Below the pieces are notes generated by a model. That model did not search any database. It worked only from the letters and a program-made list of their open reading frames with translations, and was not told the origin of the DNA. 64,000 nt of DNA from IMG/VR virus record IMGVR_UViG_3300032315_001715, positions 62,001 to 126,000 of that record, one strand, 5' to 3'. A program made the position numbers and the translations under genes. This document shows positions 1 through 64,000 of the stretch, piece after piece; positions within the stretch are counted from its first letter, which is position 1; the number at the start of each line of letters is the position of its first letter.

Positions 1-40
1 CATAGCACCGCGGCCCTCCACCGTCAACCGATTTCCTCGG

Positions 41-463
41 TTAGATCCGCTGCCCGCGGAACCAGCAAACCCTGTGCCGCTGGTTCAGCACATACATGGC
101 TCCATGCAATACCAACTCCGGCGTGGTGGGAACCTCACCGGTCATGGTGTAGAACCACGGATCGTTGCGCGAGTCCTGCCCCTGTGCCAGCACCGACACG
201 CGCTGGTCCCTGACCGCACCGTTCCACGTTTCCGCCCACGGCACGCCCGATCGGTGCTGACCGCTGCTATCGCCTCGCAGGGACCCGTTGGTGATGGTCA
301 GCGTCAAGCCCTGTCGGCTCCATCCCGGATGGCGCAGGCCGGTGGTGGGATGCGGCAGGCTGGTGCCGCAGGCCATGGTTCCACGATAGACGCCGTCCCC
401 GGGCAGACCCCACGCTGGCCCAGCGATCAGCACCAACGCCGCGATCAGGCACAACCGCATCAT
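41..463 (-). CDS. hypothetical secreted protein
   Basis: 140-aa ORF with a signal-peptide-like N-terminus (MMRLCLIAALVLIAGPAWG). Confidence 0.6.
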   Translation of the reverse strand: MMRLCLIAALVLIAGPAWGLPGDGVYRGTMACGTSLPHPTTGLRHPGWSRQGLTLTITNGSLRGDSSGQHRSGVPWAETWNGAVRDQRVSVLAQGQDSRNDPWFYTMTGEVPTTPELVLHGAMYVLNQRHRVCWFRGQRI

Positions 464-661
464 CGCCGCAGATCCGGATCGATGATGTTCCAGGTGCCGT
501 CCATGATGCGTGTGACCAAGCTGGTGGCACCCAGCAGCAGCACCACGAAGCCCAGCAGGATCAGCGGCTCAGCGAGGATTTCCATCAGAGTGTCCATGGT
601 GTCGTCTCCCGGTTGCAGGGCCAACATAGCATGCCGGCCCTGCGGTGTCAACCAACATTCC

Positions 662-889
662 TCAGAAGATCTCGCTGCGGGCTTCCCGCTCACGCTCGCG
701 ATAGCTGCGATCGATCCTGCGCGCCCAGCGCACGCTTTCGATCTTGCCACGGATGCCGTCCCGCGTCAGCGCTGCCCGCAGCTCGTCGTCGGTGTAGCAC
801 TCGTCGATCACGCTGCAGGACCCAACACCCACCTTGTCGTCCCTGCGCACCGCGTTGATCCAGGCCGGCATGCCAGTGATCTTGTCCAT
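662..889 (-). CDS. hypothetical phage protein
   Basis: ORF with a GGAG RBS, directly downstream of a sigma70-like promoter. Confidence 0.6.
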   Translation of the reverse strand: MDKITGMPAWINAVRRDDKVGVGSCSVIDECYTDDELRAALTRDGIRGKIESVRWARRIDRSYREREREARSEIF

Positions 890-918
890 TGCAATCTAGC
901 TCCCTGTTCCGTGTGGTG

Positions 919-946
919 ATTATAGCACGGTGGAACAGGGTGTCAA
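919..946 (-). promoter_or_regulatory. sigma70-like early promoter (TTGACA-16-TATAAT); representative of a recurring TTGAC...TGCTA class
   Basis: Minus strand TTGACAccctgttccaccgtgcTATAAT; similar TTGAC..(CG)TGCTA motifs near 1-27, 1611-1636, 5632-5660, 11660-11686, 30519-30546 and 33858-33884. Confidence 0.7.
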
Positions 947-1068
947 CCATAAAATGTCCCGCGTGCAACGCCGCTGCAACCCCCTCGGCATCTCTCCGTG
1001 GTCACGCTAGCGGCCACCATGTTTGACCCCGGTGTAGCGGCGTTAAAACCCGCCTAGCACCGGGGATA

Positions 1069-1368
1069 TCAACCCCACCGCGTGATGTCTTCGAAACGAT
1101 CACTGCCCATGGTGAGATAGTCCATCTCGGTATAGCCCAAACGGTCCACACCCGCACCAATGCCCAGGTAGACACCATCTACATCAAAGGCACCGTAGCC
1201 GTAGCTGTCATAACCTTCGTCGTCATAGTTGCCAAAGTGCCGTTGCTCGTCGTAAACGTCTCGGGTGTGATCATATGGCACAGGAAGCTCACCACGGCAG
1301 TTGAACCTGTATTCATACTGGTTGTCTCGCGCATGCGGGCAGCGAGGTGAGTATTTGCCCTGTCCCAT
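1069..1368 (-). CDS. hypothetical protein with YD/GYD repeats
   Basis: Probable start MGQGKYSPRC; GNYDDEGYDSYGY..GVDRLGY repeats. Confidence 0.55.
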   Translation of the reverse strand: MGQGKYSPRCPHARDNQYEYRFNCRGELPVPYDHTRDVYDEQRHFGNYDDEGYDSYGYGAFDVDGVYLGIGAGVDRLGYTEMDYLTMGSDRFEDITRWG

Positions 1369-1986
1369 GATCCTAGGCCGCGCGGGCCACTTGCTCGACG
1401 AAGGGCCGCACCACCGACATCTCACGGCGGGTCAGCGGCGGCTCAAAGGGCTGGCCAATGTGCTGCACGCGGCTGGCCACGCGGGCCACCTCCACGCTGA
1501 GGCGATCGTTCTTGGTGTTGCTGGCGAACTTGGTCATGGCCGCGATCACCGCGTCCAGCTGGTTGTCAGGTGTCATACCGGGATCCTTGCTAGCTGTGTT
1601 GATCAACAGTCTAGCACGGCCTCACCGTGCCGTCAAGCGTTTTCCAGCCCCATGGCGGCTGATACCGCAGGAATCCTGCGCCTCGCCATCGCCACGTACC
1701 GTGCCCACATCGCCAGCAGGGTTTCCGCTGCCAGGGCCGCAGCGGCCGTCATCACGCCCAGCAAGGTCCAGGCCACCACCGCGGCACCTACCCAGAAAAT
1801 CACATCCATCATGGCCGTTGCCCCTCCCAGGGCTACCAAGCGAATCATCGTGTTCGCCGATGCCACAATGTAGCGGATGAATGTGTTGCAAATGCGTTAA
1901 CACAGTGCAGAACCAGTGTGGAACCAAAATATATTTTTGGTCGCGGAAAACCCCCGTGGCCACTGGTGCCGCCGGTGGTTTCGGTG

Positions 1987-2568
1987 TTAGTAGTTGCTGA
2001 GCTGGTCGTCGGCACGTTCAGCAGCGTCATCCTCGTGCTGATGGAACCATGTGGTGATTTCCTCACGCTCCTTCGGGGTCAGCTCGTCGCCGGGCTCAGG
2101 GCTTATGCCCTTGGGAAGGTCCAGCTCGATGGAGTTGATTTCAAACTCCCACTCGGGACCATGTCCTGGATCGGTGCGGTCGCCCGCAAATCCCGGTGAC
2201 ACCATGGTTGCGGTGTATTCTATCCACACGTCATACTCGGCCTCATCGGGCGTGCCCTTGTGGCGGGTCATCACCATGCCCATGCCGGCATCAACGCTGT
2301 CACCCCTGCGTGGTCCACCACGTCCGTAGGCTTCGGCAACGCCGCCGCGTCGGATGGTCAACAGCACCTCGTCCATGCTGTTGTGTGCTCCCTGCACCAG
2401 CCTCATGATCTCGCTGGTGTCCTTGCTGTTCAGCGCCTTGGCAAGATCGGCCTTGATTGCCTGTGCGGTGGCCGTCAGCTGGCCCTTGTCCTCGGCAACG
2501 GTTTCGCTTGCTTGGTGCTCGATGCTTTCGAGCAGGTTACGGTAGTATCCTGGATCCTTGGTTGCCAT
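1987..2568 (-). CDS. hypothetical late (putative virion-internal) protein
   Basis: TAAATA at 2596-2601, GGAG RBS, N-terminal YRNLLESIE motif. Confidence 0.6.
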   Translation of the reverse strand: MATKDPGYYRNLLESIEHQASETVAEDKGQLTATAQAIKADLAKALNSKDTSEIMRLVQGAHNSMDEVLLTIRRGGVAEAYGRGGPRRGDSVDAGMGMVMTRHKGTPDEAEYDVWIEYTATMVSPGFAGDRTDPGHGPEWEFEINSIELDLPKGISPEPGDELTPKEREEITTWFHQHEDDAAERADDQLSNY

Positions 2569-2906
2569 CTTTGTTCTCCTTGGCGGTGGTTAGCCTATTT
2601 AGCCGTGGAATGTGGTTTCGCCGCCGTATGGCAATCCTAGCGGGCGATGGTCACTTGTCGTCCTTGCCTTCCACATAGGTGCTGGCCATGATGGCCTTGA
2701 ATCGCGCGTTCTTGCTCTTCTGCTCATGGGTCGTCAAGTCTTCCGTCTCGATTTTCACATGCGGAAGCATTTCGATTTCGTTTGCCTCTCCGGCAAAGCG
2801 GCTTTTCTTCATGGTTCTCTGGTCCACAGGTAGTTGGGTTGGCGGTTGATGTAACATAGCAGCATCAACCATAACGATCAAGCTGCTAACCAACCATATG
2901 GTGCGA

Positions 2907-3827
2907 TTATCTACGCAGGGATTGCAGACGATTCATGGCCATCTGTGCCACATCCTCGTTCCTCTCTAGCGTGGCCTTGGCAAAGCGCGTTAGGTTATGG
3001 AAATAGGTGGTGACATCGGTGGTATAACGCTGGAACCCTTCGGGATTTCGCAGGGTGGCATCGATCTGATAGTTGCTGATATTCGGCATGGGATTCTCAG
3101 CAACAGCACGGGAGACAGCGTTCATCACCTCGGGTGAATTGCGGGTATAACTGGTCAAGCGCCCCTGATTGTCGTTGATGACGTCGGTAAAGCGCTGCCA
3201 CCGCTGCCGCCCACCGATCACACCGGTTTCGTCCTGCATGGCGATGCGTTCAAGATTGATGGCACCATTGGTGGAAGGAACTCGGGTGGCATTGAACTGC
3301 AAAACGTTCTGAATTGTGTTGGGGTTTGCTGCGGTCTGTGCGGCAGCAACATCTCCCCCGCTGCCGCCAGTGACCGTGTTTACCAGCTGATCAATGTTGC
3401 CAGACAGTGACTGATCCATCTGTGCTGCTGCGCTTTGTGCTGCTGCGGGATTGGACGCCAGTCCTATCAGCGTGCCTACCATGCCTACCAGCACCAATAT
3501 CAATGTGCGATTTGCTGCGGCGGCTTTGCCCATCTTGCCGATCTTGGTCAACACCGCACCGACCTTGGGATCCATCTTGCCCGAGGAATTGAACATGTCC
3601 ATGGCTCGGGTGGTAGCCTTGGACAACAGCGAGTATTGCACATCGTCGTATTTGTCCTTGACGGCCTTGGTGGTCTTGCGAATGCGATCAAGTATGGCAC
3701 CCTCGCTGAGTGCCGTGCTTTCCAGCAGCATGCTGGATTGGTTGATTTCCGTGCAGAAGATCACAAATGGATCCTCACAAACGCTAATACGGTTGATCAG
3801 CTGTCTCATGGAGTCTGAAGCGGACAT
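2907..3827 (-). CDS. hypothetical late protein with a hydrophobic segment
   Basis: 306 aa; TAAATA at 3858-3863; N-terminus SDSMRQLINRISVCE. Confidence 0.65.
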   Translation of the reverse strand: MSASDSMRQLINRISVCEDPFVIFCTEINQSSMLLESTALSEGAILDRIRKTTKAVKDKYDDVQYSLLSKATTRAMDMFNSSGKMDPKVGAVLTKIGKMGKAAAANRTLILVLVGMVGTLIGLASNPAAAQSAAAQMDQSLSGNIDQLVNTVTGGSGGDVAAAQTAANPNTIQNVLQFNATRVPSTNGAINLERIAMQDETGVIGGRQRWQRFTDVINDNQGRLTSYTRNSPEVMNAVSRAVAENPMPNISNYQIDATLRNPEGFQRYTTDVTTYFHNLTRFAKATLERNEDVAQMAMNRLQSLRR

Positions 3828-3918
3828 GTTACATGGTCTCCTGGATGTGGTATGGGATATTTAGCATGCCAGCCCATCTGATGGGATATTTATCGCTACC
3901 CCAGGTCAACCATCAAAG

Positions 3919-4245
3919 CTATGCAGCCCAGGTATAGTTGAGGGCGCGATCATGCATGACGAACTCCCAGTTCTCATCGTGGTACTCAGGCTTGGCGTCG
4001 GAATACCACACGCGGAGGTTTTCATGCGCATATCGACGGGTGTGTGCAAGATCCTCGGGCGTTCGCTTGAAATGCCTATTGATCACGCGGATGGCCGAAT
4101 GATAGGTGATGAAGTCCACCAACCATTCTCGGAACTCCTCTGCCGTGAGTTCATGCTCGGCCCGCTGGGCGATGTAGGGCACGCCTGCCATGAGGTGACA
4201 GTGGAAGTCATTGTCGTGCAGCGTGGCGATGATGAAGTTTGTCAT
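3919..4245 (-). CDS. hypothetical protein
   Basis: 108-aa ORF with RBS, co-oriented with its neighbours. Confidence 0.55.
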   Translation of the reverse strand: MTNFIIATLHDNDFHCHLMAGVPYIAQRAEHELTAEEFREWLVDFITYHSAIRVINRHFKRTPEDLAHTRRYAHENLRVWYSDAKPEYHDENWEFVMHDRALNYTWAA

Positions 4246-4514
4246 GTTTGCGATCCTTGTTGGTTATCCCCAGGTTAGCTGCCACGGCGGTGAGAGGCGT
4301 CATTGTTCCCTGATCGTCTTCGATCTCGGTTTGCGGGGCAGCTTGCCGTGCCGACCGTGCCAGATACCGGGACAGGTCCCGCCTCCCTGATCTCGCAGGG
4401 CGGCATCGGCCTCATCAAAGGTATCCACCGGCCATGTCACCCAGCCGCAGGTCCAGCAGATGCTCTCCTCGCCTTTGAACGGCAGGAAAACATGTCCGTG
4501 GCAGGCAACACCGC

Positions 4515-4790
4515 TCATTGCACCGGCACCAGATCATACACCACGATTTCAGCGGCACACCACTTGGCATGGTTATCAACCTGCCAGGGAAGATACCTCC
4601 GGGTCTCGCTGAGTTCCCGGCTGGTCTTGAGCTCGATGAGTTCCCGGCTGGTCTTGAGCTCGCTGCGCATCTTGCGCTCGGCGCTGAGACGATTGGTGAA
4701 GACGGGACTGTCATGCTCGTCCCGACACCAACCGCTGCGGCCCTTGTACCAGACGCGACCGCTGCGGATCCTGTATAGCTGCTGGTTCAT
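4515..4790 (-). CDS. hypothetical protein with an internal 9-aa tandem duplication (ELKTSREL)
   Basis: ATGA-coupled to neighbours; 27-bp-period direct repeat at 4610-4662. Confidence 0.5.
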   Translation of the reverse strand: MNQQLYRIRSGRVWYKGRSGWCRDEHDSPVFTNRLSAERKMRSELKTSRELIELKTSRELSETRRYLPWQVDNHAKWCAAEIVVYDLVPVQ

Positions 4791-5362
4791 CGCGGCTTCA
4801 CCACCAGGCTCCACCAGCTTTCCATGCCTGCACCGTCATGATCTGAAATGACCTGGAGATCCAGTCCTTGTGCGTCTGCCCAAGCGACCATTTCCCTGCA
4901 CCATTGCGCATGATCACCGTGATGTGCCTGGGCAATGCTGGTGTCATAGCGGCGAGCATCATTCAGCGTCCTGGGCAGTCGCATGGGCTTGAGCACCAAG
5001 CCCTCGTTGATTGAGCGCGCGATGCGGCTTTGCAGCTCTTGGATGGCCAAGAACACCTCTTGCCGGCGTCTCTCCGCCTTCTCTCGCAGTTCCCGGCTTG
5101 CGGCCGCATCGCGATCCAAGCGCAGTCTCTCCGCCTCCTGGATGTTCTCGCGCAGCAGCGCGCCCAGGGTCTTGTGGGCAGGTTCAACCGGATCAGGCAC
5201 AGCAAGGTCCAGCTCGCGATCCAACCAACGGCGGGCTTCGTTCATGGCCATGCTGATGCCTTGCTGATGCTCTCCACCGGCTCGGAGAGCCCGGATGCTG
5301 GCAACTTCCTTTTCATACAGTGCATGCACTTCGCTGCGGGTCATGCGGGGTTTATCGCTCAT
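4787..5362 (-). CDS. hypothetical coiled-coil protein
   Basis: 191-aa ORF translationally coupled to neighbours. Confidence 0.6.
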   Translation of the reverse strand: MSDKPRMTRSEVHALYEKEVASIRALRAGGEHQQGISMAMNEARRWLDRELDLAVPDPVEPAHKTLGALLRENIQEAERLRLDRDAAASRELREKAERRRQEVFLAIQELQSRIARSINEGLVLKPMRLPRTLNDARRYDTSIAQAHHGDHAQWCREMVAWADAQGLDLQVISDHDGAGMESWWSLVVKPR

Positions 5363-5586
5363 CGCTGCCGAATCCCAACCTCAACGCGATCGCTGACATA
5401 CCAGCAGGCAAAGCTGTTGGGATCTCGGCTGGAATAGCATTGGTATTGCAGATATGCACCCAGTCCCCAGAATCCAAGGATGCCAACAAACATCAGCACC
5501 CAGAGCACCATGAACATGCGGCCGAACAGATCCATGCGCCGGCGGCTTTTTTCAAAGCGATTTTCAAATTGGTTTCGATTAAGCAT
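5359..5586 (-). CDS. small membrane protein
   Basis: Single hydrophobic helix; promoter upstream at ~5632-5660. Confidence 0.55.
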   Translation of the reverse strand: MLNRNQFENRFEKSRRRMDLFGRMFMVLWVLMFVGILGFWGLGAYLQYQCYSSRDPNSFACWYVSDRVEVGIRQR

Positions 5587-5683
5587 GTGATGTCAATCCC
5601 AGCGTTGATCAGCCCCGCGGGCCGTTAACCGATTGTAGCAGAACAGCCCTAGGTGTCAAGCGATATTTGCCGAACCGCGCACA

Positions 5684-5953
5684 TCACGCCCATTTCATCA
5701 GGAATGCGATCTTGTGCTCTTGGCTGGGAAATTCAATGTAGCCGTCAATGCCAAATGTTGTCACTCCGCCAAAGCTGGCTATCTCCTCGTTGACACGCGC
5801 ATCGGCAATGGGCCTGGCCATGGAATCACCCTCCGTGTCATTGAGATCGTCCCAGGCCCGATCAAGCAGATTGGAATAAGCAGGATGGCATTCTCGGCCG
5901 CCGTTTTCCAGCCGACGATACAGCGGGAGCGTGTTATCGCACCCGCTGCTCAT
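5684..5953 (-). CDS. small protein of the F..D/E...F...W paralog family
   Basis: C-terminus IEFPSQEHKIAFLMKWA. Confidence 0.55.
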   Translation of the reverse strand: MSSGCDNTLPLYRRLENGGRECHPAYSNLLDRAWDDLNDTEGDSMARPIADARVNEEIASFGGVTTFGIDGYIEFPSQEHKIAFLMKWA

Positions 5954-5963
5954 CGGTCCACCA

Positions 5964-6554
5964 TTAGCGTCGTTGATTCTGGCGAAGCACGCCCAGCGGT
6001 AAGCTCACCGGATGTTGGCTGCATGCCTGCGGGTCTCCCTGTCCGGCCTCGGTGAGAAATGCTGTGTTGGCAGGCACCTGTCCCATGGGGCAGCGGCAGC
6101 TGGCCATGCCGTTGCCGAGATTCTCGCAGAGGAATGAAAAGCAATTGGATGCGTTGTAGCCCTGGTTGAGCTCGGCACCGCACATCTGCACCCTGGCCCT
6201 CATGTCCCGGGGGCGGTGTGAGAATCCCGATGCTTCCTGTGGGTAAAACACCCGCGGTGCGAACAAGCTCCACACCGTGCCTTCTCGGGGGATGTCGCAG
6301 GTACCTGTCATGTTGCCCGCCTGCGTGTCGGCCAGCGCGGTACCCGTCAGTATGGGGCAGCGGCATTCCACCTCGGGATAGCTCTCACCAGACGTGGTGG
6401 TGATGGTTCGACCCGTGGGGGTGCAGGTCGACGCGGCACACAATGCAAACTCCCCGTTGCAGGTGGTCAGGCCCTGGGTGCCGGGGCTTTGCGCTGCCGT
6501 GGGCGATGTCATCACCGCCGCGATGATGATAATGATGGCTATGATGTATTTCAT
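5964..6554 (-). CDS. Cys-rich secreted protein
   Basis: Start MKYIIAIII signal peptide; about 12 Cys; TAAATA upstream near 6588. Confidence 0.65.
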   Translation of the reverse strand: MKYIIAIIIIIAAVMTSPTAAQSPGTQGLTTCNGEFALCAASTCTPTGRTITTTSGESYPEVECRCPILTGTALADTQAGNMTGTCDIPREGTVWSLFAPRVFYPQEASGFSHRPRDMRARVQMCGAELNQGYNASNCFSFLCENLGNGMASCRCPMGQVPANTAFLTEAGQGDPQACSQHPVSLPLGVLRQNQRR

Positions 6555-6634
6555 GGTGTCTCCGATGTTAACTGGTATTATCCTGGTATTTATCGGCTTG
6601 ATACCAGCATCCCTGCGGATATCACCCGCAGGAA

Positions 6635-6967
6635 TCAATTGATCTTGGCATCGCATGCGCAGCGGGTATCATCCTTCTTGGTACTCTGTACCGAACCGGC
6701 ACCCAGCGCTGGGGTTCTCTGTCCGGCCAAGAATCCCAGCGCGGTTGATGCCAGGCTCAGCATGGCTGCCATCCATTCACCTGGTGGTGCTGCATCGGAA
6801 CTTCCCATCACCTTGATCGCCATCATGACGAAACCAATGCTGATGAATGACACCACGGTAACGGAGCACACCATGACCCCGGCATAATCCCTGAGCATGG
6901 TGGCACCCATGCGCGGGTCAACCTTACCGGAGATTTCAGCAGCAGGCTTGGCATCGTCAGTTGGCAT
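6635..6967 (-). CDS. two-TM membrane protein (holin-like)
   Basis: Two hydrophobic helices and a charged C-terminus. Confidence 0.45.
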   Translation of the reverse strand: MPTDDAKPAAEISGKVDPRMGATMLRDYAGVMVCSVTVVSFISIGFVMMAIKVMGSSDAAPPGEWMAAMLSLASTALGFLAGQRTPALGAGSVQSTKKDDTRCACDAKIN

Positions 6968-7448
6968 GGGTCACCTCGAATTCCAATCTGGGTGTGCGGG
7001 GATAATCTATCATCTGCTGGCCTTCGCGGCATTCGTACACCAACGTGCCGGTTAGCCTTGCTGTGCCTGCCGCCACCGAATCGCGGTTTGTCATGCGCAT
7101 GACCCAGCTGAAGGTTTCAACCTTGCCGTCGGACGACGTCCCTACCGTGCGATTGGCGCTGTTGACCACGGAATGGGCAAATCCATCCGCGTCTACAATG
7201 CCTGCATCAAAGCTTTTCAACGGGCAGTCGTTGCGCAGCTTGCGCCGGGCCACGGTGACCTGCCATGTGTGCGGTGCCGTGCCAGGCCGCACGGAAAATC
7301 CTGACTCATCCCAGATCAACACTGGTTTATCGCCGCGCAGGAATCTATCATATGCGGTGTGCGTGCCTAGTGCGATGGTTATCACCACGGCGACGAATTG
7401 CAGCTTGGGAAGATATTCCTTGAGAGCCCTGGTTATTGTTATTGCCAT
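6957..7448 (-). CDS. membrane-anchored periplasmic protein
   Basis: N-terminal TM helix followed by a beta-rich domain with 2 Cys. Confidence 0.55.
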   Translation of the reverse strand: MAITITRALKEYLPKLQFVAVVITIALGTHTAYDRFLRGDKPVLIWDESGFSVRPGTAPHTWQVTVARRKLRNDCPLKSFDAGIVDADGFAHSVVNSANRTVGTSSDGKVETFSWVMRMTNRDSVAAGTARLTGTLVYECREGQQMIDYPRTPRLEFEVTHAN

Positions 7449-7564
7449 TGGATCACCACCATCCTGCCAGCCATCCAAGTCCCACGGCTAGATTGAACAC
7501 GGTCCAGGATCCAAGACCAGCCAACACGAAGTTCTTCGCCGCAACAAGCATCATGCCAATGGAT

Positions 7565-7882
7565 TCAAGCATCGGGCTTGCCTTTCCACAGCATCTGGTG
7601 GAATGCATATACCCAGCTTAACAGGCTCAGGGTGCTGATGGCAAACACGGCCTGCACGTAGTTGTGGAGCTCCAGTGGAACACCGTATTGCATGGCATCA
7701 GACACGCCATGCAGCCCTGCTAGATTCACCGAGCTCATCAGCGCGAGGCTGGCAAATGCCCAGCGCCGCATGCCAGGTCCTAGATGCTTTTTTAGCGTGT
7801 TGCCCTGCATGAAGAAATGCGTGGTGACCAGCATCTCAACGACAAAGGCCAGGAGGAAAATCGCAGCTAATATCCATACCAT
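7565..7882 (-). CDS. three-TM membrane protein
   Basis: Hydrophobic helices; TAAATA upstream near 7912. Confidence 0.55.
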   Translation of the reverse strand: MVWILAAIFLLAFVVEMLVTTHFFMQGNTLKKHLGPGMRRWAFASLALMSSVNLAGLHGVSDAMQYGVPLELHNYVQAVFAISTLSLLSWVYAFHQMLWKGKPDA

Positions 7883-7976
7883 GGTTGTATCTCCAGTAAT
7901 GTATGGAGATATTTATTTTACGGCATTTGGATCATAAACCTGAGGTTAATGGCACGACTGGTTCGGTACCGCTTGA

Positions 7977-8411
7977 TTAGATCGGCAACATCTGGGCAAA
8001 TCCCTGCATCCACAACAGCAGCCGCTCACGCATGGTGAGAACACCAACGCCGCGCTGCTTGGCACGCTGCCTCTGGCGGCGCGCGCGGCGATTGACCACC
8101 GCAGCGTCCTCGATGCGTCGCTGGTCCTGCTCAAATCGCCGCGAGATCAGCTCAAACTCATGCATGTCGGTATGTCGGCGAACGCTGTTGCATCGATGGC
8201 ATGCGGCTGTGAGGTTCCATCGGTGGTTATCGCCTCCCTGGCACTGGGGTACCATGTGCTCGATGGTTGCGGTGTGCATGAATCCCACATCCATGGTTAT
8301 CTCCTGATTGCACCAATGGCATCGCCAGCCGTGGTCAGCGGCTATGGCTTGCCGCCAGCGACCGCGGTGCCGTGATGTGGTTATCTTAATGCACTCGTGG
8401 ATGTCGCACAT
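7977..8411 (-). CDS. HNH endonuclease
   Basis: CHWC..TIEHMVP..GGDN..NL..ACHRCN HNH/zinc motif. Confidence 0.85.
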   Translation of the reverse strand: MCDIHECIKITTSRHRGRWRQAIAADHGWRCHWCNQEITMDVGFMHTATIEHMVPQCQGGDNHRWNLTAACHRCNSVRRHTDMHEFELISRRFEQDQRRIEDAAVVNRRARRQRQRAKQRGVGVLTMRERLLLWMQGFAQMLPI

Positions 8412-8602
8412 CGTCGGATGCCCTTAGCGGCCGCGAAAAACGTTCAGGGAAATCGCAGCCCAGGGCGTCAACAGCATGCCAAACGCGGCGATCATGCGTG
8501 TCATTGGATCGGTGATGATGTCTAACATCTTTTGGTCTCCCGTTGGTATGTTGCACAGCTAACATAGCACGGTTGCAAACCAAAATCAAGGGATATTTTT
8601 TA

Positions 8603-8803
8603 TCATTTTCCTGCGCGCTTGCGGCCACGTCGCATGTTGGCCTGCCAGCGTGCTAGCTGGGCCTTGCGCCCAGATCCGCGGCCGATCTTATCCAACTGCC
8701 CTAGGCTGGCGTGTTTTGGTATGCCGTGCCGGCGGCTGTCACCCGGACGACCAGGCCCCTTGCCGTCCGCGAAGTTTTCCTTGATGAATTCCCAGGCCCG
8801 CAT
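8603..8803 (-). CDS. small basic late protein
   Basis: MRAWEFIKE N-terminus; TAAATA at 8809-8814; very Arg/Lys-rich. Confidence 0.65.
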   Translation of the reverse strand: MRAWEFIKENFADGKGPGRPGDSRRHGIPKHASLGQLDKIGRGSGRKAQLARWQANMRRGRKRAGK

Positions 8804-8818
8804 GGGATTATTTATCGA

Positions 8819-9076
8819 TCATGTCCACGTCATCTGGAACAAGATCGCATCCTCGTGGTTTTTAAAGGTAAACATTGCCCGTCCGGACTCGGTTACCATG
8901 GATTCATGCCCCCAGGTCCATGAATCCATGGTTAGATTATTGACGCACCAATCCACGTGATCATGTATGGCATCGGTGGTGATGTTCAGCTTAACAACAC
9001 TGGGATGGTGCTGCGGATTTTCGACCAGGATCTCAGCATCAGCATGGTGTCGCCTTATCAACTCAACCTTCATCAT
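8819..9076 (-). CDS. small protein of the F..EDA..F..TW paralog family
   Basis: C-terminus FTFKNHEDAILFQMTWT. Confidence 0.7.
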   Translation of the reverse strand: MMKVELIRRHHADAEILVENPQHHPSVVKLNITTDAIHDHVDWCVNNLTMDSWTWGHESMVTESGRAMFTFKNHEDAILFQMTWT

Positions 9077-9077
9077 G

Positions 9078-9284
9078 CTAACACCATGTCAGCTGGAACA
9101 GCATGGCGTCCTCGAGCCGACGGAATCTCACGTCGGCATGTCCGAATATTTCGGCGAAATCCCAGAACCAGTCATCGGGCATGGTGGGCTTCCAACTCCC
9201 ACCGAGTCCAATGTTGTCCAGCAGCCAATGGCAGATCTCTGAATGTTGGGGATAATAATCTCGATCCAATCTGATGATCTTCAT
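9078..9284 (-). CDS. small protein of the F..EDA..F..TW paralog family
   Basis: C-terminus RFRRLEDAMLFQLTWC. Confidence 0.7.
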   Translation of the reverse strand: MKIIRLDRDYYPQHSEICHWLLDNIGLGGSWKPTMPDDWFWDFAEIFGHADVRFRRLEDAMLFQLTWC

Positions 9285-9287
9285 TGG

Positions 9288-9728
9288 CTACACCAGGGTT
9301 TCCTGCGTTTCGGTGCGGATCTCGATCATCACGATGTCGATTGGATGGGTCAGGAGAGCCATCAGCTCGTCCCTGATCTCAATGCAACGATCCAATGCAT
9401 CATGATATGGCTGCACACGGTAACCACCATTGGGCGGCACCCGACGATTAAGGTCCAAGATGCTGTCCAACGATCTCCGTGCTTGATCAATGTTCTGCTC
9501 GGCCTCGACGATTTCTTCTTGCAGCCGTGCAGGAATCAGGCTTGCGATCTTTCGCATGGCCTTTTCGGACCTGGCAACGGAAACCGGATGGTCAATTACT
9601 TCGAGATATCTGATCTTATAGTCCGTGTTGCCATCGTAACCCCAGGCCCGTACACTGATGTATTTTCCCAGCACCTGGCTCTTGAATGCGTAGATCTTGG
9701 AGGTGTGTACTCCGGGTTTGCGTGCCAT
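9288..9728 (-). CDS. hypothetical protein
   Basis: 146-aa ORF in a co-oriented gene run. Confidence 0.55.
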   Translation of the reverse strand: MARKPGVHTSKIYAFKSQVLGKYISVRAWGYDGNTDYKIRYLEVIDHPVSVARSEKAMRKIASLIPARLQEEIVEAEQNIDQARRSLDSILDLNRRVPPNGGYRVQPYHDALDRCIEIRDELMALLTHPIDIVMIEIRTETQETLV

Positions 9729-9772
9729 GATTCAACGTTCCTAGATTGGTTAACAATGGTGGCATTTGATCA

Positions 9773-9810
9773 GCCGGGGCAGGAACATGCTCAGCGGTTC
9801 CTGCCCCGGT
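9773..9810. terminator. GC-rich hairpin (terminator-like)
   Basis: CCGGGGCAGGAAC...GTTCCTGCCCCGG inverted repeat. Confidence 0.5.
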
Positions 9811-9958
9811 CGTCGTTTTAGCCTTCCGGCTCAGCCAGCTGTCCTTGCAGGTGCCGGATTTTCATTCGGTAATCCCCCTGGGAGCGTTGACCTCGTATCC
9901 GTGTGACCTCAGTAGCTTGATCGCCGCATTGATTGTGTCGGACGGAATGCTATCTTCG

Positions 9959-10258
9959 TCAGTCATCATTGTTTCTCCTGAGTTCGCGCAACATCTTGGC
10001 AGATCTGCTGCCTCGGATCAACACTATGGTATCAAATGGCTTGCACTGGTCCAGCAGATTGGTGATCAGCACAAACACCCCAAGGGGCCATGTGACGGCC
10101 CGCACCAACACCATCCACAGATCAGCCAGGGTGATGTCGTCGCCCCTGGCCCATTCCATGTATGACATGATGCCACTGGTGATCACCCCGGCGGTGAGAT
10201 ACGCTACGAACCAAATCAAGAGATCCTCCATTGAGAGGGTTAAAGTGACCATCGTCAC
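9959..10258 (-). CDS. small membrane protein
   Basis: Two hydrophobic segments, W-P motif. Confidence 0.5.
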   Translation of the reverse strand: MTMVTLTLSMEDLLIWFVAYLTAGVITSGIMSYMEWARGDDITLADLWMVLVRAVTWPLGVFVLITNLLDQCKPFDTIVLIRGSRSAKMLRELRRNNDD

Positions 10259-10541
10259 TGTACCGATGTCGATGTTAGCGATATATTACGTTGAGCAGGG
10301 CAACGGCCATGCTAGCGTAAGTGATGCAAAGCACAACATCGGCGATTCGCCCTGGCATTTTCTGCCGTTCGAACACCAAGGTTCGCAACCGTGCAAACAG
10401 ATGTCCGGAGAATATGGCAACGCTGAACCACAGGGCAACCAGCTGCCAAAGGGTATATGATATTGTCATTGGTTCTCCTGGGAATTGATCATACCGTAGC
10501 TTACAGCACAAGTTGTAAATGATCAATCGATATTTTGAACG

Positions 10542-10823
10542 TTAGCGAGCATATCCGATGCCCTTGCCGGTTCTTACCGTGGGAGTGCCCAGGGTCATGC
10601 CACCGTCCAGGCTTAATTTCCACTTCCATAGTATCTTCATCAACTGATCGGTGGTGCCAGCTGCCATGATCTCATCTCGCATGTCAGCACGCTTCTTTGG
10701 CGAGGCTGTTTGTGAATGTAGCACGGCCAGGGCGGCAGTGCGAGCGTCTTGGATGTTTCGCAGACCTGCTACCGAGCCGATTTGATCTGCATTGATGGCT
10801 TCGATGATTTCTTTGATTCGCAT
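10542..10823 (-). CDS. hypothetical late protein (MRIKEIIE N-terminus)
   Basis: TAAATA at 10832-10837 immediately before the ATG. Confidence 0.65.
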   Translation of the reverse strand: MRIKEIIEAINADQIGSVAGLRNIQDARTAALAVLHSQTASPKKRADMRDEIMAAGTTDQLMKILWKWKLSLDGGMTLGTPTVRTGKGIGYAR

Positions 10824-11194
10824 GGTAAGCGTATTTACACAGGTAACGCCTAATATCATTCCATTGAAAATTCATCCGGAATAGCATCGGATTTGCTACT
10901 GGTGCAGATAGTCCGATTGTTGTTATAACCTGCTGATGATAAAGAAAATTTAAGCTAGATCGATCCTGTTTTAATTGGATCGCTAGTCATGCTAGCGATC
11001 CTCGTTCGGATCAGGTCTGAGCTCTTGAGCCATACTTCTGCCAAATGTGGATGGCTGTCGATCAGCTTTTCGGCCATCCGCATGGAATGCGCCAGCTTGG
11101 TATGATCATCCCAAAAAATGGGATTCGGCTCAATAGTGCTATCCTTGTGATTCTCGCCTGGGTTAAAAGAACGCCGCATTTTATGTCCTCGTAG

Positions 11195-11650
11195 TTAAAT
11201 CAGTTGGATGGCCCGGGTCTTGCCCATGCGAAAGACCCCCGGCTCAACCGGACGATCCCAGCCGTTTTTACGGGCCTGGCTAACGCTGGGAAACCAACCG
11301 AGATGCACCACGAGATGTGCCATGGTCTGTTGATTCCAGTCGTCAACCTTAATGGTTTCAATGGTAACATTTGGACCTGATTTTGAAAATCCTGTCCACC
11401 ATCCCTGCCGTCGGCCAAATTCCAATCCAGCTAGGTTCTTGCGACGAACGGCCACGGAAAACTCCTCGTCTGATGCACCGATCGGTAACGGCGTGCAAAG
11501 GGCCATGACCTCAATCTCGCCGTCACTCAGCTGGCCGAGCTGTGCTTCGGATGGGATCCACGTTTTTTGCACATGGAGCCATTCTGCTTGCCACCGATCC
11601 GTGGACCAGTTGCCAGCGTCTGATGAGAATATGTTTGGTAGCTGTTCCAT
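11195..11650 (-). CDS. hypothetical protein with a C-terminal S4-like RNA-binding motif
   Basis: LVVHLGWFPSVSQARKNGW resembles the S4 motif of TyrRS C-termini. Confidence 0.5.
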   Translation of the reverse strand: MEQLPNIFSSDAGNWSTDRWQAEWLHVQKTWIPSEAQLGQLSDGEIEVMALCTPLPIGASDEEFSVAVRRKNLAGLEFGRRQGWWTGFSKSGPNVTIETIKVDDWNQQTMAHLVVHLGWFPSVSQARKNGWDRPVEPGVFRMGKTRAIQLI

Positions 11651-11696
11651 GCAGCAAACTTAGCACGGAACAGCTACTCGGTCAACAGATATTTGT

Positions 11697-12491
11697 CTAG
11701 CCTGCGGAGGTGTGGAACGGATCGTTGATCACCAGGGTTTCTCCCCTGAGCATGATGTTTTGATCGTGCAGATCCCAGCCGGTGTCGATCCTGGACTTGA
11801 GTTTGGACAGGGACTTGATCACGGTTTTCCATCCAACCGGTACGCCGCCCAATGCGGCTTCGACCAGTTTCCAGTTCTTTGGAACTGACAAATCCCTGGG
11901 CGAGCGGATTTTGTTTTCCGAGATTACCGCAGCCGTTCGTCGATCGTTGGCTAGCGCACGCACTACCTCCATGCCGTCGGTGATGTATAGGGCGCTCATC
12001 GCGGCTAGATATGCCATCTCAGGTAGCCATTTTTCTATCATGGTGCCGTATGGTATCTGATCCAACCGTTCAACGATAACAAAGTGAAACCTATCCGTCG
12101 GGCTAAGACTTGCCGAACCGATGATGTTTTCGTCTAGGTTCTTTCGCAGCTTTCTCAACATGTTTGGTGGTACGAATCTAGGAAGATGCTGTGAGCCATT
12201 GCCGGAATATTTTTGGCAGAACCCGATGAATGCTTCATATGCCGGGTCCTGTTTCCATGCCTTGAGAACGAACCGATCGCCCGGGAGATCCAAGGCAACC
12301 GCATTAGCGCCTGTGCCCAACACATTGATACCGGGTACGACCTTTTTCAGCAGCCCTGCCCATATGTCCGGTTCATCGGCTGCCCAACTACCGGCTACCT
12401 TGGAAAATTCCCCTCTGATCGGCAGCATCTTCAATTCATTCAATGAGGCTGCGTTGATCAGCAGCCTCATTGAATCCGAGTGACTATCCAT
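11697..12491 (-). CDS. protein kinase-like protein, late-expressed
   Basis: LGTGANAVA glycine loop, VLK, ERL, DLHDQN catalytic loop, INDP; TAAATA at 12523-12528. Confidence 0.65.
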   Translation of the reverse strand: MDSHSDSMRLLINAASLNELKMLPIRGEFSKVAGSWAADEPDIWAGLLKKVVPGINVLGTGANAVALDLPGDRFVLKAWKQDPAYEAFIGFCQKYSGNGSQHLPRFVPPNMLRKLRKNLDENIIGSASLSPTDRFHFVIVERLDQIPYGTMIEKWLPEMAYLAAMSALYITDGMEVVRALANDRRTAAVISENKIRSPRDLSVPKNWKLVEAALGGVPVGWKTVIKSLSKLKSRIDTGWDLHDQNIMLRGETLVINDPFHTSAG

Positions 12492-12763
12492 TTGCAAGAA
12501 TCTCCATTTGCATGATTTCAGCTATTTACGGAGATCCCATCGGATGTGTTTGGTTAGTTTTTGGTGATCGTAACGTCCTTGAACACTCGGTTGCTTATGG
12601 CTTGCAATCCGCCCCCAAGCCGGACCGGGTCGTTGAGAACCGTCCATTCCATGATTCCGGTCTTGTGATCTCCGACCTTTGGAGGGAATTCACTGCTAAG
12701 ACCGGCATTTCACAAATCAGCTAGATTGCTGTCAATCAAGGATGAAAAATCGGTATCGACATG

Positions 12764-13216
12764 TCAGCTTGTGCCGTTGAGCTTTTCACACAGCTCGAGG
12801 TAAAACTGATGATAACGTGCCATCCTTGCGATGTCCTTTTCCGTGATGCCCTTGAGCCGACGCACATCGGTGTTGTGTCGAAGATCGGCTTGCTTGACCA
12901 TCATGGCATCACGGTTAGCGAACACTCGCATCTTGTATTCGTCCAGGGTTTCACCAGGCAGCTTGGTAAGTGTGGAGATACCCTTGATGATCCGTTCCGA
13001 GATACCAGCCTGCCTTAGGTCATGGTAGGTAACGTCGGTGTCCTCGATCACGTCGTGTCCAAGTGCGATGCATTGCAGCTCCTCGTCATTGCTCTTGAGA
13101 TAGTGCATGACCTTGAGGGGATGCAGGATGTACGGCTGCCCGCCCTTGTCGTATTGGCCAGCATGTGCGTTGGTGACCAGCACCAACATGCGTCCGAGCA
13201 TTTCACCCTTTTTCAT
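12764..13216 (-). CDS. HD-domain hydrolase (SpoT/Mesh1-like small alarmone hydrolase family)
   Basis: AHAGQYDKGGQPYILHPLKV, LGHDVIEDT, VKQADLRHN. Confidence 0.8.
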   Translation of the reverse strand: MKKGEMLGRMLVLVTNAHAGQYDKGGQPYILHPLKVMHYLKSNDEELQCIALGHDVIEDTDVTYHDLRQAGISERIIKGISTLTKLPGETLDEYKMRVFANRDAMMVKQADLRHNTDVRRLKGITEKDIARMARYHQFYLELCEKLNGTS

Positions 13217-13357
13217 CAACAGCTCCTCGGTTTGTATCATAAACAAGGTTAGCATTGATTACACCGGAGATCAATCAAATACCATGCTGATCATGCATCT
13301 CTTTCTTCGACAACATGTTACATCCAGATCATTGGTTCCAAACGGCTAAATATTAGC

Positions 13358-13885
13358 ATGCGCATAAATGAGCTTTTTGCCCCTGGGCAACAAAAACCGG
13401 ACGTATCTTGGAAATATGAATCAGGGAATCAGCTTGGCGGTGCAACGTATTCCGTTGATGTCGTTGGAAAGGATCGTAAGGTTCACGAATACATACTGAA
13501 CTTTGCTGCCTCGTATATCAAGGGAGTGTTTGAGGTATCTTTCGTGTTGCACACCGACGACGGATCCGTTAGCATGGAGATCACCAATACCGGCAAGGAG
13601 TTTGCCGTATTTTCTGGCATGGCCGAGGCTATCAGGGATTTCATACGCCGCAACGGACGATTGGTCAATGCCCTGTATTTCACAGCCAAGGAACCAAGCC
13701 GAGCAAGGGCGTACAAGCTCATGTCCAAGCGGATCGCCAGCGAGCTGGGCTGGGATGAAAATCCAAAGCTAGCTGAGATGCTCGGCGGGGACTGGCAAGC
13801 CGAAGGTGATCCAACACCATTCATGATCGTTAGACCTGGTACCGAAGATAGCATTGCCCGATCCATCATGGGAAATGATGACTGA
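13358..13885 (+). CDS. hypothetical late protein (MRINELF N-terminus)
   Basis: TAAATA at 13347-13352; 175-aa ORF. Confidence 0.65.
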   Translation: MRINELFAPGQQKPDVSWKYESGNQLGGATYSVDVVGKDRKVHEYILNFAASYIKGVFEVSFVLHTDDGSVSMEITNTGKEFAVFSGMAEAIRDFIRRNGRLVNALYFTAKEPSRARAYKLMSKRIASELGWDENPKLAEMLGGDWQAEGDPTPFMIVRPGTEDSIARSIMGNDD

Positions 13886-13887
13886 TA

Positions 13888-14130
13888 TCACCAACACCAA
13901 GTTAGCATGAACAGCGGCCATGCATCTGGGTCATCGAGATAAACAACAACGCTGTGTATTCCCTCTGTCTTAGCCCTCTTGGTTTTTCTAACTGATACGT
14001 AGTATCGACGGTTGGTTTTATCTACCAACCATTCCCGCAGTTTCTTGAGGTCATCCTTGGTCAGGTGCAAGGTGCGGGTATGCGGCCATTTGTGAGTTTC
14101 ATCCGTTCGATAATAAAATCCAGATCTCAT
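13888..14130 (-). CDS. small protein of the D..DA..F..TW paralog family
   Basis: C-terminus YLDDPDAWPLFMLTWCW. Confidence 0.6.
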   Translation of the reverse strand: MRSGFYYRTDETHKWPHTRTLHLTKDDLKKLREWLVDKTNRRYYVSVRKTKRAKTEGIHSVVVYLDDPDAWPLFMLTWCW

Positions 14131-14302
14131 CGAACATCAGCGTTGGCATCATAAAGCTGTTTGTGGCCAAGCGCGGTCATCCGTTCTACCAACAGTCCTG
14201 CTTCATTTTCGGATAAACCACGTGCGATAACATATTCACAGCCGTTGTCATCGGTCCGTATGACCTTAAACATTGTTGGGGTGTTGTTGTAGAGTTCCAT
14301 CC

Positions 14303-14929
14303 TTAATATGCCCCTCGGCGCTGCATTACCACCATCGGCGTGGCCATGATGATCTTGGTATCTTTCCAGTATGACGGGTGTGTGGCATATTCGACGTCAA
14401 GCATCACCCGTTGTTCGTAGCTGAGATTGCTTCGTCCACTGATCTGCCACGGTCCGGTAATACCTGGTTTAACCGAGCAATATGCCGCAGCACTATTTCC
14501 GTATCTTTCCTCAAGTTCTCGTTGTCCAACCGGACGCGGACCTATTAGGCTCATGTCGCCCTTGAAGACATTGATGAATTGTGGCAGCTCATCAAGGCTG
14601 GATTTTCGTAGGAATCCACCTATACTTGTGATGCGCGGATCGTTCCTGAGTTTTTGGGTCGATGCCCATTCTTCCTGTGCAAGATGGTTCTTTGCTAGAT
14701 GATCGGCCAGTACCTCATTGCCATTAACCACCATTGATCGAAATTTGAGGCATCCAAACTTGGCACCATTCTTACCGATCCGAACGTCGGCATACAATGC
14801 CGGGCCTCCATCCCTGCGAACCAAAAAGGCAATGACGCTCAGTATCGGAAGGAAGAACAGGATGGCTAATCCAGATCCTATGACATCCAGAATTCGTTTC
14901 ACGATCGGAAATGATCGATTAATGATCAT
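14303..14929 (-). CDS. priming phosphoglycosyl transferase (ExoY/WbaP/WcaJ family)
   Basis: KRILD, KFRSM, DPRIT..GGFLRKSSLDELPQF.NV.KGDMSLIGPRP, KPGITG.WQ. Confidence 0.92.
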   Translation of the reverse strand: MIINRSFPIVKRILDVIGSGLAILFFLPILSVIAFLVRRDGGPALYADVRIGKNGAKFGCLKFRSMVVNGNEVLADHLAKNHLAQEEWASTQKLRNDPRITSIGGFLRKSSLDELPQFINVFKGDMSLIGPRPVGQRELEERYGNSAAAYCSVKPGITGPWQISGRSNLSYEQRVMLDVEYATHPSYWKDTKIIMATPMVVMQRRGAY

Positions 14930-14959
14930 TGACCTCTCCGGGGATCCATGTTGTTGCGT

Positions 14960-15208
14960 TTAGCTATGTGTTAGCGCGTAGGCAAAGTAAGCATCAAGAT
15001 CGATTTTAATGCAATCACAGGGATATGAATACTGGGTATGCTCATATGAGTTTCTTGTCCAGTTTATTCGAACCTTTTTTGCGGTGATCTTGGTGATACG
15101 GCCGACCTCAAGACTTTGTCTCGATGGAGACCTACATGCCACGGCATCGCCGATACCCAACGGTCGACCCATCATGTCCTTGATATCAGCTGCAATGTTT
15201 GATGCCAT
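14960..15208 (-). CDS. small SH3-like hypothetical protein
   Basis: DMMGRPLGIGDAVA..GRITKITAKKVRI. Confidence 0.5.
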   Translation of the reverse strand: MASNIAADIKDMMGRPLGIGDAVACRSPSRQSLEVGRITKITAKKVRINWTRNSYEHTQYSYPCDCIKIDLDAYFAYALTHS

Positions 15209-15226
15209 GATTCTCTGTAGCCCCGA

Positions 15227-15544
15227 TTATTTGATGTGGGCTTGGTGCCGGGCGGTAAACTCCTGGAGTGATCGTTCCAGATCCGTTATCGCCGCACCGA
15301 CGGCATCGGTATTCGGTTGGGCAGGAGTTTGCTGGACCGGGGTCGACATGACCGAAACCATGATCAACACGGCAATGATAAATCCAACCACGGCTCCGAT
15401 CTTGCTGGTGAAAATCCATCGGATGAACAAAAAGATCGCAAACGGGATGGCTACGATTATCGCTGCGGCAGCCATGCTTTGCAGGACTGAGGGACCTTCG
15501 TTTGACAATAAAACCTCCATTTTATGGGCAAAAATGCCGCCCAT
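15227..15544 (-). CDS. membrane protein
   Basis: Two TM helices. Confidence 0.5.
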   Translation of the reverse strand: MGGIFAHKMEVLLSNEGPSVLQSMAAAAIIVAIPFAIFLFIRWIFTSKIGAVVGFIIAVLIMVSVMSTPVQQTPAQPNTDAVGAAITDLERSLQEFTARHQAHIK

Positions 15545-15775
15545 TTGATACTACTGCTAGAAGCTGTCTATGTCAATGGAATTTTGCTGGCGAGGTAGAC
15601 GATCATCTACCTCGCCAGCAAAGATATAACATTGCCAACACGCACGAGAAAGAGATTCCAAATATTACCCATTGTCCCTGTAATGCGTGGACGATGGACG
15701 ATAATATACCCACGGATAAAATCGTACCGTTCATGTAGATGTTCATCTCACTGGTTCCTCATGCAAATGTTGAGA

Positions 15776-16708
15776 TCAATCAAACAAGCTGCTCACGCTC
15801 TTTTCCGTGTGGATCCTGTCCATGGCATCTGCAATGAGCGGAGCAATGGTAAGCTGTCGGATGTTCCTTGCGGATTTAACATGATCCGTTGCCAGGATCG
15901 AATCGGTGATGGTTAGCATTTCGATCGGACTGGTAGCGATTCTATTGACCGCTTCTCCGCTGAGCACACCGTGCGTGACATAAACGCTAGCACTCGCAGC
16001 ACCATTTGACAACAGTGCCTTGGCAGCATTGATTAACGTTCCGCCGGAATCCACGATATCGTCGATCAATATGCAATCCTTACCTCGAACGTCGCCGATC
16101 ACATTCATCACTTCCGACACTCCGGCCTTTTCTCGGCGCTTGTCAATGATGGCAAGATCGGTATGCAGCCTGGTCGCGATGGCCCTTGCACGAACGACCC
16201 CACCAACATCAGGGCTAACGATCGTTAGATTTCGACCAGAATATCGATCCTTGATATCCTTGGCAAATAATGGTGCAGCATAGAGATTGTCCACCGGAAT
16301 GTCAAAGAAGCCCTGTATCTGTCCGGCGTGGAGATCCATCGTCAGCACTCGGTCAGCGCCTGCCTCGGTGATGAGATTGGCAACCAGTTTAGCACTGATT
16401 GGTGTGCGTGGACCGCTTTTGCGATCCTGCCGGGCATAACCAAAATACGGTAGCACGGCGGTGACACGCCGGCAACTTGCCCTTTTCAATGCATCCAGTG
16501 TCAACAAAAGTTCCATGAGATGGTCATTAGCTGGATACGATGTGCTTTGCATCACAAACACATCCTCGCCTCGGATGTTTTCGTGCAGCTCAACGAATAC
16601 CTCCATGTCCGCAAATCGTCGAACGGTGGCCTTTGCTAGGCCGGTTGATAAATGACTTGCGACGGATTCCGCCATCGGTCGATTGCTATTACAAGTTACG
16701 ATTTTCAT
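15776..16708 (-). CDS. prs: ribose-phosphate pyrophosphokinase
   Basis: Start [10 protein letters not shown]; [46 protein letters not shown]. Confidence 0.97.
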
Positions 16709-17115
16709 TCCGGTCTCCGTCAATACATCGGTGATAACAGCACTATAAGAGCGTAACAGCGGGTTGGTCAATTGTGTTTTTAACAGTGCATTCTGCGAGG
16801 GCACGCACAATGGCTAGCAATGCTGCCGCATCGGTGGAAAATGTCCCATTCAATTGTGGGGATTGTAGGAAGACGTGTATCATGGTTGGAGAATATCGCC
16901 GAACCACACCGTGTCCGGGATAACGACCGTTTCCCGGATTCCGATGATTCCATCTGGTTCTTTTTTCGTAGATCCGAGGCGAGTAGACATGCTGCTCGCA
17001 GCTTAATAATCTTGCAACTTCCGTATAGAAGTTTTTTTCCGCTTCTTGTTTTTCATTTAACATTTCAGCCTAAGTGTGCAGGGTCGTCCAGCACCTGTCA
17101 ACTGGCAGAATCGGA

Positions 17116-18680
<1,565 letters not shown>

Positions 18681-18684
<4 letters not shown>

Positions 18685-18938
18685 CAGCCGAGCTCCTTCA
18701 TGTCATTTGTAATTGATATCAGCATGCGCTGGTTGGTAATTGAATCCATCGAAAGATCTTTTCGAAATGATCTCAGCTCGCTGAGCTTTAATTTAGCACG
18801 TTCAATTTGGGATTTAATTCTAGGTTTCGATGACAACAATTCTTCTAGATCCTGTTGCTGTCGATTGATGATGGCATCAATGTGCGCCAGCACTGCGTTC
18901 TTGCTAACTTGCATTTGCATTCGTTCCTTGATCAACAC
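18681..18938 (-). CDS. hypothetical coiled-coil protein
   Basis: Stop overlaps the pyrG start (GTGA). Confidence 0.5.
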
Positions 18939-19057
18939 TGAATTCTAGCTAAAAAATCGTCGATCAGTCAACTAGCTAGCGCCGCTCCCTTCCATGCCCG
19001 CTAGACCCCCGAGGCCGTGCTCTTTGTTACTCCTCGTCCATCCAAGGCTATTTAGGC

Positions 19058-19189
19058 TCAGCCGAGAATTGACCAGGCGATCAGTCCGACACCGCCAAAT
19101 ATCATCAAGGACATCAACAAGGCATTGCGAAGGCCAATTAAAAAGCTTTGATCGTTGTCATTTTCGTCAGCATCGTAGATATTTTTCAT
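19058..19189 (-). CDS. 43-aa membrane peptide (absent from the ORF track)
   Basis: AAGGAA RBS then MKNIYDADENDNDQSFLIGLRNALLMSLMIFGGVGLIAWSILG*. Confidence 0.6.
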   Translation of the reverse strand: MKNIYDADENDNDQSFLIGLRNALLMSLMIFGGVGLIAWSILG

Positions 19190-19199
19190 AATGTTTCCT

Positions 19200-19690
19200 T
19201 TCGTTGCAAACAAACACGGGAGACCTTGCCATTGAAGTTCGGTGGCGAACCAATAGGATCAAACGGCTTGCCAAGCCTACCCTAAAGAGGAGATTATTTC
19301 ACTCCTGCGCTTTTTCCCGGTCTCGCCAGGGAAGAATGGTAAGACTGGATACTCATCTCTCTGTCGGCACGGTGTTCCTGGCCAATTTCATGGTACTATG
19401 CTTCTACCCAGTGGCTCTAGGCGTGTTGATCCAACATGGATTTTCCTATGTACGGCATCTTCCTTACCGCGCTGGGCATTTCCGTGTCTGGTAGTGAGAA
19501 CCCAGGTATCCATTCTTTCCCTGGAATGTAACGCCCGCAGTCTGTGTGGTGTGCGTAACCAGTTTTAGTAAGTTTAAGCCCAACTGTTAAGGTGGTCAGT
19601 CCCTACGCAGGGCTAATAAAATCAATGCAATATATCGAGATTAGTACATGTTACAGCTCCGGATGTTCTAAAGCATTAGCTTCCTTAGAA
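19200..19690 (-). ncRNA. candidate large structured ncRNA or 5' leader
   Basis: About 500 nt without a convincing ORF; promoter TTGACC-17-TATACA at ~19696-19724; long-range inverted repeat 19326-19352/19506-19524 plus many hairpins. Confidence 0.55.
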
Positions 19691-19737
19691 ACTATGTATA
19701 ACATGAATCATACCGTTGGTCAATGTGCGTATCTAGA

Positions 19738-20940
19738 TTAAACGATGTTATTTGGATTGAGATAGGATTCGTATATGGCATCCAGCTTTGATGGTATCGG
19801 TATCCCGGTTACCGATGAATACCACTTGGTGTGTGTTCTAAATTCTTCGAGTTTTTTCATATCTGCTGTACCAACTGATTGCACCGACGCTAGATTTTTA
19901 ATCCAGTGGCGATAAAATCGCCAATTTGGATGATCCGGTAAATGGTCCATCTTTGGTAAAAATTTAGCTATCGTTGGTCCGAGATTGGACACGGCTATCT
20001 TGTGTGGAGTTGTTGCTAGATTGCGTATGGGAGATATCTTACCATATCGTGGATTCGATATGGCAAATTCCATGATTTCCCCTTGCACAGGTAAATTGTA
20101 CAGGCTAGTGGTGATAGCAAAATCTGCCGCTATTCCTGCAGAAACCACGTCATCTAGATTCTTCTCAAACAACGTCCAATTCTTACCACCTCTGATGTAT
20201 TCTGCGTTTTCTCCGATAGCGTCGACGCTGATCTTCAATCGAACATCCCATCCTTTTGCCGACACGGCTAAAACGTTTTTTAGGAATTTTTGACCTATAT
20301 TATCGTGCGGCCACATTCCGTTGGTTATGATTGAGATCAAGGGTTTGCGTCGAAAGCCTAGATTCGGCACGTTTATCATGGATATGCTTTCCATAAATTT
20401 AATAAAAAATGGGTCAATGCTTGGTTCGCCGCCCATTATATTAATATTTGTCAGAGTGGAAGCATTGTCATAAACCAATTCGGCAATTCGTTCAATGACT
20501 TTTTCTTTAATGTCGTCAGACGCTTTTGTTATCTTGAACGGCATGTTGTTGGCCTTTAGTATTCCTTGCCATCGAGTGCTAGAATATGCACCACAGGTTG
20601 CACAAAATAGGTTGCAAAGATCACCGATCATTATGTCAATATATGTGAGACCGTTCAATGACGACAACGATGCCTGATCTATAGCACCGGCATTGGTGGT
20701 TCGAAAGCTAGCACCACCGAGTTCCTCATCTCTCCAACATGCGTTACAAGCGGACGGCTTTTTGCCTTCCATGAATTCGGTCTTTACCGATTGTAAGAAA
20801 TGATTTTGCTGATTATAACCGGATAGGAAATCCTCCTGCCAAGCTGTTTTGCAGCAAAAATACCACTGATTTCGATCTAGATTGATAACAACCCAAGTCC
20901 ATGGATATCGGCAGCTATGGTCCATTGATACATCCTTCAT
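19738..20940 (-). CDS. radical SAM protein with an N-terminal Cys-rich (Twitch-like) domain
   Basis: CNLFCATC motif, GGEP, SVDA; N-terminal C..PW..CC..CNAC. Confidence 0.85.
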   Translation of the reverse strand: MKDVSMDHSCRYPWTWVVINLDRNQWYFCCKTAWQEDFLSGYNQQNHFLQSVKTEFMEGKKPSACNACWRDEELGGASFRTTNAGAIDQASLSSLNGLTYIDIMIGDLCNLFCATCGAYSSTRWQGILKANNMPFKITKASDDIKEKVIERIAELVYDNASTLTNINIMGGEPSIDPFFIKFMESISMINVPNLGFRRKPLISIITNGMWPHDNIGQKFLKNVLAVSAKGWDVRLKISVDAIGENAEYIRGGKNWTLFEKNLDDVVSAGIAADFAITTSLYNLPVQGEIMEFAISNPRYGKISPIRNLATTPHKIAVSNLGPTIAKFLPKMDHLPDHPNWRFYRHWIKNLASVQSVGTADMKKLEEFRTHTKWYSSVTGIPIPSKLDAIYESYLNPNNIV

Positions 20941-20954
20941 GATGTTTTAAATTT

Positions 20955-21692
20955 TTAAAGTTTGATACCGCGCTTGCTTAGTTCAACCTGCAATGCTTGT
21001 ATCTTGTTGGAACTTTTTGCTATCGCTTGCCTGATGTCCCCAGCCACGCCAGCTGGTAGGCCACGCAACACATCACTGACGATTTTTTCAGCAGCGACAT
21101 TCTGCCCGGGAATCATGGATGCAGGCTTTGCTGTTAGCTGAGAAACCGGTTCTGACTTTGGTTCATCTTGATTTTTCTTGGAAGATTTCGATGGTCTAGC
21201 AGATTCAAGATCAGCTAGCCATGCTTGGAAGTCTCGTAGCTCTTCCTGCCATTTCTTGGCCTTGGTGACCAGATTGTCATTTCCGTGTGCTTGACCGATG
21301 CTGATGAGCATGGTCGGGAGGGTGCTGCTTAATCGAACGAAGCTACCCCGTCCGGTTATCATATCACGGAGAAAAGCCGCTAATGGCTGCCCAGATCGAC
21401 CAGCTTGCCGTGACAGATCGTATAGTTCACCTTGCAATCCAGGATTTGGTTTGCTGCTGCCTTTTTTTGGATTGGTTACCGGTGCCCATATCCGGTCCCA
21501 CCACATCCTGGTCTCGACGCTACTGGAAACGAATCCCCATCCCTTGAGACTATCGTGCCCTCCCATCCAGTTGCTGGCGCTGGCTTTAAGAGCGTCAAAC
21601 GTGTCGGTTACACCGTTGCCTATGTCAGCTGCAATCGATGACATGGTATTTTCGAGGCTAAATGCTTCTGAAATGATTTCGTTGATTTTCAT
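20955..21692 (-). CDS. hypothetical late protein (MKINEIISE N-terminus)
   Basis: TAAATA at 21698-21703. Confidence 0.65.
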   Translation of the reverse strand: MKINEIISEAFSLENTMSSIAADIGNGVTDTFDALKASASNWMGGHDSLKGWGFVSSSVETRMWWDRIWAPVTNPKKGSSKPNPGLQGELYDLSRQAGRSGQPLAAFLRDMITGRGSFVRLSSTLPTMLISIGQAHGNDNLVTKAKKWQEELRDFQAWLADLESARPSKSSKKNQDEPKSEPVSQLTAKPASMIPGQNVAAEKIVSDVLRGLPAGVAGDIRQAIAKSSNKIQALQVELSKRGIKL

Positions 21693-21809
21693 AAAGCTAT
21701 TTATTTTGCAGGGGTCACAAATACAGATCACGTTTAATCAGTGATTGGTACGATCGATGCGGGTTCGCAAGATTTATGATTACACATTACATGTGTAAAT
21801 AGCTATACA

Positions 21810-22697
21810 ATGAGAATTGCCATTTGTATTAGCGGTCAAATACGAACAGGGTGCTACGCTGCACCAAACATCAAACGATATCTAGGCGAATACTTACCAA
21901 ATTGTGACATATTTGTCCATGCATGGGATTTCAACATGCAGAAATCAAATCATGGGTTCACCATGCAGACTCCGAATGTAAAATTTATTCCGGAGATATT
22001 TTGTCATCTTGGAGACGATGCTGATCGGTTTAGGAACATCTGGAATCCTGTTAGCATGGTTGTTGAAAGCTACGACATGGCCGTCCGGCGCATGGAAATT
22101 GAGCGAGGGATACCAGCGTGTCTGCCAGAATGGTCAGTATATCGAACCAATGGCATCAGCGATAGATGGATACCGTTATATTATAGCTGGTACCAAAGCA
22201 TATTGCTGAAACGCGACCACGAACTGCTTAATGGATTTAAATACGACTTAGTTGTTAAGCTGCGGGCAGACATGGTATATCGTAGATCGAGGACATTGAC
22301 ACATGACATATTAACATGGAAAAATGATCGCTCGCGTTTCTATACCGATACTGAGGTCGTCGGAACCCGCATAGATGATGTCCTTTGGTACGCTAGCTCA
22401 GATATCATGGATCGCGCATCGTGCTTTTGGTTAAAAAAACTCGACAATCCGTCGAAAGAATTCAACCATTACGCATACATGATGGAACAGGGGATTCAGA
22501 TCGGACATACTGGCAATACATATGCACCATTACGGTATCATTGCATTGACCTAGGACTTGACCCCCTCACACAATGGGGACAGATCTATGCCGAGGACCT
22601 TAGATTATACAGCCATGGGTCCACTATGTGGAACGGACAGCCAGTAACAGTAGAAGAATGGATAAAACTAAATCAGGATTGGTTAAGTTCCGGCTAA
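21810..22697 (+). CDS. putative glycosyltransferase-like protein (SGQ.R family)
   Basis: MRIAICISGQIR, DIFVHAW, YDLVVKLRAD motifs. Confidence 0.6.
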   Translation: MRIAICISGQIRTGCYAAPNIKRYLGEYLPNCDIFVHAWDFNMQKSNHGFTMQTPNVKFIPEIFCHLGDDADRFRNIWNPVSMVVESYDMAVRRMEIERGIPACLPEWSVYRTNGISDRWIPLYYSWYQSILLKRDHELLNGFKYDLVVKLRADMVYRRSRTLTHDILTWKNDRSRFYTDTEVVGTRIDDVLWYASSDIMDRASCFWLKKLDNPSKEFNHYAYMMEQGIQIGHTGNTYAPLRYHCIDLGLDPLTQWGQIYAEDLRLYSHGSTMWNGQPVTVEEWIKLNQDWLSSG

Positions 22698-22756
22698 CTG
22701 CCCAAATAATAAATGTTGGCATTTACTCGTTTGTGATATATTAACCAACGCCTAGT

Positions 22757-23002
22757 TCAAGCTTTTTTGATCTTTTCTTCCCAGGTAAACGCAAACATCA
22801 TGGCGTCCTCCTTTCTCTTGAAACCCCATACCATGCCGCGTTGCTCCTGCCAGTCCAGCGTCCACCATTCGTCCATTGGACCAATTAGCAAGGTGCACCA
22901 ATCAGCAACCGATCCCCAGGTGTGATCGCCGCCCAGCATGGATTCCTCAGCAATGCTGATGGTAAATGGAAATCGGGTGCCAGGTTTTAGGACTAAGCCC
23001 AT
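22757..23002 (-). CDS. small protein of the F..EDA..F..TW paralog family
   Basis: WGFKRKEDAMMFAFTW. Confidence 0.65.
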   Translation of the reverse strand: MGLVLKPGTRFPFTISIAEESMLGGDHTWGSVADWCTLLIGPMDEWWTLDWQEQRGMVWGFKRKEDAMMFAFTWEEKIKKA

Positions 23003-23109
23003 GTTAGGTTGAAGAGAACAGCATCCTCTTCCCTCTCGAACACCCATGTGTTGAACTCGGGATCCGCACGGCTGGGAGGTCCGGCCAGGCTGTGCCTCCA
23101 TCGGTACAT
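22993..23109 (-). CDS. 38-aa minimal member of the F..EDA..F..TW family (absent from the ORF track)
   Basis: GAGG RBS then MYRWRHSLAGPPSRADPEFNTWVFEREEDAVLFNLTWA*. Confidence 0.6.
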   Translation of the reverse strand: MYRWRHSLAGPPSRADPEFNTWVFEREEDAVLFNLTWA

Positions 23110-23181
23110 GTGTGTATCCTCATTGTGAACCTGCGCCGCATGTTAACACGGCACAGGTTCTAGGTCAAGGCCTATTTTAGA

Positions 23182-23412
23182 TTAACCAGACCAACACATG
23201 CGCCAAAGGGTATATTGGCTTTGTTCCTGGAACGTGATTATGGTATCACTTGGTTCGGGTTTACAGATCGGACAGTTGCGATCGAACCATTCGTCGATCT
23301 TGATTCGATTGGAATCCCACCATTCACAATCTATGATTAGGACGAGATACGGACCCCTCGGACCCCAATTGTTGTAAGACGTCCATCGCTGTTTTTCGAT
23401 GCTTTCTCGCAC
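23182..23412 (-). CDS. small protein, divergent member of the ..F....W family
   Basis: IDEWFDRNC..ITFQEQSQYTLWRMCW. Confidence 0.5.
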   Translation of the reverse strand: MRESIEKQRWTSYNNWGPRGPYLVLIIDCEWWDSNRIKIDEWFDRNCPICKPEPSDTIITFQEQSQYTLWRMCWSG

Positions 23413-23486
23413 TGATCATTCCCCAAAGCCAGCTGGGTGTATATTTACACAGCGTTAATTTAAAGCGTAGGCCAGATCAACACCGA

Positions 23487-23795
23487 TCAGGATTCTTCGA
23501 TCTCACATCGCAACGGATACTTATTGGTCCTAGCTGCATGGATTGTTTCGTCACGCTTCTGCGATGCAATCTCTAGGCTGTATGTACCAGCAACACCGCG
23601 TCCATTTTCATGTATAAGCATGGTCAGCTGGCTTGCAGCATCAAAATTCTTGTGGAATATCGTCATCAATACCAAGACCACAAATTCAACCGTGGTCTTG
23701 TCATCATTGTACAAGACCACGTTGAACTTGCTCGGAGGACGCATAACCACCTTTATCGATGACTCAATGTCAGTTACCGTGTCAGTTTCAGCCAT
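23487..23795 (-). CDS. clpS: ATP-dependent Clp protease adaptor ClpS
   Basis: FNVVLYNDDKTTVEFVV, IHENGRGVAGTY, YPL. Confidence 0.95.
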   Translation of the reverse strand: MAETDTVTDIESSIKVVMRPPSKFNVVLYNDDKTTVEFVVLVLMTIFHKNFDAASQLTMLIHENGRGVAGTYSLEIASQKRDETIHAARTNKYPLRCEIEES

Positions 23796-23838
23796 GCGTT
23801 GCTCCTTTAGTCTATTCTAGCCGTACGAGATCGGCTTG

Positions 23839-24327
23839 TCAAGCCACCCGGTTGGTTTCAGATTCGATAACCGTGTTGATTGCCTCGTGATTTCCAATGG
23901 TGATCTTTCGAGGTTTCATGCTTTCCGGGATCTCCTGATCAAAATCAATGGTAAGGATACCGTTGGCTAGATTGCTGCCGGTTACCTTGATCATCGAGTT
24001 AAGATAGAAGATCCTGCGAAAGCTACGACCAGCGATGCCCTTGTGCAGATACTTACGGACATCTTCCTGATTGACCTTGCCTTCGATGGTCAGCACCCCG
24101 TCGTGCAAGGTGATGTCGAGGTCGTCGGCTGAGAATCCTGCCACAGCCATGCTCAGGCGGTAGCGGTCCTCATCAATGCTTTCGAGATCGTATGGCGGAT
24201 AACCGGTTGTTGCCGTATTGCGGACCTGGTCCAGCATGCGGAAAGTGGGTTCAAAACCCACGGCAAAACGGTTGAAGTCGCGGAACATTTCCGCAACGGT
24301 ATTGTCTAGTGTGGTTAGGCTTCGCAT
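23839..24327 (-). CDS. ibpA: small heat shock protein (IbpA/Hsp20)
   Basis: GYPPYD, MAVAGF, YLHKGIAGRSF, NGILTI, PESMKPRKI. Confidence 0.93.
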   Translation of the reverse strand: MRSLTTLDNTVAEMFRDFNRFAVGFEPTFRMLDQVRNTATTGYPPYDLESIDEDRYRLSMAVAGFSADDLDITLHDGVLTIEGKVNQEDVRKYLHKGIAGRSFRRIFYLNSMIKVTGSNLANGILTIDFDQEIPESMKPRKITIGNHEAINTVIESETNRVA

Positions 24328-24400
24328 GGTGTTTACCTCCTTGAAAAAAGCGAAGTAGATTTAGGACCCTAGATAGGCGTCCGGGTTAACCGAAGTTAAC
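24325..24400 (-). promoter_or_regulatory. ROSE-like RNA thermometer
   Basis: ctacTTCGCTtttttcaAGGAGgta: the UCGCU motif pairs with the SD; preceded by hairpin GGACGCCTA..TAGGGTCC. Confidence 0.6.
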
Positions 24401-24440
24401 AACCGTATTAAACGATCGTTAACCCCGATATGTCAAGACC

Positions 24441-24749
24441 TTAAATGTTGGTCGATTCAGTGATCACCGAGCGGTTCACAACCTTTTCAAACCGCTTCGG
24501 TTTCTTCTTCTTTGGCGTGTCCAGTTCCATGATCTGGGCATACTTCTTCTTCCAACGAAGCTTTGCTTCGGCAAGCTTCTGTCGGCGGACGATCGAAGGA
24601 GACGTGAAATGCTTGCGCTTCCGCAGTTCCTTGTTAACCCCTTCGCTGTTCATGCGACGCTTGAGCTGCGCAATCGCGCCCTCGATATTACCATTGAAGA
24701 CCTTTACGGTCATGCCCTTCTTCCTGAGCACGAAATCGTCGTTATCCAT
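24441..24749 (-). CDS. rpsU: ribosomal protein bS21
   Basis: VKVFNGNIEGAIAQLKRRMNSEGVNKELRKRKHFTSPSIVRR. Confidence 0.85.
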   Translation of the reverse strand: MDNDDFVLRKKGMTVKVFNGNIEGAIAQLKRRMNSEGVNKELRKRKHFTSPSIVRRQKLAEAKLRWKKKYAQIMELDTPKKKKPKRFEKVVNRSVITESTNI

Positions 24750-24810
24750 GTTATCCTTGTTCCCTGGATGATATGTGTATGTATTTTTTACTGATAGCTT
24801 GGTGGTAGTG

Positions 24811-25386
24811 TCAAGCTTTCTTTATTGATGGGGCTATTACGGCCATCAGCATACGACCGTTCATCTCCGGTGGTTTTTCGATCTTGCATGGACCGAGTCC
24901 ATCGATAAAGCTTTGCATGACCTCAAAACCCCGTTGGGTAAAGCTCAACTCTCGGCCACGGAATTTGATCACCACCTTGACCTTGTTGCTGTCTGCTAAA
25001 AATTCTTTGGCGTGGTTCTGCTTGACCTCAATGTCATGCTTGTCTGTTACCGGACGAAGCTGGATCTCCTTGATAACGGTGGCGTTTTCTCTGGATTTTT
25101 TTTCCTGCTCTTTTTTAGCACGCTTGAGATTATACACCCATTTGTTTAGATCCACCATGCGAACCACAGGAGGTTTAGCGTCGGCGGTGATCTCGATTAG
25201 ATCTAGCCCTTTGTCTCTAGCCGTCCATAGTGCCTGCCTGGTTGGCATGACTCCGAGCTGCGAACCATCTTCGTCAACCACACGGACCTCTTGGTATCGT
25301 ATGCGTTCATTGCTAACGATTGCGTCCTTGATCGGATCTTCCGTGCGGCGAGGACCTCGCCTATCTCTTTGATAAAATCCACTCAA
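24811..25386 (-). CDS. infC: translation initiation factor IF-3
   Basis: NERIRYQEVRVVD, GLDLIEI..AKPPVVR, KEIQLRP, KVKVVIKFRGRE. Confidence 0.95.
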   Translation of the reverse strand: MSGFYQRDRRGPRRTEDPIKDAIVSNERIRYQEVRVVDEDGSQLGVMPTRQALWTARDKGLDLIEITADAKPPVVRMVDLNKWVYNLKRAKKEQEKKSRENATVIKEIQLRPVTDKHDIEVKQNHAKEFLADSNKVKVVIKFRGRELSFTQRGFEVMQSFIDGLGPCKIEKPPEMNGRMLMAVIAPSIKKA

Positions 25387-26636
25387 GATGCAGTCCCCTG
25401 TTCTTGATCATAGACCTTTAATGGTTCGCTCATATTTTCAACAGTCTCCCTTGTTATGCAGATTTTTTTCACGTTTTGTTTGGAAAGATTGGGTAGTTCA
25501 AATTGTACACCCAACAGGATGTTTTCGACAATGCTTCTCAGCCCTCGAGCACCGGTCTTGCGAGACATGGCCATTGCTGCAATGGCCTTGAGACTATCTT
25601 GGCTAAATTCGAGCCCGATCTTATCAAGCTTAAACATCTTTTGGAATTGCTTGACGATGGCATTCTTCGGTTCGGTTAACACTCGTATCAATGCTGCCTC
25701 ATCGAGATCATCAAATGTAACTATGATCGGTAAACGACCGATCAACTCTGGTATGATACCAAACTTAACCAGGTCCTCGCTGCGCACATCCTTGATGAAC
25801 GCCGCGTTGCTCTGCCGGACGGTTGGATCCTTAACCGATGCACCAAATCCAATAGAGGTATTACCTTCACCTTGCCGCCTCTCGATGATGCGATCAAGAC
25901 CTTCAAATGCCCCACCGACAATGAATAGGATGTTTTTGGTATTAATGGTAACGAAATCACCGTTAGGGTTCTTTCGACCGCCCTGCGGAGGTATCTTTAC
26001 TTCGCACCCTTCGATCATCTTGAGCAATGCCTGCTGTACGCCTTCGCCACTGACATCGCGTGTTACCGAGGTGTTTTCACTCTTGCGTCCTTTTTTGTCG
26101 ATCTCGTCGATGTAAACGATGCCTCGTTGGGTTTTCTCGATGTCCATTTCTGCGGCATGAAATAGTTTTGCAATGGCATCCTCGACATCTAATCCAACGT
26201 ATCCACTTTCAGTCAGGCTAGTAGCATCGACTATGGCAAACGGTACGTCCATGATCTTGGCAATGTTTTGGATGGTATAGGTCTTGCCCGTACCAGATCC
26301 ACCTATGAACAACATGTTGCTTTTGTCGATTTCAACCCCGTCGATTACTGGATTATTGATCCGCTTGACATGGTTGTAAACAGAGACCGCAAGGGTTCTC
26401 TTGGCATGTTCCTGTCCGATGACGTATTCGTCCAATCGAGCTTTGATCTTGCTTGGTATGATATCCTTTTCTGGTATTGCTTTGGGTGCATCCTGCCGTA
26501 TGATTTCATGGCACAGCATGATGCATTCGTCACAGATGTAAACATCATTACCAGCGACTAACTTGCTAACTTGCTGCTGATTCTTGTCACAGAAACTGCA
26601 TTGGTGATAGACCTTAGTGGTCATGAGACCGATCAT
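25383..26636 (-). CDS. clpX: ATP-dependent Clp protease ATPase ClpX
   Basis: CSFC..ICDEC zinc domain, GGSGTGKT, IDEIDK, RDVSGEGVQQALLK, IGF loop, TGARGLR. Confidence 0.97.
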   Translation of the reverse strand: MIGLMTTKVYHQCSFCDKNQQQVSKLVAGNDVYICDECIMLCHEIIRQDAPKAIPEKDIIPSKIKARLDEYVIGQEHAKRTLAVSVYNHVKRINNPVIDGVEIDKSNMLFIGGSGTGKTYTIQNIAKIMDVPFAIVDATSLTESGYVGLDVEDAIAKLFHAAEMDIEKTQRGIVYIDEIDKKGRKSENTSVTRDVSGEGVQQALLKMIEGCEVKIPPQGGRKNPNGDFVTINTKNILFIVGGAFEGLDRIIERRQGEGNTSIGFGASVKDPTVRQSNAAFIKDVRSEDLVKFGIIPELIGRLPIIVTFDDLDEAALIRVLTEPKNAIVKQFQKMFKLDKIGLEFSQDSLKAIAAMAMSRKTGARGLRSIVENILLGVQFELPNLSKQNVKKICITRETVENMSEPLKVYDQEQGTAS

Positions 26637-26669
26637 TCCCTTCTGGTTGTGATATTATGATAGTGGTAT

Positions 26670-28025
26670 TTAAAGCCACGACGGTGTCGTATTAACCGAG
26701 GAAACCGGTGGTTGTACACGATCCGGTTGCCCATTCTGTGGAATTGATACCGTATCCGGTGAAGGCTCACCCTTGACCAGCTCTGGTTCGATCACATCGG
26801 GCTCGAGTGGATTTGGGATGGTTTCTGTTGGCACGGTGTTTGTTTCTCTGTTAGATTGTGTTTCTCTAGAGGCTTTTGTCAACCATTCGTCCATGCTAGC
26901 CTTAACGATGTTTCTGATTTCATCAGCATCAACACTGGCGGTGACCTCAGATCGGTTGGACATCCATTTACCAATCGATTCGTCGATCAGTCTTGCTATT
27001 TCAACGGGCGAGTACTGTGGCAGCAATGGTACCGGAACATCAATCGGCGCCCAGGCATTGCCATCCCACCATCTGATTGGTCGTCCGTCAACCATAACAA
27101 GATCTCCGAGATTGGGTTCTTTTGATGGTAATTCCTCGATCGGCTGCCAATTAGCACCGTCCCACCAACGATATGGTCGACCGTCAATTGAAACGATTTC
27201 TCCCACAATAGGTCCAATGGGGGATGGTGTTAATGGTAACATCGGTTGATACGGAACGCTCGTATCATCGCGGATTTCAAGTTCCTGCCGTCGCTCCTTG
27301 GAAAAGCTGATGTTAGCTGCGATCAACATGAGAACGGCCAGTGGATCGAACACCAAGACCAACACAACTATCATCCATCGTATGGCTTTTTCAAGGTCAA
27401 CCTGACCACTGGTAACGAAAAATTCAGCAATATACCTGATCGGACCGACCTCACTTTCCAGCACACTGATCTGCTGTCGAAGCTGTAATCGTTGCTGCGT
27501 GAGATCGGCTATTTTTTGCTGCTCAGAATCCAATCTCTGTCGGATTTGGTCTCGTTCGGTTGTCTGCCGTTGCCGTGCGGCCAGTGCCTGTGTGGCGCGA
27601 TTGTTTTCTAGCTGTATGTTGATGCTGCGGTTTAGCTGTTCTAGCTGGTCTCGATATCGGTCGACCACCTCATTTGCTGCCGATATCTGGGTGTTAAGTT
27701 GTTCGATTCTCAATTGAACGGCGGTATTATTGAGATTTTGATCAACGTGTGCCCGGCTGAGGAATCCAAATATTCCCAAGCTGGTAATTATCATCAATAT
27801 AATCACGGCAGTAACAAGGTATCCTTTTACCCAACCGGTCACGATATTCCATTTGTGATAGAGCCAGCTGGTTACGACCAGCTTGCTGACTTCTAATATC
27901 GACGCCATGAATACAACCGGCCAGAAAGCGCTGGAAAATATGGTTGCTAGGCCGACGATTGAGTAATATGCAGCCAAAGTGCTTAGTGATATGGCGCACA
28001 AAAACAGCAAAGTGCTGATCTTCAT
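26670..28025 (-). CDS. membrane/coiled-coil protein with two RWWDG repeats
   Basis: N-terminal TMs (AAYYSIVGL), coiled coil, EVGPIRYIA, VFDPLAV; repeated DGRP.RWWDG..W.PI. Confidence 0.7.
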   Translation of the reverse strand: MKISTLLFLCAISLSTLAAYYSIVGLATIFSSAFWPVVFMASILEVSKLVVTSWLYHKWNIVTGWVKGYLVTAVIILMIITSLGIFGFLSRAHVDQNLNNTAVQLRIEQLNTQISAANEVVDRYRDQLEQLNRSINIQLENNRATQALAARQRQTTERDQIRQRLDSEQQKIADLTQQRLQLRQQISVLESEVGPIRYIAEFFVTSGQVDLEKAIRWMIVVLVLVFDPLAVLMLIAANISFSKERRQELEIRDDTSVPYQPMLPLTPSPIGPIVGEIVSIDGRPYRWWDGANWQPIEELPSKEPNLGDLVMVDGRPIRWWDGNAWAPIDVPVPLLPQYSPVEIARLIDESIGKWMSNRSEVTASVDADEIRNIVKASMDEWLTKASRETQSNRETNTVPTETIPNPLEPDVIEPELVKGEPSPDTVSIPQNGQPDRVQPPVSSVNTTPSWL

Positions 28026-28489
28026 TAGATCACCTGCCGATATTCGCCCTGGCTGATCTCGGTAAAGCCCTGTTCACGGTCTAGGAACTTGTACGAGGCA
28101 CATTGGACCTTGAAATGTCTATTAATGTAGTCAAATACCTCTGACACTTCGAACGGAGCGCAGCTATAGAGATCAAACTGCATGACGCTGTGTTGAGGCT
28201 CGGGCATGTTCCATATATGCATAGCACAATGGCTGGTAGTGAGGATCACCGTGGATGTAATGCCCTCGTTGCCCGGTTCGCCGCACCATGCCGACACTGG
28301 GTCAAGCATGACCTTCATGCGAACATGTTCGACCATACCTCGCATGAATTCGTTTATCTGTTCGCAATCTTCTGGTCCTGGTGGTTCGGTGATATTGGCG
28401 ATCACCAGAAGATGCAAATGAGCACTGGGCTTCAACGATTGATTCCTTTTAAACTCCGGAGATCTGTACCACGGAGATGTTATTTTCAA
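28025..28489 (-). CDS. speD: pyruvoyl-dependent decarboxylase (AdoMetDC/SpeD family)
   Basis: HLHLL, ILTTSHCAMHIW, FDLYSC, FLDR. Confidence 0.8.
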   Translation of the reverse strand: MKITSPWYRSPEFKRNQSLKPSAHLHLLVIANITEPPGPEDCEQINEFMRGMVEHVRMKVMLDPVSAWCGEPGNEGITSTVILTTSHCAMHIWNMPEPQHSVMQFDLYSCAPFEVSEVFDYINRHFKVQCASYKFLDREQGFTEISQGEYRQVI

Positions 28490-29594
28490 CTATAGCAATA
28501 TTAGCAATGATGTCAATAGGTGCGGCGGTGATGCTTTCGATCCTTGCTGCATTTGGACGATCGGAATATGCACCGTAGTTTTGTATGGTTGGATCGAACA
28601 GCTTTCTATTGCTAGCTATCTCGCTAACCAATGCCCGCGCAACCTGTCTTTTGATGGCATCGGTACCAACGTACAGATTACCAGCATCCGGCTCAGTTGG
28701 CCTTGCATAGGTATAGACCGTGTCAGGGCGCTCATATCCAACCGTAAATGTCACCGTTGTTGTGGCAACATTGGAGATGTTTCCGGTGCGGACGATATTA
28801 CCTAGGAAATTTGGTGTGGCGTTTTCCTCTAATTCCGAGGTCATCTGTGTCCAGCGCATATTAGCACGTTCTCTGGCCTGGCTATTAGACAGGGTGGTTG
28901 GATAGCCCCCGTGGTTGCCTAGCGTGGTTCCCAGGTTTGACACGGCGTTACCGCTGTTGATGGTCCAGGGTTGTCCGTTGATGCTGGCTAGTTGCAAGTA
29001 TGGTCCAGCAACGTATGCGGCCACGCTGGTCTGTGGTGTGTATGCATTGAGCTGGCTTGCAGCGCTGGCAACAGCACCCGTTGTAAACACGATGTTTACG
29101 CCGTTGATGGCGATGTTTGAATCAGTTGTAACCGATGTAAATGCGGTACCAATTTCACTCGGAGCATATGAGTATGTTGCCGGTTGCAATCCTAGCTTGA
29201 TTAACAGTGCCGTACCATTGCCCTCAGCGATCCAAAACGCCTGCCCTTCCCTAGTTGGCGCATTTTTCAGCGTGACATAAGTACCAGCAACGCTTTGATC
29301 TGCCACCACTCCGGTGAACTTCGAAGCAAGATTGATCTTGCTGAGAATGCTAGCTAGGTTATCGGTTGAAAGAAATGCTATCGAATAACCGTTGATCACG
29401 ATGGTCTCGTCATCTGCCATGGGAGTTCCGGTCACGGGCGAAACGCCAGTCACGCTAACAAGTCGATTGGTTCCCCAGGATGTTACTGGATCAAGCCCAC
29501 CGTTTTGATTTCCGGTTAATCCGGAATAATCGGTTGGACTGTTAAGCGTCCAGGTTACTTGATAATAGGTTGGGTTAAGAGAATAGGTGGTCAT
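28449..29594 (-). CDS. putative virion structural protein
   Basis: T/S/G/N-rich beta protein with repeated I.ING..I.F units; TAAATA at 29622-29627. Confidence 0.65.
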   Translation of the reverse strand: MTTYSLNPTYYQVTWTLNSPTDYSGLTGNQNGGLDPVTSWGTNRLVSVTGVSPVTGTPMADDETIVINGYSIAFLSTDNLASILSKINLASKFTGVVADQSVAGTYVTLKNAPTREGQAFWIAEGNGTALLIKLGLQPATYSYAPSEIGTAFTSVTTDSNIAINGVNIVFTTGAVASAASQLNAYTPQTSVAAYVAGPYLQLASINGQPWTINSGNAVSNLGTTLGNHGGYPTTLSNSQARERANMRWTQMTSELEENATPNFLGNIVRTGNISNVATTTVTFTVGYERPDTVYTYARPTEPDAGNLYVGTDAIKRQVARALVSEIASNRKLFDPTIQNYGAYSDRPNAARIESITAAPIDIIANIAIVENNISVVQISGV

Positions 29595-29661
29595 ATGGTT
29601 TCCCCTGCATGCAATTTCGATTATTTATGCAATCGGGCACCATATGACCACAAACACCTCA

Positions 29662-30492
29662 TCATACCTCTAGGACTATTGGTGTCCAGTTGTCGTTTTC
29701 TCCACGATATCCCTTGGCGTTGCAAACATAAGTTGTCGGTCCAATGCTCGCCATATCGCGTTGGTGAGTGTGTCCATAGATCCAGTATCGGATCTTTGGA
29801 TCCACGATGCTTTCCATGCGAGTGTTGGCAAAGCTACCATGCAGCAGGGTCCAAACTCGATCATGCGGGCGTTGCCATAGGAAACGTCGATTTGGGATGT
29901 GGTGGGTGACCGCCACCACCGGACCTTCTATCATTGGTATTTGATCACGGATATATTCCCAATCACGCACCCCAGCATCAAATGGTTTGAGATGGTCAGG
30001 TTGTATCAGTCCACGCTGCCATGGGATCGTGCGATCATTTAATACTTCGTACCAAACTTTAATCTGATCCTCGGTGCTATAGGGATCACCCGCACGGTAG
30101 TCGTGCCATCCGGTAGCACCGACAAAGGTCACTCCGTCGATCACCACCTTGTTGCGATGGAGGAAGGTGATACCATTGGTATCACTCCACCTCTGGTAGT
30201 GGTCAAGCATCTCGGGCATGTCGTGTGGATACGGCCATTTCTCCTCAAACTCTCGATCATAAACGCGGGTTTGGTGGAAACCAAGATTGTAAAAATCATG
30301 GTTTCCTGCCACCCAAACGACGTTAGTGAATCGTTGCTTGGCTAGAATCAGCCATCGGCTGGCTTCTCTAACATCGTTGCTGATGTCTCCGGCTACTACC
30401 AATGTGTTTACATCAGGGTCCATGTTTTCCAGGCACTCCCAGTCCCAGCGATTCAAATCGACGTGAATGTCTGATACCAGTGCGAATTTCAT
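29662..30492 (-). CDS. calcineurin-like metallophosphoesterase
   Basis: SDIH, AGDI, AGNHD, THH, GHTH motifs. Confidence 0.92.
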   Translation of the reverse strand: MKFALVSDIHVDLNRWDWECLENMDPDVNTLVVAGDISNDVREASRWLILAKQRFTNVVWVAGNHDFYNLGFHQTRVYDREFEEKWPYPHDMPEMLDHYQRWSDTNGITFLHRNKVVIDGVTFVGATGWHDYRAGDPYSTEDQIKVWYEVLNDRTIPWQRGLIQPDHLKPFDAGVRDWEYIRDQIPMIEGPVVAVTHHIPNRRFLWQRPHDRVWTLLHGSFANTRMESIVDPKIRYWIYGHTHQRDMASIGPTTYVCNAKGYRGENDNWTPIVLEV

Positions 30493-30551
30493 TCTACATG
30501 CTCCCTATGCAGCTATAGAATAGCACACCGCCAACATCGGGTCAACTTGAT

Positions 30552-31103
30552 TTACATTCTCCAAAAAACATGGGAACCCAAACGAATCTTCCGGGCCCTT
30601 GGTGCCCATCCCGGAACCAATCCGTGATGATGGAAATATGTTGATCCATTTGCGGTATCTGGTAATCGTCCGAGATACACATCTAGTGCTATTTCCTGCA
30701 TCTTGATCCAAGCATCATCCTCTCGGCGCCAACGCGGGCCTCGAACTATGCCTGCCCAACTAAACTGATACTGGCGGCGACCACCTGCCCATCCGTATTG
30801 GAACACGTTGGTGCAGATGTTTGATGAAAAGGCTGGATTGCCCATTCGATTAATTGGTACCCAAGCCACAGCGATCTGCTCGGCTCGGACGCCCCCTCGG
30901 GCTTCAAAATATAGATTCCATGCCAAGCACTCGAGATCGCGCTGCGCAGGTTCCTCTAACACAAGTGCCTCTGGGATGGTCAGTGGCAGGTGGTGCCGCA
31001 GGCTTGGGACCGCTCGATAATCAGCTCGAACATCCACTGGTTGTGCCTGAGCGACTCCTGTCATTAATACCCATAACACCGTGACAAGATATCTGACTCG
31101 CAT
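30552..31103 (-). CDS. SleB-like cell wall hydrolase (Hydrolase_2)
   Basis: CLAWNLYFEARG, INR, QFSW, GSTYFH, LGSHVF. Confidence 0.9.
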   Translation of the reverse strand: MRVRYLVTVLWVLMTGVAQAQPVDVRADYRAVPSLRHHLPLTIPEALVLEEPAQRDLECLAWNLYFEARGGVRAEQIAVAWVPINRMGNPAFSSNICTNVFQYGWAGGRRQYQFSWAGIVRGPRWRREDDAWIKMQEIALDVYLGRLPDTANGSTYFHHHGLVPGWAPRARKIRLGSHVFWRM

Positions 31104-31352
31104 TATCCTATGCTCTCCTTTTCTTAGTTTTATAGGCTCAGGAACGTTTATGTCAACGTATATGATCTAAGCCATTGATCGATAAGAATCTTATCCATCA
31201 AGAACGCCGGTTTTCACCACGAATTGGCGCGATATGATATTTAGAACTGACTGCGGTTATATAACACACAACAGAACTTAGGGCAGGCGAATGTGTCACC
31301 TACCCTGATAGTAGACATAACTATATATACGCAAAAAGATCGAACAGCAACC

Positions 31353-31802
31353 TTAATCCAAATATAGGCCACTATTAGCTGGATGTTTCATGACCTCGAC
31401 GGTTCGCACGGATACCCGAGATTCTAGATCTCTCTCGCACAACCAGCCCCGCACGCGGTGCCATATCGTCTCGGCAAATCGCTCCATCCCGACACCTGAC
31501 ATGATTCTTAGGTCAATTACTCCGTAGGAGTGAAGGCGCTGAAAATCAGTTAATCTAGGGTCGTCCTCAGCAATACATGTCGTATGGCTAAATGTTTCCT
31601 TGAGCCACGAATCGATTTCTTCCATATCATCCAGATCCAATGCTCGACCCGTTTCATCGAGCATGGTCACCGCAAGCACTATCTTAACATGCAAAGAATA
31701 ACCGTGCAGAAATCTAGCCTTGGATTTTGCTTTCCAATTGCGCCAAGCACACGTAAGTCCTGCGTTATGATCGTAGGTTTTGGTGGTAATATATTTTCCC
31801 AT
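31353..31802 (-). CDS. 6-pyruvoyl-tetrahydropterin synthase / QueD-like protein
   Basis: CAWRNW..LHGYS, LDETGRALD, FSHT, GMERFAE. Confidence 0.75.
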   Translation of the reverse strand: MGKYITTKTYDHNAGLTCAWRNWKAKSKARFLHGYSLHVKIVLAVTMLDETGRALDLDDMEEIDSWLKETFSHTTCIAEDDPRLTDFQRLHSYGVIDLRIMSGVGMERFAETIWHRVRGWLCERDLESRVSVRTVEVMKHPANSGLYLD

Positions 31803-31874
31803 GTTGATCTCCCTTTGCGTTATTAAACCGATGTCTTGACCTATAATCAATATAGCAAGCATACTCGTCATACC

Positions 31875-32101
31875 ATGGATAAAAATTGAAAGATACGATT
31901 GAGCTCGGAGAAAAGCTCAGCAACAAGCTGATAGCCTGCGTCACTGAGCTAAATTTACTGTTGCAGGAGGCAAACAACATCGGTCTCCATGTGATTCTTC
32001 AGAAAGACGAAATTTATGTCAAAGACGTACCGCTGCCAAAGATTTCGATCAAGAAATCGACATATCGAATCGAATACATCGACGCTGTTAAACCCGATTG
32101 A
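31875..32101 (+). CDS. hypothetical protein
   Basis: Short ORF divergent from the queD-like gene; start uncertain. Confidence 0.4.
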
Positions 32102-32456
32102 TCAACAACTATGGAATGATTATGTGTCTGGGCAACTGCGATTACCGGATAACAGTCGGTCTTCGCCTCCGGTACAAAAGCCGATATACCTGAAAAAGAG
32201 CCTAGATCTGCATGGAATGACCGTACAGCAAGCCTACCATCGTACCGAGGAATTCATTGGATCGCATCATCGGCTTGGGACCAAACAGGTTGTTATAATC
32301 TGCGGCAAGGGTGGTAGGATAGCATACGAGCTACCGCTATGGTGCAACCGATTTGGACAGATATCCAAGATCATACCAATCGTCGACAGCCGAGGTGAAC
32401 ACGGGTCGTATCGAATCGTGTTGAAAGTTAAAAATATCCGAGATTTTCCTGCATAA
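32016..32456 (+). CDS. stand-alone Smr-domain protein
   Basis: DQQLW, SLDLHGMTVQQAY, VIICGKG, GEHGSY.IVLK; true start probably downstream of 32016. Confidence 0.8.
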   Translation: MSKTYRCQRFRSRNRHIESNTSTLLNPIDQQLWNDYVSGQLRLPDNSRSSPPVQKPIYLKKSLDLHGMTVQQAYHRTEEFIGSHHRLGTKQVVIICGKGGRIAYELPLWCNRFGQISKIIPIVDSRGEHGSYRIVLKVKNIRDFPA

Positions 32457-32545
32457 TACCAGGTATGCAGATTTTTCCCAATTCTATGTTGCAGTGCAGC
32501 ATAGAATTCTATAAATAGTATGTAAGAAGAATAGGGGAAGATGAA

Positions 32546-32701
32546 ATGTGTCGGATTAAACAATACATGCGCAAATGGTGGGAAAACTTTACCATGAGCG
32601 ATGACGAGCGCTATCTCAGCAACTCACGCGACGCTGCTGATTTCGAACGGCGTCTTTATACCCTGATTCATCGAAAAAATACAAACCTAACAGGAGCATG
32701 A
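32546..32701 (+). CDS. DUF3563-like small protein (absent from the ORF track)
   Basis: TATAAATA at 32510-32517; ERYLSNSRDAADFERR motif. Confidence 0.6.
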   Translation: MCRIKQYMRKWWENFTMSDDERYLSNSRDAADFERRLYTLIHRKNTNLTGA

Positions 32702-32898
32702 AAATGGAAACCAACTACAAGAGCCTCGCCGAAGCAATGATCAACTACACCGTCGATACCAACAAGCAGATGTACGAGTTTGGCACCAAGATGGTCAAGG
32801 AATACGCCGAATTCAACAAGAGCATGATGAAGTTTGTGCCCGGCATGGAAGCTTGGGAAAAGCTGATACCGGTTGTTAACAACAACAGCAAGAAGTAA
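32698..32898 (+). CDS. small helical protein (phasin-like)
   Basis: GGAG RBS, strong codon bias, followed by a terminator. Confidence 0.5.
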   Translation: MKMETNYKSLAEAMINYTVDTNKQMYEFGTKMVKEYAEFNKSMMKFVPGMEAWEKLIPVVNNNSKK

Positions 32899-32900
32899 GA

Positions 32901-32925
32901 AAAGGGAGCGTTAAGCTCCCTTTTT
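32901..32925. terminator. bidirectional intrinsic terminator
   Basis: AAAGGGAGC-GTTAA-GCTCCCTTTT between convergent genes. Confidence 0.75.
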
Positions 32926-33290
32926 CATGGTCGGTTTTGTTCTCGTTCCTGCTGTTCTTTTGCCCAGTTATATTCGTTAATTTCAGCCTGGGTTTCCTCT
33001 TTGGTTTGCCAGCGATTTTTCTCCCAGTTCCAGTGCCGCGAATCATAGATCTTCACATCGAACATGAACCCAAGCAGGGTGACATCGAGCTCGGGCCCCT
33101 GATGGTCCTGACCCCACCATCGCAGATCAATGTTGAGATCCAGGATATCCCGTGCCTCAGATCGGCTGAGCAGGATCTCGAAATTCTTGTTCTCGGAAAG
33201 CTTTACATTCTTCCAATAATAGTTTTTGTCGGTGAAATCCTCTTGAGGAGAGAACCACGGATTATCAATCTGAAATTTGAAAAAGATCAT
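32925..33290 (-). CDS. hypothetical protein
   Basis: 121 aa; DHQGP..IYDSRHWNW. Confidence 0.6.
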   Translation of the reverse strand: MIFFKFQIDNPWFSPQEDFTDKNYYWKNVKLSENKNFEILLSRSEARDILDLNIDLRWWGQDHQGPELDVTLLGFMFDVKIYDSRHWNWEKNRWQTKEETQAEINEYNWAKEQQEREQNRP

Positions 33291-33670
33291 CGCTCCATCT
33301 CCTTGAGATAGTTCCTATACTTTTCACCAAAAAATCTAGTGCCCTTGAGTGGCTTCATGGTAGGCTTGGCACACCTACCGCCCCAGTTGGGGCACAGACC
33401 TGCACCGGTGGGCATGGTGGGCCAACAACCTGTTTTTTGTGCTACCCTGTGCAATCGTAGGGTATTATTCAGATGCCTTTGGGCATGTGCCTTGGTGAGG
33501 AACGGACCTTCTGGAGCAAAGCCATAATCCCAACCCTCGGGGTCACCATTTGAATGCCACCACCAGCCCTCACGATGGAAGTTGCTGGTCAACGGGAAGT
33601 CCCGCAGACTTCCTCTAACTATCCTATACATCTTCTTCCTCTTCGCAATCCTCATTGCCATATTCGGCAT
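33287..33670 (-). CDS. hypothetical protein
   Basis: Coupled to neighbours. Confidence 0.5.
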   Translation of the reverse strand: MPNMAMRIAKRKKMYRIVRGSLRDFPLTSNFHREGWWWHSNGDPEGWDYGFAPEGPFLTKAHAQRHLNNTLRLHRVAQKTGCWPTMPTGAGLCPNWGGRCAKPTMKPLKGTRFFGEKYRNYLKEMER

Positions 33671-33884
33671 CTCGTGCAGCCATGACCTTGTTCATAGCTG
33701 CCATGAGCACACGGTATGGCTCGTATTCCTGGCTCTGGCTGCCTTCGTTGCTGCCTGGTATCCAGCTCTTGCGGGTGATCTCCATAAAGGTAATAGCCTG
33801 TGCATGATGATTCTCCAAAGAAAATGGGTGCTGACGTTTCCATCAGCACCCACGAAGTTATAGCACGTTTCTTATCGTTGTCAA

Positions 33885-35300
33885 TCAGGCCGTGACGGCC
33901 TGATAGCGCTCACCCATGATGGTCTCAAGCATGATGTCTCGCGGCGTGAAGTTCTCTGCCGCCAGGATGCTCTTCATGATGCTCGGGCTGAACCCGCTCA
34001 CCATTGCCGTGCCGCGCTGATCGAAGCGCACTGGGCTGTTGCCGGTGGCATCCGGGCGGGCATTGAGATTCCACCACACCAGCTTGGGCAGCTCGTATCC
34101 AGCCGCCTCGAACATGCGCTGGGCAAGATCAAACGCACCCAGGCTTGCACCGCCGGCCCAGGCCGCGTTGAACTCCATGTCGCTCAACACCAGGAGGTAC
34201 CGAGGCATCTGATCAGCCGGCACGCGATTCTGCACCGCCACCTGCAGGATGCTGCGGAACGCGCTCTCCAGGTTGGTGTCGTAACCAACGTTGCGACGCA
34301 CCTGGTTGATCTTGGCTAGCAGGTCTCCCTTGAGCACGTCAATGTGGCTGTCACGGGTGAACGTCAGCCACATGTCCTTGAACGCACCCTGCTGCTTGTC
34401 GGCAACATACAGACCGAGGCTGATTGCCACGTCCATGCAGGTAAGACCTGCACCCGCCTGTCCGCCAACCGGGCAGCTCATGCTACCGCTGACATCCACC
34501 ATCGGAAGGATGGCATCATCACCGAGATAGTTCGGCAGTGCCTCCCACTGCGCCAGTGCCACAGCACGGTCACCATGTGCAACTGCCTTGATGACGTCGT
34601 ACGGATAAAGCACACCGGCGTTGACCTTGCTTGTGCCGTCCTTGAGACCCTCCTTCCAAGCCGCGTAGCGGGTGGCATCGCGCTTGTTGAAGGCCTTCTG
34701 ATAGCGGTTGGCAGCCACGCTAGGAACGTGATCGTAGTTGATCTGATCCCAGGTCTTGGCGCACATCTGCGTCTCAACAACCTTGGTGAGGTCAACGACG
34801 AGTCGGCGGTACTGCTTGGGAGTGAAGTTCAGGTACTTGCGCAGCTCGTTGGCTACCTCGCCCTTGCGGGGCATCCACTTGGCAGCAAGACCGTTACCGC
34901 CACGCAGGGCGCGTGCGATCAGGTCATATGCCGCCATCTTGACCTGCGGCGTCTTGAACTCGAGGAGGTCGTCCCAGCGACCGTACTCGGGTACCAGCGC
35001 AAGATTGCGCATGAGGCTCTCCGGATGGCTGACCTCCAGGTTACGAACGATCTTGCGGAAGGTCTCACGCTCGCCAGCACCGCCGCGAACGTCGCGCGCC
35101 CAGAATAGGATCTTCATGGCCACAGCCGGCTCGGCCGCATATGCACGGGCAAATGCGCCGGTGAGATCCTTGCCGCGGCTGGAACCGATGGCGAAGAACA
35201 GATCCACGTTAGGGTCAAGGCTGCTTTGATTGGTTGCCATGCCGTTGGCAGTAAGGCTCGGCTGCATGGTATTCTGTAGTGCCTGTGCGAAAGTGACCAT
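33885..35300 (-). CDS. DUF2828-family Ro60/TROVE-like protein with a C-terminal vWA domain
   Basis: Start MVTFAQ after a GAGGAG RBS; TANG, DLFF, RDVRGGAGER, YGRWDDL, AAKWMPR, VPSVA, MIDAS DVSGSM, SDMEF, WNL, VSGFS. Confidence 0.85.
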   Translation of the reverse strand: MVTFAQALQNTMQPSLTANGMATNQSSLDPNVDLFFAIGSSRGKDLTGAFARAYAAEPAVAMKILFWARDVRGGAGERETFRKIVRNLEVSHPESLMRNLALVPEYGRWDDLLEFKTPQVKMAAYDLIARALRGGNGLAAKWMPRKGEVANELRKYLNFTPKQYRRLVVDLTKVVETQMCAKTWDQINYDHVPSVAANRYQKAFNKRDATRYAAWKEGLKDGTSKVNAGVLYPYDVIKAVAHGDRAVALAQWEALPNYLGDDAILPMVDVSGSMSCPVGGQAGAGLTCMDVAISLGLYVADKQQGAFKDMWLTFTRDSHIDVLKGDLLAKINQVRRNVGYDTNLESAFRSILQVAVQNRVPADQMPRYLLVLSDMEFNAAWAGGASLGAFDLAQRMFEAAGYELPKLVWWNLNARPDATGNSPVRFDQRGTAMVSGFSPSIMKSILAAENFTPRDIMLETIMGERYQAVTA

Positions 35301-35322
35301 TTCTATTCTCCTCATCTGTGTC

Positions 35323-35375
35323 AGGTTGAACTTGGTTTGTTTGATAAAAACAATTGGTGTTGCGGAACTCAACCT
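35323..35375 (-). ncRNA. Y-RNA-like element A (5' leader hairpin of the TROVE-like gene)
   Basis: AGGTTGAGTTCCGCAAC...AAGTTCAACCT closing stem with a variant CCGCAA motif. Confidence 0.6.
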
Positions 35376-35386
35376 ATAAAGTGTAC

Positions 35387-35470
35387 GGAATCGAATGGTG
35401 GGTTTGAACCATCCTCACAATGCCCCGCGAAGGGCGTCGCTTCAACCGAAGTAGTTGCTGAACCGATTCC
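35387..35470 (-). ncRNA. Y-RNA-like element B
   Basis: GGAATCGGTTCAGCAAC...TCGATTCC closing stem; internal T-loop-like TGGTTCAAACCCA. Confidence 0.65.
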
Positions 35471-35490
35471 TTGAACTCTTGATCTAATGC

Positions 35491-35622
35491 TGGATCAACT
35501 TTTGTGGATCGCTGCCTTTACCATTTGGCTATCCCCCTTCGGTTGGTAGGGGGAGTTGGACTTGAACCAACAGTGGCTTTCGCCGGCGATTTTACCTTCC
35601 AGTTTGTTGCTGAACTGATCCA
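35491..35622 (-). ncRNA. Y-RNA-like element C: circularly permuted tRNA (Tyr/Leu-like, long variable arm)
   Basis: TGGATCAGTTCAGCAA..GTAAA ATCGC, variable arm, GTTGG TTCAAGT CCAAC, TCCCCCT A CCA, linker ACCGA, AGGGGGA TA GCC AAATGGTAAA GGC A GCGAT..AGTTGATCCA; own promoter TTGACA-17-TAACAT at 35631-35659. Confidence 0.85.
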
Positions 35623-35725
35623 TTAAATCTATGTTATGCTAGTTTTTAGCTCTTGTCAACGACTAATTTGCGCTGTAATCAACTTTCTTATTTCTAATAA
35701 CTTGCATTTACATTATAATTCGACA

Positions 35726-35845
35726 GGATCACCTTTACGTTGCTCTACCTCTGAGCTACACCCCCATAGTAAATTGTGGCGGGGATGGCAAGGAATTGAA
35801 CCTGCGACCTACGGCTTGACATGCGTTTAATTGCTGAACTGATCC
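35726..35845 (-). ncRNA. Y-RNA-like element D: circularly permuted tRNA-Asp(GTC)-like
   Basis: GGATCAGTTCAGCAA..T GTC AA GCCGT AGGTC GCAGG TTCAATT CCTTGC CATCCCC G CCA, 11-nt linker, GGGGGTG TA GCTC AGAGGTA GAGC A ACG..TGATCC; promoter TTGACT-17-TAATAT at 35855-35883. Confidence 0.85.
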
Positions 35846-35961
35846 ATTAACGTAATATTAGTGCAAATATCTCATCTAGTCAATGCGTATTTTGGCTAAA
35901 TATTGTGTGCAGTTCGCGGGCCGGAATCCCCAACTGCTCTATAACCGATAGGAGTCACAGC

Positions 35962-36621
35962 ATGACTATGTACCATAGAATACCATCAGGTTTCTACATT
36001 TATGCGTATATTCGAAATCAAACATCTACACAAGGACAGAAAGGAACTCCCTATTATATCGGAAAGGGAAAAGGATATAGAGCATACGTGGATCATAAGA
36101 ATATTCCTGTTCCAAAAGACTTTGATTACATAGTCATTATGGAAGAGAACTTAACTGAATTAGGGGCACTTGCGTTAGAGCGTCGATACATACGGTGGTA
36201 CGGAAAAATAAGTGATGGCTCTGGCATACTTCGAAACATGAATGACGGAGGAACAGGAGGATCCCATAGCTTACAATCTCGCCAAAAGATTTCAGAGTCG
36301 GCCAAAAGTCGACCTACCATGCCACAACATGTTCGAGAAAAACTGAGCAAATCGTTAATAGGTCGTAAATTATCCGATGAACACCGGAGAAAGATAAAAG
36401 AAAGCGCCAGCCGCAAGCTTACGGGCCCCAGATCTTTAGAAATCCGTAAAAAAATACAAGATGCTGCGCTTCGCAGAGGTCCAGTGTCAGAAGACACAAA
36501 AAAGAAACAAAGCGATGCAAATAAGGGCCAATATTGGTGGACAAATGGGGTAAAAGATATACGGTCTCATATAAATCCGGGAAAGTGTTGGCGACGGGGG
36601 AGAACATTCTCTACCAACTGA
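35962..36621 (+). mobile_element. free-standing GIY-YIG-like homing endonuclease with NUMOD3 repeats
   Basis: [34 protein letters not shown]...R.KIS repeats; TAAATA at 35897-35902 and a leader hairpin. Confidence 0.85.
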
Positions 36622-36701
36622 GCTACCGTCCCATATCAGAGGAACGGATCGGATTCGAACCGATGACCTGTAGGTTGAATGTTAGTTGCTGAACTAATCC
36701 C
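36596..36701 (-). ncRNA. Y-RNA-like element E: circularly permuted tRNA, 3' end overlapped by the endonuclease gene
   Basis: GGGATTAGTTCAGCAAC..TTC AA CCTAC AGGTC ATCGG TTCGAAT CCGAT CCGTTCC T, short linker, GGGACGG TA GCTC AGTTGGTA GAG; promoter TTGACA-17-TATTAT at 36710-36738. Confidence 0.8.
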
Positions 36702-36766
36702 TTGCCTTGATAATACGATCGATCAGTGATCGTGTCAACGGAAAAGATCAAATGTCCTGCATAAAT

Positions 36767-37480
36767 ATGCGCATGTTCGATTTCATAAGATTGCTGGAGT
36801 TATCCGGAATAAAATTCCTCCTCGAGGATCTAACGCCTGGGCAGGCCCGTGGCATTTTCAAGCAATATGGTGCTAATGACGCTGATCTCTCGCCCGATAA
36901 AATCCGAGCAACCTGGATAAAATTGGTCAGACAGATGCATCCTGACAAGACCGGCGGTGATCACCAACCACTTGCCATGATAAATGCGGCGTATGATGTG
37001 CTCAAAGCTCCGGCATCTGCTACGGTGGCCAAGGATGATCGAGGATTTCCGGCCTGGCAAACGGATCAGCGATCAACAAGAAATGACATTGCAACTAATG
37101 ACTACACCGACGTGAATTTCTTCAAGAAGCGCATGTGGGAGCTCAGTGGTAAGAGCCAGGAGAAATGGACCATCTATGCGTTTGATGGCACGTTCTTCCG
37201 CGGCATGGTAACCGTGTTCGGCAGCTCGCGAATTTTCAGAGACATGGCAAAGGCCATGGTAATACATAATAGCCGCGGTGGTAATCCACATCAAACCAGA
37301 GCAGTGTTTGTGCAAGATGATACCGATCCGGATATAATACTGATATGGCTAGACGGCAATGAAATCAGCCCGCCGATACCTATGGAACATGAAAGTCGCA
37401 ATAGGAACCCAGCAAATGATCTCGGATTCACAAGTCGGTTGTCCAAAGTATTGAATCAGATATCGTCAGGTCGAGATTAA
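36767..37480 (+). CDS. J-domain (DnaJ-like) protein, late-expressed
   Basis: IRATWIKLVRQMHPDKTGG..MINAAYDVLK; TAAATA at 36762-36767. Confidence 0.8.
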   Translation: MRMFDFIRLLELSGIKFLLEDLTPGQARGIFKQYGANDADLSPDKIRATWIKLVRQMHPDKTGGDHQPLAMINAAYDVLKAPASATVAKDDRGFPAWQTDQRSTRNDIATNDYTDVNFFKKRMWELSGKSQEKWTIYAFDGTFFRGMVTVFGSSRIFRDMAKAMVIHNSRGGNPHQTRAVFVQDDTDPDIILIWLDGNEISPPIPMEHESRNRNPANDLGFTSRLSKVLNQISSGRD

Positions 37481-37485
37481 TGCAG

Positions 37486-37917
37486 TCAGTTCCAAGCGTT
37501 ACAACAGCCCTTGGCATCGACCTTTCCGCCTAGATCAAATGTATCCGGAATCTTGTCGTCAAGCATGACAAACAATCCACAGGATCCATTTTCAAACCAT
37601 CCGCAGTTTTCGCAGCGAACATTGGCTTCAACATAGCCAGATGCCTCGGGTGTGACAATATCCTGAATGGGCTGATCATCGTGTGGCACACCTTGCAGAT
37701 AAAGTCCGCAACTGCCATTGGCTTTGACCACGTCATCCTTACCGAATATACCACAGCGTTGTTTGCCGGGCATGAATAGCTGGCAGGTACTGCATTGTGC
37801 GAAATTCTCAGATTTTGCCGGGGTAGGTTCCATGTATAGGAACGCCCACCTTCCTATCTTACCTCCACGTTTGTAGGTAGATTTTTCTAGGAGGTTAATA
37901 AGTTTGCGCATGTCCAT
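37486..37917 (-). CDS. Cys-rich protein with two HiPIP-like repeats
   Basis: CSTCQLF..C..GSC and CENCGWF..C..GCCNAW; N-terminus MDMRKLINLLE; TAAATA at 37922-37927. Confidence 0.65.
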   Translation of the reverse strand: MDMRKLINLLEKSTYKRGGKIGRWAFLYMEPTPAKSENFAQCSTCQLFMPGKQRCGIFGKDDVVKANGSCGLYLQGVPHDDQPIQDIVTPEASGYVEANVRCENCGWFENGSCGLFVMLDDKIPDTFDLGGKVDAKGCCNAWN

Positions 37918-37930
37918 GAGCTATTTAACA

Positions 37931-37968
37931 GCAAAAGGGCATGCACCCATCGATGCATGCCCTTTTGC
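37931..37968 (-). terminator. intrinsic terminator ending the H-G-F RNA cluster
   Basis: GCAAAAGGGCATGCA...TGCATGCCCTTTTGC inverted repeat. Confidence 0.75.
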
Positions 37969-37977
37969 TTTTTTACA

Positions 37978-38217
37978 GGATGGTTTGTGGTTCGCTTTTT
38001 ATTTCTTTCTGGCAGATTATCTTATCCATATCGCCCAGAGCTGGATTCAAAGTCCAGTTACCGATATGGTCCCACCTTCTGCCCTAGCTTGATTTCTTCC
38101 AAGCAATATCTTGCCTCGTGCAAGACCGATCCTGGCTAAGCCCAGGCAGCCTCGATGACTAATGGACCTAGGATCCAGTCGTCGCCGTTGGGTCGAAGTA
38201 TGCTGCTGTACCCATCC
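37978..38217 (-). ncRNA. Y-RNA-like element F (240 nt, multi-hairpin)
   Basis: GGATGGGTACAGCAGC...AAACCATCC closing stem; several internal hairpins including CTGGA-CTTTGAA-TCCAG. Confidence 0.7.
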
Positions 38218-38233
38218 ATTGATAAATGCCCTC

Positions 38234-38324
38234 AGGAACGTTTTGCCCTTGTTTAGCCAGGCTGGGCTCCTGGTTTTGCTACAAACGTAGCTTCCTGATT
38301 TTAAGGTGTTGCTGCACCGTTCCT
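38234..38324 (-). ncRNA. Y-RNA-like element G
   Basis: AGGAACGGTGCAGCAAC...AAAACGTTCCT closing stem; internal hairpins GCTAC/GTAGC and CCAGG/CCTGG. Confidence 0.7.
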
Positions 38325-38356
38325 TATGGTATTCTCAAATTTCTAAACAACAAAGC

Positions 38357-38409
38357 GGGAAAGCTTTTGGTTTGCGTACAAAGCAATTTTTGTTTGCTGC
38401 ATGTTTCCC
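38357..38409 (-). ncRNA. Y-RNA-like element H
   Basis: GGGAAACATGCAGCAA...TTTCCC; promoter TTGACA-17-TACATT at 38418-38446. Confidence 0.65.
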
Positions 38410-38429
38410 TTGCACGTAATGTATGTGAT

Positions 38430-39275
38430 CTAGGTCACAGTGTCAATCGCTAATCCATGGGATTTTTGAACAAATCCAACTAGCTGATCAGCAAAGATGT
38501 CCACTGCCTCCTTGGTCGGATGGTTGGTCCTAGTCATCATGGACTTTTTGATCGTCGGTAACCAACCTGTAAATATTGGATGATCAGTTGTGCTCCATAC
38601 CGGTAACCAATGAGATTGGTCAATGGTTGAATAAATCATCCTTGGTAGATATGCACCATTTGGTCTTGGCATGGGATGCAAGCTATTCCAAAACACATAT
38701 TTCACACCGATTGAATCTAGAAAAAACTGCAAGGTCAGCACTGACCTCAGCAGTTGATTGGCCAACCATGTCGGAGTTGCACAGGTGACAAATGCCTTGC
38801 TAAACTCTCGGTGACGTTCATAAAATTCATGTAGATATTGCATGCGATCATTATCATACATCGAAGTTTGTTTGATAAGGTCGTTGATATTAAACGGATT
38901 GAAGGTCATCGCTGCGTGCGAATTCACTTCATCAAATATCATTATACGTGCTGGCTCGGTCCAGCCAATAAATGCCATCCATTCGGTTGGATCGCCACCC
39001 GAATCCATCATCGCCTTGAAAAATGCAATGGTATCATATGCTATTACGTCGTTGTTGTTGCCATTTCGGGCCTTGTTAACCACTTCCGTAGAACCCATTA
39101 ACGCATGTACGCGCCCTGATAGATTAACTTTCTGCAGATCGTGCCAGTAGTTGCTGCCCAGGATTCGACTTTCCTCGGTGAGCCTGGGATTCTTGTTGTA
39201 ATCCCAGGCTACATCAAGACCATGAACAAACGAACATCCGTTGAAAAATAATCGAGATGGCATTTGGTCGATCAT
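38430..39275 (-). CDS. SGNH-hydrolase-like protein
   Basis: FFNGCSFVHG, N.A..G, GWT...R, HPT motifs. Confidence 0.7.
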   Translation of the reverse strand: MIDQMPSRLFFNGCSFVHGLDVAWDYNKNPRLTEESRILGSNYWHDLQKVNLSGRVHALMGSTEVVNKARNGNNNDVIAYDTIAFFKAMMDSGGDPTEWMAFIGWTEPARIMIFDEVNSHAAMTFNPFNINDLIKQTSMYDNDRMQYLHEFYERHREFSKAFVTCATPTWLANQLLRSVLTLQFFLDSIGVKYVFWNSLHPMPRPNGAYLPRMIYSTIDQSHWLPVWSTTDHPIFTGWLPTIKKSMMTRTNHPTKEAVDIFADQLVGFVQKSHGLAIDTVT

Positions 39276-39919
39276 AGCACCGTTGACTTTTCATGTCCAA
39301 CACGTATTGTTGGATCTATCCAAATTTCGTGTCCATTCTCCTGGGCAGTCCAACAGAATCCAACGTCCTCGGCGCAAAAATCATGGAATCTTTCATTGCT
39401 GACCCATCTCGGCCGGAACCAAGGGTATTCCATTTGTTCGATGACACCGGCCTTGATGGCAACAAATCCAAATCCAGTATAACTAACTCTGAATGGCTGC
39501 GATCTAAATGCCATTTCGTTGCGATCCATGAACTTAAATACCCCGTGATCAGCAAGATGAGAGAAATCTAGATTTTCCACCACCGGATAATGTTGATTGT
39601 CGGACATGATATATGTGCCACCGGTGATGGGCTTGTCGCTGGAGATCAGCTTGAGAACATCATCTGGTGACCATACCATATCCGAATCGATCCATATCAT
39701 CTGATCGTAGGGTAGTTTCCCTTGCCACGGCAGTTGGGAACGTCCGGCGGTATTCTGGCCGCCTAATATTCGATTTCTAGCATAATACACCACCGGATCA
39801 TATCCCATGCTGTATGCGTAACTGATACCTCGAGCGCTCAATTCGGCAATGGTTGAATTCCACGAGTTGAAATAGTTGGAGCTAAATGTGCGCCCAGGAA
39901 GGCAGAATATTAATTTCAT
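39272..39919 (-). CDS. GT-A fold glycosyltransferase
   Basis: ARNRI, WIDSD, GFGFVAIK, EDVGFC, VGHEK. Confidence 0.85.
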   Translation of the reverse strand: MKLIFCLPGRTFSSNYFNSWNSTIAELSARGISYAYSMGYDPVVYYARNRILGGQNTAGRSQLPWQGKLPYDQMIWIDSDMVWSPDDVLKLISSDKPITGGTYIMSDNQHYPVVENLDFSHLADHGVFKFMDRNEMAFRSQPFRVSYTGFGFVAIKAGVIEQMEYPWFRPRWVSNERFHDFCAEDVGFCWTAQENGHEIWIDPTIRVGHEKSTVL

Positions 39920-40641
39920 ACCATTTTGCTCCTAACCAGATCATCCAATGCAGGTGCGGCCGTTTCGATTGAATCGTAAAAGACCTCATGAAACAAATCG
40001 CCGTCAATGCTGTTACACGGTTCAAGATTGTTGAGTATCTTGAAAGCAGGGCAGTTTGTCATCAATGCATTGATGTTGATCACCTGTCCGCTGGTACCGA
40101 TCATCACCACCACATCTCGGCTAGATAGCCGCTTGAACGCTCGATAGAGATCAGCATACCTCGGGGCAGAATCGTTGAAAAATACCACGCCGGGCTTTAC
40201 ACCCTTGGAACTATTGCACTTCGGGCATCTATCGTTGTCAACCGACCAAGGTTCATATCCAACATCCCAAACATGCCCGCATGCGATGCACTTCATGTCC
40301 TGTAGATATCCGTGTAAATGGATGATATCATCGCACCCGGCACGTTCAAGTAGATCATCGACGTTTTGTGTCAACATGATGGATCTATCGGTGAAATCCT
40401 TCTTCCAATTTGAAAGGAGCCTGTGCCCGATCGTGGGTACAACCGAAGCTAGACTGGACCGCAGGGTGTTGTAAAATCCATGCACAACCTCCCGATAATC
40501 TCGCCATGTTAATGCGTTGCAAACCACGTCGACGTCGTAGCCGTTCCAGAGACCGTTTTGATCTCGAAAAGTTGCTACGCCGCTCGGGGCGCTGAGACCT
40601 GCCCCTGATATCACCACCAATGTCGGTAATCTATCGTCCAT
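39916..40641 (-). CDS. cobB: Sir2/CobB-family NAD-dependent deacylase
   Basis: SGAGLSAPSGVATFRD, TQNVDDL, HLHG, CxxC..CxxC, IGTSG. Confidence 0.9.
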   Translation of the reverse strand: MDDRLPTLVVISGAGLSAPSGVATFRDQNGLWNGYDVDVVCNALTWRDYREVVHGFYNTLRSSLASVVPTIGHRLLSNWKKDFTDRSIMLTQNVDDLLERAGCDDIIHLHGYLQDMKCIACGHVWDVGYEPWSVDNDRCPKCNSSKGVKPGVVFFNDSAPRYADLYRAFKRLSSRDVVVMIGTSGQVININALMTNCPAFKILNNLEPCNSIDGDLFHEVFYDSIETAAPALDDLVRSKMV

Positions 40642-40642
40642 C

Positions 40643-41413
40643 TCATGTTTTCCTTCTATACTCTGCCGAGTGATACCATTCTTTAACTTCGTCTAGATTC
40701 TCTATCAATAGCGACGGATCAGCATGCTGGTCAACCGTTTCCACGCGATATGGTTTAGAAAATCCGGGATAGATCCCGGATACCAATTCGTCAAATTGAA
40801 TTCGGATACCAATACCTCGTGAAATCAAATCTTCTTGTATCAGAATGGTCGACTGCATGCGCCAATACACCTTATGCATGGTATTGTAGTCAACCACAAC
40901 GGGCTCACTATCGTGTTGACCATCCGGGTTAGCATTGCTTCTAACCACCAGATAGCTGACCAACTGATCCCATGGGTTGCGTTGTACACACAGCCATTTG
41001 CATCCTTGCAGATCAAGCATGATGGACGGAATCTGAAAGATGTTGTCTGGCCACACCGTAACTGCCCATCTGGTTTGTATGTTCGATAGCTGTCTCCAGC
41101 GACGCAGGCGATCTAGAATCTTAACAGTGTGCTTGTAATCCTCAAGCAACGGGCGTTCCCTTGTCTGATTGCGATAATAGATTATGTCAGCAGGCGTCAT
41201 CCTTGATATCTTGCCATTCTCAAGACTGCTGGTCCTCGTATCAAAAAATTCACCAAATGCGTGATACCCAAACGATGCTAATATTGATGCTAGAAGCTTG
41301 GTACCAGATCTAGGAGATCCAAATATCACCAGTTTCTTGTGATCAAGTATCGAGGATTGTGTAACAGCGGTTCCTGCTTTGTCGTGGGAATTTATGTTGG
41401 ATAATTTTACCAT
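40643..41413 (-). CDS. sulfotransferase-like P-loop protein
   Basis: GSPRSGTKLL PAPS loop, GEFF, RNPWDQLVSY. Confidence 0.7.
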   Translation of the reverse strand: MVKLSNINSHDKAGTAVTQSSILDHKKLVIFGSPRSGTKLLASILASFGYHAFGEFFDTRTSSLENGKISRMTPADIIYYRNQTRERPLLEDYKHTVKILDRLRRWRQLSNIQTRWAVTVWPDNIFQIPSIMLDLQGCKWLCVQRNPWDQLVSYLVVRSNANPDGQHDSEPVVVDYNTMHKVYWRMQSTILIQEDLISRGIGIRIQFDELVSGIYPGFSKPYRVETVDQHADPSLLIENLDEVKEWYHSAEYRRKT

Positions 41414-41497
41414 TTCGGCACCTAAGTATGTTTAGATTTAATCTATTTTCCTAAATTTGTTTTAGACTGTTCCGTATCTAGGCTTGAAGGTAACCAC

Positions 41498-41899
41498 CTA
41501 TTCGACCGTGTTCGAATTAATGATAACACCGTTGCTTGTCAACGGCACATATGGGCAATAGTATGCAGCGACATCAATTGTTGGTGTCCAAATCTTCTCA
41601 TCGAAGGTCAGAATATACGATACCTTATCTTCCTCGGTTTCTGTGTATGTGTACCACCTAGGTATCATGTAATTAACGTTTGGTAGTGGTTCTGGCTGCA
41701 CCACGACCCGTCCTAAACATCTAGTCTTCCATGCTGCAAATTCTGATGTTTCCTTTCCATTGGCATCAAACACACCCCGTCGTACCGACAGCTTGTGCCA
41801 TCCGTCAACTGATTCTAAACGAGGTATATGTTTCTCAGGTGTGGTGCTATCCACAGACACCGTCAGTTGTTGGGTTAATGCGCCGATGTTGCTCGCCAT
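41498..41899 (-). CDS. hypothetical protein ending in a major-capsid-like motif
   Basis: C-terminal DVAAYYCPYVPLTSNGVII. Confidence 0.55.
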   Translation of the reverse strand: MASNIGALTQQLTVSVDSTTPEKHIPRLESVDGWHKLSVRRGVFDANGKETSEFAAWKTRCLGRVVVQPEPLPNVNYMIPRWYTYTETEEDKVSYILTFDEKIWTPTIDVAAYYCPYVPLTSNGVIINSNTVE

Positions 41900-42600
41900 G
41901 GGAATCCCCCTGGGTACCGTTGGTGCATCACAGCATTACCCTGCAGAAAGAAACTGGCATTAACAGAGGTCGGATTACCATCCAATCTGTAACAAATGGT
42001 TGCATGGCCTGTGCAGCCAAAGTTCGGAACGTGGTGTGATATTGCTGCATAAAATCGTCGATCTCCTCCCCATCCACTGTACCAGGCAGACGCCATCATC
42101 ACAATGGTTTCGCGCCGTATGCAATATGTAGAGGTATCGACTAGATGATGCTGATCACTGAGATAGATTGGGAATCTACCTAGGCTTTCGCAGTCGTCAT
42201 CACAGATGTAGTTACCATCTGCATCGTATATTTTGCGCAGGCTATGACACCATGACCACCCATTGGTCTCACAGGCATTAATCATAATTGCGATGTGATC
42301 GGATTCAAACCAGTTATCCTGATCCAGAGCAACCCAGTAATCTTGCTCCATTAGGGCAGCGCTCATGAAATAAATCCGATGCCCGTACCATCCATTTGCT
42401 CCCACATTCCATGGTAGGACCATGTGCTTAACGGACGGAAACTCGTCAAGTATCAATTTAGTACGATCCAGGAATTCCGGACCGTCGATCACCACTAAAC
42501 ATGTGATGTTTTCGTGTGTTTGGTTGAGGACACTTGCGATAGCGGTTCTGAGAGTGGGAGACCCGGTTGTGGGAATCACCACCAGTGCTGACTTTACCAT
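41875..42600 (-). CDS. glycosyltransferase family 2
   Basis: VVIPT, SVLNQT, VVIDG, LDQDN, DRRF. Confidence 0.88.
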   Translation of the reverse strand: MVKSALVVIPTTGSPTLRTAIASVLNQTHENITCLVVIDGPEFLDRTKLILDEFPSVKHMVLPWNVGANGWYGHRIYFMSAALMEQDYWVALDQDNWFESDHIAIMINACETNGWSWCHSLRKIYDADGNYICDDDCESLGRFPIYLSDQHHLVDTSTYCIRRETIVMMASAWYSGWGGDRRFYAAISHHVPNFGCTGHATICYRLDGNPTSVNASFFLQGNAVMHQRYPGGFPWRATSAH

Positions 42601-42639
42601 CACTAATTATGCACAGAATCACCACTACAAGTCACGAAT

Positions 42640-43605
42640 CTATGCGGCCTTGCGCTGATTATTCCCAACATGGATGCGCTTGCCAATCTTGTTCATCGTG
42701 AATCCACGTAGACTAAGCTCATTGCGGCTGTCAAAGTCGGCATCGAGCAATCCGCGTGCAAACTGCTCAACATGGTTAACGCTGAATCCATACACCCCTT
42801 GCAGATCAAGAACACGCAGGATCATGTTCTTGATGCGCAGATATCCTAAATCGCGCACCTTGGTCCATTCTAAACAGCCATCTGTCATGGTTACTGATGA
42901 GATGTCCTGATCCGCTAGCATTGTTGTTAGCTCCCAAGCTTCGCTAAGATGCTGGATGCTGCGAATGGTGTTGATGTCGGCGATATCAAATCTTTCCTGG
43001 ATCACCGGCCAAATACGATTGCGGATGTAGTTACGGTCATATTTGTTATCAGAATTGGAAGGATCTTCAATCGCAACCACGCCATGTTCACCGGCCCACG
43101 CTTCAATTTGATCCCGTGTGACATTTAACATCGGGCGGAGAATCATCATTTTAGCATCGTACCAGCAAGGTGCGCTGGTATCCATGGCCTTGAGACCCTT
43201 AACGCCGCTGCCCCTGAACAGCTTGAGCAGGAAGCTTTCACACTGGTCGTTGGCGTGGTGTGCTAAAATCAGTGCATCGGCGCCACTTTCGCAAAACGCC
43301 CGATAACGGGCTTGCCGTGCAGCATATTCTAGATTGTTGCCGAGACCATCGAGGTTAACCTTCTTAACTTCACATGAGATCCGAAGGATCGTGCAGGTTG
43401 CCATGACATGATACGACCAATCCACACTATGTGGATGGATGCCATGATCAACATGCATCACGCGGATAGGTACCGGAAGAAGATCTCGATGTCGTGCCAG
43501 CCAGTGCAGGAGGACCATGCTGTCCATCCCACCGCTAACACCAACGAGGCAGTCTTTCTTACCGTCCAATAGCCGTGCGACGTCATCAACATTAATGATG
43601 TCCAT
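42640..43605 (-). CDS. tilS: tRNA(Ile)-lysidine synthase
   Basis: GVSGGMDS, HVDHG, AARQARY, AHHANDQCE, RPML, EDPSN..RNYIR. Confidence 0.92.
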   Translation of the reverse strand: MDIINVDDVARLLDGKKDCLVGVSGGMDSMVLLHWLARHRDLLPVPIRVMHVDHGIHPHSVDWSYHVMATCTILRISCEVKKVNLDGLGNNLEYAARQARYRAFCESGADALILAHHANDQCESFLLKLFRGSGVKGLKAMDTSAPCWYDAKMMILRPMLNVTRDQIEAWAGEHGVVAIEDPSNSDNKYDRNYIRNRIWPVIQERFDIADINTIRSIQHLSEAWELTTMLADQDISSVTMTDGCLEWTKVRDLGYLRIKNMILRVLDLQGVYGFSVNHVEQFARGLLDADFDSRNELSLRGFTMNKIGKRIHVGNNQRKAA

Positions 43606-43714
43606 TGGTACAAACGATCCTTTTAATTGTTAGACAGGGGGTGTGATTCCCAAGATATCCCGTTGCATTTGTTGCAGCTTACAGCATGCAGGATGATTGT
43701 CAACTCCAAAGAGC

Positions 43715-44173
43715 CTATGTGGATCCCTTTTGATCTTCCACGAACTTTTTTAGGATCTTGGCAGCCGAGTCATGATTGATCATCTGGGACACTCCCCAGT
43801 GTAATGGCTCTGGCAGGGAATCAATGTCACACCAAACATGTCCGGCGCTTTCCCAGTTCAACGTTGGCTGGAATTGCTTTTCAACCACACACGCATATGT
43901 ATAGAATCGAAATCTAGGAGCATGTGCATCGTTGGTATAAATCAACCGTAGTGGCCGATCACCGATGTCAAACCCTATTTCCTCAAACACCTCTCGCCGG
44001 GCAGCAACCGAAGGTCTCTCGCCAGGGTCAACCTTACCCCCTGGCAATGCCCATGTTAAGGGCATCGGTACGTATTCGCTGCGCTGTATCAGAAGAAACC
44101 GATCAGTCTCCATTGCTATGATAAGGCAGCCAGAGCCACTTTTATGCGGCTGTTGTAAATCTCTGGCTTTCAT
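43715..44173 (-). CDS. NUDIX hydrolase
   Basis: WALPGGKVDPGERPSVAARREVFEEIG Nudix box. Confidence 0.92.
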   Translation of the reverse strand: MKARDLQQPHKSGSGCLIIAMETDRFLLIQRSEYVPMPLTWALPGGKVDPGERPSVAARREVFEEIGFDIGDRPLRLIYTNDAHAPRFRFYTYACVVEKQFQPTLNWESAGHVWCDIDSLPEPLHWGVSQMINHDSAAKILKKFVEDQKGST

Positions 44174-44181
44174 TGTGATAT

Positions 44182-45540
44182 TTATCGATCAATGGCGGAT
44201 AGCTTTTTAAGGGCCACGACCTCTTGGCGATAAATCGATCGAAGTTTTGCCGGATCAGCCAGGATTTCTTGATAATCAGCAATGGTTTGGGTCAGTTCGG
44301 CGATCTTCTTAATGACCTCATCATACGCATCCTTGGCCCATCGATAGCTAGGCAGAGCCGCTATGCGATCTTTCTGTTCACCGTCAACGTCAATTTTTGC
44401 CGTAAATGCAATAATTTTTTCAATGATCTCAGTGCGATTAGCAGCCTTAGGAAGAAAACCAGGAAGTCCCTTATCGTAGCACGCCTTGAGGGCTAAATTC
44501 CAGTTTAGCAAGCGGCTAGCATCGTCGATCATCTTTTGATATCGAACGCCATAAAACCCCAAGCGCCATTCGACGAATTCCCTGATGAGAATTTCTGTAT
44601 TTTCATATTGCTTGATGTTGTTTCCATCCCAGTCTAATACCACCAGTCGTTCGGTTGTTTTGCTTTTTAGCTTGAGGAAGTCAATGGCCTTGCTTTCGGT
44701 CCAGCCGTTGATGGTACCTCGTTTGAACCTAACCTCAAATTTGATATCCTTGGTAGATCGATCGATGTAGGTTTGTATCAGCTCCTCGTCCTCCATCTTG
44801 TTTAACCGAGCCTTGAATTTTTCCGGACTGAGATCTGGCGGCAATTCGGTTACTATAACTGTCGACCCGTCGATGACGACCTTGCCGGTAAACTCATATG
44901 CATTGTCCCCCAATCCCCTGACCTGGGTTTGCAAGTATTCATAGCAAGGTAGCAATTCCGGCAGCTTCTTCTTACCGTCAATGGCTGCCAGGGTTGATTC
45001 GATCAAGCCGGACATGCTACGTGGGAGGATTTCCGTGCTCCATCCAACCGCAATTCCGCTCACACCGTTGAGCAATACCAATGGGATCAGTGGCAGGAAA
45101 TTCTTCGGCTCGAGGACCGATCCGTCGTAGTTTTCCTTCAACGGGATGATATCATAATCTTGGTAGATCAGGTTCTCTGTATGTGCGTTCTTCTTCACAT
45201 ATGTATATCGAGGTGCACCCCAATCGGTTGGACCAATTCGTGTACCAAATGCACCAATGCCACTAAGCAAAGGAATGTTGTTGCAATACGGAGCAGCCAT
45301 CATCGATATGGTGTCAGCTGCTGCGGCATCACCGTGAAGATAGATGTTTTCAGAAATCAACTTGCCGGCCAGTGATACCGTTTTGATCTTTTCGTTGATG
45401 GTCTTCATCACGAATAGAGCTTTACGCTGGGAATCCTTGAGACCGTCGCTTACGGAGGGAATTCCTCGGCTTTGGCAAACGTAGATCGAATAGTCTCGGC
45501 TAGTGTCCTTGATGAATGTTGTGGTGTCGGCGTAGGTCAT
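44182..45540 (-). CDS. type II DNA topoisomerase, GyrA/gp52-like subunit
   Basis: RGIPSVSDGLKDSQRK, YLHGD, APRYT catalytic Tyr, LLNGVSGIAVGW. Confidence 0.93.
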   Translation of the reverse strand: MTYADTTTFIKDTSRDYSIYVCQSRGIPSVSDGLKDSQRKALFVMKTINEKIKTVSLAGKLISENIYLHGDAAAADTISMMAAPYCNNIPLLSGIGAFGTRIGPTDWGAPRYTYVKKNAHTENLIYQDYDIIPLKENYDGSVLEPKNFLPLIPLVLLNGVSGIAVGWSTEILPRSMSGLIESTLAAIDGKKKLPELLPCYEYLQTQVRGLGDNAYEFTGKVVIDGSTVIVTELPPDLSPEKFKARLNKMEDEELIQTYIDRSTKDIKFEVRFKRGTINGWTESKAIDFLKLKSKTTERLVVLDWDGNNIKQYENTEILIREFVEWRLGFYGVRYQKMIDDASRLLNWNLALKACYDKGLPGFLPKAANRTEIIEKIIAFTAKIDVDGEQKDRIAALPSYRWAKDAYDEVIKKIAELTQTIADYQEILADPAKLRSIYRQEVVALKKLSAIDR

Positions 45541-45614
45541 TCTGTTCTCACATCTATGCGTTAACTATGTGTAATAGGCAAATAAATTGGTGTCAGCTAT
45601 CATGCGGTGGAATT

Positions 45615-45908
45615 TTAGGTCCATGTTAACTGAAATAGAGTTCGATCATCGATTCTTTCAAAGAACACCACCATATCTCCCTGAGGAGCAATCAGCTCAC
45701 CCCACCCGGATTGACCAGATGTCGGAGTTCGGGTCTTGTTCCATGCCCACACGGTACCATGGCAATGGCGTTCAACCCACTCTCGAATTTCGATCCGTAG
45801 ATCAGGGCGTTGGTCGAGAATTTCTGACCGTAAATCCACCCCGGTGGTATTGACCGGTACGTACCATTTTGCATGATCAGCGCTGTTGAGATATCGGAAT
45901 TTTTCCAT
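45615..45908 (-). CDS. small protein of the F...D...F..TW family, between the topoisomerase subunits
   Basis: IREWVERHC..VFFERIDDRTLFQLTWT. Confidence 0.65.
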   Translation of the reverse strand: MEKFRYLNSADHAKWYVPVNTTGVDLRSEILDQRPDLRIEIREWVERHCHGTVWAWNKTRTPTSGQSGWGELIAPQGDMVVFFERIDDRTLFQLTWT

Positions 45909-45909
45909 A

Positions 45910-47796
45910 TCAGTTCAGTGCCACCCATGCCTTGCGATCATCGGCCCTGGATCCGTTAAAGATTAAGTCCAACGCTTCGGCAAGCTTGCCGTCATCGGTT
46001 AGCGGTATCAATCGAGGGGTTGACAAGCTGTTTACCCAGTCGATTTCCTCAAGGCTACCAAGTCCCTTGGCCCTGGTTGGTTTTGGAGCACCCTTCCAGT
46101 TATCTGGATTGTAGGTATGATAATCATCTGCATACCAGTAGTGCCGCTTCTTACCTTTTTCTTGGATGATAAACGGAGTCTGGAAGGCATAAAAGAACGG
46201 TGTTAGATTAGCGTCAAACAGCTCTGGCCAATGCAGATAGAAGAAGTTTACCAGCAGTGCGGTGATGTTAGCACCGTCGGGATCTTGGTCAGCAGCAAGA
46301 TAGACCTTTCCATATCGCAGATCCTTTCTTTCAGCCTTTTGCCCAATGCCAACACCGATGGCTGTCATCATGTCAGCAATGATCTGATTGGCCATGACAT
46401 CCTTTGGACTTTCGCCGCGGACGTTGAGGATCTTTCCTCGCAGGGGTAGCGCACCGTGCACCTCGGGGTCACGCACGGCCGACACCATGGTCTTGGCCGA
46501 GTCGCCCTCGGTTATCAGCAACACACACTTGGTACGATCCTTGCCATTGGCGTCAAGAAGCTTGGGAACCTTGTTCCGCATCAGCTTGCGGTTTGCCTTG
46601 GCAATGTCAGCATCATCTCGCTTTTGTGTTCGTGCTGCGCAGCGTGCATAAATCGCATCGATCCATGGCTTGTTTTGCTTGATGATGATCTTGAATGTAT
46701 TTTCATCCTCAAGGCTGTTCTTGAGATATTTGTCAACCTCATCGTTGATCAACCTGGTCTTGCTTTGGCTATCAAAGTTTGGAGCATGCATGGTGGTGGT
46801 ATTGTAGATCAACAGTCCTTCGGCGATGTCGCTTCGATTCGGAGTTAATCCGCGCCGCTTGCTTTCACGTTCCAAGGCCTTGATCATGCCACCGTAAAAC
46901 AACCTCTTGAACGTATCGATATGCTGCCCGCCATTGAATGCCGGGATATCGTTGACCGTCGAATGTAGATATTCTCCTTCCTCGGCAAATCCTGGTAGAA
47001 GATAATAGGTGCTGTTGAACTTTTCTTCAGCAATGCCGATGATCACCACGTCCTTATTGGCAAACATGGTGCGGTCGATGCTCTTACCAACCACCACGCG
47101 GTCACCATTAAACGTGAACCTAACACGGGGATGGTTTGCTGCGACCTCAAATACCCTGGCCTTGACAAATGCCAGCGGGATCTTGGCCTTGGGAAACACG
47201 GATGAGCTCAGGGTAAAACGAACATTAGTACCGGTCTTGCCCGAGTTGCTGGTGATCTTCGGTTCGCTGATATCTAGCTCCGGAAGTATCTCCGTGCCTT
47301 CACGGAAGGTTTGCTGGAATCGCTTGGTATCCCTGACGATATCGATGGTGAATTCCTTGGAACAGCTAACCACCACCGAAGCACCAATACCGTTGGTGCC
47401 GCGAACTTCTTCACGGTCACCAAAGTTTCGACCAGCACGGGCCTGGGTTAGTGCCAGGGTCGCCTTGTGCATGTTTTCGTTTTCGTCCCAGTCGATGGGT
47501 ATCCCTCGACCGTTATCGGTTACGGAAAAGCTCAATGTCGTTGGATCATAGGTAACATCAATGTTGTTACCGTGTCCATGCCCAACAACCTCATCGAGGG
47601 CATTGTCGAACACCTCTCTAAAGGAGCAATACGCTGCAGGTGTCCACGACACTTCCTCGGCTATGAGTTTTGTGCCGTCCCAGTTGATCACGGTTTGGGT
47701 GTGTATGTTCCTAGAACCAAGATACATTTCTGTGCGAAGCCTGTGGTGAGCGTAATCGCTCAACTTGACTATCTCGTCAGCTTTCTTTTTAGACAT
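45910..47796 (-). CDS. type II DNA topoisomerase, GyrB/gp39+60-like subunit
   Basis: EVFDNALDE, DNGRGIP, GTNGIG, TEGDSA, PLRGKILN, DQDPDG, KGLGS. Confidence 0.95.
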   Translation of the reverse strand: MSKKKADEIVKLSDYAHHRLRTEMYLGSRNIHTQTVINWDGTKLIAEEVSWTPAAYCSFREVFDNALDEVVGHGHGNNIDVTYDPTTLSFSVTDNGRGIPIDWDENENMHKATLALTQARAGRNFGDREEVRGTNGIGASVVVSCSKEFTIDIVRDTKRFQQTFREGTEILPELDISEPKITSNSGKTGTNVRFTLSSSVFPKAKIPLAFVKARVFEVAANHPRVRFTFNGDRVVVGKSIDRTMFANKDVVIIGIAEEKFNSTYYLLPGFAEEGEYLHSTVNDIPAFNGGQHIDTFKRLFYGGMIKALERESKRRGLTPNRSDIAEGLLIYNTTTMHAPNFDSQSKTRLINDEVDKYLKNSLEDENTFKIIIKQNKPWIDAIYARCAARTQKRDDADIAKANRKLMRNKVPKLLDANGKDRTKCVLLITEGDSAKTMVSAVRDPEVHGALPLRGKILNVRGESPKDVMANQIIADMMTAIGVGIGQKAERKDLRYGKVYLAADQDPDGANITALLVNFFYLHWPELFDANLTPFFYAFQTPFIIQEKGKKRHYWYADDYHTYNPDNWKGAPKPTRAKGLGSLEEIDWVNSLSTPRLIPLTDDGKLAEALDLIFNGSRADDRKAWVALN

Positions 47797-48063
47797 GGTT
47801 ATCCCAGATGTTAAAATGCTAGTTGGTCTTAAGCATTGGTCTTAAGCATATGCAAACCTATGCTAGGTCTGTCAACCAATGCAAAAACAAAGAGGTAGGA
47901 ATTTTCATTCCTACCCCACTTGTGTTTTCCTGTTTTCGTCTAATCGTTGACATAATCCGTATCATACAAACAGCCTGGCCGATTCTAGCGCTGTTAAACG
48001 ATGATTGACCAGCTTTTTTGAATACCAGTCGCGTGCTTATTTCAATAATATTTACTTATCAAT

Positions 48064-48100
48064 TAGGATTGGCAAGCGATCCTTGCACTTGCCAATCCTA
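48064..48100 (-). terminator. intrinsic terminator
   Basis: TAGGATTGGCAAG...CTTGCCAATCCTA just after the YccA stop. Confidence 0.6.
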
Positions 48101-48106
48101 TTTAGC

Positions 48107-48820
48107 TTAATCTTTCTTGATCCCGATCAGCTGCATGAGATGCACGAAGATATTGATGAAATCAAGATAAAGGGTTAGTGCTCCAAAGATCGAGCTCTTG
48201 GTCGGCGAATCAAACCCGTACACCTCGCCTCGGCTGAAGTATTCCTCCTTGAGCTTTTGGGTGTCATACGCGGTCAACCCGGTGAAAATCACCACGGCTA
48301 GGATGGAGATGATGAATGTCATCATTGAGCTTGCTAGGAAGATGTTAACCATGCTGGCAATGAATATACCAATTGCTCCCATGATGAGAAATCCGCCCAT
48401 GGTGGTTAGATCCCTACCGGTGGTATATCCATAAAGGCTTGCCGCGGCAAATGTCCCCGCGGTTATGAAAAATACCTGGGCAATGCTTGCGGTGGTGTAT
48501 AATACGAATATCGTGCTCAAGCTCACGCCCATCGACGCCGAGAATGCCCAAAACAAAACGTTAGCAGCGGTGTTGCTAAGTCTATCCATTCCAAATGATA
48601 GAATCAAAACAAACACCAGCGGTAACAGTGCCAGCACGATCCAAGTCCAGCTGTGCATCAATGGCAACAGTGCCGTGCTGCCCCACCATGCAACGATGCC
48701 GGTAACGGCCAATGCACCGGTCATCCTGTTGTAGATACCAAGCATGTATTCCCTGAGCCCGGCATTGATTTCATTTGAAGAAAGTGCCGGGATCGCATCC
48801 GGCGGATAATGATGGTTCAA
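48107..48820 (-). CDS. Bax inhibitor-1/YccA family membrane protein
   Basis: Seven TMs; GLREYMLGIY, YGYTTGRDL, TAYDTQKLK, GALTLYLDFINIF. Confidence 0.92.
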   Translation of the reverse strand: MNHHYPPDAIPALSSNEINAGLREYMLGIYNRMTGALAVTGIVAWWGSTALLPLMHSWTWIVLALLPLVFVLILSFGMDRLSNTAANVLFWAFSASMGVSLSTIFVLYTTASIAQVFFITAGTFAAASLYGYTTGRDLTTMGGFLIMGAIGIFIASMVNIFLASSMMTFIISILAVVIFTGLTAYDTQKLKEEYFSRGEVYGFDSPTKSSIFGALTLYLDFINIFVHLMQLIGIKKD

Positions 48821-48896
48821 GTTTGTCCCTCCTTAAGGTGATCAATCGTTAAATATTACGACAAGATACGCTGGATCACAAGAGAGGACCAATACG

Positions 48897-49730
48897 TTGA
48901 GAATCATTGAATTGGCTAGAAACATCATCAAGGAATCATTTACCGACATCAGCGTTGTTAAACTTGGCATCGGTGCATTGGTAAATCAGGCAGATGCCGA
49001 TCTAGGTGATGAAGCCGCGGCCGCCATAGACGCATTTGTTGGGGTTCCCCACGATGCGATAAAAAAAGGATATACATTTGGAATCATGCATTCCAGACCG
49101 CTTGAAGACGCATATTCTTCCAATCCAAGTCCCCGAGGAATCAAAATGCGTCAGCAGTTGGATTCGGCATTTGCTCCTATAAAGTCGGCATTGAAGTCTA
49201 AGTTTGGCAATGTTATGACGTTGTATCGAGGCCAAGAGAGCATTGATAATGAGAAAACGGAAAGAACCACACTTAGCTGGACATCCGATCCCCGAATTGC
49301 TGCCACGTTCGCCGGTATCGAACCGTGGGAAATGAAGCTGAAGCCCATTACCGATGAACAAATACAATCCGCATTGGACACATATGCCAAAACAGGAGAG
49401 GTTAAATTCCTCAGGAACCGATACGTTCGCACGGACACTCCGACTGATGAGGAAGGAAAGGACGAATTCTATTACGACATATATGACAATCACGACGATC
49501 TACTAACCGACGGCGACGATCTTGAGAATGAATTCAAGGATCATCAGAGATACCATCAGGAATTGATAGATAAACGGGCTCGAAAACTTACAAAGGTGGT
49601 CAGGGCTGAAATACCAGTTGATGACATCATCTGGATAACCGATCGCGCGGGACAAAGCGAATTCATCCTGCACAATCGGCCTGGTGCTCGAGGTTACATT
49701 GATGCTAAAGGAAAGCTGATAAAAGGATAG
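48897..49730 (+). CDS. putative ADP-ribosyltransferase-fold protein, late-expressed
   Basis: TLYRG, LSWTSD..A..FA, QSEFI (R-S-E pattern); N-terminus MRIIELARNIIKES; TAAATA at 48850-48855. Confidence 0.55.
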   Translation: MRIIELARNIIKESFTDISVVKLGIGALVNQADADLGDEAAAAIDAFVGVPHDAIKKGYTFGIMHSRPLEDAYSSNPSPRGIKMRQQLDSAFAPIKSALKSKFGNVMTLYRGQESIDNEKTERTTLSWTSDPRIAATFAGIEPWEMKLKPITDEQIQSALDTYAKTGEVKFLRNRYVRTDTPTDEEGKDEFYYDIYDNHDDLLTDGDDLENEFKDHQRYHQELIDKRARKLTKVVRAEIPVDDIIWITDRAGQSEFILHNRPGARGYIDAKGKLIKG

Positions 49731-49739
49731 GGCGGGATT

Positions 49740-50005
49740 TCTCCCGCCCCTTCTGTTTCTAGGCCTTCCTTGTGGCCCAATGGAATTACGCTGCTAGCAG
49801 CTCATTCTCAAATGCTGCGTTATCATTTGCTGCATTTACAATTTTCTTGCGTTAAGGTAGCTTGCGCACCGCAACCGCACTATTGCTAGATTCCTTTTGC
49901 CCTTAATGCTGCCAATCGATCCCAAATCCGGCCCATAAATGGTGGACCGGAGGAGAATTGAACTCCTGTCTTGTTCAGCTTATTTGGCTACAGTCAAACA
50001 GTTAC
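49740..50005 (-). ncRNA. ssrA: two-piece (circularly permuted) tmRNA
   Basis: GAC AGGAG TTCAATT CTCCT CCGGTCC A CCA, TTTAT linker, GGGCCGG (G3-U70); tag ORF 49786-49833 AANDNAAFENELLAA*; terminator hairpin ~49729-49750; ends approximate. Confidence 0.93.
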
Positions 50006-50036
50006 ATCTTTATTTATGCGAAATTCTCCTCAGTTG

Positions 50037-50837
50037 TCAACCTCGTATTCTCCCCCTTTTTAATCCAAGATTAGATATTGTTGGGTCCAATTTTTTTAGG
50101 GAGTAATTTCTATGCCCGTCATTATACCAAGATCGTCCATACGCCGGTGATTTATGATTCTTTTTCAAATCTTTCCATTGATCCAATGAGATCCATCCGT
50201 TTGGTTCAGAACCAGGAATATACCTATGACAGGTGTTCAATATTGAAATGCTTGGGATCGGGCCTTGATGATTTTGATCGATAAAAAATTTGGTACCATG
50301 CATACCGTTCCGATTACCTGACATTGATTTTGATAACCTGGCAACACGCTCGGCTCTTTTTTCTGGAGATAACCCTTTCCATTTATTTGGATCAATCTGT
50401 CCATTTGTTATTCGAGCTTTCCATCCATGATTTTTAGCATTGGCCCAAGTTTCTTCGGTCCAATACTTGGTCCCTCCTACTTTAATTTCCCCAGATTGGC
50501 ATTTTTGTCGAAGTGCCTGTAGATTTTTGCGATGTTCGGGCAAATCGTGATTAATGTGATCCCAACCTCCAACACCCCCGCATTTAAGATTATAAGTATC
50601 TTTCCTTTTTACAAACGATTCTGTTACAATTTCAGCTTCTGCGGCAAAAGCGTCGTCAGATGATTCAAAAGTTTCTATGATTTCTTTTCTGAAGTTATGA
50701 ATTCCATATTTCTTTATTGCCCGAATTATTGCCGTACCCGAACCCATGTAATCATCGTCAAATGATTCAGATTTATGTACGCCGACATAGATTTTATGAT
50801 TGATAAGATTTGTGATGCGATATAGATAATACATCAA
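50037..50837 (-). mobile_element. Seg-like GIY-YIG homing endonuclease
   Basis: YYLYRITNLINHKIYVGVHK, YMGSG, KYGIHNF.KE, YNL..GG, WYNDG. Confidence 0.88.
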
Positions 50838-50887
50838 CTATTTATTCAAATAGCCGAGTACTGCCACTCGGTCCTACCTATATAATA

Positions 50888-51241
50888 TTAAAAATCGTCT
50901 CCGGCCCATCCGGACGTTTTATGTGGCCTCGGTCTCCGGCGTTTTGGTTTTAAGGGTTTGTTTGGATTCGGGCCCTTATATGATGCCAGGACGCTAGATG
51001 GAGGATTCTTGTATTTTGGTTCCGGACCTCTGGGTCTCGGTCCTATGGCATAGCATTCTTTTGGAGGTGTTTCTGGTGGTACATACGGACGCCATAACCG
51101 GGCGTCGACCTCCTCCAGTTGATTGAGCTTCTCTTGCTCAATCAACATTTGCTGATAATCATCAAGTTTCTTGGTACCAGAACGTCCTCTGCCCTTGAAA
51201 AACTTTCTTTTACCGCTGTGTCCGTCTACAATATATCCCAT
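50888..51241 (-). CDS. basic Pro-rich hypothetical protein
   Basis: 117-aa ORF with TAAATA just upstream. Confidence 0.5.
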   Translation of the reverse strand: MGYIVDGHSGKRKFFKGRGRSGTKKLDDYQQMLIEQEKLNQLEEVDARLWRPYVPPETPPKECYAIGPRPRGPEPKYKNPPSSVLASYKGPNPNKPLKPKRRRPRPHKTSGWAGDDF

Positions 51242-51298
51242 GCAGATATTTAACGGAATGTCATGATAATTATCAATAATCCGGAGGCATCAGAATGC

Positions 51299-52201
51299 TC
51301 ACGAAGACTTTGAAATGTTCATTGACAGATATTGCCATACAAACGTTGCAGCAGCTATCGCGGTGATTTGCGAGTGATCGTATGCCGGTGCCACCTCGAC
51401 ACAATCCATGCCAATCCAATTGATATCCTGTAACTCCTCGATGACCTCCATCAACCACATCGACGTTAGTCCGCCGATCTCTGGAGTACCAGTCCCAGGT
51501 GCATATGCAGGATCAAGGCAGTCAATGTCTAGGCTGAGATAGCACGGGCGATCGCCAACCTTTGCACGTATCAGTTCGGCCATGAATCTCGGTGAATGTC
51601 TCATGGCCTTTCGGGCAGTCACCGTGGTACCACCGCGGCATTCGAGGAATGCACGGGATATCTCATCAGCAGGACTGCGGATACCTATGCTGATGGTATG
51701 ATGCGGATCAATGAGGTTGTCCTCAATCGCACGGAACATCCATGTCCCATGCCCGGTGGGCATGCCAAAATGATCCTGCCAGGTATCACAATGTGCATCA
51801 AAATGCACAACGGCTATTTCTGCCGAGGTGTACGACCGTTCTAATGCTGCAAGTATTGGATGTGTTATGCCATGATGGCCGCCAAGGGTCACAACGTGCT
51901 TTCCGGCAAAGGTGCGCATGCTGCGCCGTATTTCGCTCATGGCATCGATATTATATCCGCTAGGGATGGCCATGTCCCCAACATCCCCGACATGATCGAT
52001 CAGGGATACCGGATACCGCTCGTTTACACCGTCGGTTAGCATCATGCTAGCATCACGGATGGAGTTTGGTCCCATCCGTGATCCACTGCGGAACGTGGTT
52101 GCGCAATCGACCGGGGCACCAATGACGACAAATTTCTGATCGGTATAGTTTTTTATGCCGCTGAAGTTGCGTGTGCTACTATATTGGAATGGTAGATGCA
52201 T
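51299..52201 (-). CDS. speB: agmatinase (ureohydrolase family)
   Basis: GSRMGP, LGGHH, HFDAHCD, SLDIDCLDP, PGTGTP, EVAP. Confidence 0.9.
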   Translation of the reverse strand: MHLPFQYSSTRNFSGIKNYTDQKFVVIGAPVDCATTFRSGSRMGPNSIRDASMMLTDGVNERYPVSLIDHVGDVGDMAIPSGYNIDAMSEIRRSMRTFAGKHVVTLGGHHGITHPILAALERSYTSAEIAVVHFDAHCDTWQDHFGMPTGHGTWMFRAIEDNLIDPHHTISIGIRSPADEISRAFLECRGGTTVTARKAMRHSPRFMAELIRAKVGDRPCYLSLDIDCLDPAYAPGTGTPEIGGLTSMWLMEVIEELQDINWIGMDCVEVAPAYDHSQITAIAAATFVWQYLSMNISKSS

Positions 52202-52202
52202 G

Positions 52203-52535
52203 TTAGGTAATTAGCCCGCCGCCGCCTGGTATCGTTAATCCGCTGGTCATCGAGGTATATCCCTTGATAGCATCCTGATTAGCCCTGACCATGCATACCA
52301 CGTGATCACGTGATACCGGATGTCTGGCATCTCGATCGCTGCCCAACATCCAGAACGGTACCATCTGTACGCCCGGCTGCTGTGTGCGAGGATCCTGCGA
52401 TAGTACCATCAGCAGAGGTTTCGCTATGGTTACGATCTTTTCGGTGATTTCAACGATCTTACCGATCACCTCATCCCCATTGGAGATCTTAAGACAAATG
52501 ATATCGTTAGCAACGAGTGGTTTTTCAAGTAGCAT
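52203..52535 (-). CDS. Sm-like fold phage protein
   Basis: IICLKISNGDEVIGKI..IAKP..MVPF..Y..MTSGL. Confidence 0.55.
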   Translation of the reverse strand: MLLEKPLVANDIICLKISNGDEVIGKIVEITEKIVTIAKPLLMVLSQDPRTQQPGVQMVPFWMLGSDRDARHPVSRDHVVCMVRANQDAIKGYTSMTSGLTIPGGGGLIT

Positions 52536-52599
52536 GGTAGCTCTCCGGTTTCTATTAAGCAATATGCTTGATAGATTTGGCGAGCGCAACCTGTGTAGG

Positions 52600-53490
52600 T
52601 TATCTCAGCTTGACCAATTGGCCCCAGTAAGATCGATTGTTTATCAAATCTATGGTACCAACCTTTCTTGATTCCGGCACCCGAGGAGGATTGGCATACG
52701 ATATGTGTACCCATCCTCCTCCTCCGGCATATTCCAACAACAGCTGATCAAATGGGACATTGTCACGACACCACAGTGCAGTTTCATGTAGGGCCGAAGG
52801 ACCGCCTTGTGTTCGTCGAAAATCACAAGCTTGGAATTTGCAATGTTGCGATGTTGGATTGTTTTGCACCGGCCTGATAGTGCTGTTTACGGCAAAATCA
52901 GGAAAATGATTTTTGATTCGATCAAGAACATTTACCGACAATAATCGTGCGTTAGCAATCAACTGCCACGGTGTGAGACCATTGCTACCCCGTTCACCAA
53001 TTTTCCACGGATCGGCAGACCAGTAGGTGTTTATACCGTTGCCCCTAGCATGGAACGGGAATTCGGTTAGCTGCTGGACCGTGAAATTTTGGCTGAGCTG
53101 GAAGGTTGGAGGTACCGGTCCGGTTCGATTTTCAATGCCGCCGGTATCGTTGCTGATTATCCGCCCAGACGTGGTTGGCGCTCCGCTAACAGGCGGCGCT
53201 TCTTCGGCTGGTACTCCGGTTGCTTGTGCTTGGGCAACCTGCTCCGGAGTAACAACACCTTGCTCGATCAGCCGTTGATTCAATGCTGCTTGTTGATTCG
53301 ACGCTTCTGCACCGCCCTGGAACTGTATGTCCTCTCCGCCGTTCATATAAACTGTTAGCTCGCCTTCGAAACTAGCAGGTATGCCCCGTTCCTTTGCTGG
53401 TTGCCAAAGCGCAACGGGTACTTGATTAACATAGGTATCAGGACTAAACCAAACGTCTTGTCCTATGTAGCTCGGTGGGTTTAACGGCAT
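52600..53490 (-). CDS. peptidase M15 domain protein (peptidoglycan hydrolase, possibly virion-associated)
   Basis: LSQNFT, NSTIR, SQH..QACD, FDQLLLE, WVHISY. Confidence 0.8.
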   Translation of the reverse strand: MPLNPPSYIGQDVWFSPDTYVNQVPVALWQPAKERGIPASFEGELTVYMNGGEDIQFQGGAEASNQQAALNQRLIEQGVVTPEQVAQAQATGVPAEEAPPVSGAPTTSGRIISNDTGGIENRTGPVPPTFQLSQNFTVQQLTEFPFHARGNGINTYWSADPWKIGERGSNGLTPWQLIANARLLSVNVLDRIKNHFPDFAVNSTIRPVQNNPTSQHCKFQACDFRRTQGGPSALHETALWCRDNVPFDQLLLEYAGGGGWVHISYANPPRVPESRKVGTIDLINNRSYWGQLVKLR

Positions 53491-53529
53491 TGAATTTATC
53501 CTTTCACAGGTATCAATTATTTAAGGCCG

Positions 53530-53793
53530 TTATTGACGATTGAAAAATGCAGCCAGTTCGGTATATCCACCAATGTAGTTACCTTCTAACCAAATCTGAG
53601 GAACCGTCTTGGCATTTGGAGCCTTTTCCAGCAGCATGGCCTTGGTTACATATTGTTGATTTTCAGTTAGGGCGCTTTCTCCAAATCCCGAACTGATGAT
53701 GTATTCTTGATAACTTATGCCTTTCTCGTTAAAAAGTTCTTTTGCCTTGACGCAATAAGAGCAGTTAATCTTGGTATAAATGTCGGCCTTCAT
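53530..53793 (-). CDS. glutaredoxin
   Basis: IYTKINCSYC, TVPQI, IGGY. Confidence 0.92.
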   Translation of the reverse strand: MKADIYTKINCSYCVKAKELFNEKGISYQEYIISSGFGESALTENQQYVTKAMLLEKAPNAKTVPQIWLEGNYIGGYTELAAFFNRQ

Positions 53794-53803
53794 TATTAAC
53801 CTT

Positions 53804-54508
53804 TCACAATTCTGAATGCTGTTTATGTACGAGCCTACCATCGACGGTTCGATCTATCCATACGCTATGGGGCGGAGGAGTTTTACCAGCATGTTGGTAA
53901 TGCCAAGCCCATCTAGAATGGTAGTTTACCGTTGCGGTAGGAACGTGGTGTTTCGCCATGTTGCTTTGGATCACGGATGCCCAAAATTGCCTGTCGCTCC
54001 ATAAGCGCATGGCTGATTCCGTGATCCAGTATGTTAACAAATGCAACGCCGGCTTGCCAATAAACATGCAATTGGTATCACAAAAATCTCGGCCATTGCT
54101 TTCGACATCATCAACATATAGGTGATCCCCCGATTCAGTGCAGATGTTTCGAGTTGCTGTTACGATTGCCGCACCGGTCGATCGCATCGTGTCAACCATG
54201 GTCGATACGTGATCAGTGCAAAATGTGTTATCAGCATCAAGGAACGCAACCGCATCGTATCCGCGGCTAAACGCCGAAATAGCACCAATTGCCCTTGGAG
54301 TTGCACCAGCATCAGCATGTTGTACTGGTAATATCATGTGTTCAATGTTGGCAAATATTTTAAGACAGGGGTGTGGTAATCCGTCAGCTATAAACATATG
54401 CGTAACATCGCCATAATCCTGAGATGCCACCGAATCGTGGCATCTCTTTAAGATTTCATATTTCTCATTGTGATAGGGTGTTACAACCGCTACACGAGTT
54501 GTGGTCAA
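53804..54508 (-). CDS. glycosyltransferase family 2
   Basis: VVTPY, SVASQ, ADG, GATPR, FLDADN. Confidence 0.85.
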   Translation of the reverse strand: MTTTRVAVVTPYHNEKYEILKRCHDSVASQDYGDVTHMFIADGLPHPCLKIFANIEHMILPVQHADAGATPRAIGAISAFSRGYDAVAFLDADNTFCTDHVSTMVDTMRSTGAAIVTATRNICTESGDHLYVDDVESNGRDFCDTNCMFIGKPALHLLTYWITESAMRLWSDRQFWASVIQSNMAKHHVPTATVNYHSRWAWHYQHAGKTPPPHSVWIDRTVDGRLVHKQHSEL

Positions 54509-54939
54509 AGGCTAAGCCCCTTGAAACTATTTTCGTCGACGTCCATCTTAGCATCACCGATCTTATAACTTGAGATCTCCTGGCGATAGTAATCTGGAAT
54601 TTGATTCTTCAAAATGCAGAACATGTTATAAGTTCTCCCATCCATGAAAGGGGTTATGTCTATTAACCTGTTTTCCCAGGTTTGAATTACGCTATGCAAG
54701 ATAGCTATATGACCATCACGGTTAATATCTCTCAGAAGGTAATATCCAATAATACGAGTGCCACCATACCAATTAGTATATTCGATGGTATTATTGTGGC
54801 AGTCCCACTCCTTACAAAATGGTTTTGATATGATTGGAACCATTCCAATCCAGCGAGCGTCAAGAGATTTTGCAAAATCAATAAGGTCTTTATCAAGCTC
54901 CGGTATGATGAACATTTTCTGATCTAATCTTCCATCCAA
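54505..54939 (-). CDS. hypothetical protein fused to a duplicated NrdB C-terminus
   Basis: CHNN..HSV..IDITP domain; ends ISSYKIGDAKMDVDENSFKGLSL, identical to NrdB. Confidence 0.7.
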   Translation of the reverse strand: MDGRLDQKMFIIPELDKDLIDFAKSLDARWIGMVPIISKPFCKEWDCHNNTIEYTNWYGGTRIIGYYLLRDINRDGHIAILHSVIQTWENRLIDITPFMDGRTYNMFCILKNQIPDYYRQEISSYKIGDAKMDVDENSFKGLSL

Positions 54940-55660
54940 CTGCAGGACCTGACCTCGGACGATATTCAGGATGATACAACATCTTATGCATGGTTGCTAG
55001 GGCAAGTCCAAGTGATCTGCAAAATTCATCTAGATTACCAATTGTAATATGGTCCATACCAGTTGGGTCTGTCAAAATCCATCTATAGCTTTTCTTATTG
55101 GCCGCACCTTTGTATTTTGAGTTTGCAGCACCGATCTTAGATTTCCTTTCATCCGGACATGACCCCAAAATTCTTCCCTTACCTTTGGCAGAAATTTTCT
55201 CTCTTGTTTCTTTGCTATGGATTTTGGGGCCATATCCTCCCCTAGATTTTTGTAGCATTGATCGAAAAGCACGCTGTTGGTCTGCCTTTTCTTTTGATCC
55301 ATATATTTCTTCGTAAGATTTGCCTTTGTGATTTGGCGGTCTTGAATCTTCGCAAATGTTAGTAAGTATTCCGCCTTTGTTGTAGCCCTTGCGTCCATAT
55401 TTTTTGATCAGAGAAGCTTCGAGCTCATATGCTATGTCTTCATCAATTATATTTTCTGCAACATAAATTATCTTGGGCTCAAGGCCTGCTGCTCTTATAG
55501 CAGTGATTTTGTTTTCTTTGTGCATGTTACGGGTTTCTGGTATTTCCCACAAATGAGTGATGGCTCTACGACCCGTTCCTTTGCCCACATAAAAAGGCTG
55601 ATCGTTTTTTCTTGGATCAGCCAAAATATAAACATAATAAGTTATCTCTGTCTCCTGCAC
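54893..55660 (-). mobile_element. GIY-YIG (LEM-3-like) homing endonuclease with NUMOD3 repeats
   Basis: YYVYILADPR..PFYVGKG.G.R, LE..LI.KYGR, LTN, HSKETREKIS. Confidence 0.85.
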
Positions 55661-55691
55661 TTTGATAAACCTATTTAGTGCAGGAGACAGA
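55647..55691. promoter_or_regulatory. 15-bp inverted repeat enclosing a late promoter and covering the endonuclease start codon
   Basis: TCTGTCTCCTGCACT/AGTGCAGGAGACAGA with TAAATA at the loop. Confidence 0.75.
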
Positions 55692-55700
55692 AATCATTGT

Positions 55701-56834
55701 TTATAAACTTAGGCCCTTGAAACTATTCTCGTCGACGTCCATCTTAGCGTCACCGATCTTATACGAGGAAATTTGGACTTGCTGAGGTGCCACCTGCACT
55801 TCCTTGCCGGAAATCCATTTGTTGGTCCACGGTAGTGGATTAGCCTTTCCCTTGTAGGGGCTATCGAGGCCAATGCTAGTCATGCGAGAATGTGCGATGT
55901 GTTCGACATAATCCTTGAGCAATGCTGCATTAAGACCAATCATCGATCCATCCTTGAACAGATAATCGGCCCAGGCCTTTTCTTGATCAATGGCAGAAAT
56001 AAACATCTTGGTAACCTCATCCCTGCACTCGATTTCGATTTCAACAAAATCAGGATCGTCCTTCGGCAACAGCTTTATCAATGTCTGCGTGCTGCCGAGG
56101 TGTAGATTCTCGTCACGGCAGATAAATTTGATGATCTTGGCATTGCCTTCCATCTTCTTCAATTCGGCAAATGCCCAAGAGCACGCAAAGCTAACGTAAA
56201 ATCGAATACCTTCAAGTGCATTAACTGAATTAAGACACAGCCACAATCTCTTCTTTAGTTCCCTGCGACGTATGTCGATGGTCTGGCCATTGACGCTGTG
56301 CGAACCTTCTCCTAGTAGATGATACCACTGGGTGTATTCGATCAAGCTGTCATAATACTTGGTGATATCCCTGGCGCAGTCGACGATCTGTTCAATATCG
56401 AGCATGGTATCAAATACCTTGCCGGGATCCGGATAGACGTTGCGGATGATGTGCGTGTAGCTCTTGGAGTGGATGGTCTCGGAAAATGCCCAGGTCTGTA
56501 TCCAGGTTTCTAGCTCTGGTAGTGAGCAAATGGACAGGAACGCGAGATTTGGCGCACGCCCTTGCACGCTGTCGAGGATTATCTGTCGCTTGAGGTTGGA
56601 CGTAAAGATGTGCTGTTCATGCGGACTCAGTGCGCGAAAATCCTTCTGGTCCTTGGTTACATCAACTTCCTGTGGTCTCCAGAAGAAACTTAGCTGGTTC
56701 TCGGTAAGACGATCAAACACGCGGTATTTGATGTTGTCATATCTAGCAACAGTTGTGGTGCCAGATTGGTCCAGGAATGCCCGGACCTTGGTGCTGTTGG
56801 CTCTGTTGCCGCTGTCTAGTGTATGGAATGTCAT
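55701..56834 (-). CDS. nrdB: ribonucleotide reductase class Ia beta subunit
   Basis: FFWRPQEVD, LDSVQGR, ETIHSKSY, LEGIRFYVSF, RDENLH. Confidence 0.97.
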   Translation of the reverse strand: MTFHTLDSGNRANSTKVRAFLDQSGTTTVARYDNIKYRVFDRLTENQLSFFWRPQEVDVTKDQKDFRALSPHEQHIFTSNLKRQIILDSVQGRAPNLAFLSICSLPELETWIQTWAFSETIHSKSYTHIIRNVYPDPGKVFDTMLDIEQIVDCARDITKYYDSLIEYTQWYHLLGEGSHSVNGQTIDIRRRELKKRLWLCLNSVNALEGIRFYVSFACSWAFAELKKMEGNAKIIKFICRDENLHLGSTQTLIKLLPKDDPDFVEIEIECRDEVTKMFISAIDQEKAWADYLFKDGSMIGLNAALLKDYVEHIAHSRMTSIGLDSPYKGKANPLPWTNKWISGKEVQVAPQQVQISSYKIGDAKMDVDENSFKGLSL

Positions 56835-56856
56835 AATGTGTCTCCTGAGCTCTATA

Positions 56857-57552
56857 TTATTGTCTATCTTCTTGTGAAGAGCAATACCTCAATCTACCTT
56901 TAACCCAGCCGTGTGGTTCTTGACCTGGATCAAAGTACCGGCATTCTTGACTATTGTTGTACCATTTCTTACCTAAGGCGGCTTTCGGTGGATTAGCTTT
57001 GACATTGGCAACCCACCCATAAGTTCTATTGTTGATATATGGTGTTGGATCGATGCCTTTGAGATAGAATTTGGTGTACAGATGTCGTGAGACTCCAGTT
57101 GCCTGTTGTAGTTCTTCATATCCTAGATAGGTGGCACTTTTATACTCCAGGGTTTTTGTCTTGATTTTGGACATCTGCGTCTTCCAATTTTCTGACTTAT
57201 TCCTACCCTTGTGAGCTTTGCTGATGCGCTCCTTTATATCATCAGTGGGCCTCCAAGACTTGTTATGCTCGCGAATGTGTTCGCCAAATTCACGTTTAAT
57301 CCAACCATATGATTTGTTGTTACGGTTAGCCATCATGTTGGCCGCATAGATCAACTTAGAATTGCCTGGATAGATCTTAACCAATAACAGATGAGCAATG
57401 TAGTGCTCTTCTGGTGTCAACCGTACAAGGTTAGAAGGATTATCTGACCCTCCAACACACTTAGGAATGATATGGTGTTTCTCAGCATAACCTTCAAATA
57501 CTCTATTGCGACCTTTGTTGATTAACTGCGAATAGATCCTACTATAGTTCAT
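56857..57552 (-). mobile_element. MobE-like HNH homing endonuclease between nrdA and nrdB
   Basis: EKHHIIPKCVGGSDNPSNLVRLTPEEHYIAHLLL; same position as T4 mobE. Confidence 0.88.
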
Positions 57553-57555
57553 AGA

Positions 57556-59874
57556 TTACAAAACACAGCTATCGCAAGTAGGATCTTCAACTTTCTCCGT
57601 TGACGAATCTTTATCTGCTTCCATCATTTTGGAAACATTGACCTCTCCTTGCCCATCGAATTGGTTCATATAATACCAAGTTTTGTGCCCCCACTTGTAT
57701 CCAAGGATCATGTGCTGTAACAGCTCGCTCATCGGAAGCTGTTGATTCTCATGATGTTCCGGGTTGTAGGATGTATTGATGCTGATGCTTTGGTCGATGT
57801 ATTTTTGCAATACCGCTGCTATCTTGAGATAGCCTTCTGGACTGGCTTGATCCCAGAGAAGATCATAGCGATTCTTGAGCCTACGGTACTCGGGAACGAC
57901 CTGCCGCAATACACCGTCCTTGCTTTGCTTCACGGAGATGTATGACCTTGGGGGTTCAATGCCATTGGTGGCATTGCTGAGCTGGCTAGAGCTTTCGCTA
58001 GGCATCAATGCCATCAGTGTCGCATTACGGATGCCGTGTTCCTTGGCCGCAGCACGGAGATTGTCCCATGGCATGCGCTCACGGTATGGTACCAGATCAT
58101 CAACTTCTTTCTTACGTGTGTCAATTGGCATGATTCCCAGGGAATACTTGGTATCATCAACTCCCTCGCACGCGCCCTTTTCGCGAGCCAAGTCAATTGA
58201 CGCCTTGATGAGATAGTAGCTCCATGCTTCCGCGTATTCGTCAACCGTTTCCAGCGCGGAATCGTCGCTATACTTGAGACCATTCTTTGCTAGCCAATAG
58301 GCAAAGTTAATAATACCAACGCCAAGTGGACGATACAAGTCAGTATGCTTTCTTGCTGCCAGTATTGGATAATCCTGATAACTCAACAGGGCATCAAGTC
58401 CTCGAACTGCCAAGGTACACGGCTTTTCAAAATCCTTGGGTTCTCGGATCTTACCCCAGTTAATTGCCGATAGGGTGCAAAGTGCTACCAATCCGTTGGG
58501 ATCATTAACGTCGTCCATTGGTTTGGTTGGCAAGGTGATTTCTGCACAGAGATTGCTCTGTCGGACTGGCGCAACGCTTTCAATGAATGAGCTATGCGTG
58601 TTAGCATGGTCAACATTCATGAGATAAATCCGACCAGTATTCTTGCGTTCCTGCATGAACATGGTGAAGAGGTCAGCAGCTTTTAAGGTCTTTTTACGAA
58701 TCTTGGTGTTGCGCTCGGCCGCTTCATAAAGTTCCCTGAAACGCTCCTGATCAGCAAAGAAGGCATCATACAATCCCGGTACGTCTCCGGGCGAGAACAG
58801 CGTGAGATTGCCACCGGTCAATAGCCGTTCGTATGCGAGCTTGTTGAATTGAACTCCATAATCCATGTGACGTGCGCGATTTTCCTCGGTACCCTTGTTG
58901 TTCTTTAAAACGATTAGATCCTCAAACTCCCAGTGCCAAAAGGGGAAATACACCGTAGCTGCGCCGCCTCGTATGCCCCCTTGATTGCAGCTCTTAACAG
59001 CACTTTGAAACAGCTTGATAAAAGGCACGATACCGGTATGATACGCATCGCCCCTGCGGATCGGGCTTCCTATGCCACGAATACGGCCGGCATTGATTCC
59101 AATGCCGGCCTTCTGGCTAACGTATTTCACAATGGCCGATGTGGTTGCATTGATGCTGTCTATGCTGTCGTCGCTTTCAATCAACACGCATGATGAAAAC
59201 TGTCGCTGCGGTGTTCTCACACCGGCCATTACCGGTGTCGGTAGGCTCACATCGTGATTGCTGATGGCATCATAGTAGTCCTTGATCCACTTCAAGCGCG
59301 TGGCAGTTGGATAAGATGCAAACAACGTGGCTGAAATCAGCATGTATGCGATCTGCGGCGTTTCAAACAGCTGACCGGTCACTCGATTCTTTACCAGATA
59401 CTTGCCTCGCCATTGCTCCATGGCAACATAGGTCAGCTCATAATCTCGATCATGGTCGATGTATGTTTCCATCACTCGCCATTCATCGTCACTGTATGAT
59501 TCCATTAGCTCGGAGTCATAGTATCCCTCACCAACTATCTTGACAACATGCTCCTTGAGCGATGACGGATTGATACCCCCATAAACTTCCTTGCGTATGT
59601 GATAGTTGATCAATCGACCAGCAACATACTGGTAGTTTGGGGTTTCCTCGGTGATAAGATCAGCTGCGGCCTTGATCAACGTTTCTTGGATGTCTCTGGT
59701 CTTCATACCAGTATAGAACTGTAGCTGCGATCGTATTTCAACCTCGCTGGCCGAAACTCCACTGATCCCCTCGGTGGCCCACATAACCTGACGATGGATT
59801 TTTTCAATGTTTAGCAGCTCCCGCCGTCCGTCCCGTTTAGTGACGTATATCTCTCCATGCTTGCTAGTAACCAT
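57556..59874 (-). CDS. nrdA: ribonucleotide reductase class Ia alpha subunit
   Basis: ATP cone VTKRDG, QFSSC, SNLCAEI, LMPSESSS, WYY, C-terminal CDSC. Confidence 0.98.
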   Translation of the reverse strand: MVTSKHGEIYVTKRDGRRELLNIEKIHRQVMWATEGISGVSASEVEIRSQLQFYTGMKTRDIQETLIKAAADLITEETPNYQYVAGRLINYHIRKEVYGGINPSSLKEHVVKIVGEGYYDSELMESYSDDEWRVMETYIDHDRDYELTYVAMEQWRGKYLVKNRVTGQLFETPQIAYMLISATLFASYPTATRLKWIKDYYDAISNHDVSLPTPVMAGVRTPQRQFSSCVLIESDDSIDSINATTSAIVKYVSQKAGIGINAGRIRGIGSPIRRGDAYHTGIVPFIKLFQSAVKSCNQGGIRGGAATVYFPFWHWEFEDLIVLKNNKGTEENRARHMDYGVQFNKLAYERLLTGGNLTLFSPGDVPGLYDAFFADQERFRELYEAAERNTKIRKKTLKAADLFTMFMQERKNTGRIYLMNVDHANTHSSFIESVAPVRQSNLCAEITLPTKPMDDVNDPNGLVALCTLSAINWGKIREPKDFEKPCTLAVRGLDALLSYQDYPILAARKHTDLYRPLGVGIINFAYWLAKNGLKYSDDSALETVDEYAEAWSYYLIKASIDLAREKGACEGVDDTKYSLGIMPIDTRKKEVDDLVPYRERMPWDNLRAAAKEHGIRNATLMALMPSESSSQLSNATNGIEPPRSYISVKQSKDGVLRQVVPEYRRLKNRYDLLWDQASPEGYLKIAAVLQKYIDQSISINTSYNPEHHENQQLPMSELLQHMILGYKWGHKTWYYMNQFDGQGEVNVSKMMEADKDSSTEKVEDPTCDSCVL

Positions 59875-60003
59875 GTATCGGAATCCTTTTGATGCTATCG
59901 GCGATGTAAATTTCTATCTGTCTAAAAGACTTAGAATTGTGTATTTAAGTTCTAGCTTCGACGCCTGTCGAATAATTTTATATCGTTTTTGGCGGCGTGT
60001 TGA

Positions 60004-60468
60004 TCATCTAACCTTCATATGATGTTTTCCATCATATGCGTATTGTTGCTGTATCCATACGTTTTTTAACGCTGCGATGCGTGTTACGGACCCATAGTCT
60101 AGGTTCAACATCCATTGGTTGTCAGCTAGCAGAACCAATTTTTGTATCCGTTGATCAACATCGTTGATCAAGGCTAGTGCAAGCCGAGTTGCGTTCCATC
60201 GTTGGTCTTCCGAAAGCAGCAATGTATAAAACATACCAATGGCCATGCTGCTGTCGTCGAACTCGCCGCCGTGCATCAACTGCCACGGATCGGGCCATTG
60301 ATCCGGTTGATCCCAATCTATCAGTCGTGTTGACAATGGAGCAAGGTCCCAAAATTTTAGAACCATTTCAAGCTGTTCTAGATCTGATCGATCGGCTGTT
60401 AGGGTGGCCCGCAGATTCTTCCATTCTGCGAGCGCTGCCTTCTTTCCATTAATAAATGGCGAATGCAT
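60004..60468 (-). CDS. hypothetical protein
   Basis: W..APL..WPDPWQL..G.F..GMFYTL; co-oriented with neighbours. Confidence 0.6.
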   Translation of the reverse strand: MHSPFINGKKAALAEWKNLRATLTADRSDLEQLEMVLKFWDLAPLSTRLIDWDQPDQWPDPWQLMHGGEFDDSSMAIGMFYTLLLSEDQRWNATRLALALINDVDQRIQKLVLLADNQWMLNLDYGSVTRIAALKNVWIQQQYAYDGKHHMKVR

Positions 60469-60480
60469 GATAACTCCGTG

Positions 60481-62037
60481 TTATGAAATTATGTTGATGT
60501 TTTTGAGCTGAACCGCACTGTTAAATTTTATCGGATTTGCTGCATTGAAAAGATTGAACATAAAACGGTTAGTCCCGCCTTTAATACTTCTCGAGTTAGT
60601 ATAATCATTATCAAGTCCAGTTGAATATATTACGGATTTGGACTGAGATAACAGCCATGATTTCAACTGTGCCGGAGTGGCATGCGGATTGATCTGCATG
60701 AACAGAGCGCCCAGTCCAGCTACCTGCGGACATGCCATGCTAGTACCACTGATGTTGGTTTGTTTAAATGATGGATTGAGATAGTAGGTCTGGCTACCTG
60801 ATCCCCACTTGTTGGTGTTGCTGGTAGAACTCATGATGTTGGAACCCGGCGCGTATATATCAACCCCGGGTCCGCTCTCACTGAAAACTGATTTGTACTC
60901 GGTGGTAGCATTAAAGACCGTTGAATCGATTGCACCCACGATCAATGCATCGGTGCTATATGGACTTGAACCTCGATTGTAATATCGTGTCCCAAATAAT
61001 GAACTGGTAAAGTAATTATCGTAGTCAAGACCGCCGGTCACGTCTATCTTTTGATAGTAGTTACCTGCTGCCACAACTACCACTATACCAGCTGATATCA
61101 TTTCCTGGATATCAACATCAACGGATCCGACCCGAGTACCATAATAACCGCCAGAACCTATCATGCCATAGTCGGTTCTCGGTAGTGTACCGGACCAGGG
61201 AGTACCTCGATATACACCGCCAGTGATGTTTGAAAATGAACTAACATAGCCCCAGCTCATGGTTACAATGGTCGGTCGTTTGCTACCGGTTATTGGATCA
61301 ATTGGTTTATTTTGATGCCATAGCTTGATCGTGTCAAAGCAATCGGTGACCGAAATACCAGTACCAGCGTCACCCGAGCCTTCAAGACCGTTGACTTTCA
61401 TTGAATATACGGCTGCTCCCTTGGCCCAGCCGTAGGTTTTGCCTGTTGCTATACCGGCACAATGGGTACCATGACCATCAAAGTCTCGATAAAAATTAGG
61501 GCTTTGTGTTCCAGACAATCCACTTGCTTGATACCAATCTATCTGTACGACCCGTGAAATACCGTTGCTGCTGGTAAATTCCGGATGATCGATCTGTAAA
61601 CCGCTATCCGATACCACCACATCAACGCCTGTACCGTCAAGCGTGTATCTGTATGGACCACTAACCAACGTTCCTGTTCCATATATGTTGGATTGCTCAA
61701 TGCACCTACGCAATCCCCAGTTTACAAACGAACCGCTGTCACTATTTGTTTTGGTAAAATTTGATTCTTGTAATATCTTAGGTTGTAACTGGATGTCAGA
61801 CCGTTGATCGGGCGGTATTTCCACGGAATACACACGAGCGTCTCGTCTGAGTTCATCGGCTTCTGCATCCGTTAAAGAATAATGACAACTGCGCAAGCTG
61901 CCTGGACGCTCGTTTACTATGTCCACGATTCGGTCTGGTATCGGTACAGTACCAAAGGTATTGCTTTCCATTTGATCCCAGAACCGATCATAGTCAATCC
62001 CAGCAACCAAGCTTACGATGTATTCCCGTTCAATCAT
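60481..62037 (-). CDS. subtilisin-like S8 serine protease (probably virion-associated)
   Basis: VSDSG, HGTHCAG, AAGN, DIYAPG, SGTSMACPQVAG; ATGA-coupled to the fiber gene. Confidence 0.92.
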   Translation of the reverse strand: MIEREYIVSLVAGIDYDRFWDQMESNTFGTVPIPDRIVDIVNERPGSLRSCHYSLTDAEADELRRDARVYSVEIPPDQRSDIQLQPKILQESNFTKTNSDSGSFVNWGLRRCIEQSNIYGTGTLVSGPYRYTLDGTGVDVVVSDSGLQIDHPEFTSSNGISRVVQIDWYQASGLSGTQSPNFYRDFDGHGTHCAGIATGKTYGWAKGAAVYSMKVNGLEGSGDAGTGISVTDCFDTIKLWHQNKPIDPITGSKRPTIVTMSWGYVSSFSNITGGVYRGTPWSGTLPRTDYGMIGSGGYYGTRVGSVDVDIQEMISAGIVVVVAAGNYYQKIDVTGGLDYDNYFTSSLFGTRYYNRGSSPYSTDALIVGAIDSTVFNATTEYKSVFSESGPGVDIYAPGSNIMSSTSNTNKWGSGSQTYYLNPSFKQTNISGTSMACPQVAGLGALFMQINPHATPAQLKSWLLSQSKSVIYSTGLDNDYTNSRSIKGGTNRFMFNLFNAANPIKFNSAVQLKNINIIS

Positions 62038-63728
62038 GCCGGAGTACCATCGTCTAGGTTTATCCATGCGCCATTTTGATAGCCCTGGAATCTATTTGCC
62101 GTGGTGTTATAGACCATGTCACCGTTGCTTGCCGTGATTAGATTTCTAGCGGTCGTGGTAAATGACGCCAGCCTAAACGGTGAGGATGTTACATCTACTC
62201 GATTTGCTGCTGTAAGCAACAGATTGGTTGCCGACACGATTTCCGGTGTGCCAGCCGATGTGGTTATAACATTACCACCAACATAGAGATTTCCTGCGAT
62301 ACCAACACCGCCTGCCACTTGCAGCGCACCGCTAGAGATGCTTGTTGACACCGTTGTGTTGCTGATGATTACTATGTTTGCGCCGTTAAATGTCCCGCTG
62401 CCAGCTGGTCCGGTTGGTCCAGTTGCACCGCCGCTACCCGCTCCGCCGGCTGGCCCAGTTGGTCCAGTTGCACCGCCGCTACCCGCTCCGCCGGCTGGCC
62501 CAGTTGGTCCAGTTGCACCCAGGCTTCCCGGTATGTTGATCACCTGCGGATCAAGCGTGATGTTGGTTGATCCAAGATCGATTACATTGAGAACCGTGTC
62601 AAAAACGTCGCCAATGCTGGAACACAGTGATGTGCCTAAATCCCACAATATCGGGCTGTCAGACAGCGAAACACCGCAGTTCTTAAACGAGTTACCTATC
62701 GATGTAATGCCCGGATTCGGGCTATACACCTGTATTCCTCCGGAATCAATCGTGTCAAACACCGACTGAGATACAGTTGTGTAAGAAGGACCGTCATACC
62801 CCGTGGCAAGATAATCCGATCCCACGCAGATACCGGAATATAATTCGTAAAACCAACACCTCGACATCCTGGTGTGTTCTACCGGATCGTCTGCATAGAT
62901 ACCATATGTGAAGTTGCCAAAGTCACAATCCACAAACTGTGAATCATAGGTAGGTGTTGCGTCGCCAATGCTTTGCAACCTCACCGCTGCATGCGCATCA
63001 GTTGTGAGATCGCCCGAAGAATACCCGCCGACAAATCGAATCGACTCAAGTCGAACTCCCTGGTATCTAACTAGATTACACGCATCGATCTTTAAACCGT
63101 CCGTGCTGAGTGTCATGTTTCCTAACAGGATCCGTGTTGGAAGCTGTGCGCTACCGAGGCCTATGTTAGCAGCGGTTTGACCGAGGCTGTCGGCGGTGAT
63201 AAACATTGATGATCCAGAAAAACCAGCATCTGCTACGATGATGGTTTTATCAATGCCGTCTCCTATCAACGTTACATATGGGTACAGTAATATTGGTTGT
63301 GAAATACGATAAATACCAGCCGGCATCCTAAGTAGAACGCGCAATCCGGCATTTGTTGGGGTTGTTGTGCCAGATCGTCCAAGCATCTCAGCAATAGCAG
63401 CATTGATAGCAATCGAATCGTCAGATTCTCCGTCGCCAGTAGCACCGAAATCTTTAACACTTGCTGCATCGTTGAGCTTTTGCCCAATCGACCGTATGGC
63501 GCTTGAATCCAAGGTCGTGTCAAAGGTACGGAACTTGGTTATGATTAGATCAGTGTTTGGACCGTGTTCTGTTAAAACCGCGGTATTTTGACCAAAGCCG
63601 GGTGCATTGCCAATGAAAAGTTCTCTGGTATCCAAGCACCAGCCGAACTCACCCTCGGCTAATGCCGGGGGCAAATCAGCCCTGAGACCTCGTCTCTGTT
63701 GCATTCTAGAGATTGATGTGATGGCCAT
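62034..63728 (-). CDS. tail fiber/spike with a pectate-lyase-3 beta-helix and collagen-like repeats
   Basis: RRG..LP.LAEGEFGW..DTRELFIG N-domain; SVKDFGATGDG..DD; GATGPTGPAG repeats; TAAATA at 63756-63761. Confidence 0.85.
   Translation of the reverse strand: MAITSISRMQQRRGLRADLPPALAEGEFGWCLDTRELFIGNAPGFGQNTAVLTEHGPNTDLIITKFRTFDTTLDSSAIRSIGQKLNDAASVKDFGATGDGESDDSIAINAAIAEMLGRSGTTTPTNAGLRVLLRMPAGIYRISQPILLYPYVTLIGDGIDKTIIVADAGFSGSSMFITADSLGQTAANIGLGSAQLPTRILLGNMTLSTDGLKIDACNLVRYQGVRLESIRFVGGYSSGDLTTDAHAAVRLQSIGDATPTYDSQFVDCDFGNFTYGIYADDPVEHTRMSRCWFYELYSGICVGSDYLATGYDGPSYTTVSQSVFDTIDSGGIQVYSPNPGITSIGNSFKNCGVSLSDSPILWDLGTSLCSSIGDVFDTVLNVIDLGSTNITLDPQVINIPGSLGATGPTGPAGGAGSGGATGPTGPAGGAGSGGATGPTGPAGSGTFNGANIVIISNTTVSTSISSGALQVAGGVGIAGNLYVGGNVITTSAGTPEIVSATNLLLTAANRVDVTSSPFRLASFTTTARNLITASNGDMVYNTTANRFQGYQNGAWINLDDGTPA
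62401..62520. repeat. 45-bp tandem repeat encoding GATGPTGPAGGAGSG
   Basis: About 2.6 copies visible. Confidence 0.8.
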
Positions 63729-63828
63729 TTGTTTACTTCCTGGACGCGTATGGTATATTTAGTTGAAAATCGTTTGTCGGTTGATCCTGTTCGAAAAGGT
63801 GCTATAATTTGCGCAAGGAGATAGCGAC

Positions 63829-64000
63829 ATGGTTGCCAATATCATCACGACAGCGTTGCTTGAGCTGCAAACGCTGTTCAACGCAAAGGGATTTGACATC
63901 CGCTTGGTTGGCGGCTGCGTTCGTGATCTCATAGCCGGCGTTGCTCCCAAGGACGTGGACCTTTGCACGGATGCAGATCCGGCAGAGCAGGTGCAGATCT
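63829..64000 (+). CDS. cca: CCA-adding tRNA nucleotidyltransferase / poly(A) polymerase family (5' part, runs off the window)
   Basis: MVANII..GFDIRLVGGCVRDLIAGVAPKDVDLCTDA; GGAG RBS and TATAAT upstream. Confidence 0.85.
   Translation, partial: MVANIITTALLELQTLFNAKGFDIRLVGGCVRDLIAGVAPKDVDLCTDADPAEQVQI

Follow-up and report, generated by a model that had tools for sequence, protein, structure and literature searches.

The DNA analysed here, called the window, is a stretch of 64,000 nt from a giant phage (positions 62,001-126,000 of IMG/VR record IMGVR_UViG_3300032315_001715), and it was compared with about 200 related loci. All genes of its nrdB region lie on the minus strand (Table 1). The gene nrdB is followed by a GIY-YIG endonuclease gene and by a second gene, ORF144. 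The 3' end of nrdB is present on both sides of the endonuclease gene, the upstream copy being the one that completes nrdB. The HNH endonuclease gene lies outside this cassette and is listed for context only.

Table 1. Features of the nrdB region, in the direction of transcription (window coordinates)
Feature	Position	Strand	Remarks
Second, independent HNH homing endonuclease gene, between nrdA and nrdB	56857..57552	-	phrog_655 E 1.7e-55; PF01844 weak
nrdB, class Ia RNR small subunit, functional copy with probably cassette-borne 3' end APQQVQISSY	55701..56834	-	Pfam PF00268 E 4.5e-45
Recoded site CAG CAA GTC CAA (Q-Q-V-Q)	55773..55784	-	Cassette-less relatives: CAR GAR NNN GAR (Q-E-x-E)
Upstream copy of duplicated nrdB end (ISSY...SL and stop), probably cassette-borne	55701..55772	-	
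Hairpin	55641..55697	-	5' arm 55677-55697; loop 55662-55676 holding ACTAAATA; 3' arm 55641-55661
Free-standing GIY-YIG homing endonuclease gene, 255 codons from GTG	54893..55660	-	PF22945 E 5.5e-8; phrog_314 ('homing endonuclease') E 1.2e-9
ORF144 domain, second cassette gene	54577..54939	-	Likely start ATG 54915; no family found in Pfam, PHROG or NCBIfam profile searches
Probable relic of native nrdB 3' end (CAG GAG, ATC TCA AGT TAT ... TGA)	54505..54582	-	In frame with ORF144
Family-2 glycosyltransferase gene, downstream neighbour	53804..54508	-	PF00535

NrdB of the window is 76% identical to that of locus L001, and its last 94 codons give an omega of 0.12 against locus L084. The endonuclease gene (omega 0.28 against L084) has its motifs intact (YVY...YVGKG...R...E...N); its match to PF22945 lies above the cut-off of that family, and a match to PF01541, at 18.7 bits, lies below. 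The open reading frame (55660-54893) opens with GTG CAG GAG ACA GAG ATA ACT TAT TAT, or (V/M)QETEITYY. The ATG with which its relatives start is ATA in the window (55643-55645) and ATG in L084. Homologues of the endonuclease are found right behind nrdB at more than 100 loci.

A first-pass annotation of the window described a duplicated nrdB end, and the repeat is there as described. The last 23 codons of nrdB and the stop codon (55701-55772) recur at 54505-54576, with 59 of the 72 bases identical. All 13 differences are synonymous or lie inside the stop codon, and the 23 residues are identical. The core of the duplication is 56 nt at 93% identity (54512-54567 and 55708-55763); it is the sole long repeat of the 4.1-kb region, and the genome has only these two copies. 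The second copy is indeed fused in frame to the passenger ORF144: nrdB (56834-55701) terminates in VAPQQVQISSYKIGDAKMDVDENSFKGLSL and ORF144 (54939, or the ATG at 54915, to 54505) in YYRQEISSYKIGDAKMDVDENSFKGLSL, each followed by a stop codon.

As would be expected of the native nrdB end, the stop codon of the downstream copy overlaps the beginning of the following gene, and the same junction between relic and glycosyltransferase gene is found in L096. The upstream copy terminates in AGTTTATAA, a feature shared with L084 and L096. In other loci, the relics behind the cassette keep the Glu codons: PQETEITSY in L085 (CTCAAGAAACAGAAAT), ETEITSY in L087, and EGEITSY in L089. In L085, where the relic retains these codons, the two copies of the nrdB end are only about 72% alike. 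In the clade of the window, the copies are homogenised and have separate signatures only in the last 6-9 nt (AGTTTATAA in nrdB copies, AGCCTN... in relics); within the genome of L084 they are 100% identical across 65 nt.

The statement of the first-pass annotation that NrdB normally reads APQE(T/V)EISSY proved correct. Among the 80 nearest viral nrdB genes, 79 read QE.E and have no cassette; the exception, L005, reads QQTQ and has one. The first-position G of both Glu codons is invariant in all 79 cassette-less sites, and the QQ.Q form is a change from GAR to CAR at these two conserved codons. A search for the QQ.Q pattern found 110 nrdB tails, of which six have too little downstream sequence to judge. 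The ORF144 domain is present at all of the 104 testable genes: 101 are followed by the endonuclease and the domain, three by the domain only, and none by neither. Every cassette-bearing nrdB, in turn, reads QQ.Q. The cassette shows a presence/absence polymorphism at a single site in relatives that are otherwise collinear, occupying the position directly after nrdB at more than 100 carrier loci as against 79 that are cassette-less.

Evidence for horizontal spread can be found in the nrdB tree, which was constructed without the tail. The distribution of QQ and EE on this tree requires 16-17 changes (mean of 44 when shuffled), and its well-supported branches force at least nine. Between the window and L084, dS is 0.18 in the endonuclease and 0.26 in the ORF144 domain, as against 1.2 in the 3' part of nrdB. 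Identity between the two climbs to about 93% from about 55836/55716 through about 54547 and collapses past about 54540. The transferred block takes in the upstream, recoded nrdB end, and the glycosyltransferase gene is outside it. Two gene orders occur, either the endonuclease followed by ORF144 or ORF144 followed by the endonuclease, fused or separate. The comparisons are direct evidence that the cassette has repeatedly spread horizontally. It had been proposed that the cassette inserted at the QE.E codons with its own replacement nrdB end and displaced the native end downstream. This proposal is backed by the relics, by the link with QQ.Q, and by the similarity profile.

A 15-bp perfect inverted repeat containing the endonuclease start was also reported, and it was recovered here (arms 55677-55691 and 55647-55661, TCTGTCTCCTGCACT and AGTGCAGGAGACAGA, spacer 15 nt). 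It extends to arms of 28 nt at 82%. The predicted RNA fold has an energy of -36.8 kcal/mol (z = -6.45), equalled by 0 of 200 shuffles, and its 3' arm contains the GTG, a Shine-Dalgarno-like AGGAG, and the ATA codon. Homologous hairpins exist in L084, L094, L098, and L185. In three lineages the z values are -6.45, -9.40, and -4.10, with compensatory changes in the arms. A distant clade (L101, L108, L125, L179, and L206) has the same design with unrelated arms: the loop contains TATAAATA, as it does in L094 and L098, and the 3' arm contains ATG. Of the two functions first suggested for the repeat, a translation-blocking hairpin gains from these results, as the hairpin persists through compensatory changes and even where the arms are unrelated in sequence. 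They support a T4-style structure that would sequester the ribosome-binding site.

The late promoter TATAAATA is absent from the loop of the window, which reads ACTAAATA. It is not enriched over the 64 kb (one found, 1.5 expected), and the endonuclease starts with GTG or ATA. For these reasons, a T4-type late switch may not be operating in this genome. With both the loop promoter and the ATG start decayed, the endonuclease is probably poorly expressed in this phage.

Alternatively, the target-like inverted repeat may be a DNA operator, which the endonuclease would bind without cutting, repressing its own promoter like I-TevI. In the clade of the window the 3' arm reads CARGAGNNNGARAT (QE.EI), which resembles the presumed homing site, and this arm flanks a promoter-like loop. 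The operator of I-TevI resembles its homing site and overlaps a late promoter (PMC2988022). However, the target-like arm is confined to the clade of the window. The distant clade retains the hairpin, TATAAATA in the loop, and the buried ATG although its arms do not resemble the nrdB site, so it is the RNA structure that is conserved. A remnant of the native left half-site, together with the Shine-Dalgarno AGGAG, can also account for the target-like words. An operator seems very unlikely.

The locus is very probably occupied by a mobile homing-endonuclease cassette that resides immediately after nrdB in large phages and in T4-like phages; its enzyme would cut QExE, and QQ.Q would be the uncuttable form. 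The cassette has four parts. The first is a replacement nrdB 3' end in which the first base of both Glu codons of the beta-tail motif QExE(I/L)SSY is changed from G to C, giving Gln. The second is the hairpin, whose fold would hide the ribosome-binding site of the endonuclease gene together with its start codon. The third is the GIY-YIG endonuclease itself, of I-TevI/Seg-like build, and the fourth is the gene with the ORF144 domain.

During homing, the endonuclease would cut a cassette-less nrdB at or near the QExE codons, and the cassette of a co-infecting donor would be copied in during repair. The recipient's own nrdB end would be pushed downstream to become the relic, here in frame onto ORF144. 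The QQ.Q allele would resist cleavage. We infer this resistance, and the cleavage site, from the perfect association of QQ.Q with the cassette and from the relic breakpoints at the QE.E codons. Read-through mRNA from nrdB would fold the hairpin and restrain expression of the endonuclease, as in T4, and in relatives the late promoter in the loop would give transcripts that do not have the 5' arm.

Homing endonucleases are usually made harmless to their carrier by silent or tolerated changes in the target or by interruption of the target. Here, the first recoded codon is the equivalent of E350 of E. coli beta, and the second that of E352. E350 has been described as conserved and as essential for radical transfer, contacting K154 and S647 of alpha (PMC9248007, PMC11482829); the equivalents of both alpha residues are retained in the cassette-plus phages. 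Resistance through a non-synonymous change at a residue reported as essential would be costly and is unexplained, which counts against this part of the explanation. As in several free-standing endonucleases of T4, the cut site could be some distance from QE.E, in which case the Gln codons would be hitch-hiking, co-converted markers and not the determinant of resistance.

The ORF144 domain has an omega of 0.20 against L084. Cys47, His82, and Asp94 are invariant among its 69 unique copies; Asn50, Asp100, and Arg102 are invariant as well. The domain family has 1301 cluster representatives. In the wider family the His and Asp are invariant and the Cys nearly so. Its AF2 model (pLDDT 94.9) is alpha/beta. 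In domain numbering (window residue minus 8), Cys39 is at the N-terminus of a helix (39-50), His74 is in a strand (68-78), and Asp86 is in another (84-86). Foldseek found nothing significant in PDB and Swiss-Prot, and a match to Transglut_core in the Atlas has a TM of 0.38-0.46. VIA-align gives Z scores of 2.9-3.6 to TglA, PeiW, NAT, and LapG, with equal scores for glyoxalase-type modules and a maximum of 3.8. It is this domain, and not the tail behind it, that tracks QQ.Q, a point missed by the first-pass annotation.

The tail itself had been proposed as the functional part of ORF144, docking on NrdA and so binding or inhibiting RNR. C-terminal peptides of the small subunit are known to compete for the large subunit of RNR. 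In the window and in L084, the tail is read in the frame of ORF144 and matches the tail of NrdB residue for residue. At least seven lineages of the subfamily keep this frame, down to about 60% identity of the ORF144 domain (P0002-P0007), and the 13 differences between the window copies are all silent. However, the tail is not conserved. It is absent or replaced in L098/P0008, L147, P0017, and L091, out of frame in L085-88, and reduced to FKGFSL in L005, and in L089 the NrdB tail sits on the endonuclease. Silent differences are all that is expected if both copies derive from functional nrdB genes. Copies within a genome are also homogenised, as in L084, and each homing would recreate the fusion from the recipient's end. 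Finally, an RNR inhibitor would make little sense in a phage whose own RNR operon is maintained by purifying selection. A docking role is very unlikely, and the tail can be accounted for by the gene end of the recipient, re-created in each homing event and homogenised by gene conversion.

As for the domain, it is possible, though doubtful, that it is a functional partner that restores the recoded NrdB. In a specific version it would be a Cys-His-Asp protein-glutamine deamidase, converting Q350 and Q352 to Glu after translation. A cassette would carry a function-restoring protein because Gln in place of Glu would cripple RNR, E350 being described as essential. The domain accompanies all 104 testable QQ.Q genes and none of the 79 QE.E genes. 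It is intact directly after nrdB at three loci where the endonuclease is missing (L147, L151, and L194), and it is kept where the endonuclease is a 64-aa relic (L187) or truncated (L203). QQ.Q is never found without it, though recombination between direct repeats of 56-72 nt should readily delete the cassette and keep QQ.Q. In P0041 it occurs with a different nuclease (DUF723 with a Vsr-like domain inferred by eye), again directly after nrdB, which in this case reads QQTE. A partner role is also favoured by the omega of the domain and by its acidic to neutral character, unlike that of a DNA binder. The placement of the invariant Cys at the N-terminus of a helix and of His and Asp in the strands that follow, the reported importance of E350, and the conservation of the alpha residues that it contacts point the same way. 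Papain-like Cys-His-Asp enzymes that deamidate protein Gln to Glu are known (OspI, PMC3636029).

Against this, the fold searches gave no significant match, and the transglutaminase and papain-like folds are mixed with glyoxalase-type modules. A distant member, P0083, has His for Cys, which is compatible with a metal site as well. In L219 the domain adjoins an nrdB that reads QESE, and members of the wider family, bacterial proteins of 170-230 aa among them, are found in other settings, such as next to an integrase. Gln may simply be tolerated by these phage enzymes, and the association is inseparable from the shared descent of the cassette.

A partner role would supplement the homing explanation and not replace it. 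If the domain is a deamidase, the cassette would be self-immunising in DNA and harmless in protein, and the ORF144 domain would be hard to lose once QQ.Q was fixed. The full scenario, in which QQ.Q is self-immunising, the ORF144 enzyme deamidates Gln back to Glu or otherwise rescues the QQ.Q subunit, and the host depends on the passenger after the nuclease decays, is unlikely. In it, the selfish element would bring a post-translational 'editing' enzyme to offset an immunity mutation that would otherwise be crippling.

The domain may also be an accessory part of homing, for instance a regulator of the nuclease or an additional subunit, and be unrelated to NrdB function, with Gln tolerated; this is likewise a tentative reading. 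In many lineages, termed type B (L005, L085-89, and dozens more), the domain forms the N-terminal part of a fusion with the GIY-YIG enzyme; in P0041 it is fused to the second nuclease type, and it is always within the transferred block. However, the domain stays intact at loci that lack the nuclease, is often encoded as a protein of its own, and is acidic. An accessory role also leaves the absence of cassette-less QQ.Q alleles unexplained.

This widespread phage element is tied, at 104 of 104 testable loci, to the loss of two invariant glutamates of the RNR beta tail. There are two possible outcomes. If the phage enzymes work without the equivalent of E350, this bears on the mechanism of class Ia RNR. 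If the second gene restores function, it is a new partnership between a selfish element and a host gene. An uncharacterised domain family of about 1300 cluster representatives also gains its first functional lead.

The locus is probably a clean phage case of the 'replacement C-terminus' mode of insertion known from fungal mitochondria. There, mORFs carry a foreign C-terminal gene portion, as in atp6 of Allomyces macrogynus and atp6, atp9, cox2, and nad3 of Glomus (PMC3630166). In both systems an endonuclease gene lies near the 3' end of a conserved gene, whose coding sequence is completed by a replacement C-terminal piece, and a second copy of the C-terminus, here probably the native one, lies downstream; the differences between the copies are largely silent. 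Unlike the mORFs, the cassette is hosted by a phage, and its endonuclease, instead of being read in phase with the host gene, is encoded separately under the control of its own hairpin. In its replacement end two invariant residues are altered by non-synonymous changes, the cassette is always accompanied by another conserved gene, and its two nrdB-end copies evolve in concert.

The free-standing GIY-YIG and HNH endonucleases of T4-like phages include seg and mob, with mobE located between nrdA and nrdB, and their intronless homing co-converts flanking sequence (PMC2988022, PMC2790892). The cassette shares with them a GIY-YIG enzyme of I-TevI-like length between conserved genes of nucleotide metabolism, the apparent targeting of RNR genes, presence/absence polymorphism among relatives, and co-transfer of flanking markers. 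It differs in that they do not duplicate or recode the end of the target gene, as far as reviewed in those papers, and in that its putative resistant allele is a fixed amino-acid pair in every carrier. Hairpins that sequester the ribosome-binding site and contain a late promoter have been described for I-TevI, I-TevII, I-TevIII, segB, and mobE of Aeh1 (PMC2988022). Here too, a stable hairpin would bury the Shine-Dalgarno sequence and start on read-through mRNA, with TATAAATA in the loop in relatives. In the window, however, the consensus in the loop is degraded (ACTAAATA), the start is not ATG, and the 3' arm reads, throughout its clade, like the nrdB target.

The genes-in-pieces RNR of Aeromonas phage Aeh1 has its nrdA interrupted by mobE (PMC3045599), and fractured genes that contain split inteins are also known (PMC2677866). 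In these cases, as possibly here, a free-standing endonuclease disrupts an RNR gene and a compensating device travels along to keep it functional. In the window nrdB is whole, and any compensation would concern two residues and not the assembly of fragments. With deamidases of the OspI type (PMC3636029), the ORF144 domain shares the invariant Cys at the N-terminus of a helix and the His and Asp on the next strands. It differs from them in that neither sequence nor fold searches gave a significant match (Z at most 3.8). The chemistry of these enzymes, from Gln to Glu, is exactly what would undo QQ.Q.

The nrdB gene of the window, whose parent virus record is 452.8 kb long, is followed by a cassette made up of a GIY-YIG endonuclease gene and ORF144, with a recoded nrdB 3' end in front of them. 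A group I intron or intein at this site was rejected, because nrdB is whole and has a stop of its own, and the endonuclease is encoded by a separate ORF.

Features of the ribonucleotide reductase (RNR) operon and its surroundings in the window
Feature	Position	Strand	Remark
nrdA	59874-57556	minus	
HNH homing-endonuclease gene	57552-56857	minus	phrog_655, E 1.7e-55
nrdB	56834-55701	minus	complete, own stop
nrdB end, working copy	55701-55772		
Spacer	between nrdB and endonuclease gene		40 nt
Inverted repeat	55677-55691 / 55647-55661		perfect, 15 bp
Motif in the hairpin loop	55672-55679		reads ACTAAATA
GIY-YIG endonuclease gene	55660-54893	minus	intact ORF
Codon ATA	55643-55645		ATG in L084
ORF144	54939 (or ATG 54915) to 54505	minus	
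nrdB end, downstream copy (relic)	54505-54576		
Family-2 glycosyltransferase gene	54508-53804	minus	
Glutaredoxin gene	53790-53530	minus	
Arginase/agmatinase-like ORF	51299-52201	minus	300 aa, by eye

The usual NrdB motif had been given in the first-pass annotation as APQE(T/V)EISSY, and the relatives agree: 79 of the 80 nearest viral nrdB genes read APQE(T/V/S)E(I/L)(S/T)(S/T)Y. Profile searches detected neither cassette gene in these 79 loci, and in the majority of the 80 the glutaredoxin gene comes directly after nrdB. The sole exception, L005, has an nrdB reading APQQTQISSY and a 382-codon ORF in which an ORF144-like domain is combined with a GIY-YIG enzyme (51% identity to that of the window) and with a final FKGFSL before the stop, which is a scrap of an nrdB end. 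Further carriers were found by searching with the endonuclease and ORF144. All have the cassette directly after nrdB, and all carry the recoded codons, QQ.Q.

The association can also be examined from the side of the allele. Scanning viral contigs for the DNA pattern VAPQQ.Q(I/V) gave at least 117 matches, 110 of which are nrdB tails. Counted as contigs, many of them related, the matches listed have both endonuclease and ORF144 domain downstream at 101 loci, the ORF144 domain only at three (L147, L151, L194), each followed by more than 2.6 kb of sequence, and neither gene at none; six are too short for judging. Clustering the ORF144 domains of this set, among the matches listed, gives 43 groups at 90% identity and 7 at 50%. 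A better measure of independence is the nrdB tree, built from 132 unique sequences with the last 32 residues removed. It requires 16-17 changes between QQ and EE, nine or more of them forced by well-supported branches, while shuffled labels average 44.

The same pattern in bacterial and archaeal genomes gave at least 120 matches and no nrdB tail among those listed, which is a weak test. In contigs of three DNA runs the locus was seen with its cassette, along with a relative about 87% alike, and no variant lacking the cassette was found among them; no RNA run was found to contain the region. BLAST of the region against phage records returned distant nrdB matches only.

Homing endonucleases have a known habit of reading constrained codon positions (I-TevI review, PMC2988022). 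Both Glu codons begin with G at 79 of 79 cassette-less sites and with C in carriers; no change at these positions can be silent, which fits that habit.

Comparison with the carrier L084 delimits what moved. Identity between the two rises from 53-73% to about 93% from approximately 55836/55716 to approximately 54547 and then collapses, so the transferred block extends from the recoded nrdB end through the hairpin and both genes into the start of the relic. Synonymous divergence is 0.18 for the endonuclease and 0.26 for the ORF144 domain, against 1.2 for the last 94 nrdB codons. Purifying selection acts on both genes of the cassette, with omega 0.28 for the endonuclease and 0.20 for the ORF144 domain. 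Two gene orders occur (L005, L085-L089, many of L100-L216): endonuclease before ORF144, or ORF144 before the endonuclease, fused or separate. One clade has a different GIY-YIG subtype, which makes HMM coverage unusable for counting degenerate endonucleases.

The duplication of the nrdB end noted in the first-pass annotation was confirmed. The two copies are identical at 59 of 72 bases, with a core of 56 nt at 93%; nrdB ends in VAPQQVQISSYKIGDAKMDVDENSFKGLSL and ORF144 in YYRQEISSYKIGDAKMDVDENSFKGLSL, each followed by a stop. The relic opens CAG GAG / ATC TCA AGT TAT, and its stop and the start of the next gene overlap, likewise in L096. In the window this next gene encodes the glycosyltransferase, and the overlap suggests that native nrdB was translationally coupled to it. 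A glycosyltransferase gene between nrdB and glutaredoxin is found in some relatives only (the window, L096:5402-6112, and L151).

Relics can be found in other carriers too. Downstream of the cassette, L085 has CTCAAGAAACAGAAATTAC..., which encodes PQETEITSY...; this stretch is out of frame and shares about 72% identity with the functional end. In L087 ETEITSY is retained, and in L089 EGEITSY, which there forms the in-frame end of the endonuclease. The relic thus keeps the Glu codons, and the working nrdB has Gln codons. Judged by sequence, the downstream copy is probably the native nrdB end.

Tail copies are more alike within a genome (59/72, 69/72, 50/72 and 63/72) than between genomes (41-58/72), so gene conversion homogenizes them. 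In L084 they are identical across 65 nt. Separate signatures are confined to the last few bases: AGTTTATAA in the nrdB copies of the window, L084 and L096, and AGCCTN plus the stop in the relics. All 13 differences between the copies of the window are silent or within the stop codon. This was rejected as proof of selection on the relic, being expected too from two once-functional nrdB ends or from gene conversion. Gene conversion, together with regeneration of the relic from each recipient's gene end, accounts for the silent differences and the kept frame with no need for a function of the tail. The NrdB tail on ORF144 had been proposed to dock on NrdA. Seven lineages in the ORF144 subfamily of the window have it in frame; L098/P0008, L147 and P0017 lack it or have another sequence in its place, and in other cassette architectures it is variable. 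Docking is therefore no conserved property of the passenger, and the proposal was not upheld as a general one.

The first recoded residue aligns with E350 of the E. coli beta subunit, where Ala, Asp and Gln mutants are reportedly all inactive. Two papers (PMC9248007, PMC11482829) describe E350 as conserved and essential and its substitution as disrupting radical transfer; in a 2.6-Å complex it bonds K154 and S647 of alpha and bridging waters. No compensating NrdA changes were found at these contacts, the equivalents of K154 and S647 being conserved with and without the cassette. Carrier nrdB evolves under purifying selection (omega 0.12). Either these phage enzymes tolerate Gln, or their function is restored by something.

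Direct repeats should easily delete the cassette and leave a QQ.Q nrdB behind. Such an allele was seen at 0 of 104 testable loci among the matches listed, suggesting a dependence of QQ.Q on the ORF144 domain. A dependence of some kind is possible, if doubtful. A Cys-His-Asp enzyme deamidating the recoded Gln to Glu would match these findings, and OspI provides a precedent for the chemistry (PMC3636029), but the fold evidence is weak and this specific reading of ORF144 is improbable.

ORF144 and seven homologues have no family match in Pfam, PHROG or NCBIfam scans, and a profile search of PDB sequences gave nothing below E 0.3. The family has 1301 cluster representatives at E up to 1e-3. A model of the domain built from 25 sequences (pLDDT 94.9) consists of a helix, a strand, a helix and four strands. 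With this and a 74-pLDDT model as queries, fold searches of the PDB (Foldseek, VIA-align), Swiss-Prot models and viral models found no characterised relative, and AFDB clusters and the Atlas gave uncharacterised proteins only. VIA-align gave transglutaminase- or papain-like matches (TglA, PeiW, NAT, LapG) at Z up to 3.8, mixed with glyoxalase-type modules; the other fold searches yielded no significant match. All 69 unique nrdB-linked copies have Cys47, His82 and Asp94 (window numbering), and conservation of the three is nearly complete family-wide, with His replacing Cys in one distant member. In the model, the N-terminus of the second helix bears Cys, and the strands after it bear His and Asp. 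The domain is acidic to neutral. A predicted complex with the last 42 NrdB residues scored 0.01, which is uninformative either way.

The domain is found in four arrangements: fused ahead of the endonuclease, separate before it, separate after it, or alone. It is intact despite a missing or decayed endonuclease in L147, L151, L194, L187 and L203. At L217:3861-5477 (P0041), directly after nrdB, it is fused with another type of nuclease (DUF723 zinc ribbons and, by eye, a Vsr-like domain). The nrdB there reads PQQTEVQSY (QQTE), so that the E350 equivalent alone is changed. A degenerate relative at L219:4001-4576 (P0046), which has lost the nuclease part and lacks an invariant Pro, adjoins an nrdB reading AQESELQSY (QESE). 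A phage-type integrase gene immediately precedes the bacterial member P0092 (L222:2778-4528, 175 aa), so the wider family extends beyond nrdB loci.

Other mobile elements are found in these operons. The HNH gene of the window is unrelated to the cassette endonuclease and occupies the nrdA/nrdB intergenic slot, the mobE position in T4; most relatives are without it, and L087 has a fragment. In L001, the closest cassette-less locus, nrdA is fractured (2219-5932): the first ORF ends in an intein N-part (...NLC/LTGDS...), an HNH gene is next, and the second ORF opens with an intein C-part (...VVHN/CAEITLPT), the split-intein arrangement of PMC2677866. The nrdA of L098 (1-2939) is interrupted, by an intein according to Pfam. 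L086 and L088 (21-554 and 2008-2379) have a 1.45-kb insert near residue 630, and the insert in L089 (138-680 and 1421-2344) has overlapping matches to residues 457-478 on its two sides. Several independent mobile elements share the RNR operon as a hotspot. Further along the phage gene row, the arginase/agmatinase-like ORF, matched by a Pfam Arginase gene in the neighbourhood in L096, may be an auxiliary metabolic gene.

As first described, the endonuclease starts inside an inverted repeat; its first codons are GTG CAG GAG ACA GAG ATA ACT TAT TAT. As RNA the repeat has a folding energy of -36.8 kcal/mol (z = -6.45). L094 has a perfect 18-bp stem, a loop with TATAAATA and the 3' arm CAAGAGGTAGAAATC-ATG (QEVEI-M). 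The plan is the same in L098, with the 3' arm CAGGAGGCTGAA-ATG, and L185 has GCAAGAGGCTCAA-ATG. A distant clade (L101, L108, L125, L179, L206) has the unrelated arms TTTAAGACTGAA / TTCAGTCTTAAAATG; its loop still has TATAAATA, and its stem still hides the ATG. For I-TevI, I-TevII, I-TevIII, segB and Aeh1 mobE, the ribosome-binding site is masked when read-through mRNA folds, and late transcripts, which initiate within the hairpin, are translatable (PMC2988022). The suggested translation-blocking hairpin is supported by the same arrangement as in I-TevI, segB and Aeh1 mobE (PMC2988022) and by its retention with unrelated arms.

Target-like copies had also been placed around the promoter as an operator. 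The 3' arm does resemble the nrdB target in the window's clade, but the likeness is restricted to that clade. QE.E-like codons just upstream of the endonuclease Met are common to both gene orders, and carriers with ORF144 fused ahead of the enzyme have them immediately before it (QESES-M in L005, KETE-M in L089). The target-like words are therefore read as a remnant of the native left half-site with a second role as Shine-Dalgarno sequence. A putative operator role of the arm is possible. The loop of the window lacks TATAAATA, which is not enriched within the 64-kb window. From the changed loop and the ATA codon, the regulatory signals of the window look degraded despite the intact ORF, and its endonuclease is probably weakly expressed.

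A search of the literature, incomplete in coverage, found no phage RNR genes with recoding, a second gene and concerted ends. The insertion mode is that of the fungal mitochondrial mORFs (Allomyces atp6; Glomus atp6, atp9, cox2 and nad3), in which a replacement C-terminus is brought in and the native one displaced (PMC3630166). The type of enzyme, the genomic neighbourhood and the mode of control are those of T4-type free-standing endonucleases (PMC2988022, PMC2790892). Unlike either system, the cassette changes a fixed pair of amino acids at invariant residues in every carrier, its second gene is obligatory, and its duplicated ends evolve in concert.
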